Shown here piece by piece: positions 1 through 64,000 of a DNA stretch of 64,000 bases. The stretch is taken from assembly GCA_965205025.1 (NCBI GenBank), contig CBDBFU010000012.1, positions 32,001 to 96,000 on the forward strand. Reading direction: 5' to 3'. Below the pieces are notes generated by a model. It searched no databases, was not told the origin of the DNA, and saw nothing but the letters and a program-made list of their open reading frames with translations. Source of the DNA: Candidatus Poribacteria bacterium (lineage in GTDB: Bacteria; Poribacteria; WGA-4E; WGA-3G). The translations under genes were made by a program, and so were the position numbers. Positions within the stretch are counted from its first letter, which is position 1, and every line of letters begins with the position of its first letter.

Positions 1-385
1 GACAGTTTTCTATGAAATATGTTCATGGACATAATTATTGATATGTCTATCAAGGTAAAATGTCTATATTGTTTGCTACTTCATAAATTTGTCAGTACGA
101 ACCATGATTTCCTATTACGAAAATCGTATGAACCTACAAGCGGATGTGTCATTGAGACTCAATTTCATAATTGTAAGATCTTTGTAGGATTGAGAAATTA
201 TCATACCTTTTAGATGATACCTTTTAGATGGAATTATGTCAAATTATTTCCATTATACATTCTATTGATAGTATGAGAATTACATTGATATAAATCAGTA
301 AATATGTAATTAATATATACCACCCATAGATAATTACAGTTTTGAGTATGTTTTTTCACTAAGTTTAGAATACATCATAATTCTT

Positions 386-1378
386 ATGGATAATAAACGT
401 GCAATAGGTAGATTTTACACACGGGGTAATCCGTTTAAATTACATCCTTTCAGAAATTGGGTATCTAAAGCAAATATAGAAGAAAAAACAATATTAGAAC
501 CCTTTGCTGGCGCAAAAGACATACCAAATTTAATTGATTCTGCAAAACTAAAATACAATGACTGGAAATTATACGATTTACATCCTGGAGCAAATGGGAT
601 ACAAAAACGCGACACACTGACTGATTTTCCTATAGGATATAAGGTATGCATAACAAATCCTCCTTGGTTAGCGCGGAATTCGGCCACTCGTAGAGGTTTG
701 TCATATCCAAAAGCTACTTCTCATGACGATATATATAAATATGCACTTGAATTGTGTATTAATAATTGTGACTGGGTAGCAGCAATAATTCCTGAAGCCT
801 TTATCAGGAGTAATTTGTTCGAAGAGCGATTGAGTGATTTTATTTCATTAGTTCCAGAAAAACATCATACGACGTCAAAAAATGGTAACCACCTTAATAA
901 TGTAAGCAGAATGTTTGAGGATACTGAACACCCTGTTGGATTGGCACTATTTACACCAAATGAGACATCCGATGTAATGATATGGCGTAATAGCCAGCAA
1001 CTTGGAAGGCTAAGAGAATTGGAGGAATACCTACCACAACCATCTCGTAACCGAAATATAAGATTTAATGAACCTAACGGAAATCTTGGTCTTGTGGCAA
1101 TAGATAATACTGTATCACCATCTATTAGGTTTTGTCCTCCAAAAGAATTAAGTGAATATACTGTACGTTATCACGGTCGTTCAATAACTAAAATTTTGGT
1201 GCCATGGGAAGTGGATGTAGAGGAGTTAAATTCTCGTCTTAACTACATTAGGCAAAAAACGCATGATGTTTTTCTAACTGCATTCAAAGGATTACGACGA
1301 GACGGATTCTATCGCAGACGATTAGACTGGGGATTAGCACGTTCAATAGTTGATGAAAATAATCTTAAAGAAAATTGA
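386..1378 (+). CDS. Orphan N6-adenine DNA methyltransferase-like protein
   Basis: FYT (motif X), ILEPFAG (motif I) and ITNPPW (motif IV) in gamma-class order. Confidence 0.65.
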   Translation: MDNKRAIGRFYTRGNPFKLHPFRNWVSKANIEEKTILEPFAGAKDIPNLIDSAKLKYNDWKLYDLHPGANGIQKRDTLTDFPIGYKVCITNPPWLARNSATRRGLSYPKATSHDDIYKYALELCINNCDWVAAIIPEAFIRSNLFEERLSDFISLVPEKHHTTSKNGNHLNNVSRMFEDTEHPVGLALFTPNETSDVMIWRNSQQLGRLRELEEYLPQPSRNRNIRFNEPNGNLGLVAIDNTVSPSIRFCPPKELSEYTVRYHGRSITKILVPWEVDVEELNSRLNYIRQKTHDVFLTAFKGLRRDGFYRRRLDWGLARSIVDENNLKEN

Positions 1379-1446
1379 TATATTCTCATAGATTTTAGAG
1401 TAAAGAGAAACTACAAATCTAAACTAAATCGTTGTATTCTCATATA

Positions 1447-1769
1447 ATACCATTTTCAATTGATACACTTACATTATGATTTAAGTGAAACAGGAACAAT
1501 CATATACAGATTTATAGTCCCGTATGAAGTTAAAAAAAATAAAATAGGTAATTTGGACCCAGAGCTGGTAGGTGCGGTTTCCTAACCGCACCGGATTCTA
1601 CAAGAAACTGGAAATTACCCGAATAAATTCTTTAACTTCATTAGGGACGAAATGTCTATAGAAAACATCAAACATACACTCTTGAGTCCCGTAGGGACGA
1701 AATGTTTATAGCACAAAACACATAATCCGTGAAAACAACAAATACAAATAGTTAACTGGCACAAGTCGT
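1447..1769. mobile_element. Composite MITE: B-type left end, REP-A doublet with nested C element, H-type right end
   Basis: Left arm resembles 26002-26067; right arm resembles 39680-39734. Confidence 0.7.
1524..1641. mobile_element. MITE family C (TIR ATGAAGTTAA...TTAACTTCAT) inserted in a REP-A hairpin
   Basis: Splits GTCCCGT|AGGGACG with one T duplicated; carries GTAGGTGCGGTTTCCTAACCGCACC. Confidence 0.8.
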
Positions 1770-1829
1770 TAAACTATTATATGTTTAGCAAAGGGATATT
1801 TCATGATTTCATGAGTAGAGGAATACGAA

Positions 1830-2822
1830 ATGAAAGTATTAGTCATCGGAGGAACAGGAAATATTAGTCGTGGCATAGTCGCGGCTCTACTGGAACGGAA
1901 TTACGAAGTCGTACTATTCAATCGTGGACAACATGTCGACAAACCACCACAAGATCTTCGAATAATTCAAGGAGACCGACAAAACCGTGAGGATTTTGAG
2001 GAAAAAGTTGCAGCTGAGAACTGGGATGCTGTCATAGACATGATCAGTTTCAATGCTGAAGATGCGGCATCATCGCTCAGAGCTTGCAAAGGGAAAGTAG
2101 GACATTTCATACACTGTTCCACAGTTATGACATATGGACCTCCTTTCAGTGGTATTAACATACCTGAAACCGGTCCCCTACAAGGAGTATCTGGATATGG
2201 GTTGGGTAAAATAGCTGCGGATAATTTACTATTAGATGCACATAAAAATGATGGTTTTCCTGTAACAATCTTCAAACCATCCTATACACACGGACCTGGA
2301 ATGAATCTCTTAAGACAGGTAGGAGGAGATGGAAGTTGGATAGATCGGTTACGTAAAGGGAAACCTATCCTATCTGCCGGTGATGGATTGAATTACTTTC
2401 AATTTTTGGCATCACGAGATGCTGGTGATGCATTTGCAAATATCCTTGGTAAAACGCAATGTTTTGGTCAAATATATAATATCGTTCATCCACAAGCACG
2501 AACATGGGATGAATGGCATACAGCAGCTGCAGATGCACTCGGTGTTAACATAGAAATAGTACATGTTTCACAAGAAACACTTATTGCCATCTCACCAGAG
2601 CGGTTCAGTGGTTTGAGGGGGAATTTTGGACATACGCAGATATTTAGTCATGAAAAATTGGCTTCAGTATTACCCAATTTCTATCCAAAGATTCCTGTCA
2701 TACAAAGCGTAGCAGAGAATATTGAATGGATGGACAAACACAATCGAATTCCAGACAGTGATACAGATAATGTTGAAGATAGAATTATTGAAACAATTCG
2801 AAACTTACCGAGAATTAAATAG
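1830..2822 (+). CDS. NAD-dependent epimerase/dehydratase family protein
   Basis: GGTGNIS Rossmann motif; YGLGK (YxxxK). Confidence 0.85.
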   Translation: MKVLVIGGTGNISRGIVAALLERNYEVVLFNRGQHVDKPPQDLRIIQGDRQNREDFEEKVAAENWDAVIDMISFNAEDAASSLRACKGKVGHFIHCSTVMTYGPPFSGINIPETGPLQGVSGYGLGKIAADNLLLDAHKNDGFPVTIFKPSYTHGPGMNLLRQVGGDGSWIDRLRKGKPILSAGDGLNYFQFLASRDAGDAFANILGKTQCFGQIYNIVHPQARTWDEWHTAAADALGVNIEIVHVSQETLIAISPERFSGLRGNFGHTQIFSHEKLASVLPNFYPKIPVIQSVAENIEWMDKHNRIPDSDTDNVEDRIIETIRNLPRIK

Positions 2823-2838
2823 ATATAGGTGAAGTAAG

Positions 2839-3642
2839 ATGCAAATAAAATCCGCATTAGATTCAGAAAGACTTGATCATGTTGAGAACGATCTCCGAGA
2901 ATTGGGATACCATATAATCGAAAATGTCATCTCACCTGAAGAAGCAGATGAAGCACGGGAAGTGATATGGAAATTGATTGATGAAGATATAGAAAATGGA
3001 CAGGATCATAGTTACGGAGATGGTAAAATTCGACGGGTTTGGGCAATTGTCGGTAAATCTCCCATTTTCAGATATTTCATCCAACATCCAACAGTGATTG
3101 CAGTCTGGAAACGTATGCTTGGAGAGGATGTAATTGCTTCTACTTTTACCGCGAATGTTGTCGGACCTGGGGCACCTGCTGGCGGATGGCATATTGACTA
3201 CCCATATTGGGCAATGCAATCTCCATTTCCAGCTGGTTCAATGACAGGACAAACAGTCTGGATGTTAGATGATTTTACAATTGAGAATGGAGCGACAGCT
3301 TGTATTCCAGAATCTCATAAAACCCTTAGACGACCCGAATTAGGTGAAGCAGAAGGAATGGAGAGTGTTGTTGCTACCGCTCCAAAGGGATCAATAATGT
3401 TTACTAATGGAGCTATTTGGCATCAGTCTCGACCAAATAATACAGATTCTCCACGAGTAGGGTTACTTGGAATGTATAACAGATCTGTAATCTATCCCCA
3501 AGAAGATATGCCACGCCAATTGACTGATGAAGAATTGATGGAAGAGAGTGATGTCCTCAAACAATTATTAGGCAGAACTATTCCATTCCGTGATCCAGAT
3601 CATGGTAGAAATTGGCATCGTACAGAAGATGGATTTCGTTAA
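2839..3642 (+). CDS. Phytanoyl-CoA dioxygenase (PhyH) family protein
   Basis: WHID, ENGATACIPESH, IWH motifs. Confidence 0.85.
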   Translation: MQIKSALDSERLDHVENDLRELGYHIIENVISPEEADEAREVIWKLIDEDIENGQDHSYGDGKIRRVWAIVGKSPIFRYFIQHPTVIAVWKRMLGEDVIASTFTANVVGPGAPAGGWHIDYPYWAMQSPFPAGSMTGQTVWMLDDFTIENGATACIPESHKTLRRPELGEAEGMESVVATAPKGSIMFTNGAIWHQSRPNNTDSPRVGLLGMYNRSVIYPQEDMPRQLTDEELMEESDVLKQLLGRTIPFRDPDHGRNWHRTEDGFR

Positions 3643-3788
3643 GTGCAGATGAAATATAGTGAAAACTTAGTATAATCAATGTATGTCTAATGAGATGAAT
3701 TCATTGAAAGAAATTCATGCAGACATAAACCCTTCTCCTCTGCGTAATCAGTGATTCAGAAAAAACACCTCTTTGTACCACAAACTTT

Positions 3789-3917
3789 ATGAGGATTAAG
3801 TTTTAAATTCGGTAATTCCCATTTTCCCAAACTCGGTAGGCGGGGAATGCCATAAGGCATTCATACCGTTGATTTGGCGGTTTCCTAACCGAACCGAATT
3901 ATTATTTTAATCTTCAT
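3789..3917. mobile_element. MITE family C containing an E micro-element (3841-3874), inserted in a CACAAACTTT|TAGTTTGTG hairpin
   Basis: TIR ATGAGGATTAA/TTAATCTTCAT; close match to 37234-37346. Confidence 0.8.
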
Positions 3918-4385
3918 TTAGTTTGTGATCTTACTCCTACCCTCTCCAAACACTCTTATCCGCGTAATCTGTGTAATCTGTGATTCAGAGAACTCAAACA
4001 TACATAAAAATAAACTAATATCATTAAATTAACACTTATTAACACCAAAGGTGACAAAATTATTTACACACCCAAACGTAAGGGTGTGTAAAGTTTATGG
4101 CATTAATTTACGGAATAGAAGCGGATCAAATACTTTTTTTAGTATAAACTATATCAAAATCTAATTTTACACTTTTCCATAAGTCTTTAAATTAATTGAA
4201 GAAAACACAAATACCTAACAACTAACACACATATATCACAATAATATAAAATAAATTAAATATAATTGTCAAAATATAAACAAAATGTTATAATACTATA
4301 TCGTTCACTAATTGTAAACTAAAGATAACACATTACTTGGAAGATACGAAATATTGTTTATACCGTGAAGTGTAACTATTTTCTA

Positions 4386-4507
4386 CAGGACTTACGCATT
4401 TCATCTTAAAGTCCCCCTGATAAGGGGGATTTAGGGGGTTAAAACAATGAAATGACGGCTTTTTAAGTCAAATTTTACCTATTTCTACTTAAGTTGCGTA
4501 AGTCCTG
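4386..4507. mobile_element. MITE family F (TIR CAGGACTTACGCA) with 5-bp target duplication
   Basis: Perfect 13-bp TIR; TTCTA on both sides; internal CCCCCTGATAAGGGGG hairpin. Confidence 0.85.
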
Positions 4508-4584
4508 TTCTAATTATTTGGGCTTCTAAACTTTATGCCAAATTAAACCAAATCCACTATCTGGGAAATAGGAAAATCCATGTT

Positions 4585-4697
4585 ATACCATTTCTAATTG
4601 AAAATGCCTCTTTTTGTACCACAAACTTTCAGTTTGTGACCTGAAAATGACTACCATAATAACCACCTAATGAGACAATAATTTATAGAAATGGTAT
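4585..4697. mobile_element. MITE family B (TIR ATACCATTTCT...AGAAATGGTAT)
   Basis: TIR plus internal CACAAACTTTCAGTTTGTG hairpin; related copies at 26002, 41472, 43139, 45879, 52851, 62894. Confidence 0.8.
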
Positions 4698-5683
4698 TAG
4701 AATTACAACTAAAACATTCAGAATTATCACCTTTTGAGAATCGTCCTCAAAACATATTTATTCAAAGCCTAAAAAAGCGGATACTGAGGAATATCAATGT
4801 GAATTCAACCGAATATTTTTTTAGTTTTTCAAATTTTAAAATTTTACATCGATTCATCAAATCCTTTGTTATCCCAACCCACAACAGGGTTTTCGGCTCA
4901 TTAAAAAATCATTTCTTAAAAAGCAACTCAAAAAACTTGAAAAACTCAAAAAACTCAAAAAACTTAAAATTAGACCGACTTCAAACAAAACAGACTATCA
5001 TGCACAACAGTAAACTACACTGTATCTCATTACTACGAATCGTCCATACAGATATAATTCTCTTCATAGAATTGGTGTTTCCCTGTCCGTTGGTTCAAAA
5101 TATTGCAAATGGCACGTACAAAGAATCCTCCGAATCTATGATTTATCGAATATATTCTAATACCATGTCAAAATGGATGGATAAGAAACTTCACATTCAA
5201 ACAATCCTAAATCAATGGATCAAAAGAAAAGTAAAAGACACAAAATTCAACCCCCACTTTATAATTTTTACAAATTATTGTAACCTTAAAAAAGTGGCTC
5301 TAAACCCAGTGTAGTACTGACGGGAGAGGGGTTTTATCAATGTCACACCATGTGACAAAAAGTGTAACTTTTTTGAACATATTAATAATATTTATATAAC
5401 TATTGTGAACAACTAAAAACTGTAAACTAATAACTATCAACTATAAGCTAATCACCCTATGATCCGTGACATTCATGCCAAACACTTTACACCGTTTATT
5501 TTCCATACCTTGATAATTCCTAAAGAATGTGATAAATTAACCCAATAAGTGATATAATTCAGTATCTATTGATGGATTTCATACAACTGACATTTCTATA
5601 TGAAATTCGATTTAATAGTTCATATAAAACAGTTATCATACCTACATAATAAGTACATCATAGATTTAGTTTAGGAGCGTTAT

Positions 5684-6739
5684 ATGCCGGTTGTTTCTCA
5701 CATTGTTCTGAGAAAGTTCGTATGCGATATATACAAAGCTGCAGGTGGTACCGAAGAAGATGCCAAAATTGTTAGTGACCATGTCGTTGATTCAAATTTA
5801 GTTGGACACGATTCACACGGGGTAATCAATGCTCCAAACTATATCGGTGGCATGGCAGGTGGACCATCTGTTGATAAGATGGAGATTGTCAGAGAAAGGG
5901 GAGCAGCAACTGTAATAAATGTTAATGGTGCATTAGGAATGGTAGCTGCGCGAAAAGCTATGGAAATGGCTGTGCAAAAAGCTGGATCATGTACAATCGG
6001 AGCGGTTGGACTCCATAGATGTGGACACGCGGGGCGGATGGGTGAATATCCACCAATAGCAGCAAATGCTGGAATGATCGGTATTGTTTTACTAAATGGT
6101 GGAGGACGATTTATGCATCCACATGGGGGTACTTCACGTAGATTACCTCCCAATCCAATTGCTATTTCAGTTCCCCGTGCAAATGGTGAACCACTCCTAC
6201 TTGATATGACACTCAGTGTGGTAGCAGGGGGTAAACTCCTTGTTCAATCTGCACGCGAAGAACCGATTCCAGAAGGATGGATGATAGATTCTGATGGTAA
6301 GGCAATCACTGACCCTGATGTATTTCGAGATCGTCCACAGGATACCGCAGTAATGCCGCTTGGAGGTTTTCAGTTCGGTCATAAAGGGTTTGGACTTGGA
6401 GTTATGATTGATGCTATTGCTGGGGGTCTATCATGGGCAGGTTGTAGTCGTGAATCACCAACACGTGGAGCAAGTGGTATTGTAATGTTTGCAATAAAAA
6501 TAGAAGATTTTATTGACTTAGTAGATTATCAACAAGAAATCGAATATCTTATTGAATGGGTAAAATCATCTGCAACATTACCTGGAACTGAAGAAATTTA
6601 TGTTCCTGGGGATTTTGAACAACGAAGTCGTGAAAAAAGAGAAAAAGAAGGGATACCCATTGAAGAACCTACTTGGAATAAACTTGTTGAATCAGCCGAA
6701 CGCTATAATGTACCTATTCCTACCACGCTCTTCTCTTAG
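5684..6739 (+). CDS. Ldh_2 family (malate/L-lactate/sulfolactate) oxidoreductase
   Basis: GHDSHG, H-x-GR-x-G-x-Y, NPIAI and HKGFGL motifs. Confidence 0.85.
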   Translation: MPVVSHIVLRKFVCDIYKAAGGTEEDAKIVSDHVVDSNLVGHDSHGVINAPNYIGGMAGGPSVDKMEIVRERGAATVINVNGALGMVAARKAMEMAVQKAGSCTIGAVGLHRCGHAGRMGEYPPIAANAGMIGIVLLNGGGRFMHPHGGTSRRLPPNPIAISVPRANGEPLLLDMTLSVVAGGKLLVQSAREEPIPEGWMIDSDGKAITDPDVFRDRPQDTAVMPLGGFQFGHKGFGLGVMIDAIAGGLSWAGCSRESPTRGASGIVMFAIKIEDFIDLVDYQQEIEYLIEWVKSSATLPGTEEIYVPGDFEQRSREKREKEGIPIEEPTWNKLVESAERYNVPIPTTLFS

Positions 6740-6799
6740 AATCTAACATAGATGGATAGGTAATCTCATAATCTACAATAACCTAATTAGGAGATTCCA

Positions 6800-7393
6800 A
6801 TGAAACATATAACTCTATTAGCAATTCTGTTTATTGTAGTTTTAGGATGTGCAGTCCTAAATCAACCAACAATTGAAATACCTTTTACAAAACTCAGTAG
6901 TGTTACAAATCCCAAAATGGTTGATGGAAATTTAAACACAGTCAGTACATTCATTGCAACAGGACATGTTGAGAAAAAATATCAGAATGTACGAGTTACA
7001 CCTGGTCGATTCATTCAAAGCGAAAGAAGATATACTACTAATGTAATAGGACGTCGTACCGTAGCAGAGATAAAACTTGATGAACCCACATATATCTCCT
7101 TTGTTGAGGTATATCCTGCTTCTCGTATACCTAATTTAGCCTTAATTACAACATCTGAAGATCCTCCAAGATTTGATACAAATTTCGATGTAGTTCGTGA
7201 TAAGTATCATTTCAATGTAGAGGGAACAAAACCTGTGAAATTCGAGATTAACCGTGAGATTTTATACCTGCGATTGACAGCAGATGGAATTGAAGATAAA
7301 TTTAACTCTACACGAGAACGGGATAGAGATAAAAGTGTACATATACCACTTAAGGGAGCTTCAATAAGAGAGGTAAAATTTTATGCTCGATAG
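6800..7393 (+). CDS. Putative lipoprotein with discoidin-like beta-sandwich
   Basis: Lipobox VLGC; MVDGN...YLRLT...IREVKFY; paralog of the next gene. Confidence 0.6.
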   Translation: MKHITLLAILFIVVLGCAVLNQPTIEIPFTKLSSVTNPKMVDGNLNTVSTFIATGHVEKKYQNVRVTPGRFIQSERRYTTNVIGRRTVAEIKLDEPTYISFVEVYPASRIPNLALITTSEDPPRFDTNFDVVRDKYHFNVEGTKPVKFEINREILYLRLTADGIEDKFNSTRERDRDKSVHIPLKGASIREVKFYAR

Positions 7394-8009
7394 AAAATTA
7401 TACATAATCACTACTGCAGTATTCATACTGGCTTTTACTCTACAAGGTTGTGCGATTCTTCAAAATGCACCTGTAATGGAGGTACAACCATCACGACTAA
7501 CATCTTCTAACCCCAATATGGTAGATGGTGATTTATCCACAATTGGAACTTTCTTGGCAAAAGGTAAGATTCGTAAGAAGTATTTTGCTGCAAGAACACT
7601 TCAAGCCTTATCTAACCGTAATAATTATCAAGTAGAAATTGACGGAACACTAAAAACAGATACTTTAATCAAACTGGATAAACCTACATATATCGCATAT
7701 ATTGAAGTCCATACTGCATCGGATATTCCAAAACTTGCTTTGGATTTTACTGCAGAAGAGAAATCTCCTCAATGGAATAATTCTTTTATTCAAGTACAAC
7801 AACACAGACATACTGATGTTAAAAACCACAAAATTATAAGATATGATATTAGACACAAGATTCTATATCTACGGATCACAGCAGATGGAATTGAGGATAT
7901 ACAAAATAAGACTCGTTCAAATATTTCTAACAGTATATATAGGAATGAAACGATTACTCCTTTGAAGGGTGGTAAAATACGAGAGGTAAAATTCTACGAA
8001 CGCCAATAA
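7383..8009 (+). CDS. Putative lipoprotein, paralog of 6800-7393
   Basis: Lipobox LQGC; shared blocks IKLDxPTYI, ILYLRxTADGIED, IREVKFY. Confidence 0.6.
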   Translation: MLDRKLYIITTAVFILAFTLQGCAILQNAPVMEVQPSRLTSSNPNMVDGDLSTIGTFLAKGKIRKKYFAARTLQALSNRNNYQVEIDGTLKTDTLIKLDKPTYIAYIEVHTASDIPKLALDFTAEEKSPQWNNSFIQVQQHRHTDVKNHKIIRYDIRHKILYLRITADGIEDIQNKTRSNISNSIYRNETITPLKGGKIREVKFYERQ

Positions 8010-8183
8010 TATAGTACTTGTTTTATATTTCATATTTAGGTATAATATCTCTGTCATTTCAAGCTGAACGATCTGTTTGCTTTACTCAATAACTACATAA
8101 TTAAACGACGATATTAACTTTGCTTTAATCTTATTCAGAATAGTGTGAATTTACACATTAATCTTAGGAGGATAAAATTCCAT

Positions 8184-9194
8184 TTGGAAAAACAAAAAAT
8201 AAAGGGTGTTCCGATTCAGAACAACGCTGAAGTTCAAGCCTTATTTGGCAATAGTGACGAATTCTTAAAAATAATAGAGGACGATTTTGACGTTCGCGTT
8301 GTTTTAAAAAGTGATTCCATTGCTGTTCTTGGGGATAATCAACAACAGGTAAATAGAGTCATATCAGTATTGGAATCATTACTTTACCGAATACGGAAAG
8401 GTGAACGAATACTTACAACAGATATAAATTACCTTATCCGTGCATCTGAGTCTGATGATACAGACACTTTAGATCAAAGTTCGACTGAATCTATTCCCGT
8501 TTTTTCGAAACGAGGGGTAATTCGTCCAAAGACCTCTGGACAAAAAAGGTATGTTGAGGCAATCAAAAACAACGATCTCGTATTCGGAATAGGTCCAGCT
8601 GGGACAGGAAAAACATATCTCGCTATGGCAATGGCTGTTTCCGCCCTAAAAAATGGACAAGTGAGTAGAATAATTCTAACCAGACCCGCTGTTGAAGCTG
8701 GAGAAAGACTCGGTTTTCTACCGGGTGATATTGCAGCAAAAGTTGACCCATATCTACGACCATTATATGATGCATTGTATGATATGATGCCTCCTGATTC
8801 ACTTGATAATTATATCGAACGTAATATTATTGAAGTTGCTCCTATCGCATTTATGCGTGGAAGGACATTAAACAATTCATTCGTCGTTCTTGATGAAGCA
8901 CAGAATGCAACGATTGAACAAATGAAGATGTTTCTTACACGCCTCGGTTTCGATTCAAAAGCAGTCGTTACCGGTGATATAACACAAACTGACCTACCTA
9001 CACACAAGACCTCTGGACTCGCAGACGCTCAAAATGTACTCGATGGTATCAAAGGTATCCATTTCATCTACTTTTCTAAGGAGGATGTAGTACGACATGA
9101 ATTAGTTCAGCGAATCATTGAAGCTTATGAACAAACTACTCCTCCACCTGAAATGAAAGAAATATTAACCGAAACCAATGAAACTGAAGGGTAA
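8184..9194 (+). CDS. phoH: PhoH family ATPase
   Basis: GPAGTGKT, RPAVEAGERLGFLPG, DEAQN; TTG start after AGGAGG. Confidence 0.95.
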   Translation: MEKQKIKGVPIQNNAEVQALFGNSDEFLKIIEDDFDVRVVLKSDSIAVLGDNQQQVNRVISVLESLLYRIRKGERILTTDINYLIRASESDDTDTLDQSSTESIPVFSKRGVIRPKTSGQKRYVEAIKNNDLVFGIGPAGTGKTYLAMAMAVSALKNGQVSRIILTRPAVEAGERLGFLPGDIAAKVDPYLRPLYDALYDMMPPDSLDNYIERNIIEVAPIAFMRGRTLNNSFVVLDEAQNATIEQMKMFLTRLGFDSKAVVTGDITQTDLPTHKTSGLADAQNVLDGIKGIHFIYFSKEDVVRHELVQRIIEAYEQTTPPPEMKEILTETNETEG

Positions 9195-9199
9195 CGACT

Positions 9200-9637
9200 T
9201 TGATCGACGTTACCAATGATAATAATAATATCTACATTGATGTTGAAGTGGTCTATAATGCAATCAGAATTACACTAAAAGCACATAGTCTTGATGAGTA
9301 TGAAGTAAGTGTTCTGCTAACTGATGACAGACACATTAGAGAATTAAATCGAGATTATCGTGGAATAGACTCACCTACCGATGTGTTGGCTTTTGCCATG
9401 CATGATGATCAAGAAAGTAAAAAACTAAATCCCAATATCCTTGGGGATATTGTTATATCTCTCGATACAGCAGAACGACAAGCAAAGGCAGCACAACATT
9501 CATTTAATAAAGAAGTAGTAGTTCTTACAATTCACGGAATACTTCATCTGATTGGATATGATCATAAAACACATGAAGAAGCAAATATAATGTTTGAAAA
9601 ACAGAATTACCTGTTAAAGAGTATTTGGAACGACTAA
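9200..9637 (+). CDS. ybeY: rRNA maturation RNase YbeY
   Basis: PTDVLAF, HGILHLIGYDH. Confidence 0.95.
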   Translation: MIDVTNDNNNIYIDVEVVYNAIRITLKAHSLDEYEVSVLLTDDRHIRELNRDYRGIDSPTDVLAFAMHDDQESKKLNPNILGDIVISLDTAERQAKAAQHSFNKEVVVLTIHGILHLIGYDHKTHEEANIMFEKQNYLLKSIWND

Positions 9638-9732
9638 TCATAATCTATTTTAAATCTATCTGTATGTTCAACGAAGTTAACACTGAGTATTCTAATTGTA
9701 TTTATCATACATAATTAAATGATATTGGAGGT

Positions 9733-11028
9733 GTGAATTCACGTTTGGATGACCTACATTTAGCTACAAGATTAGTTCTTTTGGGAATACTGTTGATATT
9801 AAATGCTCTATTTTCTGCTGCTGAAGCATTGCTTGCTCGGTTGACACGTACTGATATTTTGGAATTTGCTGAGGAAGGTGGCAAAAGGTACGAGGTGTTA
9901 ACATCTCTATTGCGGTACCCCCGTCGATATTCATTAACTATTATCACAGCAAAAACCTTATTGATAGTTGCCAGTGTCTTGCTGATAATACAGTTTCCAT
10001 TACACCCATTAATAGAAGTTGGTATTGCTGCTTTCCTACTAGTAGTTTTTACTGAGTTATTCCCTAAAAACTACGTCCAAGGGAGTCCAAGTGGGGCTAC
10101 TATTCGAGCATTGCGTGCTTTACGTGTCGTATATTGGGGTGGATTTTTGATACTAACCCCATTAAATTACATTGTTAATATACTTGTGCGTATTTTTGGA
10201 GGAAAAAGTGCTTCAGCACATGATAGTCTTGTATCACCAGAAGTATTAGAGACACTGGATAACGTTGCAGATAGTCAAAATATATTAGAACCCGATGACC
10301 GTGAAATGATTTCAAGGATATTGGATTTACCTGACAAAGTCGCCCGTGAAATCATGGTTGCTCGAACGGATATGGTTTGTCTTGATCTTTCAACTCCTGA
10401 AGAGGAAGTATTACAGACTACTATTGCATGTCGACATACACGTATACCTATATATGAAGAAACTATTGATCAGATCGTCGGGATACTACATGTCAAAGAT
10501 ATGTTGGATTGTTGGGCAGAGGATAAACCAGTAAACCTGCATCATCTTATAGTAGATCGACAACCATTTTTTACACCAGAAAGTAAAAAGATCTCTGAGT
10601 TGTTTAGAGAATTACGCGAACATAAACAACACATTGCAATTGTCGTTGATGAATATGGGGGTACGGCTGGAATCATAACTCTTGAGAATATTATTGAAGA
10701 GATTGTCGGAGAAATACAAGATGAAGATGAAGTAGACGAACAAGAGGAATATATACAAATTAGTTCAGATGTTTACTCTGTTGACGCAAGATTAAACCTT
10801 GTTGAATTGAATGAAAAGCTTGAGACCGAACTTGAAGCAGAAAATATAGATACAATTGGTGGATTTCTTGTTGACCACTTCGGAAGAGTTCCTGACCAGG
10901 ATGAAGTATTTACATATAGAGGAATTAACTTTACCATATTAGAGTCCGATGAACGAAGAATTCAAAGAATACAAATTCAGATGCCTAAAACAACATCTGT
11001 TTCTGATGATATTGAGGATAAGACTTGA
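9733..11028 (+). CDS. HlyC/CorC family (CNNM-CBS-CorC) membrane protein
   Basis: FSAAE, ELFPK, VVDEYGGTAG, CBS pair. Confidence 0.9.
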   Translation: MNSRLDDLHLATRLVLLGILLILNALFSAAEALLARLTRTDILEFAEEGGKRYEVLTSLLRYPRRYSLTIITAKTLLIVASVLLIIQFPLHPLIEVGIAAFLLVVFTELFPKNYVQGSPSGATIRALRALRVVYWGGFLILTPLNYIVNILVRIFGGKSASAHDSLVSPEVLETLDNVADSQNILEPDDREMISRILDLPDKVAREIMVARTDMVCLDLSTPEEEVLQTTIACRHTRIPIYEETIDQIVGILHVKDMLDCWAEDKPVNLHHLIVDRQPFFTPESKKISELFRELREHKQHIAIVVDEYGGTAGIITLENIIEEIVGEIQDEDEVDEQEEYIQISSDVYSVDARLNLVELNEKLETELEAENIDTIGGFLVDHFGRVPDQDEVFTYRGINFTILESDERRIQRIQIQMPKTTSVSDDIEDKT

Positions 11029-11054
11029 CATCTCTGTATAAAGAGATGTATAAT
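11025..11054 (+). promoter_or_regulatory. Sigma70-type promoter for tRNA-Pro/recO
   Basis: TTGACA-18bp-TATAAT ending 11 bp before the tRNA. Confidence 0.75.
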
Positions 11055-11065
11055 TTACACGATTA

Positions 11066-11140
<75 letters not shown>

Positions 11141-11194
11141 TAAAATCCTTCCTAAATAATAGTGTGTTAATAAAGTTCTACACACATTAGAAAC

Positions 11195-11989
11195 ATGCTT
11201 GTTCATAAAACACCTGCAGTTGTAATTCGCACCTATCCATTTCAAGATTCCCATAAAATAATCACTTTCTATACACCCGAATATGGAAAAGTTAAAGTCG
11301 TTGCTTACGGTGTAAAAAGTCCTAAGAGCAAACTTAGTGGTAGTTTAGAACTACTTAACCACGGAATGCTCCTTTTTAATTATAAAGAAAATAGGGATCT
11401 TCAAAGTCTCACTGGTTTTGATTTAATTGAAGGTTTTGATGGAATTCGTTCCGATTTTACACGGATCACATACGGATGCTATTTTGCTGAGTTAGTTGAT
11501 GCAATTACGATTGAAGGGGATGCAAATCCTGATATCTTTAATTTATTGATATATACATATCAATTCTTATCCGAAATTGATGATGTGCCATTGCTGGCAA
11601 GAGTTTTTGAAATAAAGTTTTTGGAACTTGCTGGTTTTTCTCCACAACTTACTCAATGTGCCAATTGTAGTTCAGAGGTGACTGCATTCCTACCTAAAAA
11701 ATTGAAATCAAATTATTCTGGATCACCAGAAATTGTATTTAGTGTTGGACACGGAGGCGTTCTATGCATTGAATGTCATCATAGGGATACCAATGCTTTC
11801 TCAATTGCTCCTGGAAGTTGTGAACTTTTAAAGACATTAAGATCATCTGACCTAACTATGCTAAATCGGATTCGTGCTTCATCTCGTAATCATCGTGAAT
11901 TGAAATTATTACTTAGTAGTTTTATTCAATACCATACTGAACGAAATATTAAAAGTCTAAAATTTATTGAAAACGTGTTAGATACATAA
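11195..11989 (+). CDS. recO: DNA repair protein RecO
   Basis: OB-fold N-terminus, two CxxC zinc motifs, GGVLC. Confidence 0.9.
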   Translation: MLVHKTPAVVIRTYPFQDSHKIITFYTPEYGKVKVVAYGVKSPKSKLSGSLELLNHGMLLFNYKENRDLQSLTGFDLIEGFDGIRSDFTRITYGCYFAELVDAITIEGDANPDIFNLLIYTYQFLSEIDDVPLLARVFEIKFLELAGFSPQLTQCANCSSEVTAFLPKKLKSNYSGSPEIVFSVGHGGVLCIECHHRDTNAFSIAPGSCELLKTLRSSDLTMLNRIRASSRNHRELKLLLSSFIQYHTERNIKSLKFIENVLDT

Positions 11990-12046
11990 GGTTTACCCCC
12001 TTACTATATGTACAGCTGCATGTTATTCAGAGAAAGGAGTTAAATA

Positions 12047-15000
12047 TTGAAAGTTGATAACATTTTCAAAATACTGCTATTATCTCTCATTTTAATTTTT
12101 ACTATTTTTATATTCAATATCCATTATATCAATGCTGCAACAATTGGTAAAATATCTGGCATAATAACTAATGAAGCTAATAATGCACCTATAACCAATG
12201 CTATTGTAACGATTGTTGGTACAAATACTACCGCCACAACAAATGAATCTGGATATTATGTAATGACGAATATCCCACCCGGTGGGTATGATGTCAAAGT
12301 TGAAATTACTGGATACCGGACCAAGACTGTTAAAGCAAATAGAGTTTTTGCAGGTCTAACTACCACAATAAACTTTACATTAGAAGCTACAGAAGTTGCT
12401 GAGTTAGAAGGTGTAATAGTTACTGCAGCTAAACCTCTGATAAAGAAAGATGTAACACAAACAACTCGAATTGTTGAAGCTGATGAAATTGCATCTATGC
12501 CGCGTGATACCGTAAACGGAATATTACAAACTCAACCGGGTGTGGCTGTGTTAAACTCGTCAGGTTCATTGCATGTTCGAGGTGGTAGATCGATGGAGAT
12601 AAAATACCTTATAGATGGTATACCTGTTAATGATCCCATAGGAAGGGGTTTAGGACTGCAAATTAGTACTAATGCTCTTGAACAGATGGAAGTTATCACA
12701 GGGGGATTTAACGCTGAACATGGTGATGCACAATCAGGTATAATTAATCTAATTACAAAGGTTGGTACACAACATTTTTCTGGTAGATTTAGGTATCGGG
12801 TAGGACAGTGGAATGAACACCATGGTGATCCATTATTTGGTCCGTGGTTGGACCCAGATAACGATTTCCGTCCAGTTGCACTTGAACCCTTTAGAGGTAT
12901 TTTCATTGGAAAACCGTTTGATTATCAGACACCTTATCGTGGAGACGACACTACTGTGGAGGAATTGGCAAACAAAACAGGAGATGAAAAGGTGGAATTC
13001 ACTGAAATCTTTCCCGGTGTCTATGCCGATAGGATAGAGAATCCTCTTCAACCTGTAATAGATCCTGAAACTGGTGAATCTAAGGTTGATGCAGATACTG
13101 GTGAAGTAATTATGATGCCTCAACCCTTCAAAGATTCAGACGGAACAGTCATCGATTATGAGAAGAAACAGGTAACACTACTTGATGGTTATATTGTTGA
13201 CTTAGAGGAATATAGTAACCTGTATAATGATACAAGAAAATATGACTTATCACCAAGTCATATTGGGGAATTTGCACTTAGTGGACCAATATGGGATAAT
13301 CGGTTGACATTTTCATTTGCAAGTCAATTACGTAGGGATACAAGCTATCTACCAAATAATGATGGGTCAGGATATACACTTCAAGGAAAACTGAAATTTG
13401 AGGTAACACCTGAAATCAAAATCACTGGAAGTGGACTCTTTGATAAACGGGAATTCAACAACTATGGTGGTGGTCTTCGGTATTGGCATCAAGCAGTTGA
13501 AGTAGACAATAGAGATGGTAGAAGCCTTTCTGTTCAACTCTCCCATAACTTGTCCTCTGGAACATTCTATACCGTTACATTCGGACAATTCCATCGAAAC
13601 TTCAGTAGTCATCAACCAGGTAAAATTTGGGATCCTCTGAATAAGACTTTTGAGGAAAATGCCTACGACCCAAAGAAATCTTTTGAACAGAATCAATCTG
13701 AAGGACGTATTAGAAATCCTGCTCAACAAGCATATAACGATTCAACCTTCTCCATTGCTGGTGATAATAATTCCTGGACCGATCGTACTTCCACCACATC
13801 ACTTGTTAAAGGGGTTTTCGCAAGTCAAGTGACAGAAAACCATCAAGTACAAACAGGTGTCGAATTCTCAACAAACCATCTTTACAATCTCGGTGCAACA
13901 AACTATGGAAGTTCAAATCTCTATATGGAGTTTTATGATGTTACTCCTACATCCTTTAGTCTATATTCACAAGATAAGATGGAATATGCAGGGATGATTG
14001 TCAATGCAGGTTTAAGGTATGATCTATATAAGCCAGACGGTATTTCTCCTGAAGATCCACTGGATCCTCTTGAACTGAATGACGATGGTACAATCAAACT
14101 GGATAAGAGCGTATATAATGTAGGATTACCTATTATAAAAAACCCTGTTGAGCCAACTACAAAGCATATGGTCGCTCCCAGACTCGGTATTTCCTTCCCA
14201 ATTACGGATCGAGCAAAATTACATTTTACTTATGGACATTACTATCAGATTCCAAGAGGCGATGATCTGTATGAGAATCTAAGCTTTGACATGCGCGGTG
14301 CTATCAGAAGAAGAGGTAATCCTGATATGGATCCAGAAAAGACTATTGCTTATGAAGTCGGTGTAATCCAACAATTTACTGAGGATCTCACTGTTGATAT
14401 TACTGGTTTTACAAAAGATGTGGATAACCTCGTCAGTAGTGTTCATGTTGATATTACGAATGATTATAGTTATTTCATTAACGACATATACGGAAGAGTA
14501 CAAGGTTTTGAACTCTTAATTCGAAAATGGCGTACTGGAAACAGTCCAGTTTCGGGGATGATTAGTTACACTTATTCAGTTGCTAAAGGAAAAGGTTCCA
14601 GTAGAAATTTAGGATACCTTACATATTACCGACAGCAACCTGAAGTAACAGAAAGTCATCCTTTGAATTGGGATCAACGTCATATTGTTTCTGCTGCCTT
14701 AGACATTCAACTACCATTTACTTCTGCTGTGAATCTGGTAGGGAGATATGCCAGCGGTTTACCTTACACCCCGAATCCAAGAGCACCCATTAAACCTGCA
14801 ATCAACTCAAAGCGGTATCCTGCAACATACAACGTTGATGCATTGGTTAGTAAACGAAGTACTATCGGTGGATTTACATATACTTTCTTTGCAGATATTA
14901 GAAACATCTTTAATACAAAGAACTTAGACAATTTACTGGATGCAGTTACCTATGACCGGTATGGTATTCCACTTACCGCACAGAAACATACCAGTCCTAT

Positions 15001-15052
15001 ATCATGGAGTTCACCGCGCTTGATTATGGTGGGTGTGAGTCTGGATTTTTAA
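12047..15052 (+). CDS. TonB-dependent receptor with N-terminal carboxypeptidase-regulatory-like domain
   Basis: VRGGR plug, GGFNAEHG, NAGLRYD, GNPDMDPEKT, C-terminal F. Confidence 0.9.
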   Translation: MKVDNIFKILLLSLILIFTIFIFNIHYINAATIGKISGIITNEANNAPITNAIVTIVGTNTTATTNESGYYVMTNIPPGGYDVKVEITGYRTKTVKANRVFAGLTTTINFTLEATEVAELEGVIVTAAKPLIKKDVTQTTRIVEADEIASMPRDTVNGILQTQPGVAVLNSSGSLHVRGGRSMEIKYLIDGIPVNDPIGRGLGLQISTNALEQMEVITGGFNAEHGDAQSGIINLITKVGTQHFSGRFRYRVGQWNEHHGDPLFGPWLDPDNDFRPVALEPFRGIFIGKPFDYQTPYRGDDTTVEELANKTGDEKVEFTEIFPGVYADRIENPLQPVIDPETGESKVDADTGEVIMMPQPFKDSDGTVIDYEKKQVTLLDGYIVDLEEYSNLYNDTRKYDLSPSHIGEFALSGPIWDNRLTFSFASQLRRDTSYLPNNDGSGYTLQGKLKFEVTPEIKITGSGLFDKREFNNYGGGLRYWHQAVEVDNRDGRSLSVQLSHNLSSGTFYTVTFGQFHRNFSSHQPGKIWDPLNKTFEENAYDPKKSFEQNQSEGRIRNPAQQAYNDSTFSIAGDNNSWTDRTSTTSLVKGVFASQVTENHQVQTGVEFSTNHLYNLGATNYGSSNLYMEFYDVTPTSFSLYSQDKMEYAGMIVNAGLRYDLYKPDGISPEDPLDPLELNDDGTIKLDKSVYNVGLPIIKNPVEPTTKHMVAPRLGISFPITDRAKLHFTYGHYYQIPRGDDLYENLSFDMRGAIRRRGNPDMDPEKTIAYEVGVIQQFTEDLTVDITGFTKDVDNLVSSVHVDITNDYSYFINDIYGRVQGFELLIRKWRTGNSPVSGMISYTYSVAKGKGSSRNLGYLTYYRQQPEVTESHPLNWDQRHIVSAALDIQLPFTSAVNLVGRYASGLPYTPNPRAPIKPAINSKRYPATYNVDALVSKRSTIGGFTYTFFADIRNIFNTKNLDNLLDAVTYDRYGIPLTAQKHTSPISWSSPRLIMVGVSLDF

Positions 15053-15193
15053 CTCAATCATTGGTGCATATTAGATACTCCTTTAACAGAATATCTATTT
15101 ATGAATCATAAGGTTATCATGGATGTAAATACCCTTTCTAAATTGAAATTCTAATTTGATAGAATCAAAATATCATTAATACTGGGGATTAAA

Positions 15194-15859
15194 ATGGATG
15201 AAAAATGTATTATAAAGACGGATTTAGAAGCCGTTATTGAAGGTATAAAAAGGTTGGGACCGAAAGTTCGAGGATTTGGATCTGTAGATCCAGCATGGGG
15301 AAGACCACCAGCCGTACTTGTAATAGACTGTGTCCTATCGCTTAATCGAAGATATGATAGTTTTGTTGTTCCTCGAATAGAGAATTTCATGGAAAAACAC
15401 CCTGATATACAGAGTGTTAACGAATTAAGGATTTTAATTGCAAAATATCCTACTCCACATGACTTTATGCATCAAGAACTTAATTATAATTATGAAGAGC
15501 GTGCAAATACACTACTGAAGGTTGTTGATTTTCTATCTCAGATTATTCGAAATGCTTCAAATATGCAAGAAGACGAAGCTCTTAAGCAATGGGCAATAAA
15601 GGCAAAAGTTGAAGAATACCAAGCTCTTAATATAGTAGGTTTTGGTATTGCGGGTTTTCAATATCTTCGTATGTTATTTGGAGCAGATACATCAAAACCT
15701 GATGTACACATAATCAGATTTGTATCAAACCTAATTAATCGTAATGTTTCACCTATTGAAGCACTAAATCTATTGGAAGCATCCTCAGCATACTTAGAAC
15801 TTTCTGTTCGTGATGTTGACACCTTTATTTGGGAGATTAGTGCAAGACCACAGCGATAA
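15194..15859 (+). CDS. HhH-GPD/endonuclease III-like protein
   Basis: GFGIAGFQYLRMLFG...KPDVHIIRF resembles an HhH motif plus catalytic Asp. Confidence 0.55.
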   Translation: MDEKCIIKTDLEAVIEGIKRLGPKVRGFGSVDPAWGRPPAVLVIDCVLSLNRRYDSFVVPRIENFMEKHPDIQSVNELRILIAKYPTPHDFMHQELNYNYEERANTLLKVVDFLSQIIRNASNMQEDEALKQWAIKAKVEEYQALNIVGFGIAGFQYLRMLFGADTSKPDVHIIRFVSNLINRNVSPIEALNLLEASSAYLELSVRDVDTFIWEISARPQR

Positions 15860-16048
15860 GTGGTTGTGGCAAGTATTGATTTCACATCCAAAACAAAATA
15901 TAGAAATTTCTGGACACCAATCCTTGAAGGAAAATATGGACTAATGCTCGAAGGTAAAAATGATAGAGATGATTGGGATGAAATCCGAGAGGAATTGGTT
16001 CCCATGGGAACTGATATTTACAATATAATTGACAAATCTGGTCTATAG
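15860..16048 (+). pseudogene. Internally deleted remnant paralog of 16286-17095
   Basis: Shares FWxPI..G and the C-terminal WDEIRE..MGTDIYN..SGL; 3' flank identical. Confidence 0.7.
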
Positions 16049-16104
16049 AGGAATTAACCATTAGCGTCAATTTTAGGATATAATGCCCTTGCTTTTGGTA
16101 AACT

Positions 16105-16186
16105 GAGTCCCGTAGGGACGAAATGTCTATAGAAAAACGTGTTTGTCCACTATCTTGAGTCCCGTAGGGACGAAATGTCTATAGAA
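16105..16186 (+). repeat. REP-A doublet: two 30-bp direct repeats with 22-nt spacer
   Basis: GAGTCCCGTAGGGACGAAATGTCTATAGAA twice. Confidence 0.9.
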
Positions 16187-16285
16187 TACCTATTGAAGTA
16201 AATTGACTTTTCCGAATGCTAATAATGTAAACTAATCAAATAGAGTTGGTATTATCTATTAACTTCGATTCAAATAAGGACATTA

Positions 16286-17095
16286 ATGAATCTCCAAAAG
16301 AATATACCATTAACAGATATATACACCAACGAAGAAGAATTCTCAGCAGATCTCGCAGAAAATCTGGACGCATTCAAAGTTGGTAATTTTGAAAATCCTA
16401 AGATAGAAGTCAATGTTGATGCTCTTAAAGCAGACATAGTTGCTGAAGGAGAAGATGGAACTTTGGTGGTTGAAAATCAGTTTGGTAAAGCAAATTGGGA
16501 TCACTGGGGTAGACTTGAGGCATATGCGCGGTTTTTAGAGGTGACGGTCGCTGTACTTGTAGCTGAAGATTTTGTAGACCTGATGATTACGACATGTCGT
16601 TTACGTAACAACGAAAGTGAGGTTAATTGGTATCTAATTGAAGTTAAAGCAAATTCACATTGTGAATTGTCTTTTCGACATGTTGCCCGGCCATCAATAG
16701 ATCCAGATGTTGAATATAGTGAGTTTTGGCAGCCAATTCGTGATGGCTTGTTTGGTGAATTATTCACAGGAACTCCAGTTCCTATAAATCAAGAAAGATC
16801 TATAGGGAAGCAATATAAGCGTATACGATTAACTTTAAATCTACTCAATGATAGCTGCTATATCCAACTAAAATTTCGTGGATCTGATAGGGATGAACGA
16901 AGGGAAGATGTAATGAAGTTATTTCAAGAGTCTGAATACGATTATACATATCGTGATTCTGCAAAATTTTCCTCAGTTATATTCACAGTCATTAACAAAG
17001 GTAAAAATCATCAAGAAGATTGGGATGAAATACGAGAAAAATTGGTTACTATGGGAACTGATATTTACAATAAAATTGACGAATCTGGTCTATAG
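16286..17095 (+). CDS. DUF4268-type protein with PD-(D/E)XK-like N-terminus
   Basis: ADIVA...VVENQFG...DH.G....YA pattern. Confidence 0.6.
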   Translation: MNLQKNIPLTDIYTNEEEFSADLAENLDAFKVGNFENPKIEVNVDALKADIVAEGEDGTLVVENQFGKANWDHWGRLEAYARFLEVTVAVLVAEDFVDLMITTCRLRNNESEVNWYLIEVKANSHCELSFRHVARPSIDPDVEYSEFWQPIRDGLFGELFTGTPVPINQERSIGKQYKRIRLTLNLLNDSCYIQLKFRGSDRDERREDVMKLFQESEYDYTYRDSAKFSSVIFTVINKGKNHQEDWDEIREKLVTMGTDIYNKIDESGL

Positions 17096-17131
17096 AGGAA
17101 TTAACCATTAGTACAAATAAAGAAGAAGGAA

Positions 17132-18140
17132 ATGACAATGGACAAAACCTATAACGTTGCAATCATAGGATGTGGTGGGATTTCACATATGCATGCCGGA
17201 TGGTATGTAAATGAACCAAGAACAACTATAGCTGCAATCTCCGATATTGATGAAGAACGATTAAAAGCTTACGGCGAAAGATATGAGGTAGAAAAACAAT
17301 ATACCGATTTTGTCAAAATGCTCGAAACAGAAGATATTGATCTTGTATCAATTTGCACCCGTCCAAAACACCATGCCCCTTTAGTGATAGAAGCAGCAAA
17401 ACATGGTATAAAAGGCATTTTATCCGAAAAACCTATGGCTGAAAACCTTGGACAAGGTAGAGAAATGCTTGATTCCTGCCAACAACACGGTGTGAAACTG
17501 GCAATTGACCATCAAGTTCGATTCAGTGCTCCCTATCAGCATGCACGTCAAATGATTGCTGATGGTGCAATCGGTGACATTTTTCGAATTCATGGTATTT
17601 GTGGTGGAGGTGACCTTAAGGACAACGCTACACATACTGTAGATCTTATGTTGTATGTTTATGGGGATCGTCCTGTCAGTTGGGTAATTGGTCAAATTGA
17701 ACGTATCGGTACTCCAACGAAATATGATTTACATTCTGAAGATTTCGCAGTTGGTTACTTCAAATTTGAAGACAATGCACGCGGGATCATAGAATCTGGT
17801 AATGATACTGCCCCGGGTTATCACCATATCTATTGCTACGGTACAGAAGGTGAAATTGAACTCGCCGCACCGGGTGGACCAGGGATTTCGATACAGAACA
17901 CAGGAAACAGGTGGAGAATGGATGTCTCCTGAACTACCATCGGAAGTCACACCAGTGCATGACATGATTGATGCTATTGAGGAAGACAGAGAACACAGAT
18001 CAAGTGGTTATCAAGGATATGCAACCCTTGAACTACTGATGGCAATATATCAATCCTCTCGAACCAGACGTCGCGTTCAACTACCTATGGAAGAGATGGA
18101 ATCCCCCTTAACATTGATGATTGAAGATGGTTGGGTATAA
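17132..18140 (+). CDS. Gfo/Idh/MocA oxidoreductase, frameshifted near 17886
   Basis: IGCGGI, SEKPMA; removing one T from TTT (17886-17888) joins the two ORFs. Confidence 0.8.
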
Positions 18141-18173
18141 AGAGTATTAATCTAAACAAAGCATAATAGAATT

Positions 18174-18818
18174 ATGGATATAGATCAATTCCTCTCAATT
18201 TTTAAAATCGTTTGTCCAATATTATTCGGTACAATGTCAACTGATTTATTAGTAATTGCACTTAGAGGAATCATTACAAGACGACCTTTCTTAGTCTCAT
18301 ATAGGTGGCTGCTATATTTAAAGTTTGTTTGGTTTATACCATGTATTCTATTATTCTTATTTCTTCCTGTAATATCCTCATTCTTACTCTTATTCAAGTG
18401 GTTAATGCCCGTTGTTTTTACTGTTGGTCTGGTGATTGGTTGTTTTGTGTTAAAAGGTTATTCTGCTTATGGTGTTTCAGACATCACTTTTCGTGAAGCA
18501 TTAATCACTACACTTGATAAACTACAGTTGTCTTATGAAGGAACTCTCTCATCAATACGACTAACATCAATACGACTTACATCTGTTGATGCGGATCTAC
18601 AGGTAGCTGTCGTTTCTTGGCTGGGATCTGGAATGATCAAGATCAAACAACGGGAACATAGAACATTACTAACACAAATTGTATCTGAAATGAATACTTA
18701 CTTCCGTATGTCATCTACACCATCAAACCTTATTCTATGTATAATCGAATTGGTTTTTGGAATCCTGATGTTTAGTGTCGGTGTTGGGTTGACATTCTTA
18801 TTGTTTAAAATACCATAA
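18174..18818 (+). CDS. Hypothetical membrane protein (tandem paralog 1)
   Basis: About 4 hydrophobic segments; highly similar to 19098-19712. Confidence 0.75.
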   Translation: MDIDQFLSIFKIVCPILFGTMSTDLLVIALRGIITRRPFLVSYRWLLYLKFVWFIPCILLFLFLPVISSFLLLFKWLMPVVFTVGLVIGCFVLKGYSAYGVSDITFREALITTLDKLQLSYEGTLSSIRLTSIRLTSVDADLQVAVVSWLGSGMIKIKQREHRTLLTQIVSEMNTYFRMSSTPSNLILCIIELVFGILMFSVGVGLTFLLFKIP

Positions 18819-19097
18819 ATCTATTCTCAATACCTTCACCAATTATCCTGGATTTAGTTCAGGCTGTGTGTGATGAATAGCACCGATAGAACAGAGGAGT
18901 TGTGTGATTTACTCAATAACAATAGGTTCAGGTTTTTATGGATTGAATATTATTGGAAACTATCTTCTGTAGGAGCAATCTCCCGGTCGCGACATGGAGA
19001 TTGACCCTGCCAAATCTCCACAATCAATGCGACAGTATATTTTAGAAATGGTATTACTATTAAATAGTTTTAATCTCAACAAAGCATAATAGGAGTT

Positions 19098-19712
19098 ATG
19101 AATATGGATCCATTCCTCTCAATTTTTAAAATCGTTTATCCAATATTATTCGGTATAATGTCAACTTTTTTCTTAGTAATTGCACTTAGAGGAATCATTA
19201 CAAGACGTCCTTTCTTGATCTCAAGCAGGTGGCTGCTATATTTAATGTTTGTTGTTTTTATACCAACTATACTATTGTTCATATTTCTTCCTGTCACATC
19301 CTCATTCTTACTCAAATGGTTTAACCCTGCGGTTTTTACTGTTATTCTTGTCATGATGTGTATAATGTTAAAAGGTTTTTCTGCTTTTGGTGTTTCAGAC
19401 ATCACTTTTCGTGAAGCATTAATCACAACACTTGATAAACTACAGTTGTCTCATGAAGAAACTCTTTCATCAATTCGACTAACATCAGTTGAAGCGGATC
19501 TACAGGTATCTATCCACTCTTGGATAGGAACTGGAATGATCAAAATCAAACAACGGGAACATAGAACATTACTAACACAGATTGTATTAGAAATGAATAC
19601 TCACTTCCGTATGTCTGCTACACCATCAAACCTTACTCCCTGTATATTATATTTGGTTTTGGGAATTCTTATGTTGGGTGGCGGTGTTGGATTGGTATTC
19701 TTATTGACTTAA
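19098..19712 (+). CDS. Hypothetical membrane protein (tandem paralog 2)
   Basis: AGGAG RBS; paralog of 18174-18818. Confidence 0.75.
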   Translation: MNMDPFLSIFKIVYPILFGIMSTFFLVIALRGIITRRPFLISSRWLLYLMFVVFIPTILLFIFLPVTSSFLLKWFNPAVFTVILVMMCIMLKGFSAFGVSDITFREALITTLDKLQLSHEETLSSIRLTSVEADLQVSIHSWIGTGMIKIKQREHRTLLTQIVLEMNTHFRMSATPSNLTPCILYLVLGILMLGGGVGLVFLLT

Positions 19713-19835
19713 ATTGTATGAATCTATTTTCTATAAGTGTTTAAAAATCAATACTCAATCATTGTAATTCGTATATGAAATATATATGATCATAATTAAC
19801 CTATACCAGAGTACAGTCAAAATTATATAAAAAAT

Positions 19836-21660
19836 ATGAAGGAAGTTACACTGATAAAGGTCATATTAATATGTATACTGATTAGTGCGGGTCTATTGGT
19901 GTTTCGAAACCTTGGACACAGCAAGATTCATTTTTGGGATGAAGCATTTCATGCTATTGTTGCACGCAACCTAACAAAACATCCAATAAAGTTTACACTC
20001 TATGATCAACCATGGTTGAAATATGACTATAAGGGATGGGGAGAAAATCATATATGGCTGCATAAACCACCCGTTGCGATGTGGGAAATCTGTATATCCC
20101 ATTTCATCTTTGGAATAAATGCTTTCGCTCTTCGGTTTCCTTCGGCAATAAGTCTTGTATTGTGTGCATGGTTAACATATAGAATTGCTTCTGATCTTAT
20201 AGATAAACGGACTGGATTAATTGCTGCATTTTTTCAAGCATTTAATCCATTTCTGTTTGAATCTGTTCACGGCTACCGTTTTTCTGATCACATTGATATA
20301 GCTTTACTACTATGGGTGCAAGTATCATGTTGGTTTTTACTTCGAGCAATTCGTACAGGAAAAAATAGGAATTACATATTATCTGGCATCGCAATGGGGA
20401 TAGCCTATCTTTCCAAGAGTTATCTTGCCTTGATTACTATCGGAATTGCCTTTGTTGTTTGGTTTGTGGAATGGTTCAAACAAATACGGTATAACAGGAA
20501 GAATGAATCTGATAATAATGAATCAAATGAAACGGATTCAATTGAGAATTTATCCTATATACCAACTGCACATATCAGGCTAAAGGATTTAGGGATACTC
20601 TTCTTAAGTGGTATTGTTACTGTTGCACCATGGGTAGTTTATTGTCTGATTTTTCATACTAAGGAATATATATGGGAACATAAACGAGTTATTGATCATC
20701 TAAATACGAATGTAGAGAATTGGGCGGCAGCATGGGATAGACCATTATTTGAATATATGCCTTTGTTCTATCCATTCTTCTATGCTATTATCTTTGCTAT
20801 TGTTCTGTGTTTAATTGTTGTATTGATTAGACGATGGCGATTACCAGAATTATTTCTGTTAGCATGGGCAATTGGGGTTATCGTACCACATACATTGGCA
20901 GAAACAAAGACTCCTTCTGCAACGATGATAGCCGTTCCACCATTACTGATCTGTTTGGCTTTTGTAATTAGTAAAGCATGGGAAAGAAGGGATTGGTTAT
21001 ACACCAGTATTTGGGGATCGTCAATGCTATCATTAGTTATAATTACTTATATAGCATCCAAGTACAACGGGAAATATTCGTTTCGTAATATACTACCAAT
21101 TGAAGGGATCAAAGGGTTTTGCACCTTTTGTCGCCAAACATATATGGATAGTGGAACAGCTTATCGGATTTACTCTTATCCTTATAGTAATCTTACTGAT
21201 TGACAATCTAATTCGTCGGTTGGATTGGAATAGATGGGCATGGACAGGACTACGAATTATCGCACTCATACTTACTGTTTTCTACGCAGGAAAATATGTG
21301 CATACAGCATACAATGTAACAAGTAGGAATGTTCAAATTCCATTATATGTTAAAAGTGGAGAAAGAATCCAACGAGAGCTTCCAGAGAATGCATGTTTTT
21401 TCACTGATGATGAACGCACTGGAGCACACTTCGATTTAATGTACTATGCAGATAGATCTACATATCAGATAAACAACGTCCATAGGAAAACACCACGTAA
21501 TTACATATCACAAGCAAAAGAGGCACGGAGTGCTGGAGCGATTCCATATTTATATTCTGTAAAACAGACAGATTATAAATACCCACTAATTATTGATGAA
21601 GAAATAGATATTGGAAATGGGAAAAAACAAAGGTATAGAATCTATGAAATTGTGGAATGA
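19836..21660 (+). CDS. ArnT/PMT-family (GT-C) glycosyltransferase, frameshifted near 21117
   Basis: WDEA, HKPP, ALRFPSA; T4 to T3 at 21117-21120 fuses the two ORFs. Confidence 0.8.
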
Positions 21661-21808
21661 CCATTTTTATTATTTTGATAGTCTTTGTTAAAATTGACAA
21701 AAGTTTAGTTCTTAGTTGATTTATTAATATAGATGATTTTATTTTTAATCATGAATTTTATTCATTAATAATATAGTTGTCTTCACCAATTTGGAGGTGA
21801 TCGGTTCT

Positions 21809-24790
21809 ATGAAACTAATAAGTTATTCGATATTATTATTATTGTTTTTAGTTCTCATTACAATGACTCTAAATGCAGCAGTAGACTGGAAAGCTTTAGA
21901 TGTAGGAAATTTATCATCAGCTGTTTTTAACACAACTGTCGTCGGTTATCCGAGTAATCCCACAGCTAATCCTTCCGGATGGTGGCCCGCAGGTACAAAC
22001 GATTCATACATTTTTGAGGGAGATATATGGATTGGTGCAAAAAAGAACGGAGAAGTAGGTGTTGCTGAATCAGATGGTAGACAAAGTGAAATATGGCCTA
22101 CCGATGATGCACCAGAGGTGGTTTCTAAAAAACCTGGAGTGACTTCAAAAGGAACACCTACGAATCAATCTATTTGGTTCAAATGTTCTGACACCAATCC
22201 TGAAGCAAATAAAGGATTAATACTCGGATTAGAGATTGAGGTTAATGGATTCCAATGGAGTTATGCTCCACTGTATGACTTCTTCATCCTTGAATATAAT
22301 GTGAAGAACATAGGGGAAGACACCCTTGAAGACCTATTTATGGCGTTTAGGTATGATGTTGATATTTCAAGTAATGAAACAGGCACAGCCAGTTATTCAG
22401 CAGATGACTTTGTGGCACTTGATCAGACACCAGATAGTCTAAATCCAGATGACCATCCAAACCGATATCTATCATACGGTTTCTCGAATGCTTCAGCACC
22501 AGGATATATTGGTTTACGTGTTCTCAATGCCTATATTGGTGATGATGCTGAAGATGATTCAGCTACAATTCCTTTCACAGCTCATAAGAGAATTACAATC
22601 GATACCGATCCATCAACAGATGCAGAGATGTATGCATTAATCAGTACTCCAGGTGTGGAACCCCTTCCTGCTAACTATGATGATCAACGTTTTATACAAT
22701 CATACGGTCCAGTCGAATCTTTTGCACCAGGAGATACTTTTAACGTCATCATCGCAGTAGCAATTGGAGAAGGTTTGGCAGGTTTGCAGGCCTCATCAGA
22801 TTGGGCACAGAAACTGTATGATGATGATTATATTGCTCCTGCTCCACCACCATCCCCTCTTGTGACTGCCTATCCTGCAGATGGTCAAGTATCTCTGATA
22901 TGGGAGAGTACTGATCGTTGGGTGACTGATGGTGTAAATAAGAGTATAGAAGAATATATTGACCCAACTGATTCAGAGAAGATATTTGAAGGTTACAGAG
23001 TTTATAGACGTGATACTTCTTACGATGAGAGTACAGGTAAACCTGTAGAAAATTGGGAAATGTTGATGGAATTCGACAAACCAAGTGCTACAGGTAATTT
23101 CTTCACTGTTTCACACGTTGGAAAGCTATCAGAAGCAACTATTGAGAGTATGGGAGTCGAACCATCTTTTGCAGACTTCTTTAAGAATGCCACATACGCT
23201 ATAAAGTTTAATTCAAGTACGGATTTTGAAATCATCAATACTACTTTATGGGAAGTCTTGGCATTTAACGAATCATTCCCAGGTGATGGTGGGGGGTATG
23301 TTGTCGTAAAAGATCCAAATTCAGGTGAGCCATTTCCTGATGGTACATATCGGTCTGGAGAACTAATCTATTTTGGCGGACTCTATGTCAAGATTACTGA
23401 TGGCCCCTCAGGTCCACCAGTTGCAGGAGATATTTTTCGTGTTGTTTCTACTCCGTCAATTGCGTTAGGTGAAGACGCAGGTATAAAAAATTTCTATACT
23501 GACGAAGGTCTGATCAATGGACTTCAATACACTTATGCAGTCACCTCCTATGATACAGGAAATCCTAAGAAAGCATTGCCTTCAATGGAAAGTAGCCAGA
23601 TTGAAACGATGGTTCATGTAGTTCCACGTTCACAACCTGCTGGGTATAGAGAACCGACAGTAAACGTAGAAATGCCCGATGCTGTGACTGTAACGATCGA
23701 ACCAATGGTCTTAGCACCAAAGAAAGTAACGGGACATCAATACAAGATGGTCTGGTATGGTGCAAAGCAAACTGGTCCGGGGGCATACATAACAGGACCA
23801 GGTTATCAACCACCCTCTTATGAGATAATCGACACAGTCACTAACCAGACTGTCGTAGAAAAACAAATCTTTGACTGGTATGATGCTAACCATTATGCTG
23901 CTTTTGAAGCACTATCACCGATGTTTGATGGTATCATCTTGAAAATGAAAGGTGTTGATATAACCTATGACACTCCTGATGAAAACCCAATTAATGACGT
24001 TAAACTTACTGCAGGTTCAGTTACGGATTGGTCAGTAAAGATTGAATCCCCAGGTGCAGGTGAAAATACTTGGCCAAACATTTTCTGGGCTACATATTAT
24101 CGTCCACATATATACACTATTACATTTATTGACGATACACATGTTAAAGTTGTCGATGAGGATATGGATGAAGAAATCGAATTTAATGACCAACGGGCAG
24201 ATGGATATGCCATTCTAACAGGTTCAGGTTGGAGCGATGAATACATACCGGCAGATACACAGGGTTATTTTAGAATCTTCATCCGTGGAGCGTATGTCTA
24301 TATTTTTGATCCTAACGGAGAATTATCCACCGGAGACGTTTTCACGGTAGATATGGGTGGAATTAGTGCACCCCAAGATGGGGACGAAGTTCTAATTTCA
24401 ACACAAGGTGAATCACTTGATTCTGAGAATATCAAGGATGACCTTGATGATATACGTGTGGTGCCAAATCCGTATTTTGTCACTAACAAAACTGTTACAG
24501 CAGAAGGAACGGATCAAGTTTTCTTCACCCATCTCCCACCACGATGTACAATCAGAGTATACACATTAGCAGGTGAATTAGTACGAGAAATAAAACATGA
24601 AAGTACAACACTCTTCAACCCAGATGAACGTTTAGCACAAGGGGATAAGGGAGGTACAGCAGAATTCGATCTGCTTAACCGCTACAATCAAGCACTTGCA
24701 AGTGGTGTGTATATATTCCATGTTGAAGCGATAGATGAAAGCAATGCAGTTATTGGAAATAAGATAGGTCGTTTTGCAATTATACGATAA
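21809..24790 (+). CDS. Large secreted protein with FnIII-like segment and T9SS-CTD-like C-terminus
   Basis: Signal peptide; FEGYRVYR, YTYAVTSYD; IRVVPNPY...IRVYTLAGELVR...ASGVYIFHV. Confidence 0.75.
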   Translation: MKLISYSILLLLFLVLITMTLNAAVDWKALDVGNLSSAVFNTTVVGYPSNPTANPSGWWPAGTNDSYIFEGDIWIGAKKNGEVGVAESDGRQSEIWPTDDAPEVVSKKPGVTSKGTPTNQSIWFKCSDTNPEANKGLILGLEIEVNGFQWSYAPLYDFFILEYNVKNIGEDTLEDLFMAFRYDVDISSNETGTASYSADDFVALDQTPDSLNPDDHPNRYLSYGFSNASAPGYIGLRVLNAYIGDDAEDDSATIPFTAHKRITIDTDPSTDAEMYALISTPGVEPLPANYDDQRFIQSYGPVESFAPGDTFNVIIAVAIGEGLAGLQASSDWAQKLYDDDYIAPAPPPSPLVTAYPADGQVSLIWESTDRWVTDGVNKSIEEYIDPTDSEKIFEGYRVYRRDTSYDESTGKPVENWEMLMEFDKPSATGNFFTVSHVGKLSEATIESMGVEPSFADFFKNATYAIKFNSSTDFEIINTTLWEVLAFNESFPGDGGGYVVVKDPNSGEPFPDGTYRSGELIYFGGLYVKITDGPSGPPVAGDIFRVVSTPSIALGEDAGIKNFYTDEGLINGLQYTYAVTSYDTGNPKKALPSMESSQIETMVHVVPRSQPAGYREPTVNVEMPDAVTVTIEPMVLAPKKVTGHQYKMVWYGAKQTGPGAYITGPGYQPPSYEIIDTVTNQTVVEKQIFDWYDANHYAAFEALSPMFDGIILKMKGVDITYDTPDENPINDVKLTAGSVTDWSVKIESPGAGENTWPNIFWATYYRPHIYTITFIDDTHVKVVDEDMDEEIEFNDQRADGYAILTGSGWSDEYIPADTQGYFRIFIRGAYVYIFDPNGELSTGDVFTVDMGGISAPQDGDEVLISTQGESLDSENIKDDLDDIRVVPNPYFVTNKTVTAEGTDQVFFTHLPPRCTIRVYTLAGELVREIKHESTTLFNPDERLAQGDKGGTAEFDLLNRYNQALASGVYIFHVEAIDESNAVIGNKIGRFAIIR

Positions 24791-24828
24791 TGTTTTTGTT
24801 CATAGACAACGCTTTATAGGAGTGATAC

Positions 24829-25971
24829 ATGTATAATTCTATTTTTGGTGAACATATAGAAGATAATAATACCAACCTAAGAAAGATAGTTAACATGAAG
24901 ATTGGCACTTTTACATTTTTGCTTTTTATCATCTTTGCACTGTTTATATTTTACAATGTTCCAAGCCATGCTACTACAAATGTAGGGACTGCAGGAGCAC
25001 AGTTTTTGAAGATTGGACCAGGTGCAAGGGTTGATAGTCTTGGAGGGACGTTTGGTGCAATTGCCAATGATGTTACAACAATCTATTGGAACCCTGCAGG
25101 GTTAAGCCAACTTAAGAAGACCAGTTTTTCTGATACACATACACTCTGGATTGCAGATATTCAATATAATTATCTTGCTTTTGCTACCCCAATTGAGAAT
25201 GTAGGAACTCTTGGGGCGAGTGTTACATTTCTAAATGTACCAGACATAGAAATCACTACCCTCGCAAAACCAGATGGTACAGGTCTTATGTATTCTGCCT
25301 GGGATTCCGCTGTTTCGTTGGCATACTCCAGACAACTCTATGAAAAAGATTCTGGTGCTAAACTATCCTTTGGTATAAATACTAAATACATACACCAGCA
25401 AATTCATAGAGAGAAAGCAACGGGAGTCGCATTAGATGTTGGTACATTGTATCATACTGGATGGCGTAGTCTAAGGATAGGTATGTCATTTTCAAACTTT
25501 GGTCCAGAAATGAGTTTCAGTGGACCGGATCTTGAGACAGGCGTAGAAGAAGCAGGAGATGAACGAAATGCTGAATATCATCCATTTCCAGATACAACCA
25601 ATCCAGCACGAAAAGCGGAATTAAAAACCATCGAATATCCACTACCTTCTAATTTTAGACTCGGTATTGCTTATGATCTTATTGATTCTGATGCCAATCT
25701 TCTTACAATCGCACTTGATGGTAACCACCCAAATGACAACAGTGAACGACTTAACTTTGGTATGGAATACTGGTATAAGAGGATGGCAGCGATTCGCGCA
25801 GGGTACAAACTTCGATTGGGTCCAGATAGAGTTGATGATCAAGAAGGAATTACTCTCGGTTTAGGAATACACCTAAAATTCTCTGAAACTACGCTATCTC
25901 TTGATTATGCATTTGCTGATTTTGGTCATTTACAACAAGCACATAGAATTAGCTTAGGACTCAACTTCTAA
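24829..25971 (+). CDS. PorV/PorQ (UPF0164)-family outer-membrane beta-barrel
   Basis: AQFLKIGPGAR, YWNPAGL, LDYAF...HRISL..F. Confidence 0.8.
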   Translation: MYNSIFGEHIEDNNTNLRKIVNMKIGTFTFLLFIIFALFIFYNVPSHATTNVGTAGAQFLKIGPGARVDSLGGTFGAIANDVTTIYWNPAGLSQLKKTSFSDTHTLWIADIQYNYLAFATPIENVGTLGASVTFLNVPDIEITTLAKPDGTGLMYSAWDSAVSLAYSRQLYEKDSGAKLSFGINTKYIHQQIHREKATGVALDVGTLYHTGWRSLRIGMSFSNFGPEMSFSGPDLETGVEEAGDERNAEYHPFPDTTNPARKAELKTIEYPLPSNFRLGIAYDLIDSDANLLTIALDGNHPNDNSERLNFGMEYWYKRMAAIRAGYKLRLGPDRVDDQEGITLGLGIHLKFSETTLSLDYAFADFGHLQQAHRISLGLNF

Positions 25972-26001
25972 AATCACAGATATGGCATTAATTAACATAT
26001 T

Positions 26002-26215
26002 ATACCATTTTCACTTGAGATATAAATTACGTCTTACAACTAATAGAACCAATTAGATGTAGAGTTAGAGTCCCGTAGGGACGGAATGTTTATAGAATAG
26101 ACAACTTCAACATAGATTGAGTCCCGTAGGGACGGAATGTTTATAGAATAACTTTTGACCTAAATTGACTCTTTCGATCTACTATTAATCTAAACTGATT
26201 AAGTAGAATTGGTAT
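26002..26215. mobile_element. B-type shell carrying a REP-A doublet (26068-26148)
   Basis: ATACCATTTTC...GAATTGGTAT; 30-bp repeats with 21-nt spacer. Confidence 0.8.
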
Positions 26216-26242
26216 TACTTTCTAACTGAATATACTTCAAAT

Positions 26243-27667
26243 ATGATTTCCAAACCGAATATCGTTTACCTACTTGCAGATCAAATACGTGCTTCTTCAC
26301 TCCCTATATATGGTGAGGAACAAATTCAAACACCACATATTGATCGACTTGCAGAAGAGGGCACAGTATTTTCTAACGCAATAGCAACTGCTCCAGTATG
26401 TACTCCATACAGATCCATGCTATTGACAGGAAGACACCCACAGACAACTGGACACCTTATTAATTTTGTAAGGACAAGACATGATGAAATTGGTATTGGT
26501 GATGTCTTCAGTAGAAATGGATATAATACAGCCTGGATTGGAAAATGGCATCTTCACACGGGTTCATTTCCTGAAATAGGGGGTCGTGATTATGTACCTG
26601 AAGGACGGGATAGACTTGGCTTTCAACATTGGAGAGGTTACAATTTTCATACCGATTATTTCAATGGTACCGTAAACCTTGATGATTGGCGTAATGAAAG
26701 ATGGGAAGGTTATGAAACTGATGCGTTGAATCAATATGCCTTCCAATTTATGGATCAGCAGAATGAAGATACACCTTTTTGCATTTTTATCTCTCCACAC
26801 CAAGCACATTCCACACCTTATGAATATGCACCTCAAGAATACTATGATAGACTCCCATCAGACCTACATCTTCCAGAAAACGTGCCGAATTCGGTAAAAG
26901 AGCAATCCTTAAAAGTATATCGACACTATCTGGCAATGACTTTGGCAGTAGATGATATGCTTGGTGATTTAATGTCATATCTTGAGAAAACTGGTCGTGT
27001 TGAGAATACACTGCTTATCTTTGGATCGGATCACGGTACACAGGGTGGTGCACAAGGTATCAACTTCTGGGCAAAGAAAAAACCTTACGAGGAATCCATC
27101 AAAGTTCCACTCATTATGAGACTTCCAGGTGTATTTGAACGAAACAGAATCTGTGATACTCTTACCTCACCTGTCGATCTGTTCCCGTCTCTTTGTGGTT
27201 TATGCGATATTCAACCCCCAAGAACTGTTGAAGGTTATGACCTATCTGCATCATGGCGAGGTGAACCAAATGCTTTTGAACAGAACGCAGTACTAACTAT
27301 GAACTTTGGCGCGACTTATGATTATCTGGTTGATGGTGACGAATGGCGTGGAGTTCGTACAAAAACACACAGCTATGCCCAATGGTTGGATGGGAAACGG
27401 ATGTTATATAAATTGGAAGAAGATCCGCTTCAAATAAATAACCTAATTGACAGTGCAGAAGCCAAACCATTGATAAATGAAATGGAGAATACTCTAACAG
27501 AATTGATGAATGTTCGGAATGATAAACTGCAACCTGCCACTAATTATACGGATTGGTATGATGCTCAACGTCGTATCATTCGAAATGCTCACGGTCCTCT
27601 TGGTAACCCTGAAGATGAACCGGATTGGTCTCTGTTGTCAAATTTTACATTCCCTAATTATGGTTGA
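26243..27667 (+). CDS. Sulfatase (Cys-type, formylglycine dependent)
   Basis: CTPYRSMLLTG (CxPxR), GKWHL, SDHG. Confidence 0.93.
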   Translation: MISKPNIVYLLADQIRASSLPIYGEEQIQTPHIDRLAEEGTVFSNAIATAPVCTPYRSMLLTGRHPQTTGHLINFVRTRHDEIGIGDVFSRNGYNTAWIGKWHLHTGSFPEIGGRDYVPEGRDRLGFQHWRGYNFHTDYFNGTVNLDDWRNERWEGYETDALNQYAFQFMDQQNEDTPFCIFISPHQAHSTPYEYAPQEYYDRLPSDLHLPENVPNSVKEQSLKVYRHYLAMTLAVDDMLGDLMSYLEKTGRVENTLLIFGSDHGTQGGAQGINFWAKKKPYEESIKVPLIMRLPGVFERNRICDTLTSPVDLFPSLCGLCDIQPPRTVEGYDLSASWRGEPNAFEQNAVLTMNFGATYDYLVDGDEWRGVRTKTHSYAQWLDGKRMLYKLEEDPLQINNLIDSAEAKPLINEMENTLTELMNVRNDKLQPATNYTDWYDAQRRIIRNAHGPLGNPEDEPDWSLLSNFTFPNYG

Positions 27668-27851
27668 GATCCATTATTTTATTCATCAAATTAGGTACTA
27701 ATTCAGTTTACTGTAGTACGAAAGCTAATGTTTGATCTGAATATTAATTTCTGTCTGCTTCGGATGAGATAATCTTTGTAGATAATTTATCCCGTTGAAA
27801 TATGGTAATCACTCCACTGAAATTGAGTCGCCCGTAAGTGAATAGATTCAA

Positions 27852-30245
27852 TCAGGAGATTTTTCTACTGATTGAATCGAAATTCGTACCTTTTGGCATA
27901 ACAAAGAGACATTGTCCATTACTGCGTGCTTCCCATAATTCACCTATTTCCCGTTTTTCTACAGCATCATCAGCTGACCAAAGATGGCTTCCTTTTGACT
28001 CAACAACCAAATAGCGTCCATCAGTCAAAAGACAAACAAAATCAGGATAAAACTTGTCAGTTGAAGTTTGAAGCCAAAAAGAAAATGTCTGTTGTCGTTC
28101 TATATTTCGCACCCAAAACTTGACTAATTGATGCATGTCGATAAATTGGGCACACTGGAATTCTTCACCACCATCTTTCAGATCACCGACAGATGGGTAA
28201 TAATGTTTTTTAAATTGATAAGAACCCTTATATCGAGTATTACAAGGATATCGCTGTGGATCGAAAGAAAAGCAGTGGTCAGGAGATACAACAACTGGTG
28301 TTGCACATTCAGGTAATAATAGATTCCGATATGCATCAGAGTGTGTCTTTTGTCGATAACTATCAATCTTTGTTGCTGCAGCATTTTTGAGAATATATTT
28401 ATTACGGATTAGGACTTCTAGCGAAATACCACGACCATCAACAAGATAATTGACTAATCGTTTAAGAAAGGGAAGTGATTCACTGCGTAATATATCTAAA
28501 TGTACGATAGATCTATCAAGCCAGTCTGCAAGACGTGATGCATCCCAGTTCTTATCAGGCGCGAGGAGAGACATTTGTTGATGTAAAATGCCTATATACT
28601 GTGCCTCAACTCTACCTTCTTCAGAAATACCTATCTCACCCCTTTGTCCTGTTTCAAATTCAGATGGAAATTCTTCTTCTGTAAGTTCGGCGTTACATTC
28701 TGACAATTTCCATATAGTCTCTAAAAATCGAGATGATTCAAAATCCAGAATGTTTTGATCATTTTGAACCATCAACTTTGGTACTCTAAAATATTGACCT
28801 TGTTCAGATGGTGCAGGTTCCTGATTATGTTGTGCAATTCCCTCAAAAAATGGAAAATCCATTTGTTGGTCATTACTTGGGCGGATAAGTTCTGCAGCTT
28901 CCTGCTTCTCAAATCCGTTTTGAACGAGTCCATCAACCAAGGATAAGGCAGCATTAGAGAAATTTTGAGAGGTAACATAAGCATAAGCACAATTTAGTGA
29001 TTCGTGCTTTTTACGCTGTGCTTTCGGTAACCTCATGACCCTACCTAAGATCTGTTCAACGGTAGTTGTGGACTTGATTTCTGCTACAGAGCAAAGTATG
29101 TATGCAAATGGACAATCCCAACCTTCCCTTAATGCTTGTACTGTAATCACATAACGGATTTTGCAATCCTTATCAATAATGTCAACATCGTCAAGATCTT
29201 TATCCTCCCCAGTAGCACGAGCGACATGTTCCTTAGGAATCTGGTGTTCCTCAATCAAACATTGTTCAACAACTTCGACAGTCAGAGTTTCTTTGTTCTT
29301 ACTTTTTGGTTGTGCCTGAATCAGCATAATTGGACGAATGTATTCTCCTGTTTGCTGTTGTTCATTCTTAGCATCCATTTCCAAAGTATTACGCTGTGCA
29401 ATTGCTGAACTAAGCAGTTGTTTCCAATCAGGCATTGTTTCTAATTGGATAGGCATTTTTATCATATCTTCCGCATGCAGTTCTGCTGCAGAGACAGAAT
29501 AGAGTACATTAGATGGATTTGTTGTAGTATCTGGGGTAGCAGTAAATTCTACTATTGCCGATGGATTGAATCGAGCGAGTGTATCAAATGAGAGTGATGT
29601 CCGTGCATTATGTGCCTCATCAACAATCACAAGTGGGCGTTTAACACATAATAGATTCGCAAGAGAGTAGATTGGTTTACCATCTTCATCGTGTTCAAGT
29701 TCTGTCAGTGTATCTTCAGAAAGGTGTGTGAAGTGTCCCATTAGTGCCCCTGACTGTTCATAAACTTTTCTGCCATCTGTGTCTTCAACACGAAAAGCTT
29801 GCATGGTAGATACAATAATCGTAGTTTTAGTATTAAGGACATGTAGCGGAAGAGATAGTGCTTCACTTATAGTGAATACCTCAATGTTATGTCTTGCGGA
29901 TACAAAAGCATCTCTATAGGGATGTTCTCTTGTTTTTAATGCGTTAAGTGTCTGTTCTCGGATTGCGTTTGATGGAGTGAGCCAAAGAACCAACGGATTA
30001 TCGGTTTTTAATAGTTCAGAGGCTGTAATACTGACAGCATGACAGGCAACGAAAGTTTTTCCACCGCCTGTAGGAAGACGTAGACAAACGTAAGGAAGGC
30101 CTGGCAAAGCTTCAACTGCAGCATAGGGTCGCTGTGTTAATTCATAAAATGCCGTGTTAGCATTCTGAAAACCAAGACATTTTTCATAATAGGTTTTTAA
30201 TGTTTCAAGTGTGTGTTCTTGATATTCTTTGAGAGGTAGGTGCAT
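27852..30245 (-). CDS. res: Type III restriction endonuclease Res subunit
   Basis: PTGGGKT, VDEAH, TATP, LREGWD; C-terminal PDF...VESKG nuclease motif. Confidence 0.88.
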   Translation of the reverse strand: MHLPLKEYQEHTLETLKTYYEKCLGFQNANTAFYELTQRPYAAVEALPGLPYVCLRLPTGGGKTFVACHAVSITASELLKTDNPLVLWLTPSNAIREQTLNALKTREHPYRDAFVSARHNIEVFTISEALSLPLHVLNTKTTIIVSTMQAFRVEDTDGRKVYEQSGALMGHFTHLSEDTLTELEHDEDGKPIYSLANLLCVKRPLVIVDEAHNARTSLSFDTLARFNPSAIVEFTATPDTTTNPSNVLYSVSAAELHAEDMIKMPIQLETMPDWKQLLSSAIAQRNTLEMDAKNEQQQTGEYIRPIMLIQAQPKSKNKETLTVEVVEQCLIEEHQIPKEHVARATGEDKDLDDVDIIDKDCKIRYVITVQALREGWDCPFAYILCSVAEIKSTTTVEQILGRVMRLPKAQRKKHESLNCAYAYVTSQNFSNAALSLVDGLVQNGFEKQEAAELIRPSNDQQMDFPFFEGIAQHNQEPAPSEQGQYFRVPKLMVQNDQNILDFESSRFLETIWKLSECNAELTEEEFPSEFETGQRGEIGISEEGRVEAQYIGILHQQMSLLAPDKNWDASRLADWLDRSIVHLDILRSESLPFLKRLVNYLVDGRGISLEVLIRNKYILKNAAATKIDSYRQKTHSDAYRNLLLPECATPVVVSPDHCFSFDPQRYPCNTRYKGSYQFKKHYYPSVGDLKDGGEEFQCAQFIDMHQLVKFWVRNIERQQTFSFWLQTSTDKFYPDFVCLLTDGRYLVVESKGSHLWSADDAVEKREIGELWEARSNGQCLFVMPKGTNFDSISRKIS

Positions 30246-30339
30246 TGTTTTTGTTTTGGGTTACATCTATTCATTCTTCAGTTTTCTGGTTGATTACATA
30301 GAATCACAAGGTTATTGTTCTCAGATTTCTTTATTTCTT

Positions 30340-31437
30340 TTACACATTAGAGAGTAGATTTATAAGATCTCTATTTATATAGTAAGATTCTCTTCCTGTC
30401 TTAACCCGATCAAGTATGCCAAGGTCTGTAATTTCGTTAAGATATTTCGTCGCAGTTACCCGACTACACTTCAATTCTTTCTCAACTATATTAATCTTAC
30501 AGTAGGGCCATTTGAATAGTAAATCGACAAAACCTTCTCGCTCAACCGCTTTCGTTTTACCTTGAGCTCGTATGGTAAAATTATTAATGAGGTTGTTAAT
30601 TTCTTCTATCATAAGTGCGGTTTCCCTTGATGTTTGTTCTACTGCTGCTAATACATACAGTATCCACTGTTCCCATTCCCCTTCTTCTGTCACTTCACGT
30701 AAGTATCTGTAATACTCAGAACGATTTTGGATAAAGAACCGACTGAGATATAATATTGGAACATCAAGCAATTCTTGATGCATCAGATACAAGATATTGA
30801 GGATACGTCCTGTACGTCCATTTCCGTCTGTGAATGGATGTATTGCTTCAAATTGGTAATGCATGACCGCCATTTTTACAAGTGGTTCGATTCCGTCTCT
30901 TTCATCATTGATGAAGTGTTCAAGGTTAGTTAACAACCTGATAATGTTATCGTATCCAGTTGGAGGGGTATATATGATTTCATTTGTCGTAGGGTTTTGA
31001 ATCTTGACATCATATTTACGAACATCCATCTGGACATCCAATACACGCGTACATATTTGCTCAAAGAGTGGTGTATTAATAATGGGTCGGTCCCTCATGT
31101 TATACATTCCTGTCCATAGTGCCTCACGGTAACGTAGTACCTCTTTTGTGTTTGGTGTTATTTGGATTTTTTCAGATGACATAGCGCGGTATAGTTCATC
31201 ATTGGTAGTCACTATGTTTTCAATTTCCGAACTCCTACGGGCTTCCTGTAGCGGTAATGTATGCACTAAGACAGCTTCGTTTGGCAATGTTCTCATCAAG
31301 GCATTTACTCTGGCAAGCTCAGCCATAGCGGTGATACAAGTTTTAAGTATGTTGTAGGATTCAAGTTCAGCTGCAGGTGGGAGTATAGGAATATCGTTCC
31401 ACGGAGTATTTTGATCAAACCCAGGTTTAAGCATCAT
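30340..31437 (-). CDS. Class II Fic protein with C-terminal HTH
   Basis: HPFTDGNGRTGR; N-terminal inhibitory motif SSEIEN. Confidence 0.92.
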   Translation of the reverse strand: MMLKPGFDQNTPWNDIPILPPAAELESYNILKTCITAMAELARVNALMRTLPNEAVLVHTLPLQEARRSSEIENIVTTNDELYRAMSSEKIQITPNTKEVLRYREALWTGMYNMRDRPIINTPLFEQICTRVLDVQMDVRKYDVKIQNPTTNEIIYTPPTGYDNIIRLLTNLEHFINDERDGIEPLVKMAVMHYQFEAIHPFTDGNGRTGRILNILYLMHQELLDVPILYLSRFFIQNRSEYYRYLREVTEEGEWEQWILYVLAAVEQTSRETALMIEEINNLINNFTIRAQGKTKAVEREGFVDLLFKWPYCKINIVEKELKCSRVTATKYLNEITDLGILDRVKTGRESYYINRDLINLLSNV

Positions 31438-31456
31438 GTTTCACAACCTTCTTAAC

Positions 31457-31638
31457 TGACATGCATAGTTTTTCACAATTTCTATACATATTATAGGTAA
31501 TATGTATAAATTCTTTACATATCATAGTTGACATGTATAGTTTTTCGCAATTTCTATACATATTATAGGTAATATGTATAAATTCTTTACATATCATAGT
31601 TGACATGTATAGTTTTTCGCAATTTCTATACATATTAT
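31457..31638. repeat. Tandem repeat, 72-bp unit, about 2.5 copies, with ATGTATA..TATACAT palindromes
   Basis: Units start at 31457, 31529 and 31601. Confidence 0.93.
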
Positions 31639-31674
31639 GAATATATCCATTGCAATTAGTTGTCAAATTATCCT

Positions 31675-33312
31675 TTACACCAAATTATATGGCATCTGTC
31701 TGAAGGTAATCTGCAGTTGCTTTAGAGTAGTCTCGGTTAGTTGTGTGCCACCACAATGAATAACCTTTCTCCCGTCATGACGCGGTATACGGTCAATGAG
31801 TTCTTCATTAAGGATATCATCATTGTTTAGAAGATAGACTCCGACTCCATCTACGCTACCTAAGAAAGAGTGTTGATGTCTTTGAGAGACTACTGAAGAT
31901 GAATACGACCGTCCATTCCCTTCTATAAGAGCAACGGTAGTGTCTGTTGTAATTGATGTACCTGTTTCTTTAAAAAAGAGGTATTGTGCCATTTCATGAA
32001 ATGGAATTTCCGATCTTTCCATGAATGTCTCACCAAGGTGATAATATGAAAATGTCTGACCAGTGTTGCACTCCGAGAGTAATGTTCCATCCTGATTATT
32101 CGTAGCATCTTCACAGACTCGCTTGAGACGTGTAGCTAAAATCTCACGTGATACCTTCGGTTCTAGTTCCACTAAAATGAATTGACGATTTCCATTGTCT
32201 TCTTGATTTTGAGCAATAACAGCCTGCCCAGTTGTTCCACTGCCTGCGAAAGAATCTAAGACAATTGAATCAGGATCTGTGGTTAATAAAATCAAACGTT
32301 TTATTAGTTGTAGAGGTTTGCTATTGTCAAAAACCTTTTTGCCAAAAATAGCTTTTTGCTCATTTGTAGCATCGGTTGTAGTTGCAAGATCATAATATAT
32401 ACTACGTTCTTTAAGAACTTTGGCTTTGTCTCGGTTTTCATCAAAATAAATCACTTCGTATGGAGTCCAACGTCCTTTTCTTTTTTTCCATTGAATATGA
32501 TCTTGATCTAAAGCAGTTGGACGAGTTCTCCAATTTCCTTCATTTCCGTCAGGAGCTTGCGGAAAAAAAGCGTTCCCATCTGGATCTTCAATTGGATAAA
32601 ACATCGTCGGTCTATCCTCCCTATATGCATTAGATCCCCATTTTTCAAGTTTCACGAATTTACATTTTCTTCCATTCTTAACTTTAGGATATTCTGCGGA
32701 AGTTCTCTTCTCTGTCCTAAACTTCATAGTAAAAGCATCACTTTTGCGATAACAAAGGATGTATTCATGCTCTCTTGCATAATACTCTGAATCTTGTCCA
32801 CCTCCTGTTTTTTTCCTCCAGATGAGATTAGCGACAAAATTCGTCTCACCAAATATTTCATTCATTACTAAACGTAGATTTGGTTGTTCATTGTCGTCAA
32901 GTGTAATAAAAATTACACCGTCTTTACGGAGGAATTGATAGAGTAGACATAGTCTCGGGTACATCATACATAACCATTTATCATGTCGTGAAAGATCTGC
33001 TGCCAACCCTCCAATTGTTTTTCCAAGCCATTTCTGGATAGTAGGATTGTTAACATTATCGTTATATACCCAATTTTCGTTCCCAGTGTTGTAAGGTGGA
33101 TCAATGATAATACATTTTACTTTACCGGCATAATACGGAAGGAGTGCTTTGAGTGCTATAAGGTTGTCACCTTCAACGAGAAGATTGCCTGTACCAAGTG
33201 GTTCATTATTGTAACCAAAAGACCGACCATGATCAAGTGTGAGAGAATGAATTGGCACTTCATCATGGTGATTGATAACTGCTTCTTTCCCAATCCAGTC
33301 TAAGGTAGGCAT
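31675..33312 (-). CDS. mod: Type III RM Mod subunit (N6-adenine methyltransferase)
   Basis: EGDNL, IDPPYNTG, WLCMMYPRL, DSFAGSGTTG. Confidence 0.92.
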   Translation of the reverse strand: MPTLDWIGKEAVINHHDEVPIHSLTLDHGRSFGYNNEPLGTGNLLVEGDNLIALKALLPYYAGKVKCIIIDPPYNTGNENWVYNDNVNNPTIQKWLGKTIGGLAADLSRHDKWLCMMYPRLCLLYQFLRKDGVIFITLDDNEQPNLRLVMNEIFGETNFVANLIWRKKTGGGQDSEYYAREHEYILCYRKSDAFTMKFRTEKRTSAEYPKVKNGRKCKFVKLEKWGSNAYREDRPTMFYPIEDPDGNAFFPQAPDGNEGNWRTRPTALDQDHIQWKKRKGRWTPYEVIYFDENRDKAKVLKERSIYYDLATTTDATNEQKAIFGKKVFDNSKPLQLIKRLILLTTDPDSIVLDSFAGSGTTGQAVIAQNQEDNGNRQFILVELEPKVSREILATRLKRVCEDATNNQDGTLLSECNTGQTFSYYHLGETFMERSEIPFHEMAQYLFFKETGTSITTDTTVALIEGNGRSYSSSVVSQRHQHSFLGSVDGVGVYLLNNDDILNEELIDRIPRHDGRKVIHCGGTQLTETTLKQLQITFRQMPYNLV

Positions 33313-33781
33313 ATAGTTAGTATCCTGTAAAATGTAGTAAGATTGGTGTTAAGATATAAGTCTATATCACAAAGTTATGTATTCAGCTTGAGTATTTCTT
33401 GAAATCTCATATCTTAGGTCGTGGTTGCATTCAATCAATGTAAATACTAAAGATGTTAATATAGTGATTGATACTAGTACTTACATTAAAAATAAACTCT
33501 TATCTCATACGTAGGTATGGTGAGTGTTAATCTAAAAGAGGTTATAGCCACCCTTTTTAAACTCATCCAGTTAGTATTTTTTCATTGGATCAACATAATC
33601 AATGGCTCTTTCAAGATGATTATATCGTATTAATCTTGAATGTGTCAGCATCCATCTTGCCCTTATTATAAGGTTAACTCTGATTCTCTATTACATATAG
33701 TATACCATAAAATGACATTGAATTATGAATAATAGAAATGGAAAGGATGAAAATAACACTATATATCGAATGGTATGAGTA

Positions 33782-35287
33782 TTAAGTTAAATCCGTTACT
33801 GCTCTTTGAAGTCTTTTCAAAACTTCATCTTTTCCGAGCAACACGACAATATCAAACAAACTTGGACCAAAGGAGAGTCCAGTCAATGCAATTCGCATTG
33901 ATTGCATGGCTGCAACACGTTTAATTTCGTTCTCATCTGTATATTTCCAGACTAAAGATTCAATAGTTTCCAAATCAAAATCACGAATATCTGCTAAAAT
34001 CTGTGATAGATTGATTAGGATCTCACATGTCTTTTGTTTCTTTTCATCTGAGTTTCCCCACCATTTCTTTGTAGCCTTTGAATCATATTCAAAATCATCA
34101 GTAAAGAAGTAGCTTGTTTGAAGAAGAATATCTTTAAATGTGTTAAGACGTTCACCGACTGCTGCTACGATCTTTTCAAGTTTTTCTCTATCTTCTATAG
34201 AATCAATTAGACCTTCTGCCTGCCAATAAGGAATAACAGCATCAGTGCGTGTTGGGACATCAAGTTGGTTGATATAGTGTGAGTTAAGCCATTCTAATTT
34301 TTTCATATCAAACACGCTTCCACTTTTCCCTACACGTGCAAGATCGAACTTATCAATAAGATCCTCAACAGAAAAAATCTCCTGTTTATCATCATAAGAC
34401 CAACCGAGTCTTGCCACAAAGTTTAACATCGCCTCCGGAAGATATCCTTGTTCTCGATAACGGTTAACAGCCACCAAATCACCATGATGTCTTTTACTTA
34501 GTTTCCTACCTGTATCATCAAGAACTAAAGGGATGTGGGCAAATTTTGGGAGTGAGAGACCGAGAGCATTCGCAATTGCAATCTGTTTTGGAGTGTTGTT
34601 GAGATGTTCTGTCCCACGTATCACGTGTGTAATCTGCATTTCCACATCGTCAATAATGGATGTAAGATTGTAGTTCGGCATACCATTTGAACGAACAATC
34701 ACTTCATCCTCAAGAGTAGCAGGATCTATACTCCGTGAGCCAAGTATTAGGTCATCAACAAGGATAGGGGTTTCAGGCATTTTAATCCGTACTGTAGGTT
34801 TTCTACCATCAGCAATATGTTTTTCTACTGCTTCTGATGATAGTTCCCTACATCGACCATCATAGGAACGGGTTGATTTTGCTTCACGTGCTTCAGTACG
34901 TATCTCTTCTAATTCTTCTGGTGTACAATAGCAATGATATGCATGTTTAGACGCAAGAAGTTCCTGTACATATCTATCGTAAACATCCTTTCGTTCAGAT
35001 TGTAGGTAAGGTCCGTAGGGTCCGTCCTTTTCTCCACCTTCATCCCAATCCAATCCTAACCATTGCAAAGCCTCATAAATCTCATGCATAGATTCATCGG
35101 TAGATCTTGCAGTATCGGTGTCATCAATTCGTAGTATAAACTTACCCTGATTGTGTTTAGCAAACAACCAATTGAACAAGGCAGTTCTCGCACCCCCAAT
35201 ATGTAAAAATCCAGTAGGGGATGGTGCCATTCGAACTCTTACTTCACCATTTACAGATGAGTTAGTATTATTTGCAGTATTATCCAT
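33782..35287 (-). CDS. gltX: Glutamate--tRNA ligase
   Basis: APSPTGFLHIGGART, KLSKR; ATG 1 bp after the glnS stop. Confidence 0.96.
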   Translation of the reverse strand: MDNTANNTNSSVNGEVRVRMAPSPTGFLHIGGARTALFNWLFAKHNQGKFILRIDDTDTARSTDESMHEIYEALQWLGLDWDEGGEKDGPYGPYLQSERKDVYDRYVQELLASKHAYHCYCTPEELEEIRTEAREAKSTRSYDGRCRELSSEAVEKHIADGRKPTVRIKMPETPILVDDLILGSRSIDPATLEDEVIVRSNGMPNYNLTSIIDDVEMQITHVIRGTEHLNNTPKQIAIANALGLSLPKFAHIPLVLDDTGRKLSKRHHGDLVAVNRYREQGYLPEAMLNFVARLGWSYDDKQEIFSVEDLIDKFDLARVGKSGSVFDMKKLEWLNSHYINQLDVPTRTDAVIPYWQAEGLIDSIEDREKLEKIVAAVGERLNTFKDILLQTSYFFTDDFEYDSKATKKWWGNSDEKKQKTCEILINLSQILADIRDFDLETIESLVWKYTDENEIKRVAAMQSMRIALTGLSFGPSLFDIVVLLGKDEVLKRLQRAVTDLT

Positions 35288-35288
35288 T

Positions 35289-37025
35289 CTATCCTTTTTG
35301 CATTTTTGCCCAACTATCACGAAGAGGAACTGTCCGATTGAAAACCAGTTTATCCGGTGTTGAGTCCGAATCTACACAAAAATAACCGGTCCGTAGAAAC
35401 TGATATCGACTTTCTGTTTCAGCATCTAATAAACTTGGTTCAACCTTGCAATTTTCCAAGATTTCTAAAGAGTTTGGATTAAGAAATTGTATCCAATCGG
35501 TTCCCTCAACAGCATTCTCTGGTTCACGTTCAGTAAAGAGGGTATCGTATAATCGAACTTCAGCATCAATGGCTTGTTCCGCTGAAACCCAGTGTAAGGT
35601 TCCTTGTACACGACGTCCATCATCTGACCAACCACCCCTTGTATCTGGATCATAAGTACAATGTATTTCTACAATTTCTCCAGTTTGATCATCCTTAATG
35701 ACATTCTCACAAGTTATGTAGTAGGCGTGTTTTAGACGAACTTCTCTCCCTGGGGCTAACCGATAGAATTTTCGTGGCGGATCCTCCATGAAATCATCTC
35801 TTTCAATATATATTTCTCTTGAAAATGGGATTTCTCTTCTACCAGCACTTTCATCTTCAGGATTATTCTCAGCATCAAGCATTTCAACTTCGTCTTCTGG
35901 ATAGTTATCAATAATAACTTTAACAGGATTAAGAACTGCCATTACCCGTGGCGCGCGTATGTTTAAGTCATTTCGTATTGAATACTCAAGTTGTCCTAAC
36001 TCAATCAGATTATCAGCTTTTGATACACCTATACGATTACAGAAATCTCTAATAGCTTCAGGTGTATACCCCCTACGACGCATCCCCGCAAGAGTAGGGA
36101 GTCTTGGATCATCCCAACCGATAACATGTCCTTCTTCAACAAGAATTTTCAGCTTTCGTTTTCCAAGTACAGTATAAGTAAGATTTAAACGAGCGAATTC
36201 AATTTGTCTGGGTTGATAAATCTCTAATGATTCTAAAAACCAATCGTATAAGGGACGATGATCCTCAAATTGAACATCACAAAGTGAATGTGTAACACCT
36301 TCTATTGAATCTGATTGTCCATGCGTGAAGTCGTAGGTAGGATATATACACCAATTGTCCCCATGTCGGTAATGATGTGATCGAAGGACACGATACATGA
36401 CAGGATCGCGCATATTTAGATTGGGACTTGACATATCTATTTTCGCTCGAAGTGTGCGTGAACCATCAGGAAATTCACCATTACGCATCCCTTGAAAAAG
36501 CCTAAGATTTTCCTCTGTACTTCGGTTTCGATAAGGACTTTCCTTACCAGGGGTCACTAATGTACCACGATACGTTCTCATCTCCTCAGATGTAAGATCG
36601 CAAACAAAGGCTTTACCTTTTTCTATCAATTTCGTCGCATATTCATAGAGCGTCTCAAAATAATCGGAGGCATAAAACTCCCGTTCTTTCCAATCGAATC
36701 CGAGCCAATAGACATCTCTCTTAATCGCCTCTACATATTCGCTCTCTTCTGTAATTGGATTGCTATCATCAAATCTTAAATTATAGAGACCCTTATAGTC
36801 TTCTGCAATTCCGAAACTAATACAGATGGCTTTTGCATGTCCTATATGTAGGTATCCACTGGGTTCAGGGGGGAATCGTGTATGAACCCTACCCTCAAAT
36901 CTATTATTTGTAATATCTTCATCAATGGCTTGTCGGATAAAATTAGTTTGGGAAGAATTATTGGAATTTTCTTGGTTGGTATCTTGCCTTTTTGAACTTT
37001 TCAAATTAGAATTAGACGACTTCAT
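35289..37025 (-). CDS. glnS: Glutamine--tRNA ligase
   Basis: [30 protein letters not shown]; AGGAGG RBS. Confidence 0.96.
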
Positions 37026-37048
37026 GCACACCTCCTCAATCAAAATAT

Positions 37049-37077
37049 ATTATACTTTTAAAATGTAATAATGTCAA
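37049..37077 (-). promoter_or_regulatory. Consensus sigma70 promoter of glnS-gltX
   Basis: Minus strand TTGACA-17bp-TATAAT. Confidence 0.8.
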
Positions 37078-37094
37078 AAATATCAAGAAGCAGG

Positions 37095-37430
37095 GGGTGT
37101 GTAAAGTTTTTGTCACCATAGGTATTAATTTATTCAGTAGTCTCTTCTGTAGAAGGGAACTCCGATTCCCGACTCTTCTCTTCCTCTTCGTAGGGGCGGG
37201 GTCTACCCGCCAGATATTTGTATCGCAATCTTCATGAGGATTAAGTTTTAAATTCGGTAATTCCCATTTTCCCAAACTCGGTAGGTTCGGTTTCCTAACC
37301 GAACCGAATTTCTAACACATTACCGAATTATTATTTTAATCTTCATCCAGATTGCGTCTTGCGGTATAGCACAAACTAACAGATTATGCTACAAAATAGA
37401 CACATATAGTGACAAATTATTTACATACCC
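37095..37430. mobile_element. MITE family G containing REP hairpins and a nested C element (37234-37346)
   Basis: TIR GGGTGTGTAAA..TGTCAC / GTGACA..TTTACATACCC; 9-bp flanks AGAAGCAGG/AGAAGCATG. Confidence 0.7.
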
Positions 37431-37431
37431 A

Positions 37432-38103
37432 GAAGCATGTAGAGTCCATTATCTAACTGTTGATAGAGATTATGATATTCATCTCATGGACTACTATCTT
37501 GAATTTGTTGATGGGATTATAGATGTAAATTTGTATGTAACTATAGGCGTCAATTTAAGAGAAAAAACATTGTATCCCTGACCGGTAGGTGCGGTTTCCC
37601 AACCGCACTATAGGCGTCAATTCAAGAGAAAAAACATCGTATCCCTGACCGGTAGGTGCGGTTTCCCGGGGAATGCCTAATGGCATTCATACCGTTGATT
37701 CACCGCACCGAATTTGTGCCAAACCTTTGATTGAAAGCCTTCGTGTATAATCCGCTTCGGTTAGGAAACCGAAGCTACCGTTCCTGGATATGTACTAAAC
37801 TAAATTGACGCCTATGGTGTAAATTTATATGTAACTTTCTATTCTACCTATACGTTAAATCGATATGATGAGGAAACCTTAATATTGGGAGTGTATAGTA
37901 TGTATACCGACGCTGAAGCAAAAACCGTTGATACAGAATTAAAGCAGGAAAAGAATTTAGATTACTATGAATTTGCGTTGTATTTTGCAGCTATAAAAGC
38001 TAAGGACGAGGAATTCCGGTGGGAACAATTCATTGATAACCTTTCATATATATGTGATCAATTTGCAACTCATATTGAAGTCAATAAACGTGTCAATCAA
38101 TGA
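37432..38103 (+). pseudogene. Hypothetical gene remnant interrupted by MITE D
   Basis: Removing the element and one duplication gives an open frame EACRVHYL...DVNLYVT-FYSTY...GVYSMYTDAE. Confidence 0.55.
37543..37815. mobile_element. MITE family D (TIR ATAGGCGTCAATTTA) with 21-bp target duplication, internal duplication and E micro-element
   Basis: Flanks 37522-37542 and 37816-37836 match at 19/21. Confidence 0.85.
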
Positions 38104-38140
38104 TTAAAAAAATATAATATAATTACGGAATTTTTGATGT

Positions 38141-38179
38141 AAATAGAAAGGGTAGGTTAATAACCTACCCTTTCTATTT
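38141..38179. terminator. Bidirectional rho-independent terminator
   Basis: AAATAGAAAGGGTAGGTTA-A-TAACCTACCCTTTCTATTT between convergent genes. Confidence 0.8.
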
Positions 38180-38193
38180 TATAATCCACTTTA

Positions 38194-39438
38194 TTATAAT
38201 ATTTCACTCAATTTTGGATGATTTTTAAAGATATTAACGAGATTATTGGCTAACTTTTCAGGATCATGTCGGATAACATTCATCTGTCCACCACCTAACC
38301 ATGTTCCATATTCTGTTACTACCATATCTCGAATTAAATCTGCTTCAACAACTGTAATCCCATCCTCTTCAAGTCTTTCAACTTCTCTGTTATATGAAAC
38401 TTGGACTTTCGATGCGTCGGCAACCTGCATAGTTTCAGCAGAAAGACCGGATATATCTTTGGCTAAGTTTAACACTTCTACTAAATGCTCAGTATCTTCA
38501 GCAAGCATTGATAAACCTTCATCGGATAAAGATTTAATCCTTGTTAACTGAGATACCAATTCCTTCCGTACATATTCCTGCATAATTTCTTTAGGTGCAG
38601 GTTGATTATTAACCAATACATAATCAATTGGAATCTTGGCATGGTCAAGTATAGCATCCACATGATCAGTTACTGCATATCCATCGGTTTCACCAGGTTG
38701 TGTCATTACATTACAGACATATATCTTCAATGCCGGGGAACGTTGTATTGTTTCAACGATACCTTTTATAACCAAATTTGGCATAATACTTGTATAAAGA
38801 CTACCTGGACCAATGATAATTGCATCCGCGTTAACAAGTGCATCAATTGCAGTTTCGTGTGCTTGACACTCATACACCTCTTCCGAAGTGTGATGGATTT
38901 TTCCATTTTCTCGTGGTTCAAAAAATACACGTTTAATTGGTTCTCGATTTTCTCGTATAGGTATTGTTGATTCACCTTTAACAATATCTCCATCTGCAAG
39001 TTCAGCACACAAAACTGTATAATCCAAAGTAACAGGTATAATTTGCCCTCGAACCGATAGAAGTCGTGAAGCAGCTTGTATTGCCTTTGGAAAATTACCC
39101 CTAAATTTTTCTGTTAATGCAGTTAACAACAGATTACCAATGGTATGTCCACCAAGGTCCCCATTACTGGAAAATCGGTATTCAAAGAGACCCGCGAGTT
39201 CATCTGCATCAGAAAGCGTACACAATAATCTACGAATATCTCCAGGAGGTAGGACATCAAACTCCTCAACAAGTCGTCCCGAACTTCCCCCATCGTCAGA
39301 TACAGTAACTATTGCAGACAGGCTATCTAAATCAATGATGTTACCACTATCTGTTTCGAGGTCCGCGAAGTATTTTATCCCGCTGAGTAACGCGGAGAGT
39401 CCACTTCCTCCACCGATACAGGTAATTTTCAATGACAT
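38194..39438 (-). CDS. YvcK/GlmR (UPF0052) family UDP-GlcNAc-binding protein
   Basis: IGGGSG, DDGGSSG, PPGDIR, GPGSLYTS, NVMTQPGET. Confidence 0.9.
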   Translation of the reverse strand: MSLKITCIGGGSGLSALLSGIKYFADLETDSGNIIDLDSLSAIVTVSDDGGSSGRLVEEFDVLPPGDIRRLLCTLSDADELAGLFEYRFSSNGDLGGHTIGNLLLTALTEKFRGNFPKAIQAASRLLSVRGQIIPVTLDYTVLCAELADGDIVKGESTIPIRENREPIKRVFFEPRENGKIHHTSEEVYECQAHETAIDALVNADAIIIGPGSLYTSIMPNLVIKGIVETIQRSPALKIYVCNVMTQPGETDGYAVTDHVDAILDHAKIPIDYVLVNNQPAPKEIMQEYVRKELVSQLTRIKSLSDEGLSMLAEDTEHLVEVLNLAKDISGLSAETMQVADASKVQVSYNREVERLEEDGITVVEADLIRDMVVTEYGTWLGGGQMNVIRHDPEKLANNLVNIFKNHPKLSEIL

Positions 39439-39511
39439 AATTACTCCAAACTATACCAAATTGGTTCTTAGTTATTATTGTTACATGTATTGTTATATTT
39501 TTACTATAGTT

Positions 39512-39734
39512 ACGACTTGTGCTAAATGACTATTTGTAATACGCTATTTTACAATAATTGAATTTTGTTAATATATTCTGTTATTGTTTGTAACACTCTT
39601 GAGTCCCGTAGGGACGGAATGTCTATAGAAAAACTATTACACCCATCTCTTGAGTCCCGTAGGGACGGAATGTTTATAGTATAAAATTTATTCGTGAAAA
39701 CAAAATGGATAAATAGTTAACTGGCACAAGTCAT
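39512..39734. mobile_element. MITE family H (TIR ACGACTTGTGC..ACTATTT) with 7-bp target duplication, carrying a REP-A doublet (39601-39679)
   Basis: TATAGTT at 39505-39511 and 39735-39741. Confidence 0.8.
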
Positions 39735-39827
39735 TATAGTTTGTCCTGTTTAACACTCAGTCATGTTATATTTTAAGGACGATGTATTTTGAATGGTATC
39801 CATTATCTATTGTGACAAATTACGGAG

Positions 39828-41228
39828 TTAAAGGTTTATCTGTTTCATTAACGTGCTAAGACATTCAAGTGTTTCGTCACATAAGGTTTCTGCTTCTTCA
39901 GTAGTTGGGGCTTCGCTGAAAACTCGAATAACAGGTTCTGTACCAGACTTTCGAATGTTAACCCACCTGTCATCCCATACACGTTTGATGCCATCTGTCA
40001 AATCCAGCCTTAGAGAGGAATTTTGGGAAGAGCTCGTTTCGTCCTTATATTTTTTCATTGCCATATTAACAAGTTGTGTAGCAGCCTCTTGTGATGGGAT
40101 CTCAAACTTTTTTCTGCACATCTCGTATTTCGGTATATTATCAATAAGACCTGAGATACTTTGTTTTGAATCTACAAGATACTGAAGAATTGCTGCAATT
40201 GATGTTATCCCATCAGTTGTATAATTTATGGATGGATAAATAACTCCACCAGTGCCTTCCCCTCCAAGTACAGCATCTACCTCATTCATTTTTTCAACTA
40301 CCCAACCTACACCAACTTTGGTTCTATGTAAGACCACACCATGCTTTTCAGCAATGTCGTCCAACATTCTACTTGTAGATACAGTAGCTACAATATCACC
40401 TGTCGTTCTACTTAATATAAAATCTGAAACAAAAGTATAGGTCCATTCCCCACTCAATGGAATACCCTTATCTGTTACAATTACGAGTCTATCTGCATCA
40501 CCGTCATGAGCAAATCCAATATCTGCATTTGAATCACGTACAATCTTGCATAGTTCAGATATGGCTTCAGGTGTAGGTTCCGCAGGTCGTTTGAAATTAC
40601 CATCTGGAACACAGTTTAATTCTTCCACATCACAACCGAGTTCTTGCAGCAGTAGTGGACTAATTACACTCCCCGCGCCGTTACCACAATCTAATACCAC
40701 TTTGAAATTCCTTCCTCGAATTGAATCAACATCGATCCATTTCGTATTAAGAATTTGCTTTAAATGAATAAAGTTTGCATCCTTGTTTTCTTCGTATGTC
40801 CCAAGTTGGTTCCAGGCAGATAAGTTATATGACTCTGTCTCATAAATATGGAGAAGTCTTTCTCGTTCTGCTTGATTTAACAATCTTCCAGATTCTGAAG
40901 CAAATTCAATACCATTCCATTCTACCGGATTATGACTTGCTGTGATAGTAATACTTCCCTGAGCATCAAGTACTTTCGACATTAATAGTATCGTTGGTGT
41001 GGAGCATAAACCAACATCAATAACATGACATCCCGTAGCTAAGAGACCAGTTAATACAGCATGCCGTAGCAATGGACTTGAAGTTCGAGAATCACGTCCA
41101 ATTACGACAGTCTTACCTTCAACAAATGTACCAAAAGCTAAACTGAATTTGGTAATAGTTTGTGGGTCAAGTGATTCAGCTACTTTTCCACGAACTCCTG
41201 AGACACTGATGATTGGTTCTGAAGACAT
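39828..41228 (-). CDS. glmM: Phosphoglucosamine mutase / phosphomannomutase
   Basis: TASHNP, DGDADR, GEGTGG, RKSGTEP. Confidence 0.8.
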   Translation of the reverse strand: MSSEPIISVSGVRGKVAESLDPQTITKFSLAFGTFVEGKTVVIGRDSRTSSPLLRHAVLTGLLATGCHVIDVGLCSTPTILLMSKVLDAQGSITITASHNPVEWNGIEFASESGRLLNQAERERLLHIYETESYNLSAWNQLGTYEENKDANFIHLKQILNTKWIDVDSIRGRNFKVVLDCGNGAGSVISPLLLQELGCDVEELNCVPDGNFKRPAEPTPEAISELCKIVRDSNADIGFAHDGDADRLVIVTDKGIPLSGEWTYTFVSDFILSRTTGDIVATVSTSRMLDDIAEKHGVVLHRTKVGVGWVVEKMNEVDAVLGGEGTGGVIYPSINYTTDGITSIAAILQYLVDSKQSISGLIDNIPKYEMCRKKFEIPSQEAATQLVNMAMKKYKDETSSSQNSSLRLDLTDGIKRVWDDRWVNIRKSGTEPVIRVFSEAPTTEEAETLCDETLECLSTLMKQINL

Positions 41229-41269
41229 AAATTTTCTATTCTCTATATGGTTATTAGTTGAACTGAGAC

Positions 41270-41436
41270 ATTAGCGTCAATTTAAGAAAAAAATGTTATA
41301 TCCCTGACCGGTAGGTGCGGTTTCCCAACCGCACCGAATTTGTGCCAAACCTTTGATTGAAAGCCTTCGTGTATAATCCGCTTCGGTTAGGAAACCGAAG
41401 CTACCGTTCCTGGATATGCGCTAAATTGACGCCTAT
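41270..41436. mobile_element. MITE family D with 21-bp target duplication
   Basis: GGTTATTAGTTGAACTGAGA(C/T) at 41249-41269 and 41437-41457; internal inverted REP pair. Confidence 0.85.
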
Positions 41437-41471
41437 GGTTATTAGTTGAACTGAGATAATTTGTTATTCTT

Positions 41472-41619
41472 ATACCATTTCTATTTAAATAGTTCACATT
41501 ACGATCACTCTTAGTAGTCCCCTGATAAGGGGCGGGGAATGCCCTAAGGCGTTCATACCGTTGATTCTTTAGGGGGTTTCTTCAAATAGTAATGAACAAT
41601 GTTCATTTAAAAATGGTAC
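41472..41619. mobile_element. B-type shell with F-type hairpin and E micro-element (41533-41567)
   Basis: ATACCATTTCT...AAAAATGGTAC. Confidence 0.65.
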
Positions 41620-42382
41620 TACATATACGCCATGTCCATAGGAAGCAGCCACATCCTATAACTATAAACCAAAAACTGATTATATACCAAGACGGGTATG
41701 AAAAATCATAAGATGTGATCGGTGTCAATTCATAAAGCAGCGGAGTTCGGAATATATCTATCCCATCATAAATATGGCATATTGCTATTATTGGATTCAG
41801 ATGCAGTATTGGTTGTATGAACTGTTGTATACTGTGGATATATCTATCTAATGGCATCAATAAGAAAGGACTTCCTATCAAGACACTTAAAATTAGATAA
41901 GTGCATTCTGTGCCAAATATGTCATCACGAAGTATTCGCGCACTCCACATTCCCAATGCACCCATAACAAGACAATATACACCTAATACAATCATCATTA
42001 ATAATAATTTACCAGGTGGACTATTTGAATAGAAAAGTGAGAATGCTGTTGATAAAAAAATCCAAATTAAGATAGGTATCTGGTTAACATATAATTTCTC
42101 TAACAGTAGATTTCTAACTCTGAGATTATTTTGAAAGAATGAATCTGAAGATAAAACTGAAATGAATTGTGATCGTATGGATATTGCACCCAAATATGGA
42201 GCGACAATCAGGACAACAAATGTCTGTGCAATAGCATAGCATTCTGCTTTTGAACCCAATTTGGCTAATATTAATAATTCAAAGATGATCCATTGTAAGA
42301 AACACGCAATTCCAATACATATCAATACTTGCTTAATTATGTCTTGTTTCTTATAGGAAAAATAACCCATTGTTGAATCCAC
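41603..42382 (-). CDS. Hypothetical multi-pass membrane protein (ABC-2 permease-like)
   Basis: About 6 hydrophobic segments, LNP motif. Confidence 0.6.
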   Translation of the reverse strand: MDSTMGYFSYKKQDIIKQVLICIGIACFLQWIIFELLILAKLGSKAECYAIAQTFVVLIVAPYLGAISIRSQFISVLSSDSFFQNNLRVRNLLLEKLYVNQIPILIWIFLSTAFSLFYSNSPPGKLLLMMIVLGVYCLVMGALGMWSARILRDDIFGTECTYLILSVLIGSPFLLMPLDRYIHSIQQFIQPILHLNPIIAICHIYDGIDIFRTPLLYELTPITSYDFSYPSWYIISFWFIVIGCGCFLWTWRICSTIFK

Positions 42383-42389
42383 GAATTCT

Positions 42390-43049
42390 CTATTCTTCTA
42401 TTACACGACGTAATCGCAGTAAGGATTCTGCAATAGAGATAAGATTAGGATTGATTTCTAAGGCTTTTCTATAGGCATCTACTGCTTCATCAACTTTTCC
42501 TAACCTTAGATATATATGACCCATACCTGCATACGCACCAAAATGATGTGGATTTAACTCTATTGTTTGTATGCAATCCGTTAGAGAATTGTCCCAATCC
42601 TCTAACATAAAATATGCTATTGCTCGTTGATTGTAACCTTCAGCAAAACTTGGATCCAACTGAATTACCTCTGAAAAACACTCAACTGCGTCTATGAACT
42701 TTTCATTCTTTAAAGATCTTTTACCCGTATTTAGCAATCTATCTACGCTCTCTTGTCCAGATCGTGCCCAGATAGTCCATAATGCCATTTCGGTGTTAAA
42801 ACTGGCACGTATATCTTCATTTTTGAGATTCTTTACTAAAGCAGGAACTGATTCCATACTTCCAATTAGTCCTAAGGCTGTGGCAGCAGCTCTGGCAACC
42901 AGTGGGTCGTCGTCTGGAAGATAGTTTACTAAGTCGTTTTCAGAATACTTAGAGTTTAGTAGGTTTTTTAAACTTACCTGATCAGATTCATTAAACATCT
43001 GTGCTGCTAATTCTGAAAAACCATTACGTTCTGCCATAGATATCCTCAT
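42390..43049 (-). CDS. HEAT + TPR repeat protein
   Basis: AATALGLIG HEAT repeat; TPR units ending LDPSF, LNPHH, INPNL. Confidence 0.85.
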   Translation of the reverse strand: MRISMAERNGFSELAAQMFNESDQVSLKNLLNSKYSENDLVNYLPDDDPLVARAAATALGLIGSMESVPALVKNLKNEDIRASFNTEMALWTIWARSGQESVDRLLNTGKRSLKNEKFIDAVECFSEVIQLDPSFAEGYNQRAIAYFMLEDWDNSLTDCIQTIELNPHHFGAYAGMGHIYLRLGKVDEAVDAYRKALEINPNLISIAESLLRLRRVIEE

Positions 43050-43138
43050 GTTTCCTATTTCCTATATTTAATAGTTGATTATAGCATATTTTTTTTGGAA
43101 ATTACACTATATATCTCAAGACCAGTTTCAGGTATGTA

Positions 43139-43654
43139 ATACCATTTCTGATAAATAAAGTAACTCTACTGTAGCATAAACTTCCAGTTTGTGCAGTATT
43201 TCAAGACATGCTGAACAACCGTTCATGAGATGAACATTTTAGAATTGGTCTAAGATCTTCATCATTTGTGATATTCTAATTGGTGATCTTTACTAAATTC
43301 AGTCCCGTGGAATGACTTATGAGGATTAAGTAAAGATTTCGGTTATCCAGTCCAAAAAATTATCGTAGGGGCGGGGTTAACCCGCCCGTATATTACCGAT
43401 TTAAAAAATTAATCTTCATATAGCATTCATACCCGACGAATGCCATACGCGCATTCGGCGTTGATTTGGGGGAATGCTAAATAGCATTCATACCGTTGAT
43501 TCCTTGATTCCTTCATTCCTTCATTCCTTGATTTTATGTTTCTTTAGAGGGTTAAAACAACGAAATAACGGCTTTTTAAGTCCAAAAATTGAGAAAATCA
43601 CACAACATCTCGGTGCTATTGGTCACATACAGACATAATTAAATCTATCTGATA
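43139..43654. repeat. Cluster of nested small elements: B (43139-43251), C (43319-43419), three E copies, F-type fragment
   Basis: Each piece matches copies elsewhere in the window. Confidence 0.75.
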
Positions 43655-43685
43655 TTTATCAAACTTCATCAGATGTCAATGTTTA

Positions 43686-44840
43686 TCAGTGTTTACTTTG
43701 TATTTGTTCTTGAAAATGCTTACTGAGATCAGACAGTATATGTCTTTGTCCTGAAAGTTCAAGTTGTATTTGATGGAATGTTTTTCGAACGGATCGACTC
43801 ACATCTTGCAGAAGGAGATAACTTAGCACCTTGACACCTATATCCGCATACGCACCTTTTCTACCTCTTGAGCTCATTTTTGATAAATGTAGATCTGTTT
43901 TTAGGTATCGCCAAAACTGTTCTATACTGTGGTGTTGAGACCAAATCCTCAGTATCTCACAGGAGCGTAGCGGCTTTCCAAATACTAACATTGTTCGCAT
44001 TTTACCCCTATCTAAAAAGAATAGTACCACCAGTGAACCCAATGTTGGACTTGTAGCTTGTGTGCGATAGTGTGGTTTATGACACCCCCATTGATCCGTG
44101 TTTAGTTGTATCTGTTTTTTATGAGCAGAAAGTTTAGTCGTCGTGTTATCTATAGTCATCACATAGTTGTTTTTTCCGTGAACAAGTATGCGATCAAATC
44201 CTAAGTCAGACAGACTTTGGACAAGTTCTTTACTGCCATACCACGAATCGAAAGTGATCGGATATTTTCTCAGTTCAATGCCTTGGGTCTCAAAGAAATC
44301 CAAAACATCTCTGAGCATCGTATCAAAAAGACTCGGTTTGTCTGTGTTGCCTCTCCCTTGTTTGCTGACAATGCGGATATTGAGGGGGATGATCATACTC
44401 CCAATCTTGATTGTGATAGCTAACACATTACGACCTCGGATCGTGTTATTCTGTTTTTTTGACCACCAGGGGTAGCAATAGGACAGCAGTTTACCATACC
44501 TTGGATCATTCGTATCATCTACACTGATTGTGATACAGCGACGAGATTGGGTAGAAGCACTTTTGGATTCTGACTCCCGTATCTCTTGGATGGCAATAGA
44601 GCCTCCGATACGCAGTAAGAGAGACTGCCATTGATATAGACTGAAGTCTTTTAGATGACGATAAAGGTTCGCTTTCGATATTGACAACGCTTCTGCTACT
44701 TGATTCGAGTTGTAAAGACCAAACAGATGACCCGTTGAAAGGAGTAGCAGTGTTTCTAAAAGTTGTGTCGTTATTGTCCGAAAGTTGGTGAAGAGAAGTA
44801 TTTGAAAATACATAGTAGATTTGATAAGATGTTGACGCAT
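43686..44840 (-). mobile_element. IS701/IS4-like DDE transposase
   Basis: VDDT, FDSWYG, IEQFWR triad; element ends not resolved. Confidence 0.8.
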
Positions 44841-45081
44841 GGGATAAACTCCTAAGTTGTAATAGTTTAAACACATTATTTAGGATGATATCCCATGCCC
44901 TAAAAGTCAAGAATAAAATAAAAAACGCATTTTCAGGACGCTATATAGCCTCAGTACTGATTGTTAATAGGTTAAGAACAATTCTGAGAATTGTCAGCAT
45001 TAGTATTTCAATCCATGTATAACATCTGTTCATGGTATAAACATTTATAAAAATGCTATAACATCTTTTAGGAGTTGCTAC

Positions 45082-45874
45082 ATGGCAGAAAGAACTGATC
45101 CATCTCAAAAAAATAAATCATCCTTTTTATTGTCAATATCGCGCAGTTTATGAATATGCAACGCAATTCATAAAAGCAATGAATGTATTAGATATTGGAT
45201 GCGGTGAAGGATATGGAGCACACCTGTTAGCACAACGCGCCAAAGAAGTCTTTGCTATTGATAAAGATAAGAAATCTATTCAAGAAGCACAACGAAAATA
45301 TCCCCTACCAAACCTTAGTTTTGACGTTCAACATGTTGAGAATCTTTCAAAATATACCCAAAAAACCTTTGATGTCATCTGTTGTTTTCACGTGATTGAA
45401 CATCTAAAAGAACCGAATCGTTTATTAGCGGATATAAGTAAACTTCTATCAAAGTCAGGTATACTGTTGATTTCTACCCCAAACCGATATTCACCTTTTC
45501 GGAGTGCTACTGGGATAGAGTGGCCCTATCATGAACGGGAGTATTCCGTTGACGAATATCGCAAACTCCTTTCATCCTGTTTTAAAAATGTAACACTTTA
45601 CGCACTTCATGCACGCGAAAAAGTTCAACAATTTCAAAACATTCGAACACGGTATGTCCAGCAAATATTCAGGTGGGATATCCTGAAAATGCGCAAGTGG
45701 CTTCCTAAACGCATGCTGCAATCCTGCTATAACATTGGTGGAAAAATGTTAAAATCATTTATGAAAGCAACTCACGATAGCTTAATATCCAATATCACAT
45801 TATCAGATTTTCATGTATCAGATACCCAACTTCACCATGGGTTAGACCTTATTGGTGTCTGCCGAACCCAATGA
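45082..45874 (+). CDS. Class I SAM-dependent methyltransferase, frameshifted in an A7 tract
   Basis: LDIGCGEGYG, HVIEHL, ISTPN; AGGAG + ATG at 45082; A7 to A6 at 45107-45113 restores the frame. Confidence 0.8.
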
Positions 45875-46688
45875 ACTTATACCATTTCTGGTAATTAAAG
45901 TCCCATTAATAGAATCTCTTTAATGTAGCACAAACTTCCAGTTTGTGCTTTTTAGTCCTATTAGGAGGGGATTCCGATCCTAAATCTTCTCTTCTGTAGG
46001 AGGGAATTCCGCTCAATCCTTCAAGATTCTATTCCTACCCTTGGTAGGCTTGGTTGGTAATCCCTGCCTTAGTATCTGTATTGAAAGAAAATCTTACTGA
46101 CAATAACCTCTCTTTTCCGTGTAATCCGCGTAATCTGTGATTCAGACAACTCAAAACAAACATAATACCATTCCTAATACATTAAAAAATATGAAGAAAA
46201 CACCCACTACTAACAACTAACATACATATATCACAAAAACGCAAAAACATTTTAATAATTGTCAAAATATAAATAAAATCAAGGGTTAGAATTCAAACTA
46301 AAAACCAACAACTAAAAACCAATGACTATCTATAAAAACGATCCTAATTACAAAGCTTCATATACGTCAAAAAAACATACTGTTTTTATGGTAGAGAATG
46401 TCAAAATTAGAAAGGACAAAAAGAACACAAAATCACACATTTTAGAAATTCTTATAAAGTTAATTCAAAGTGAAGTAAAGCCAGTCTATGACAGGGGTTA
46501 CAGGGGGAATTTACACCAATTTCAATGTCACACCGTGTGACAAAAAGTGTAACTTTTTTCCTATTTTCGACGCATAGACTAATGCAACAACAACACGATA
46601 TACTGTCTGAGTATTTAGGATTAAATGGATGTTTTTATACCTTATATATTGTCTGTATATTAGGATTAAATGTCTGTTTTTATGTCTT

Positions 46689-46756
46689 CGGGTAGAGCGG
46701 AGCGAAACCCGACTTCTTTCGTTCCTGTTGGGTTTCGCAAACTCAATACAACCTAT
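46689..46756. repeat. Inverted REP-like pair
   Basis: CGGGTAGAGCGGAGCGAAACCCGAC ... GTTGGGTTTCGCAAACTCAATACAACC. Confidence 0.55.
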
Positions 46757-46896
46757 AAGATAAACTCTAAGGAACACACATCAACGAAAAGATTCTTAAA
46801 ACTAAATTACCGGGCTATTGTATTTGAATAAATGACATTATCAACATAGATATGGTATAATTGTAAATTATCAAGAAATTTAGTTGGAGGATTGGA

Positions 46897-48255
46897 TTGC
46901 TTAAAGTTTCAAAATTTGGAGGAAGTTCACTTGCAAATGCAGAACAAGTCAATAGAGTTTGTGATATAATTATCGCAGACAAAGATAGACGAATTATCAT
47001 TGTTTCTGCTCCTGGCAAGAGACATAGTAACGATATTAAAGTTACAGATCTACTAATTGCTGCTGCGTCTGAAAGGTTAATGGGGAAAACCGGGGCATCA
47101 GAATGTGCTGAAGCCATTGAAAGATATAGGAATATTGCCAAAGAATTGGAACTTCCCCCTGTTGTAATTGAGCCAATTGCTAATGATCTAACAGAACGTC
47201 TTAATTCCAGTATAGAGGATTCAGATCTATACATGGATACCATGAAGGCTGGTGGTGAAGATAATTGTGCTCGATTAATAGCAAAGGTGTTAGAGGCACG
47301 TGGTGTGGAAGCATACTACGTAAATCCAAAAGATGCAGGTATGTTGTTATCAGACGAACCTGGAAACGCACAAGTTCTACCTGAGGCATACACCCACCTT
47401 AGAAATCTCAGTGACCGATCGGGAATTACTATCTTTCCAGGTTTCTTTGGATATTCAAAAACAGGAAACATTGTCACTTTTTCACGAGGTGGTTCTGACA
47501 TTACAGGTGCAATTCTTGCCGGTGCTGTACGCGCCGAAGTATATGAGAATTTTACCGATGTAGATTCAGTTTTCTCAGCAAATCCCAACATTGTTACAGA
47601 TCCAGCACCCATTTCTGAACTTACTTACAGAGAAATGAGAGAACTCTCATACGCAGGTTTTTCAGTTTTTCATGATGAGGCTCTTGAACCCGTGTATCGC
47701 GCAATGGTACCAGTACACATACGAAACACAAATAATCCTACTGCAGATGGTACTTTAATCGTTCCAGAACGCACTTCATCTGATTTTCCAGTTGTTGGTA
47801 TTGCAGCGATGGGGGATGTTTGCTGTGTGTATCTCAGCAAATATCTGATGAACAGACAAGTCGGTTTTGGTAGACGTTTACTTCAGATATTAGAAGAAGA
47901 AAATATATCATTTGAGCATATTCCTTCAGGGATAGATAATATGTCTGTAATCTTGCGCGAAGAGAATTTATCGGAAAAAAAAGAAAGAAGAGTAGTTGAG
48001 AAAATTCGACAGACTCTTGCCCCAGAAGACATCTTTGTTGAACGTGATTTATCCCTCATAATGGTAGTTGGTGAAGGCATGCGTCATACTGTTGGAATTG
48101 CATCACGTGCATCTGGAGCGTTAGCTGGTTCAGGAGTAAATATTGAAATGATTAACCAAGGTTCTAATGAAGTCAGTATGATGTTTGGTGTAAAATCCAC
48201 TGATATGGAAAACGCTGTACAAGCTCTCTATAAGGAATTCTTCAATGGTAATTAG
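46897..48255 (+). CDS. lysC: Aspartate kinase
   Basis: KFGGSSLA, VSAPGK, RGGSDITG, ACT domains. Confidence 0.93.
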   Translation: MLKVSKFGGSSLANAEQVNRVCDIIIADKDRRIIIVSAPGKRHSNDIKVTDLLIAAASERLMGKTGASECAEAIERYRNIAKELELPPVVIEPIANDLTERLNSSIEDSDLYMDTMKAGGEDNCARLIAKVLEARGVEAYYVNPKDAGMLLSDEPGNAQVLPEAYTHLRNLSDRSGITIFPGFFGYSKTGNIVTFSRGGSDITGAILAGAVRAEVYENFTDVDSVFSANPNIVTDPAPISELTYREMRELSYAGFSVFHDEALEPVYRAMVPVHIRNTNNPTADGTLIVPERTSSDFPVVGIAAMGDVCCVYLSKYLMNRQVGFGRRLLQILEEENISFEHIPSGIDNMSVILREENLSEKKERRVVEKIRQTLAPEDIFVERDLSLIMVVGEGMRHTVGIASRASGALAGSGVNIEMINQGSNEVSMMFGVKSTDMENAVQALYKEFFNGN

Positions 48256-49069
48256 AGTTAAACCAAAAGAAATCGACGATTGCAAACTATCTGAAGAACA
48301 TATTAAGAAAGCTGTAAATGCTATTCAGGTTGATGGATATGTGGTTATAGAAAATGTAATAAGTCATGATTCCTTAGACATATTACGCGAAAGAATGGAT
48401 GCTGATTCCAAGAAATTAATAAAAGCAGGAAAATGGGGTGGTGCAGGGATGCTTAAAGGACATTTACAACAAGGTCCTCCACCATTTGCTCCCTACATCT
48501 TCAGAGATGTTGTCGCGAATCCATTAATTATACAAATCACTAAAGAGATATTGGGTGAAGGTTTATATAACAACTTTTATAATGGTAATACGAACTGTCC
48601 AGGTAGTTCGACACAGCCACTTCATAGAGATGGAGATCATCTGTGGCAGAATCAGGAAATTGCACATCCAACGGCAGAAGTGGTTGTAAACATATCACCT
48701 CAAGACACAACTGAAGAAAATGGTAGTGTGGAATTATGGCCAGGATCACATTTAGATATCAGTGGACGACACATAGATGAAGAAATTGAGGCAAAACGAC
48801 GTGAAATCGCACCACCTATACGAGGAAATGCTAAGAAAGGTAGTGCTTTAATCCGTGATATGCGTTTATGGCATCGAGGTGTACCGAACGAATCTGACGA
48901 ACCAAGACACATGATCGCTATGATACATCGAATATATTGGTTGAAATCAAGAAGACGTTTGAAATATCGTAAGGGGTGTGAAGAAGCTTTTGAAAATAGC
49001 GAACTTGATCATAATGCAGATTTCGTAGAAGCCAAACTTGATGAATATCTATTCAATCCAAGTTTTTAG
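48245..49069 (+). CDS. PhyH family dioxygenase
   Basis: LHRD, ENGSVELWPGSH, LWHRG. Confidence 0.85.
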   Translation: MVIRVKPKEIDDCKLSEEHIKKAVNAIQVDGYVVIENVISHDSLDILRERMDADSKKLIKAGKWGGAGMLKGHLQQGPPPFAPYIFRDVVANPLIIQITKEILGEGLYNNFYNGNTNCPGSSTQPLHRDGDHLWQNQEIAHPTAEVVVNISPQDTTEENGSVELWPGSHLDISGRHIDEEIEAKRREIAPPIRGNAKKGSALIRDMRLWHRGVPNESDEPRHMIAMIHRIYWLKSRRRLKYRKGCEEAFENSELDHNADFVEAKLDEYLFNPSF

Positions 49070-49137
49070 GATATTTGTCAGATTTCCATATAATCTTTCA
49101 AGAAAGGATTCGATTATATCAGAAGTATATCCTGTGT

Positions 49138-50859
49138 ATGAATGATAAAAAGACACAAAGACATGGACAACAGAAGAAATTGATTATTGGTATTGGGTAT
49201 CCATTACTAATTGTAGCAGCATTTTGTACTATGATTCCTCTCTTGTGGTTGTTAAGCTCATCATTCAAAACTGCAGACGAAGTTTTTGCAGTTCCAATCC
49301 AATGGCTACCAAAATTACCACCTCGAATTAACTCCTCACCTTATATACTCTCAAAAACCTATCCCCCATTAAAGAAACCTGAGGAAGTGAATTCGAATGA
49401 TTGGATTAGTATTTTACCTAATTTAGAACAACGCATTTGGAGGAAGATACAAGAACATTTGTCAGAACATTCATACCCACATAATGAGAATCAATATATA
49501 TTATTCAAGACTGAGATGATTGAAGGAGTATGGATGCATCATTCTCCCAACCTACCAAAGAAATTATGGGAAGGCACACAGGAAGACATTATCTATCAGG
49601 TTGAGAATGGTATTATATCTGAAACAGTCCAAACCGTATATGAAAATGTCATTCGACAGGTATCTGTTGGTTCAATTGTTATAGAAGATATTGACTTTAA
49701 ACGTATCACTATAGATTCTGTTGTATGGGAATCTGAAATGATAAGGATTAGAGAATCTTCAGAATCTCATAATGCCAATCCAGTTGTAAATTTATCTTAC
49801 AACTTCAATGAGGATAATGTGAAAACAATATCTACTTCTCTCAACTCATCAATTCCATTAGAACGTATACGACGGATTTTAATACCAATACATGGGGATG
49901 CTTCATACCATCAGCTAACCTTTACTATTACCACAAGAGACAAAAGTTTCACATCAACAAAACCGTTTGTATTATCTTCATCGCTATGGAATGACAGTGA
50001 ATGGCGGTTGAATGGAATTCCAGGAAACTTAGAATCATCACAAATAATGGTGAAACCAATTGATTCAGACTTAAAAATGGACGAAATCAGTAGTAATGAG
50101 AATCAATTATTTGATCCAGATGTAAAAACAGAATTGACAATAAATCTAACAATTGATCGACCGCCATATATAACAATTGTCTGGAATAAATTAACGACAA
50201 ACTATCGTAAATTATGGAGTGTTGTTCCATATAACCAGTATTTCATAAATAGTGTATTCATAGCAACAGCATCAACCCTACTCACACTATTCTTCTGTTC
50301 GTTAGGTGGTTTTGCATTTGCGAAATACCAATTTAAAGGCAAAAAAGTGTTATTTGGTATCCTTCTCGCATCTATGATGATTCCTTTCCAGGTCTTATTG
50401 GTCCCTCTCTTTGGCCTAATGTATAATATCGGTTGGTTAAATAGTTATATGGCAATTATCATCCCATTTTCAGTTGGGGCATTTGGAGTATTCTTGATGC
50501 GTCAATTTATAATTACAATACCTTCCGAATTAATTGATGCAGCACGAATTGACGGATGTTCAGAGTTTGGTATATATTATAGGATAATCCTTCCAATAAT
50601 AAAACCAGCACTTGGTGCGTTAACAATCTACTCATTCTTGGGTTCATGGAATGGTTATCTCTGGCCACTCATCGTCTTACGTGATGAGCAAAAATACACA
50701 TTACCGATCGGGTTAGCAAATCTTATAGGTACATATCGTCAAGAATATGGTATGCTGATGGCAGGAACACTGCTGTCGTTATTACCTATAGTCATCCTCT
50801 TCTTAGCAATGCAACGTGAATTTATACAAGGTATTACCTTAGGTAGTGTAAAGGAGTAA
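49138..50859 (+). CDS. Carbohydrate ABC permease (MalG-like) with large soluble insertion
   Basis: SSFKT, YFINS, ELIDAARIDG (EAA motif). Confidence 0.85.
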   Translation: MNDKKTQRHGQQKKLIIGIGYPLLIVAAFCTMIPLLWLLSSSFKTADEVFAVPIQWLPKLPPRINSSPYILSKTYPPLKKPEEVNSNDWISILPNLEQRIWRKIQEHLSEHSYPHNENQYILFKTEMIEGVWMHHSPNLPKKLWEGTQEDIIYQVENGIISETVQTVYENVIRQVSVGSIVIEDIDFKRITIDSVVWESEMIRIRESSESHNANPVVNLSYNFNEDNVKTISTSLNSSIPLERIRRILIPIHGDASYHQLTFTITTRDKSFTSTKPFVLSSSLWNDSEWRLNGIPGNLESSQIMVKPIDSDLKMDEISSNENQLFDPDVKTELTINLTIDRPPYITIVWNKLTTNYRKLWSVVPYNQYFINSVFIATASTLLTLFFCSLGGFAFAKYQFKGKKVLFGILLASMMIPFQVLLVPLFGLMYNIGWLNSYMAIIIPFSVGAFGVFLMRQFIITIPSELIDAARIDGCSEFGIYYRIILPIIKPALGALTIYSFLGSWNGYLWPLIVLRDEQKYTLPIGLANLIGTYRQEYGMLMAGTLLSLLPIVILFLAMQREFIQGITLGSVKE

Positions 50860-50864
50860 TTCCA

Positions 50865-51170
50865 ATGTCAGACTTTACCCCAGTAACAAAAATATCTAAT
50901 ATTAAGGATGGACGCGGAAAATCTTTCACAGTAAATGGAAAACGAATTGCAATATTTAATCAAGCCGGACAATTCTGTGCAATAGATAATACATGTCCAC
51001 ATGCAATGGGTTCACTTGGTAGAGGAAGGATAAAGAACAATACCGTTGTTTGCCCTGTTCACGGATATGTATATAATACCGAAACGGGTCAATGCATCAC
51101 TGATCCGCGCCTCCAAGTACGGACTTATCCCGTAATTGTTGAAGATGAGGAAATAAAAGTTCAGACTTAA
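50865..51170 (+). CDS. Rieske [2Fe-2S] ferredoxin
   Basis: CPH...CPVH. Confidence 0.9.
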   Translation: MSDFTPVTKISNIKDGRGKSFTVNGKRIAIFNQAGQFCAIDNTCPHAMGSLGRGRIKNNTVVCPVHGYVYNTETGQCITDPRLQVRTYPVIVEDEEIKVQT

Positions 51171-51285
51171 TATAGTCAAGTATGTAAGTGAAAATTTATT
51201 CACGATTTTATTTATCTTGAAATTAATCAGAATATTACATAGAATTAGTTGATATATGAATTTGTATAGAGAGGATAAACATTCT

Positions 51286-52035
51286 ATGAATAAAATTAGT
51301 CTTATATTATCACTAATTTTAATTGTATCCGTATTAGGTTTGACAGGTTGTGAAAGGGTTCAGGATGTTGTCATTGATTCCATGCCAGAAGACACAGACG
51401 ACAGTATGGATGCTCCTGTTAAGTTGGTATTGTTTGTTGACTATCCTGAAGATGGTAAGGATGATTATATTGCCTGGGTTGCTTCTGTTGCTGCAACATT
51501 ACAAGCACCAGATGAAGTCACAAGAATTCGATCTTATGATAATGAAGATCCTACTATGAGTCCGAATAGACTCGTTGAATTTGAATTCGACAATTTCCTT
51601 GATGCTGCATCCTACTTGAATCGGACGGATATCAGTGATATACTTGCTGATATACCAAATCATACAAGTAAGGCGACTGTTTATACATTCATCAAACGTT
51701 CAGATTATGATAAAAGCGGTGAAGATAATTATCCAATTAAGTACATTCTTCTTATCAATTACCCATTGGGTGGAAAGCAAGCATATTTAGATTGGGTAGC
51801 ATCCAATTCATCTACTCTTACAAATCCCTCTGAGTTGAAAGCCATTGCTTCGTATGACAACTTTTATGGTGAATCTTGGCATAGACTTGTTCAATTCGAA
51901 TTTGCAAGTAGAGAAGAATCAGAAATATATGAGGCTCGTGAGGATTTGCAGGTTCTAAAAGAACAACTGGATACTCGGACAGCCGGTTGGACTGAACATA
52001 CTTTTGAGTTAAGATCTGATTATATCAATGAATAA
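51286..52035 (+). CDS. Lipoprotein with two internally repeated EthD-like domains
   Basis: Lipobox LTGC; repeated YP..GK..Y..WVAS...SYDN...RLV.FEF. Confidence 0.65.
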   Translation: MNKISLILSLILIVSVLGLTGCERVQDVVIDSMPEDTDDSMDAPVKLVLFVDYPEDGKDDYIAWVASVAATLQAPDEVTRIRSYDNEDPTMSPNRLVEFEFDNFLDAASYLNRTDISDILADIPNHTSKATVYTFIKRSDYDKSGEDNYPIKYILLINYPLGGKQAYLDWVASNSSTLTNPSELKAIASYDNFYGESWHRLVQFEFASREESEIYEAREDLQVLKEQLDTRTAGWTEHTFELRSDYINE

Positions 52036-52109
52036 CTGAAATAGGTTGAATAAGTATATAACAAAATATTGACTAATAGGTAATACAACTATATTTGAAA
52101 GGAACATTT

Positions 52110-52736
52110 ATGTTACAAACTCCTCCAGATTCCGCAGTAATTCTTTTTAACGGAAAAGACCTAAATAACTGGACAACCCGGGATGGCGGTGAAGCAAAGT
52201 GGGATGTCGAAGATGGTGTCATGACCGTTGTTCCACGTACCGGCGACATCATGACTAAGGAAAAGTTCACTGACCACTATCTACATGTGGAATTCATGTG
52301 TCCGGATATGCCTGAAGCAACCGGTCAAGCTAAAGGGAATAGCGGAGTATTTCTACAGGGTAGATATGAAGTACAGGTTTTAGATTCATACGGTATTGAT
52401 GTGCCCGGGAAAGGTGATTGTGGTGCTATTTACAATCAATTTGCACCCCTTGTGAATGCCTGTAAACCTGCTCTCGAATGGCAAACCTATGATATTATAT
52501 TCCGTGCTCCACGACTTACTGATAAGAGTGAGTTAATTGATAATGTCAGAGTCACTGTTATTCAAAACGGATTGGTTATTCTAAATAATGTTGCACTGCC
52601 TGGAACTACAGGGGCAAATATCGATTCAGCTGTTGGTGAACCTGGACCTCTGCTCTTACAAGACCATGGAAACCACTTAAAATTCCGAAATGTCTGGGCA
52701 GTTCCATTACCACTTGAAGGTTCTGATCAATACTAA
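52110..52736 (+). CDS. DUF1080 (3-keto-disaccharide hydrolase-like) protein
   Basis: LFNGKDL, GNSGVFL, YEVQVLDS, LQDHG. Confidence 0.88.
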   Translation: MLQTPPDSAVILFNGKDLNNWTTRDGGEAKWDVEDGVMTVVPRTGDIMTKEKFTDHYLHVEFMCPDMPEATGQAKGNSGVFLQGRYEVQVLDSYGIDVPGKGDCGAIYNQFAPLVNACKPALEWQTYDIIFRAPRLTDKSELIDNVRVTVIQNGLVILNNVALPGTTGANIDSAVGEPGPLLLQDHGNHLKFRNVWAVPLPLEGSDQY

Positions 52737-52753
52737 TTTGAATGCAATAAAGC

Positions 52754-52800
52754 AAAGCGTGATGAGTTGAATATAAACCAATACAATTCATCACGCTTTT
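52754..52800 (+). terminator. Terminator-like hairpin
   Basis: AAAGCGTGATGAGTTG...CAATTCATCACGCTTTT. Confidence 0.6.
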
Positions 52801-52850
52801 CCATTAGTGATATACACGAATATAGCATATCCAATGCACAACCAGTAAAA

Positions 52851-52977
52851 ATACCATTTCTGGTAATTATAGTCTCATTAATAGACTCTCTTTAATGTAG
52901 CACAAACTTCCAGTTTGGGTTGTATTTCAAGACATAAATATCACCTAATCATGGGAAAATCAATTATAGAATGGTAT
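52851..52977. mobile_element. MITE family B
   Basis: TIR plus GTAGCACAAACTTCCAGTTTG; left half nearly identical to the copy starting at 45879. Confidence 0.75.
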
Positions 52978-52997
52978 AACTCTATGGGAGGAATCCT

Positions 52998-53948
52998 ATG
53001 GCAAATCAACCATTACCAACAATTCCAAGAAGAAGGTTAGGTAGAACTGAATTAAGCATACCAGTTGTTCCTTATGGAACTCAAGGATTCGGCAACAATT
53101 TTGGACCCGTAAGTGATGAAGAAGCAATTGACTTGATAAAACATTCGGTATCTATTGGTGTTAATCACTTCGATTGTGCTCGATGTTATGGCGATTCATT
53201 ACGAAAACTTGGATTAGCAATGAAAGAGATACCCCGTGAAGATGTTATCATTACTGCGCGTTTATGTTGTCATTCAGCTGCGGAATGGGGAGGATACGGA
53301 CAGGGAAAACCTGATTATTCTGCGGATCGAACAATCGCTGATCTGGAAAATCAACTTGAAATCCTTAATGTTGACTATCTTGATGGTATGTTAATCCATG
53401 ACCCCATCGAAATCGATCCTACACTTGAAAAAGGTGGCACACTTGAAGGTTTATTAAAATGTAAAGAGCGCGGACTCGTTAATTTCGTTGGTTATGGAAT
53501 GCGACAACACGATTACCATTTAAAAACTATAGCAACAGGGGATGTTGACCTACTCTTATGTTTTAATGACTATAATCTTGTAAGACAAACCGTCACTGAC
53601 ACAATCCTACCTGCTGCAGCCGAAGCAGATGTAGGTGTTATGAATGGTTGGTCAATTTTACGCGGGATCCTTACAGGTGTTGATATCGATGCAGAAATCG
53701 AACGCGGTCGCTGGAAAAAAGAAGGAGATGTCGCTGAAGCTTACCCAATTTGGCAGTGGTGTGTTGAGGAAGGAATAAGTCTATTACAACTTGCATTACA
53801 ATTCTGTCTCAAGGAAGGACGCATACATGGCAACAATATCGGAAGTTTAAATAAAGAACAATTAGAACAGAATGTTTGGGCTGCAAGTACTCCTTTACCA
53901 GATGAAGTATGGGAAAAATATGAAGAAAAGTTCGGTTCAATGAATTAG
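52998..53948 (+). CDS. Aldo/keto reductase (plus strand; the ORF track label is wrong)
   Basis: ATGGCAAATCAACC reads on + after GGAGG; RRLGRT, FDCARCYG. Confidence 0.85.
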   Translation: MANQPLPTIPRRRLGRTELSIPVVPYGTQGFGNNFGPVSDEEAIDLIKHSVSIGVNHFDCARCYGDSLRKLGLAMKEIPREDVIITARLCCHSAAEWGGYGQGKPDYSADRTIADLENQLEILNVDYLDGMLIHDPIEIDPTLEKGGTLEGLLKCKERGLVNFVGYGMRQHDYHLKTIATGDVDLLLCFNDYNLVRQTVTDTILPAAAEADVGVMNGWSILRGILTGVDIDAEIERGRWKKEGDVAEAYPIWQWCVEEGISLLQLALQFCLKEGRIHGNNIGSLNKEQLEQNVWAASTPLPDEVWEKYEEKFGSMN

Positions 53949-55007
53949 TTTTTCTATGATCTTATGAGTCACCTTGGGTAAAGGATAATCAGGTAATTCA
54001 TCAATTCTTATCCATTTTGCATCTATAGGTCCATTGAGTTGTAAATCACCCTGAATATAATCACATACAAAGGCATCCACAACTATTTTGAAATGGGTGT
54101 ATGCATGTTTTACCTGAGTGAGATAATTAAGGTTTGATACTGATATATTCGTAGACTCAGAAATATGCCTGATACATGCTGCCTCAGATGCTTCTCCTTT
54201 GTTTAGATTTCCATTAGGAAACTCCCAAAGACCTCCTAACAATCCATCTAATGGACGTCGAACAATTAGAATATCTGATCCTTTGTAGATAATACCAGCT
54301 GCTATGTTATGTTCAGGTGTCCGCTTAGTCTTTTGTCTATATGGATACTCACTCTGCAGTCCTTCCTTAAATGCTTTACAAAAGTCATTCACAGGACACA
54401 CAACACAAGTAGGGGATTGGGGACGGCACACTGTCGCCCCTAATTCCATCAATGCCTGATTGAAACATCCAGGTTCATCTCTATTTAAAAGTAAATCTGC
54501 CTTGTCTTGAAAAGCCTTGGTTGATGAAGATTCATTTACAGGATTATCCATTAAAAATAGTCTTGATAAGACACGCTTAATATTCCCATCAACAGCGGCA
54601 TACGGTAGATTAAATGCAATACTCAGAACTGCTGCTGCGCTATAATCACCAACCCCAGGTAAACTCCTAAAGGATGTATAATCCTTCGGAATCTCACTAT
54701 TAGAGTCCTTTACAATCAGTTGTGCTGCTTTATGTAGATTTCTTGCTCTTGCATAATATCCAAGACCTTCCCATACCTTCAGCACATCTTGGACAGAGGA
54801 TGATGCTAATGTTTGTATGTCAGGAAATTCTTTAATAAAGTTCTCGTAATACCCAATAACTTTCTTTACTTGTGTCTGTTGTAGCATTACCTCTGATACC
54901 CAAATCCTATAAGGATCGGTAATACCGCGCCACGGCATATCACGTTGGTATAGCCTGAACCAATTTATCAATTTACTATTTAGATCTTTGTATGATTGTA
55001 AAGGCAT
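53937..55007 (-). CDS. mutY: A/G-specific adenine glycosylase
   Basis: WVSEVMLQQTQV, WEGLGYYARARN, Fe-S cysteines, NUDIX-like tail. Confidence 0.95.
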   Translation of the reverse strand: MPLQSYKDLNSKLINWFRLYQRDMPWRGITDPYRIWVSEVMLQQTQVKKVIGYYENFIKEFPDIQTLASSSVQDVLKVWEGLGYYARARNLHKAAQLIVKDSNSEIPKDYTSFRSLPGVGDYSAAAVLSIAFNLPYAAVDGNIKRVLSRLFLMDNPVNESSSTKAFQDKADLLLNRDEPGCFNQALMELGATVCRPQSPTCVVCPVNDFCKAFKEGLQSEYPYRQKTKRTPEHNIAAGIIYKGSDILIVRRPLDGLLGGLWEFPNGNLNKGEASEAACIRHISESTNISVSNLNYLTQVKHAYTHFKIVVDAFVCDYIQGDLQLNGPIDAKWIRIDELPDYPLPKVTHKIIEKLIH

Positions 55008-55059
55008 TTATATCTCTCAGGAAGGTCAATATATAAAGCTTGTATTGTTAGAATATCAA

Positions 55060-55782
55060 TTACTCCAGATCAATAGCAATTCTGAAACCTACATTATGAA
55101 CAGTACGGATTGGTTCATAGGCAGCACGATTTGCACACCGTGCCGCAAACTTGCCACGCGGTAACCATGATCCACCCCGAATAACTTTCCTACGGCCTTC
55201 AACAGCACCCATAGGATTATCTGAAGGTGAATGTTTATAGGTCTCAGCATGAAACCAATCGCTACACCAATCATAAGCATTACCACCCATATCATAACAC
55301 CCGAAAGGACTAATCCCTTCAGGATAACTCCCAACAGGAGTTAACCGCTTCAGTTTGGATTCAGATGTATTTGCCTTGGTAGCATCCCATTCATTTCCCC
55401 ATGGATACTCCCTTCCATCTGTCCCACGCGCAGCTTTTTCCCATTCTGCTTCCGATGGTAATCTGTAACTCAATCCAGTAATGTTACTAATCCACTCGAA
55501 GAAATTGATTGTATCATACCAACTCACACCAACAACAGGATAGTCTGGAGCATTAAACCTTTCATTTTCCAAATATACAGGTTGTCTATATCCAGTAGCA
55601 TCTACAAACTGGCTATACTGTTCATTTGTTACATGAAAAATACCGATTGCATAGGCATCCAGAGTTACACTTCTTTGTGGTTCTTCAGGATCAGTTTTCC
55701 GGAGACCATCAGGATATGTACCCATCGTAAATGGTCCTGCAGAGATTTCTACTAATGTATATTTAAGTTCTTTTATAAGCAT
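55060..55782 (-). CDS. Formylglycine-generating enzyme (SUMF1/FGE-sulfatase) domain protein
   Basis: RLPSEAEWEKAARG, YPWG, RGGSW, GFR. Confidence 0.88.
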   Translation of the reverse strand: MLIKELKYTLVEISAGPFTMGTYPDGLRKTDPEEPQRSVTLDAYAIGIFHVTNEQYSQFVDATGYRQPVYLENERFNAPDYPVVGVSWYDTINFFEWISNITGLSYRLPSEAEWEKAARGTDGREYPWGNEWDATKANTSESKLKRLTPVGSYPEGISPFGCYDMGGNAYDWCSDWFHAETYKHSPSDNPMGAVEGRRKVIRGGSWLPRGKFAARCANRAAYEPIRTVHNVGFRIAIDLE

Positions 55783-56020
55783 GAAGATTATTAACAAAGT
55801 TGATTTGGAATAGGTTTTAATTCAGTATATCACATCTATATGCATGTGGCAATTATCTGCATAGATAGACTTATATTGGGTTGAACAGTAAGATAAAATC
55901 TGATAATATAGACATTAATTTTAGAGGATTAGTTGAGATACAAAGAAAAATTGTAGATAACGAGAGTATTCTTTAAATCCTATCCATTTCTAACCCATAA
56001 ACCCATCTATGAGGTATACT

Positions 56021-56989
56021 ATGGCATCCCCGAAAGTATTTATTACCAGACCGATTCCAGATTCTATTCTCAATAAGATTCAAGCTGAATGTGATGTTGA
56101 CATGTGGCATACCAGTGCGATACTACCTCCTATCGCTGAGAGGATTCCACCCCTTGATGGATTATTCACTTACGGACATGAACTTGTTACTGCAGAAATG
56201 TTTGATACATCACCAAATCTAAAGGTCGTTTCTGTAATGGGGGTAGGGTATGACCATGTGGATGAGGATGCAGCAAGAGAACGTGGAATTGCACTCGGAC
56301 ATACACCGGGTGTACTTAGCGATACAACCGCAGATATGACGTGGGCACTCCTTCTCGCAACTGCACGAAATGTTGTTCCGGCATACAACCATGTTCATGT
56401 GAATAAAGGATGGAATTACTACGATCCGAACATATTATGGGGATATGATGTTCATCATTCAACAATAGGAATAGTTGGTATGGGTAGGATTGGTTATGCT
56501 GTAGCAAAACGTGCTCTTGGATTTGATATGAAAGTGCTCTATAACAAACGCGAACGTAGAACGGATTGGGAGGAAGAACTTGGTATAGAATATGTGGAAA
56601 TGGAAAAATTGTTGAAAGAATCAGATTTTGTGTCCCTTCATGTTCCTCTGACTGATGAAACGACACACATGATTGGAAAAGCGGAATTTGAACTGATGAA
56701 GCAGACAGCGATTCTCATAAATATCGCCAGAGGTCCTGTTGTGGATCATGATGCCTTGTATCACGCATTAACAGAGGGACAGATAGCAGGGGCTGCAGTA
56801 GATGTAACCGAACCCGAACCGATTAATACTGACCATCCACTTCTTGATTTAGAGAACTTTCTCATTGCTCCACATCTTGGTAGTGCTACTATTCAAACCC
56901 GTATGAAAATGGCAACAATGGCGATGGATAATCTGTTTGCTGGACTAAAAGGAGAACGGTTACCCTATGGTGTTGTCCAACCAGTGTAA
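56021..56989 (+). CDS. D-2-hydroxyacid (glyoxylate/glycerate) dehydrogenase
   Basis: GMGRIG, NIARG, PHLGSAT. Confidence 0.9.
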   Translation: MASPKVFITRPIPDSILNKIQAECDVDMWHTSAILPPIAERIPPLDGLFTYGHELVTAEMFDTSPNLKVVSVMGVGYDHVDEDAARERGIALGHTPGVLSDTTADMTWALLLATARNVVPAYNHVHVNKGWNYYDPNILWGYDVHHSTIGIVGMGRIGYAVAKRALGFDMKVLYNKRERRTDWEEELGIEYVEMEKLLKESDFVSLHVPLTDETTHMIGKAEFELMKQTAILINIARGPVVDHDALYHALTEGQIAGAAVDVTEPEPINTDHPLLDLENFLIAPHLGSATIQTRMKMATMAMDNLFAGLKGERLPYGVVQPV

Positions 56990-57071
56990 ATCAGTTAACT
57001 AACATGATAAACATTAGGTATATTATGAATAAAGTTACACAGAAATAATACAATTCAATTCAAGGTATAAT

Positions 57072-58694
57072 ATGAAATCTACTACAAATTTATCACCTGA
57101 ATTACAAAAAGCCAAGTTAGAAATAGATAATACCTATAAGTCTAACCAATTACTCAATCTGTCATTTACACAGGCAATCTCTACCTATTTATCGTTTGAT
57201 CAGGAATACTGGTATGATATGTTAGGTGAAATTAGTATTAATGAACTAACAAGATATGAAAAAATGTTAATGAATAGACTATTACACCCTATATCTTGGT
57301 TATATGATGGTTGTGATCATAATAACATTAAACCGGCAACACCCGATGAAAATCAAAGCATAGCCTCAAAGGAATTATTTGAATTAGGCATGAATTATAG
57401 TAAGTTTCATCAGGCATTTATTCTTACAAATTATGGTATCCTGGATCTTGAAATTAAAGGTTCAATGATACATTATTCTGAAGATTATCAAAGACAGATA
57501 GAATACAAGATATATAACTTGTTGATTGCATCACATAAACCAGATATTGAGCCTGATGAATATATAGATGAAACAGAAGATCCAATGCATGAGATTTATG
57601 ATATTGTAAAGGTGAAAAAGAATAGAGTTATATATCCAATAAACCCTAAGTTAGTATCTGATATATCAGAATATTTTAAACCATTTTATAATCTCTTATT
57701 TATTTTATCTAAAGACTTGGAATTTATTGGCTATTCCATGAATGAATTACGCTTAGTAATTGAGGGATTGTTTTCATTAACATATATTCACAAAACCGCA
57801 TGTGATATTGCTTATGATTCAGATATAGATTACGAATATTACTATCACGACACCTACATGCCTTCTTGTACGGAACTAATCAACCGTATAGTCAGATATA
57901 CAGGAGTGACAAGAGATAAAGTACAGCAGATTCTTGATGATTTAACGTATAGGAATTCAAATCATAGAAATTCCAATCTTTGTTTACACCCCATAATTAA
58001 ATTGAACACAAAATACTATGCATTTTCATCTGTAATATGGAATCATATTCAAACAGAATGGAGTATGAATGCACTGTTATGTAAATTACCATCAGAGACT
58101 GATATTTTTGAAGAATTTTCTCAAGTAAAACATACTACTCTTATTGAGAAAATAAATTCAACACTACTCAGGAAAAATACTGAGATCTTATGTATATCTG
58201 ATGAAGGTATACCAAAAGACTATATTCTTATTGTACATCATAGTGAAAAAGTATGTCTAATTATAGATCTTAAATGGAATATACAACCATATAACATCTA
58301 TACTTGTATTGAAAGATCTCAAGAGATTATAATTGCATCTTCTCAGATGCTAAAATATAAGCAAGAAATAACTGAAAACCAAACCGATTTACTCCAAAAA
58401 TATAATATTGATGCTAATTATCGATTTGAAGGTGTGATTGCCCCTGAAAATTGGATCGGTTTTGGCAATATCCATACACCAGAAATACCTATAATCCAAG
58501 TTTATCACCTTATAGATAAATTGGAAGCGATGGAAAGTCTGAATGCTACAATGGATTGGTTGTTAGATCGAGAATACATGCCAAAGATTGGTGAAGATTT
58601 TTCTATTTTAGATGAGATCACAACTATAGGAAGTTGGTCTCTTCAAACGTATGGAATTAAGAAACATATTGAGGGTAGATTTTATCCGTTATAG
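57072..58694 (+). CDS. Hypothetical protein, possible degenerate PD-(D/E)XK C-terminal domain
   Basis: 540-aa AT-rich ORF; D-YILI...LIIDLKW. Confidence 0.55.
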   Translation: MKSTTNLSPELQKAKLEIDNTYKSNQLLNLSFTQAISTYLSFDQEYWYDMLGEISINELTRYEKMLMNRLLHPISWLYDGCDHNNIKPATPDENQSIASKELFELGMNYSKFHQAFILTNYGILDLEIKGSMIHYSEDYQRQIEYKIYNLLIASHKPDIEPDEYIDETEDPMHEIYDIVKVKKNRVIYPINPKLVSDISEYFKPFYNLLFILSKDLEFIGYSMNELRLVIEGLFSLTYIHKTACDIAYDSDIDYEYYYHDTYMPSCTELINRIVRYTGVTRDKVQQILDDLTYRNSNHRNSNLCLHPIIKLNTKYYAFSSVIWNHIQTEWSMNALLCKLPSETDIFEEFSQVKHTTLIEKINSTLLRKNTEILCISDEGIPKDYILIVHHSEKVCLIIDLKWNIQPYNIYTCIERSQEIIIASSQMLKYKQEITENQTDLLQKYNIDANYRFEGVIAPENWIGFGNIHTPEIPIIQVYHLIDKLEAMESLNATMDWLLDREYMPKIGEDFSILDEITTIGSWSLQTYGIKKHIEGRFYPL

Positions 58695-58789
58695 AAACGG
58701 ATTATAATAGTAATAGGACTTAAGTACAACTGTATGAAAATGATCAACAAGTGTAATGGATTATAAATGTCAAAGACAGAAGGTGTAAA

Positions 58790-61343
58790 ATGAAAAAAGA
58801 TAAGGACAAAGGAATATCGAAGATAGCGGTAAAAGGATTTAAGTCAATAGCAAATGAATGTGAGATAGATATTCGTCAATTGACAATTCTTGCAGGTGCG
58901 AACAGTTCCGGTAAATCAAGTATCATGCAACCTCTGCTTATGATGAAGCAGACATTGGAAGCCCCTTACGATCCAGGTCCATTATTGATTGATGGATCAA
59001 ACGTGCAGTTTACATTGGCAGACCAATTCCTATCTACATTTGTGGATAAGGAGAGCAATTCCAGTTTTTATATAAAGATTGAAACCGGTGATACTGATAC
59101 CTCTTCATTATCTGTAAAGACCATTTTTCGTAAAGGCAAAGATGGAATTGAGATTGAAAAAGTTGGAATTCATAGAATAAATAAGGGAGATTCATCAGAA
59201 TATCGTATCACACTTCAACCTGATATGACATCAGAAGAAGTCAGACAACTTTCTTTTCAAGAACCACTTCTTAACAAATTAATACAAGGTCTAGTGGATA
59301 GTCCAGTCTAAATTTTCAGGTGTTTTCTTTTGGTTTATAGGAGACTTGACATAAAAATGTGTACCTTTTAGATTATAGTAAACTATCTTAGAGGACACTC
59401 ATATGAACAAACATGTTGTAAAACTGAATGATATTCAGCGTCAGGAGTTGGAAGACTGTATTAATAAAGGTAAATCAGAAGCATATAGGATAAAGCACGC
59501 CAATATTTTACTAAAAGCGGATGTCAACGGTCCTGGCAAGACCGATGCAGAGATCGCTGATGCCTACAACTGCCATACACGCACGGTAGCTAATGTTCGA
59601 AAGCGTTTTGCCACAGAAGGTTTTGCTCGTGCCTTTGGTCGCGCACAACGAGAGGTTCCTCCCACGCCTCGTAAACTTGATGGAGAAGCTGAAGCCCGGT
59701 TGATAGCTTTGAGTTGTGGTGATCCACCAGAAGGTGCTGGCAGATGGACGCTGCGTTTACTTGCGTCAGAACTGGTGAGACTTGAGATTGTAGAGAGTAT
59801 TTCTCCTGAAACAGTGCGTCAGACATTAAAAAAAATGTCTTGAAACCCCATCTTCGTGAACAATGGGTGATTCCACCTGAAGAAGATGCTGCTTTTGTGA
59901 ATGCGATGGAGAATGTACTTGATCTTTATCAGAAACCTTTAGATACGGATGTTCCTGTTGTAAACATGGATGAGCAATCTGTAACTCTGAGGGATCACAT
60001 TCGTGCTCCGCAACCTGCTAAACCGGGTCAAGTAGAACGGGTGGATTCTGAATACAGACGCAATGGCACAGCATCAGTTTTTCTTTTCACAGAGGCCCTT
60101 TCAGGATTTCGGTATGTGTCTGTTCGGAAGCGTCGTAAAATCGAAGATTGGGCACGAGAGATAAAAGTGTTATTGGATAATAAGTATCCGAATGTCAAGC
60201 GTGTAATTTTAGTATGTGATAACCTGAACACACATAAACTTTCGTCATTATATAAAGTGTTTGATAAAGAGGAGGCAGATAGGTTGTGTGCTCGTTTAGA
60301 AATCGTGTATACCCCCAAGCATGGGAGTTGGTTGAATATAGCGGAAATAGAACTAAGTGTCCTGACACGACAATGTTTGTGCCGTCGTATTCCTAACATA
60401 GAAGTTCTCCGAAGAGAAATCAAAGCGTGGCAAGAGCGACGAAATATGGATCAAAAACAGGTGAATTGGCATTTTACAACGGAGGATGCGCGCATCCGTT
60501 TAAAACATCTATACCCACAATATTAGGATGGACTGTCCACTAGATGTAATAGAACGTTTAGGATGCTTCCTAATATTAGAATCTAAGGATGGGACTAAGA
60601 GATTAGATTTGAATTCTCAACTTGCATTCAATATAGCTAACATAATTCATCTTCCTGGTTTGCGGGGTAATCCGGAACGTACTTATAAACTTACAAGTAC
60701 AGGACCGTTGTTCCCTGGAAGATTTGAGAATTATACAGCTAGTCTTGTGCATGAATGGGAAAAAACGGAAGACAAACTACTTAAAAAACTATCGGCTGCA
60801 CTATACAAACTAAAAATAACAGGAGCTGTCAGTACTAAGAAGATTGGCGATGCGCGCATTGAATTACAGGTAGATCGAATTCCACGTTTAAAGAATCACA
60901 ATCCTGAAATGGTAAGTATAGCAGATGTTGGTTTAGGGGTATCTCAGGTTTTACCTGTATTAGTTGCTCTAATTACTGCAAGACCTGGACAATTAGTATA
61001 TATTGAACAACCTGAATTACACCTACATCCCAATGCACAAGTCGCATTAGCACAAGTCTTAGGAGATGCAGCAAAAAGAGGTGTCCATGTTGTTGCTGAA
61101 ACACATAGTTCTATGCTGTTATTAGGAGTTCAAAATCTCGTTGCAGAAGGTAAACTCTCTCCAGATATAGTTAAATTACACTGGTTTTCACGGAATAAAG
61201 AAGGAATTACAAAAGTAAGTAGTAGAAATTTAGACAAGACAGGAGCTTATGGAAAATGGCCAGTAGATTTCGATAAAGTCAGTCTTCGTGAACAAAGTCG
61301 GTATATTAAAGCTTCTCAATCACTTCTTATGGATCAAACATAA
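58790..61343 (+). pseudogene. AAA_15/AAA_21-type ABC ATPase (DUF3696-like tail) interrupted by IS630
   Basis: GANSSGKS, ADVGLGVSQ, YIEQPELHLHP, ETHS; removing the IS restores IQGL-DVIERL in frame. Confidence 0.88.
59294..60540 (+). mobile_element. IS630 family element; orfA 59403-59843 and orfB to 60526 joined by a -1 frameshift
   Basis: TA duplication; TIR GTGGATAGTCCA/TGGACTGTCCAC; A8 at 59828-59835; MDE, DNLNTH, SWLNIAE. Confidence 0.95.
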
Positions 61344-61344
61344 T

Positions 61345-61890
61345 ATGAGATCAAAGAAAAAACTGCTGGTGATTGATGCCGACGTTGCACGTGCTGCTGG
61401 GGGTGAGGAGGCAACTGCTATTGTTTCAGTCAATTGTACACATTTTCTACAAACCTTTCAGAATGATACAACGCATCATATAGTAATGACTACCAAGTTA
61501 TCCAAGGAATGGGAAAAACATCAGTCAAATTATACAACTGCATGGTTGGCTAATATGATTGCTACTAAGAGATTCCATTTAATAAAAATATCAGATAACC
61601 AACTTCTTTAGAATAAAATATGTGTATTATCAAATCCAGAGTCAGAAATTAATGAAATGTTAAAGGATATCCATTTGTTAGAAACTGCATTAATTACTGA
61701 TAAAACAATCATTTCACTTGACGAAACAGTTCGAAAAATATTTGCAAAAGCATCCGATCAGGTTGGTGAAATTAGATCTATAATCTGGGTTAATCCAGAG
61801 AAGACAGATACAGAAGACCCCATCGAATGGTTAAAGACCGGAGCACCATCTGAGACACAGCGTCAACTATCGGAATACCATAAAGGATAA
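61345..61890 (+). pseudogene. PIN-like protein with in-frame TAG at 61609-61611
   Basis: VIDAD...KDIHLL...ISLDE acidic pattern; both ORF pieces are in the same frame. Confidence 0.65.
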
Positions 61891-62763
61891 TTATCCCCGC
61901 CATTCCATATTAATGCTTGTATATCCTTGTGTATACTTATGTAAATGAGGTGGTAAATCTGATAAGAATTGCTTCCCCACATCTGGTATTTCCCATGGAA
62001 TGTCAATATGATGTGATTGATCCCGAAAGCCAATCGCACATGATAAGCGAATTTCATTCAATTGATTTGGAAATGCACCATGATAGGTACGGTGTGCAAA
62101 CACAATCATATCACCACCATTGGTAAAAAGGGGTACACACCCCGGAACATCAAAATCTGTATATGCTTTCTCTTCCCCACCGATTTTATAAAATGATCTT
62201 TTATCCGCTGAAAGGTTAAATCCTTCAGGTCCCTCCCAAGTCTCAACATGAGAATCCTCAATCACACAGAGACCACCATGTTCTGGTCTTGAACCTGTTA
62301 GATAAAACCATTTACCTGAAGGCCACATCCCACGATTAAGTACTTCACCTGTATTTCTTGGTGTTCCTGTTGAAAACCCACACCAATCGGTATGCCATGA
62401 AACTGGATGCGATCCAGGCATACGGATAATAGCTGCCGAACGATGTACTGTCAATTCATCAGATCCAATCAGATACCGATGAATATCCATAAACCTTTCA
62501 TCTTCGAGAAGTTGCCAAGCACCTTCACCAGACTCAATCCAGGCGTGTCTTGTACTGCTTTGTGTCTGTTCTAATTTTCTCTCCGGATCTGCACCCACAA
62601 ATACAGCTTCCTTCAAACTCTCCACTATTTCAGAAGACAATACATCTTTAATAATCGCGAATCCGTGTGCTTCTAAACATTCAGACATAGCATCGAGTTC
62701 ATTGACTTGAAACTCATACTTGTATCCAAGATCTGGCTTCTGAATCTCTAAATACTCTCTCAT
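61891..62763 (-). CDS. PhyH family dioxygenase
   Basis: WHTD, GGLCVIEDSH, TYHG. Confidence 0.8.
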   Translation of the reverse strand: MREYLEIQKPDLGYKYEFQVNELDAMSECLEAHGFAIIKDVLSSEIVESLKEAVFVGADPERKLEQTQSSTRHAWIESGEGAWQLLEDERFMDIHRYLIGSDELTVHRSAAIIRMPGSHPVSWHTDWCGFSTGTPRNTGEVLNRGMWPSGKWFYLTGSRPEHGGLCVIEDSHVETWEGPEGFNLSADKRSFYKIGGEEKAYTDFDVPGCVPLFTNGGDMIVFAHRTYHGAFPNQLNEIRLSCAIGFRDQSHHIDIPWEIPDVGKQFLSDLPPHLHKYTQGYTSINMEWRG

Positions 62764-62893
62764 AGTAAATCCCCACAATAGTATTGAAAGTATTCTAATA
62801 TAGGAGATTTACCATGTCAATGGATTTTCATGTTTGTGTAAATAATTCTTTACATTCATTGTTTCTTGAATAAACAAAATGTGATTTGATGTA

Positions 62894-62996
62894 ATACCTT
62901 TTCTGATAATTAAGGTCTCTTAAACGTAGCATAAACTTTCAGTTTGTGCAGTATTTCAAGTCCCGCATAACAACTAAACATCTATAGAAATGGTAT
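62894..62996. mobile_element. MITE family B
   Basis: ATACCTTTTCT...AGAAATGGTAT with GTAGCATAAACTTTCAGTTTGTGC. Confidence 0.75.
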
Positions 62997-63413
62997 CAGA
63001 TGAAAACCAAAATGCATCCCGTACACACTTTAGTTATATAAATATTAATATATGTGATTCACGGAGAATTGGGGTTATTAAATCCATAAACCCTTATAGA
63101 ATAAGGGTTCGTAAAATTTCTCCGTGAAGGTTTCCGTGAAAGTGAAATCATCTCAGAACGATAAATATTAACACTCTTTTCATTCTAATTAACCATACAT
63201 CAAACATAAATAGGTATTTAATTAACCTCATAAGATGTGAATACAAATAACTAAATTATCCTGATTTGAGTTGTATATTCTTGAAGTTATATATTAGATT
63301 TGTTAGAATACATCATTAATGTAACTTCAACATAGATTGATTGATGAAACACGATAAAATATATAAATTACATTCTTGAAGTATTACAAACCATCCCATT
63401 ACGGAGGAAACTA

Positions 63414-64000
63414 ATGGCTGAAACCGTATTTCTTGGAGATCACGAATTGACATTTCCTGGTCCTGACCTGGGTGAATTACGAGATTGCAATAATATTCTT
63501 GATTCAGCAGAAGGATTACATAATCAGATAGCAGAAGATGGATATCTACTCATCCGTGGACTAATTGACAAGGACAAGATTCTTGCTGGAAGACGTGCTA
63601 TTCTTGAATATGCCGAAGGAAATGGTAAGGATGAAGTTTTTAAGACTGATACAGAACTCATGGATGCGGTAGCGGGTACCGGTAGTCCAGGTCGGACAAT
63701 GGGAGCACCTGCTGTCACACACCATGATAATGTATTGTCTGTATTAGAAGGAGATGAGCTTTTTACTTTCTTTCGTAGATTCTTCGATGGTGATACACGA
63801 ACTTTCGATTATAAATGGTTGCGTTTTGTAAGACCCGATGGATGGTCAGGTCCGCATTTTGATTTTGTCTATATGGGAAGAGGTTCCAAACAACTACATA
63901 CCTGCTGGGTACCTTTTGGTAATAATCCTGCCACTATGGGAACACTTACAGTACTTGTCGGTTCACATAACCTACCCAGTTTTGCTCCTGTGCGTGACAC
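63414..64000 (+). CDS. PhyH family dioxygenase (runs off the window end)
   Basis: GGAGG + ATG; DGYLLIRG, YKWLR, PHFD, TCWVPFG, LVGSH. Confidence 0.8.
   Translation, partial: MAETVFLGDHELTFPGPDLGELRDCNNILDSAEGLHNQIAEDGYLLIRGLIDKDKILAGRRAILEYAEGNGKDEVFKTDTELMDAVAGTGSPGRTMGAPAVTHHDNVLSVLEGDELFTFFRRFFDGDTRTFDYKWLRFVRPDGWSGPHFDFVYMGRGSKQLHTCWVPFGNNPATMGTLTVLVGSHNLPSFAPVRD

Follow-up and report, generated by a model that had tools for sequence, protein, structure and literature searches.

A ~35-nt hairpin repeat of Candidatus Poribacteria is probably an independent, non-autonomous mini-insertion element

A recurrent hairpin unit in the window

The window, that is, the whole stretch of 64,000 nucleotides analysed here, encodes GlnRS and TonB-type genes. 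It also contains a hairpin unit with the build C-GGGGAATGC-loop-GCATTC-ATACC-GTTGATT, starting at positions 3841, 37667, 41533 and 43468, as a sequence-only reading of the same DNA had proposed. A search with the 18-mer GCATTCATACCGTTGATT, allowing up to three mismatches, yielded four matches, all on the + strand (3857, 37683, 41549 with one mismatch, and 43484), compared to 0.12 expected by chance; four or more matches occurred in 0 of 100 shuffles. The copies and the features associated with them are:

3841..3874, + strand: element copy 1, CGGGGAATGCC-ATAA-GGCATTC-ATACC-GTTGATT, followed by TGG
37667..37700, + strand: element copy 2, loop TAAT, followed by C
41533..41566, + strand: element copy 3, loop CTAA, one G-T wobble in the stem, followed by C
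43306..43319, + strand: left half of a split copy, CGTGGAATGAC plus TTA
43320..43419, + strand: IS630-type MITE in the loop of the split copy, ~100 bp, ends TGAGGATTAAG ... TTAATCTTCA
43420..43433, + strand: right half of the split copy, AT plus AGCATTC plus ATACC
43434..43467, + strand: variant family unit, CGACGAATGCC-ATAC-GCGCATTCGG-CGTTGATTT, nested in the split copy, behind its ATACC
43468..43501, + strand: element copy 4, stem GAATGCT/AGCATTC, loop AAAT, head-to-tail behind the variant unit
43502..43533, + strand: tail array of four 8-nt units, CCTTGATT CCTTCATT CCTTCATT CCTTGATT, behind copy 4

Read 5' to 3', the element comprises C, GGG, a 7-bp hairpin (GAATGCC/GGCATTC and co-varying subtypes) with a loop of 4-5 nt, ATACC and the tail GTTGATT, after which the final 1-3 bases vary (C, CC or TGG), giving a size of 34-36 nt (~35). 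Its ends, CGGGG and GTTGATT, are not mutual inverted copies, and beyond the hairpin there is no terminal inverted repeat. Folded as DNA, copies reached -5.1 to -7.3 kcal/mol, with z-scores of -2.1 to -3.2 in four of five strands. The unit at 43434, already recognised as a variant in the sequence-only reading, belongs to a related family and folded at -9.0 kcal/mol (z -3.09). The supposed C-interrupted copy near 43307 is indeed element sequence, but represents only the left half of a copy whose right half lies behind the MITE; this split copy also appeared in a genome-wide survey of halves (row C12 75305, gap 109).

Among 281 tail-anchored copies of the genome, stem positions varied in a paired manner: pair 4 was T-A in 228 and C-G in 22 copies, pair 6 C-G in 202, A-T in 25 and T-A in 14, and pair 7 C-G in 149 and T-A in 88. 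When partners were shuffled 1000 times among the 55 distinct sequences, 6, 2 and 0 shuffles attained the degree of pairing seen at pairs 4, 6 and 7, respectively. The stem is thus preserved via compensatory changes, with G-T pairs tolerated, and the covariation of its innermost pair (C-G versus T-A) that had been noticed in the window holds across the genome.

Abundance and distribution

Genome-wide, we found 283 element copies compared to 0 for the reversed control. The 15-mer TTCATACCGTTGATT occurred 250 times and its reverse 0 times, while the forward ATACC was exact in 255 occurrences of ATACCGTTGATT. Forty copies were identical 35-mers. Nearly all copies (271/275) lay outside crude ORFs, 262 of them intergenic and 9 at contig edges. 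The motif was also present in at least 80 loci of independent MAGs and complete chromosomes; the loci listed were Poribacteria or MAGs. A cyanobacterial origin of the window, which GC content and the resemblance to SDRs had suggested, was rejected on the basis of these loci and of the GlnRS and TonB-type genes. Given this recurrence and the empty reversed control, the reading of the motif as an adapter or assembly artefact is excluded.

The tail motif was detected in 105 of 176 Poribacteria genomes, including 39/39 of genus g1 and 61/65 of genus g13; beyond these two genera, there were single matches only, all but one mismatched. The element of this sponge-symbiont genome is therefore specific to essentially two Candidatus Poribacteria genera. 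Carrying genomes held 2 to 549 copies, a range seen between congeneric species, and in copies from other species the 5' C was conserved in 86 of 91. A full-text literature search for the motif returned only unrelated papers, and it was absent from the bacterial papers searched. Nor did our searches turn up any paper describing repeats in Poribacteria that are REP-like or small and mobile; the papers on Poribacteria that mention 'palindromic' appear, by their titles and abstracts, to concern CRISPR. An Rfam search over 36900-44000 gave four sub-threshold matches, none of them at an element copy.

Insertion into other repeats and into itself

Each of the first three copies in the window interrupts another repeat. 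Copy 1 lies directly 3' of the GGTAGG of a REP-type hairpin, itself within an IS630-type MITE (~3789-3918), of which an empty paralogue can be read at 37229-37350. Copy 2 takes the place of a single host A within the loop of a REP-type hairpin, GGTGCGGTT-TCCC-AACCGCACC (empty paralogue at 41305-41325). Copy 3 sits in the repeat CCCCTGATAAGGGG|GA|TTTAGGGGG in place of GA; an empty paralogue lies at 4405-4435, and of 48 empty copies genome-wide, 44 show GA. Uninterrupted hosts are therefore present where they had been reported (around 37277, 41310 and 4410). Across the genome, filled and empty paralogues were found in nine host contexts, with 5 to 65 empties per context, confirming that a block of ~35 nt was added to other repeats. 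For every major host, empty versions outnumbered filled ones.

In these nine contexts, the element replaces NA (TA, CA or GA) or a single T, G or C of the host, and no target duplication is seen. The earlier description, no terminal inverted repeats, no duplication and a loss of few host bases, was accurate, the loss being 1-2 replaced bases. Landing sites are the tip or edge of other repeats' hairpins or the position directly beside their GTAG. Left flanks vary (cctaacca, ttcatacc, cggtttcc, aagccc, gagtcc, ataagggg, ggtagg) and are CC-rich (mostly YCCC) or GG-rich. They are not TTGAT; the suggestion that TTGAT acts as an ISDra2-like target was not upheld, this motif lying at the unit's own 3' end. 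Junctions on that side are fuzzy (C, CC or TG(G)), and in the host contexts compared, the right junction showed no consistent microhomology.

The element also inserts into its own resident copies, always at the same position, the ATACC/GTTGATT joint, yielding H-H-T-T arrays of hairpin (H) and tail (T) units. Counts of hairpin and tail units were correlated (Spearman 0.54): (1,1) was found 162 times, (2,2) 23 times, (2,1) twice and (3,3) once, and extra tail units behind single hairpins gave (1,2) 28, (1,3) 8, (1,4) 3 and (1,5) 3 times. Of the 8-nt tail arrays in the genome, 17/19 were located behind an element tail. Overall, 51 of the 281 well-formed copies lay within other element copies.

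Stem subtypes are not confined to single hosts: CTAAATAG was found in at least 5 host classes, CCATAAGG in 7 and CCTAAATGG in 4. At the same time, subtype is linked to host class, with CTAAATAG in 49 of 61 copies of context A and one subtype in ~14/17 copies of the CCCCTGATAAGGGG context. We infer from this linkage that much of the copy number reflects co-amplification with host repeats, part of it stemming from secondary amplification of repeats that already carried the element.

The element is itself a target. Of the full-length copies of one IS630-family IS, mutually at least 99.76% identical, 7/8 sit in the loop of an element hairpin, which suggests that the hairpin is exposed in vivo. Long elements ending in the motif, which the sequence-only reading had expected to reveal the enzyme, do exist. 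Their candidacy as a parent bounded by two element halves was rejected, since they are IS630-family IS and their MITEs within the loop.

Orientation and recent movement

Neighbouring copies less than 500 bp apart shared orientation in 69 of 76 cases and lay on opposite strands in 7; orientation was still shared in 51/70 cases at 5-20 kb and 21/30 at 20-50 kb. In tandem intergenic regions, 75 of 112 units were co-oriented with the genes (p = 4e-4), as were 58% of genes within 30 kb of copies. In the genome itself, orientation was locally coherent and associated with gene-corrected GC3 skew (Fisher p 8e-8, with clusters that are not independent). On the complete chromosome G006 with its 72 copies, we observed neither orientation runs (27 versus 27.8 expected) nor a replichore split (best p = 0.17). 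A replichore polarity suggested by a run of + copies in G001/G018 was rejected, as - copies are also present there.

Filled and empty sites were also compared between species by aligning 93 loci (L004-L098 without L086 and L087) with the genome. None of the 18 interspecies gaps of 20-80 nt was an element-only indel. This alignment thus contained no orthologous filled and empty pair, and recent movement would be hypothetical. In the closest species (flanking genes 87-89% identical), the 725-bp repeat block holding copy 2 is replaced by 214 bp, and at L067 a whole MITE with its element unit is absent from the genome studied here. In public data, 16 runs contained part of the stretch, with no RNA run listed among them; in the four runs compared, the unitig-like contigs end at repeats and none bridges a copy. 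Scanning a metagenome with a 27-nt anchor taken from pgm, a neighbouring gene, yielded 0 matches.

How the element might propagate

Taken together, the element is rather likely to be a real, high-copy, independent and non-autonomous mini-insertion element of two Poribacteria genera: it is intergenic, replaces 1-2 bases at hairpin repeats, nests in itself, keeps its stem and occurs as subtypes in many hosts. The proposal of a very small mobile unit agrees with this behaviour of a polar single hairpin. While DNA is being replicated or transcribed, a folded single strand would be copied and pasted where another extruded hairpin exposes its single-stranded tip, by a catalyst that would act in trans, recognise the hairpin plus its flanks and not be encoded beside the unit. 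Tentatively, the element may go further and be a self-propagating ~35-nt DNA with no element-encoded or element-linked transposase, its folded strand invading hairpin tips and the ATACC|GTTGATT joint via host replication/repair enzymes or an undescribed nuclease. Several observations weigh against the independent element: the missing orthologous pair among the 18 gaps, the strong link between host class and subtype, the fuzzy 3' junction, which is predicted by no known transposase chemistry, and the lack of a catalyst among the Y1/RAYT enzymes compared. G006 may also weigh against the part that invokes single-stranded DNA and replication.

A rather unlikely alternative, favoured by the sequence-only reading, is that the unit is the substrate of a Y1 HUH enzyme (IS200/IS605 TnpA or RAYT), which would cleave and join it in single-stranded form at the replication fork, TTGAT serving as target or cleavage motif. 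A polar single hairpin with conserved single-stranded flanks, lacking terminal inverted repeats and duplication, would suit such an enzyme, and Y1 genes are common in the phylum (149/176 genomes). The reverse strand of the element reads CGGTATG, 7-bp stem, 4-nt loop and CCCG, matching the local REP layout CGGTAGG, stem, loop and CCG that flanks a bona fide RAYT in G018. In the REP flanking the genome's own three RAYT-like genes, the element lands directly 5' of GTAG; in another REP, it does so directly 3' of GGTAGG. Its mostly YCCC left flanks are complementary to the GGG at the hairpin foot. Yet its tag is GTAT rather than GTAG, it has one hairpin instead of two ends, inverted doublets are rare, 1-2 host bases are replaced, so that junctions are not seamless, TTGAT lies at the 3' end rather than 5' of the insertion, and G006 lacks replichore polarity.

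The loci themselves also speak against this alternative: the element was a flanking end at no Y1 locus examined, most of which were motif-scanned only. It was absent as a flanking end from the three own RAYT-like loci, read base by base, and as a flanking pair from a motif scan of the best 30 Pfam Y1 loci. Nor did it flank the two NF047646 loci fetched (G018 read base by base, G103 motif-scanned only). The motif scan of these Y1/RAYT loci gave one stray head match in each of two loci and none in G103. The own RAYT-like genes are flanked by gtcccGTAGggac...tatag repeats, and their loci hold only ordinary inserted element copies and a decayed half copy; the bona fide RAYT of G018 (NF047646, 122.8 bits) is flanked by GGTAGGTTCGGTTTGTAACCGAACC. 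A module resembling the element, located upstream of the genome's RAYT-like genes, was discarded as a candidate: it is that decayed inserted half copy and is absent from the RAYT flanks extracted in relatives (9/30 loci).

Neither RAYT class tracks the presence or abundance of the element. A RAYT-like protein occurs in 71/112 family genomes and is absent from the richest, G103 (549 copies) and G018 (454). NF047646 occurs in 84/112, among them the element-free G156 and members of genera lacking the element, and is absent from G015 (258), G105 (205), G011 (142), G002 (131) and G094 (131). Three of these element-rich genomes, G105 (one contig), G002 and G011, contain no Y1 match at all (no PF01797 match at 1e-5 and no NF047646 match at E <= 1). 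The HUH substrate is thus not supported. A Y1 HUH (RAYT-type) transposase may still, though doubtfully, be the best single catalyst that can be named, because the reverse strand, GGTAT plus hairpin plus CCCG, has the build of the local GTAG REPs; an enzyme yet to be named and polymerase template switching are together more likely catalysts.

Template switching or short-patch gene conversion could also operate without any dedicated enzyme: replication stalled at a hairpin tip would copy a nearby unit and then return. This alternative, which we consider unlikely, would fit insertion at hairpin tips and edges, the fuzzy 3' junction with its replaced bases, the slippage-like expansion of 8-nt tail units behind single hairpins, the shared orientation of neighbours beyond single spacers, the strong tie of subtype to host family and the missing link to any transposase tested. 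It leaves unexplained why one sequence is almost unchanged in more than 100 species, why stem changes are compensatory and why the 5' boundary, with its conserved C, is defined in non-homologous host repeats; the right junction, moreover, lacks the consistent microhomology.

RNA-mediated spread was reportedly proposed for cyanobacterial SDR elements by Elhai et al. in 2008. By analogy, the unit might be transcribed, folded, reverse-transcribed and patched into DNA. The orientation tied to transcription, the combination of one defined end with a variable end of reiterated 8-mers and the stem G-T pairs, which would fit G-U in RNA, are consistent with this route. We nonetheless regard it as very unlikely, as no Rfam family was found at the copies and selection after insertion could explain the orientation bias equally well. 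Finally, it is highly improbable that the unit is a passenger module of few origins, multiplied only within carrier MITEs and REPs: the dominance of one subtype each in two contexts and the 40 identical 35-mers would suit it, but the same subtypes occupy 4-7 unrelated host classes, 51/281 copies are nested in their own kind and empties outnumber filled sites.

Significance

How the smallest bacterial repeats move, namely SDRs and REPs without a transposase, has been a question since at least 2008. The element is among the smallest mobile-looking DNA units known and offers a well-defined test case, with sharp boundaries, a fixed self-insertion point and filled and empty paralogues for many targets. 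It is present in more than 100 genomes at 2 to 549 copies, including complete chromosomes that are copy-rich and lack a HUH gene. Such a spread should allow gene-presence association to single out the catalyst, and short oligonucleotides could be used to test the chemistry. Genomes are also shaped by these units: they fill intergenic DNA, their orientation is biased with respect to genes, and an IS630-family IS that is currently active lands preferentially in their loops. If the transposase-free reading were true, the element, together with cyanobacterial SDRs, would be evidence for a second, widespread class of ultra-small mobile DNA, and, in Poribacteria, would be the lowest layer of a 'nesting-doll' repeat ecosystem that guides the landing of an active IS630 element.

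Comparison with known systems

Unlike a MITE, the derivative of a DDE transposon, the element has neither terminal inverted repeats nor a target-site duplication. Elements of the IS200/IS605 family (ISDra2, IS608) have two different hairpin ends, depend on TnpA and integrate, without loss of bases, on the 3' side of a fixed target of 4-5 nt, which for ISDra2 is TTGAT, located 5' of the left end. Both systems share a strand-polar hairpin end and lack terminal inverted repeats and duplication, but our element has one hairpin, carries TTGAT inside its 3' tail, has varying left flanks and costs the host 1-2 bases.

SDR1-8 of Nostocaceae resemble the element in being tens of nucleotides long, dispersed, intergenic and inserted precisely into other repeats and into themselves. 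Both have a hairpin supported by compensatory changes, no terminal inverted repeat, no duplication and no known enzyme, and each is confined to a coherent group of genomes, Poribacteria and Nostocaceae, respectively. The SDRs of Elhai 2008 are reportedly 21-27 nt long. Judged by these descriptions, the element differs in its size of 34-36 nt and its fixed single-stranded tail. According to a passage on SDR5 in the literature citing that work (PMC5861425, PMC4390886), SDR5 targets the HIP1 octamer, whereas our element targets hairpin tips or GTAG edges.

REP and REPIN repeats with their RAYT transposases (Nunvar 2010, PMC2817692; Bertels and Rainey 2011, PMC3116915; Di Nocera 2013, PMC3733652) are likewise extragenic hairpins of 20-40 nt in hundreds of copies. 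As in the GTAG REPs of this genome, the stem on the element's reverse strand is immediately preceded by a GTA-type tag on its 5' side, and its foot is CCG. Its tag, GTAT, lies outside the degenerate forms given in the part of PMC3733652 on REP tags (GYAG, GYRG, GTRG, GTMG, GTGG). In contrast to REPINs, it forms singlets and direct arrays, not inverted doublets, and it flanks no RAYT examined, its abundance being unrelated to RAYT presence. The same paper's account of Thermomicrobium roseum GTAG-23 has REPs inserted within small palindromes. It also presents CGTC-tagged REPs as hairpin repeats with a short unpaired tail (CCA) that 'apparently lack a dedicated transposase' (Di Nocera 2013, PMC3733652). 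The element shares the hairpin, the short unpaired tail and the apparent lack of such a transposase with these; tag, tail and taxa differ, and the passages on CGTC-tagged REPs describe no hairpin-tip nesting. By this comparison, cyanobacterial SDR elements and REPs are the closest analogues of the element.

Anatomy of the unit in the window

With up to three mismatches allowed, the 18-mer GCATTCATACCGTTGATT matches the window at four places, each time on the + strand, against 0.12 expected by chance; none of 100 shuffles reached four. The hairpin units that a sequence-only reading had placed at 3841, 37667, 41533 and 43468 are thus real. The features are as follows, the sites of the complete units having been read base by base.

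3841-3874, + strand, complete unit 1
37667-37700, + strand, complete unit 2
41533-41566, + strand, complete unit 3
43468-43501, + strand, complete unit 4
43434-43467, variant unit, a sister family with the layout of the element
43306-43319 and 43420-43433, left and right halves of a split unit with a MITE of about 100 bp in the loop

The four complete units share the order C, GGG, a 7-bp stem with a 4-nt loop, ATACC and GTTGATT, except that the first base is G, not C, at 43468-43501. Their single-strand folds range from -5.1 to -7.3 kcal/mol, and four of the five strands folded gave z = -2.1 to -3.2; the copy at 41533, with a G-T pair in its stem, reached only z = -0.9. The variant at 43434 was confirmed, and uninterrupted versions of three host repeats are indeed present in the window (37277, 41310 and 4410). 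The supposed C-interrupted copy near 43307 is a genuine unit, but what interrupts it is the MITE.

Two further observations concern other repeats. Away from any element copy, positions 38146-38205 (- strand) resemble the Rfam family cyano_het_sRNA, but the score of 32.7 bits stays under the gathering score of 35.7 (E 0.0019), and the match is probably a chance one to a hairpin repeat. At 39408-39691, summed contig depth in four public runs was 530 to 74,509 versus 4-36 in adjacent bins, pointing to a further element of very high copy number that lies between two genes.

Copy number and distribution

The genome search proposed earlier yielded 283 copies of the 18-mer at up to two mismatches in the window's own assembly (GCA_965205025.1; 5.66 Mb, 33 contigs) and 0 for the reversed control. 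Scanned for in a single genome of each prokaryote species, the full unit was found at no fewer than 80 loci; among the matches listed, 76 were titled Candidatus or uncultured Poribacteria, 4 of 80 loci belonged to 'uncultured bacterium' MAGs, and several were complete chromosomes. Spread across the phylum was assessed with the 17-nt tail motif at up to one mismatch in 176 Poribacteria genomes. The motif occurred in 105 of these, including 39/39 genomes of the window's genus and 61/65 of a sister genus; outside the two genera there were just four single matches, three with a mismatch. Counts ranged from 2 to 549 per genome (controls 0-1), so that the element is spread lineage-wide with very uneven copy numbers. 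The own-genome copies and this distribution therefore rule out an adapter or assembly artefact, the alternative raised in the sequence-only reading.

Pairing in the stem

For the stem, copies were anchored on the tail alone, so that stem variation was unrestricted. The tail matched 341 times; 281 of these matches had at least 5/7 pairs and 205 all seven, the remainder being half copies or chance tail-like sites. The covariation described before was recovered: pair 4 is T-A in 228 and C-G in 22 copies, pair 6 C-G in 202, A-T in 25 and T-A in 14, and pair 7 C-G in 149 and T-A in 88. When partners were shuffled among 55 distinct sequences, 6, 2 and 0 of 1000 shuffles reached the observed pairing for pairs 4, 6 and 7. 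Because relatedness inflates such tests, this is support, not proof, that the hairpin is under constraint.

Insertion sites and self-insertion

Among 275 own-genome copies, 262 were intergenic, nine lay at contig edges and four within crude ORFs. For the main host contexts, we searched the own genome for identical flanks without the unit.

Host contexts and their empty versions in the own genome
Host CCCCTGATAAGGGG repeat: 48 empty (44 with GA) versus 8 filled
REP loops GGT(G/T)CGGTTTCC|TA or CA|ACCG: 10 to 57 empty
AAGCCC|CA|GCGGGGC: 8 to 16 empty
GAGTCC|C|GTAGGGAC: 5 to 21 empty
CCGGTAGG|T|GCGGTTTCC: 9 to 65 empty

In every main context one or two host bases are replaced by the unit including its 5' C, and comparison of filled with empty own-genome paralogues revealed no target duplication at these contexts. 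Insertion without duplication thus stands for the main contexts, with a loss of one or two host bases instead of the 0-2 first supposed. The unit lands at the tip or edge of a host hairpin, or immediately beside the host GTAG. Its 5' boundary is sharp, the C being conserved in 86/91 copies from other species; the 3' boundary is not, with C, CC or TG(G) following GTTGATT.

The element also enters itself. As many as five hairpin units (27 nt, ending in ATACC) may stand in immediate succession ahead of one GTTGATT. Counts of hairpin and 8-nt tail units were (1,1) in 162 cases, (2,2) in 23, (2,1) in two and (3,3) and (5,4) in one each; 42 single hairpins carried 2-5 tail units. Subtypes within dimers often differ, and the dimers are therefore not slippage products: a whole unit entered a resident unit between ATACC and GTTGATT, which yields the order H-H-T-T. 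An element tail precedes 17 of the 19 CCTTGATT-type unit arrays in the own genome.

Hitch-hiking contributes as well. Subtype is linked to host class (CTAAATAG in 49/61 copies behind CCTAACCA) and one identical 35-mer accounts for 40 copies; much of the copy number therefore stems from amplifying repeats already carrying the unit. Every common subtype occurs in four to seven unrelated host classes and 51/281 well-formed copies lie within other copies, so that many separate insertions are needed too. The spacer with copy 2 and its host repeats measures 725 bp in the own genome versus 214 bp in the closest species (flanking genes 87-89% identical); such spacers therefore turn over quickly.

IS630-family guests in the hairpin loop

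Left and right element halves were found 109-135 bp apart in about 17 cases and 1249-1252 bp apart in six. The long insert codes for a 395-aa DDE_3 + HTH transposase of the IS630/Tc1 type.

C12:158830-160062 (own contig C12, locus L159), IS630-family IS, with 7 more copies
Window 43320-43419 and about 3789-3918, MITE derivatives of this IS, about 100-135 bp

Of the eight full-length own-genome copies, which are at least 99.76% identical, seven lie in the loop of an element hairpin, with both orientations represented, and the last in another hairpin tip. About 17 more element copies are split by the MITE derivatives. Long elements ending in the motif thus exist, but as guests lodged in the unit rather than as its parent. 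Their presence shows that in vivo the tip of the hairpin can be reached, and that an active transposase is drawn to it. The gene adjoining the densest element cluster (43686-44876, - strand) codes for a 396-aa DDE_Tnp_1 transposase without relation to the IS630-type one (BLASTP E 0.73).

Orientation of copies

Strand sharing between neighbouring own-genome copies reaches well past single spacers.

Same-strand copies in the own genome
Neighbours <500 bp apart: 69/76
Neighbours 5-20 kb apart: 51/70
Neighbours 20-50 kb apart: 21/30
All pairs >100 kb apart: 48%

Within tandem gene pairs, the unit was co-oriented with the genes in 75/112 spacers (p = 4e-4). In the one complete chromosome covered in full, G006 (72 copies), orientation did not run in blocks (27 runs vs 27.8 expected), and a division into two arms was not significant either (p = 0.17). 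An apparent 2.6-Mb run of + copies in G001/G018 was an artefact, since most reverse-strand matches past the record's start were absent from the set on which it rested. Taken together, the bias is therefore transcription-linked or local, with no demonstrated replication polarity. Orientation was also associated with gene-orientation-corrected GC3 skew within 30 kb: the residual, which fluctuates at the 40-kb scale, was negative in 58/70 + clusters versus 19/54 - clusters (Fisher p 8e-8, clusters not being independent). Over all own contigs, coding-strand GC3 skew was near 0 in genes co-oriented with nearby copies and 0.026-0.045 on the opposite strand, a difference that tracks the orientation of the element but also varies at the 40-kb scale.

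Candidate transposases

The sequence-only reading likened the unit to substrates of a Y1 HUH transposase (IS200/IS605 TnpA or RAYT). Its architecture argues in favour: read on its reverse strand, the unit is built as CGGTATG, 7-bp stem, 4-nt loop and CCCG, like the local REP (CGGTAGG, stem, loop, CCG). In the genome G018, a bona fide RAYT (locus L160, G018:C1:313800-317400; NF047646, 122.8 bits) lies between inverted copies of that REP, GGTAGGTTCGGTTTGTAACCGAACC, whose family hosts many element copies in its loops, and both local REP families receive the unit immediately next to their GTAG. The remaining tests all told against the HUH reading. The tag of the unit is GTAT; it has one hairpin instead of two ends, inverted doublets are rare (7/76 close neighbours) and bases are lost at its junctions. 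With ISDra2, TTGAT lies 5' of the insertion; in the present case the motif belongs to the 3' tail of the element itself.

Gene content points the same way. A motif scan of the phylum's 30 best Pfam Y1 loci found the unit at none of them as a flanking pair. RAYT-like proteins occur in 71/112 family genomes but are absent from the richest, G103 (549 copies), G018 (454), G101 (256), G003 (215) and G105 (205). NF047646-type RAYTs occur in 84/112 genomes, among them G156, which has no copy of the element, and members of element-free genera, yet are absent from G015 (258), G105, G011 (142), G002 (131) and G094 (131). Neither the Pfam Y1 nor the NF047646 model gave a Y1 match in G105 (a single contig), G002 or G011. 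The own genome's three near-identical Y1 genes (NCBIfam IS200 84 bits; REP_Tyr 32.7 bits, below the cut-off of 80) are bordered by gtcccGTAGggac...tatag arrays instead of the unit.

C27:72619-73089, 86984-87454 and 53023-53493 (own contig C27, loci L001-L003), RAYT-like, IS200-scoring Y1 genes

A tandem gtcccGTAGggacggaatgtctatag array precedes each gene and inverted gtcccGTAGggacggaatgtctatag copies follow it, in a REPtron-like arrangement; 55-100 nt upstream of every gene there is also the decayed half of an element copy. With no flanking at the Y1 loci examined and no tracking with RAYT presence, the HUH reading was not borne out; we keep it as the best single named candidate, though an unlikely one.

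Nature of the element

The unit is most likely a non-autonomous, hairpin-dependent mini-insertion element: it inserts as a block, with a defined target geometry and a constrained stem, nests in itself and has inserted independently many times. Its folded single strand may be copied and pasted into exposed hairpin tips, and a putative catalyst would act in trans.

Our literature searches brought up nothing on Poribacteria repeats of the REP-like or small mobile kind. New for this element are a precise anatomy with a rule for its junctions, the single point at which it enters itself, the distribution over 176 genomes and the negative outcome for the two RAYT classes. Both SDRs and REPs are established kinds of repeat, and insertion of REPs into small palindromes has already been described (PMC3733652). 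The unit is a structural cousin of the REPs and, in behaviour, the Poribacteria counterpart of the small dispersed repeats SDR1-8 of Nostocaceae cyanobacteria.
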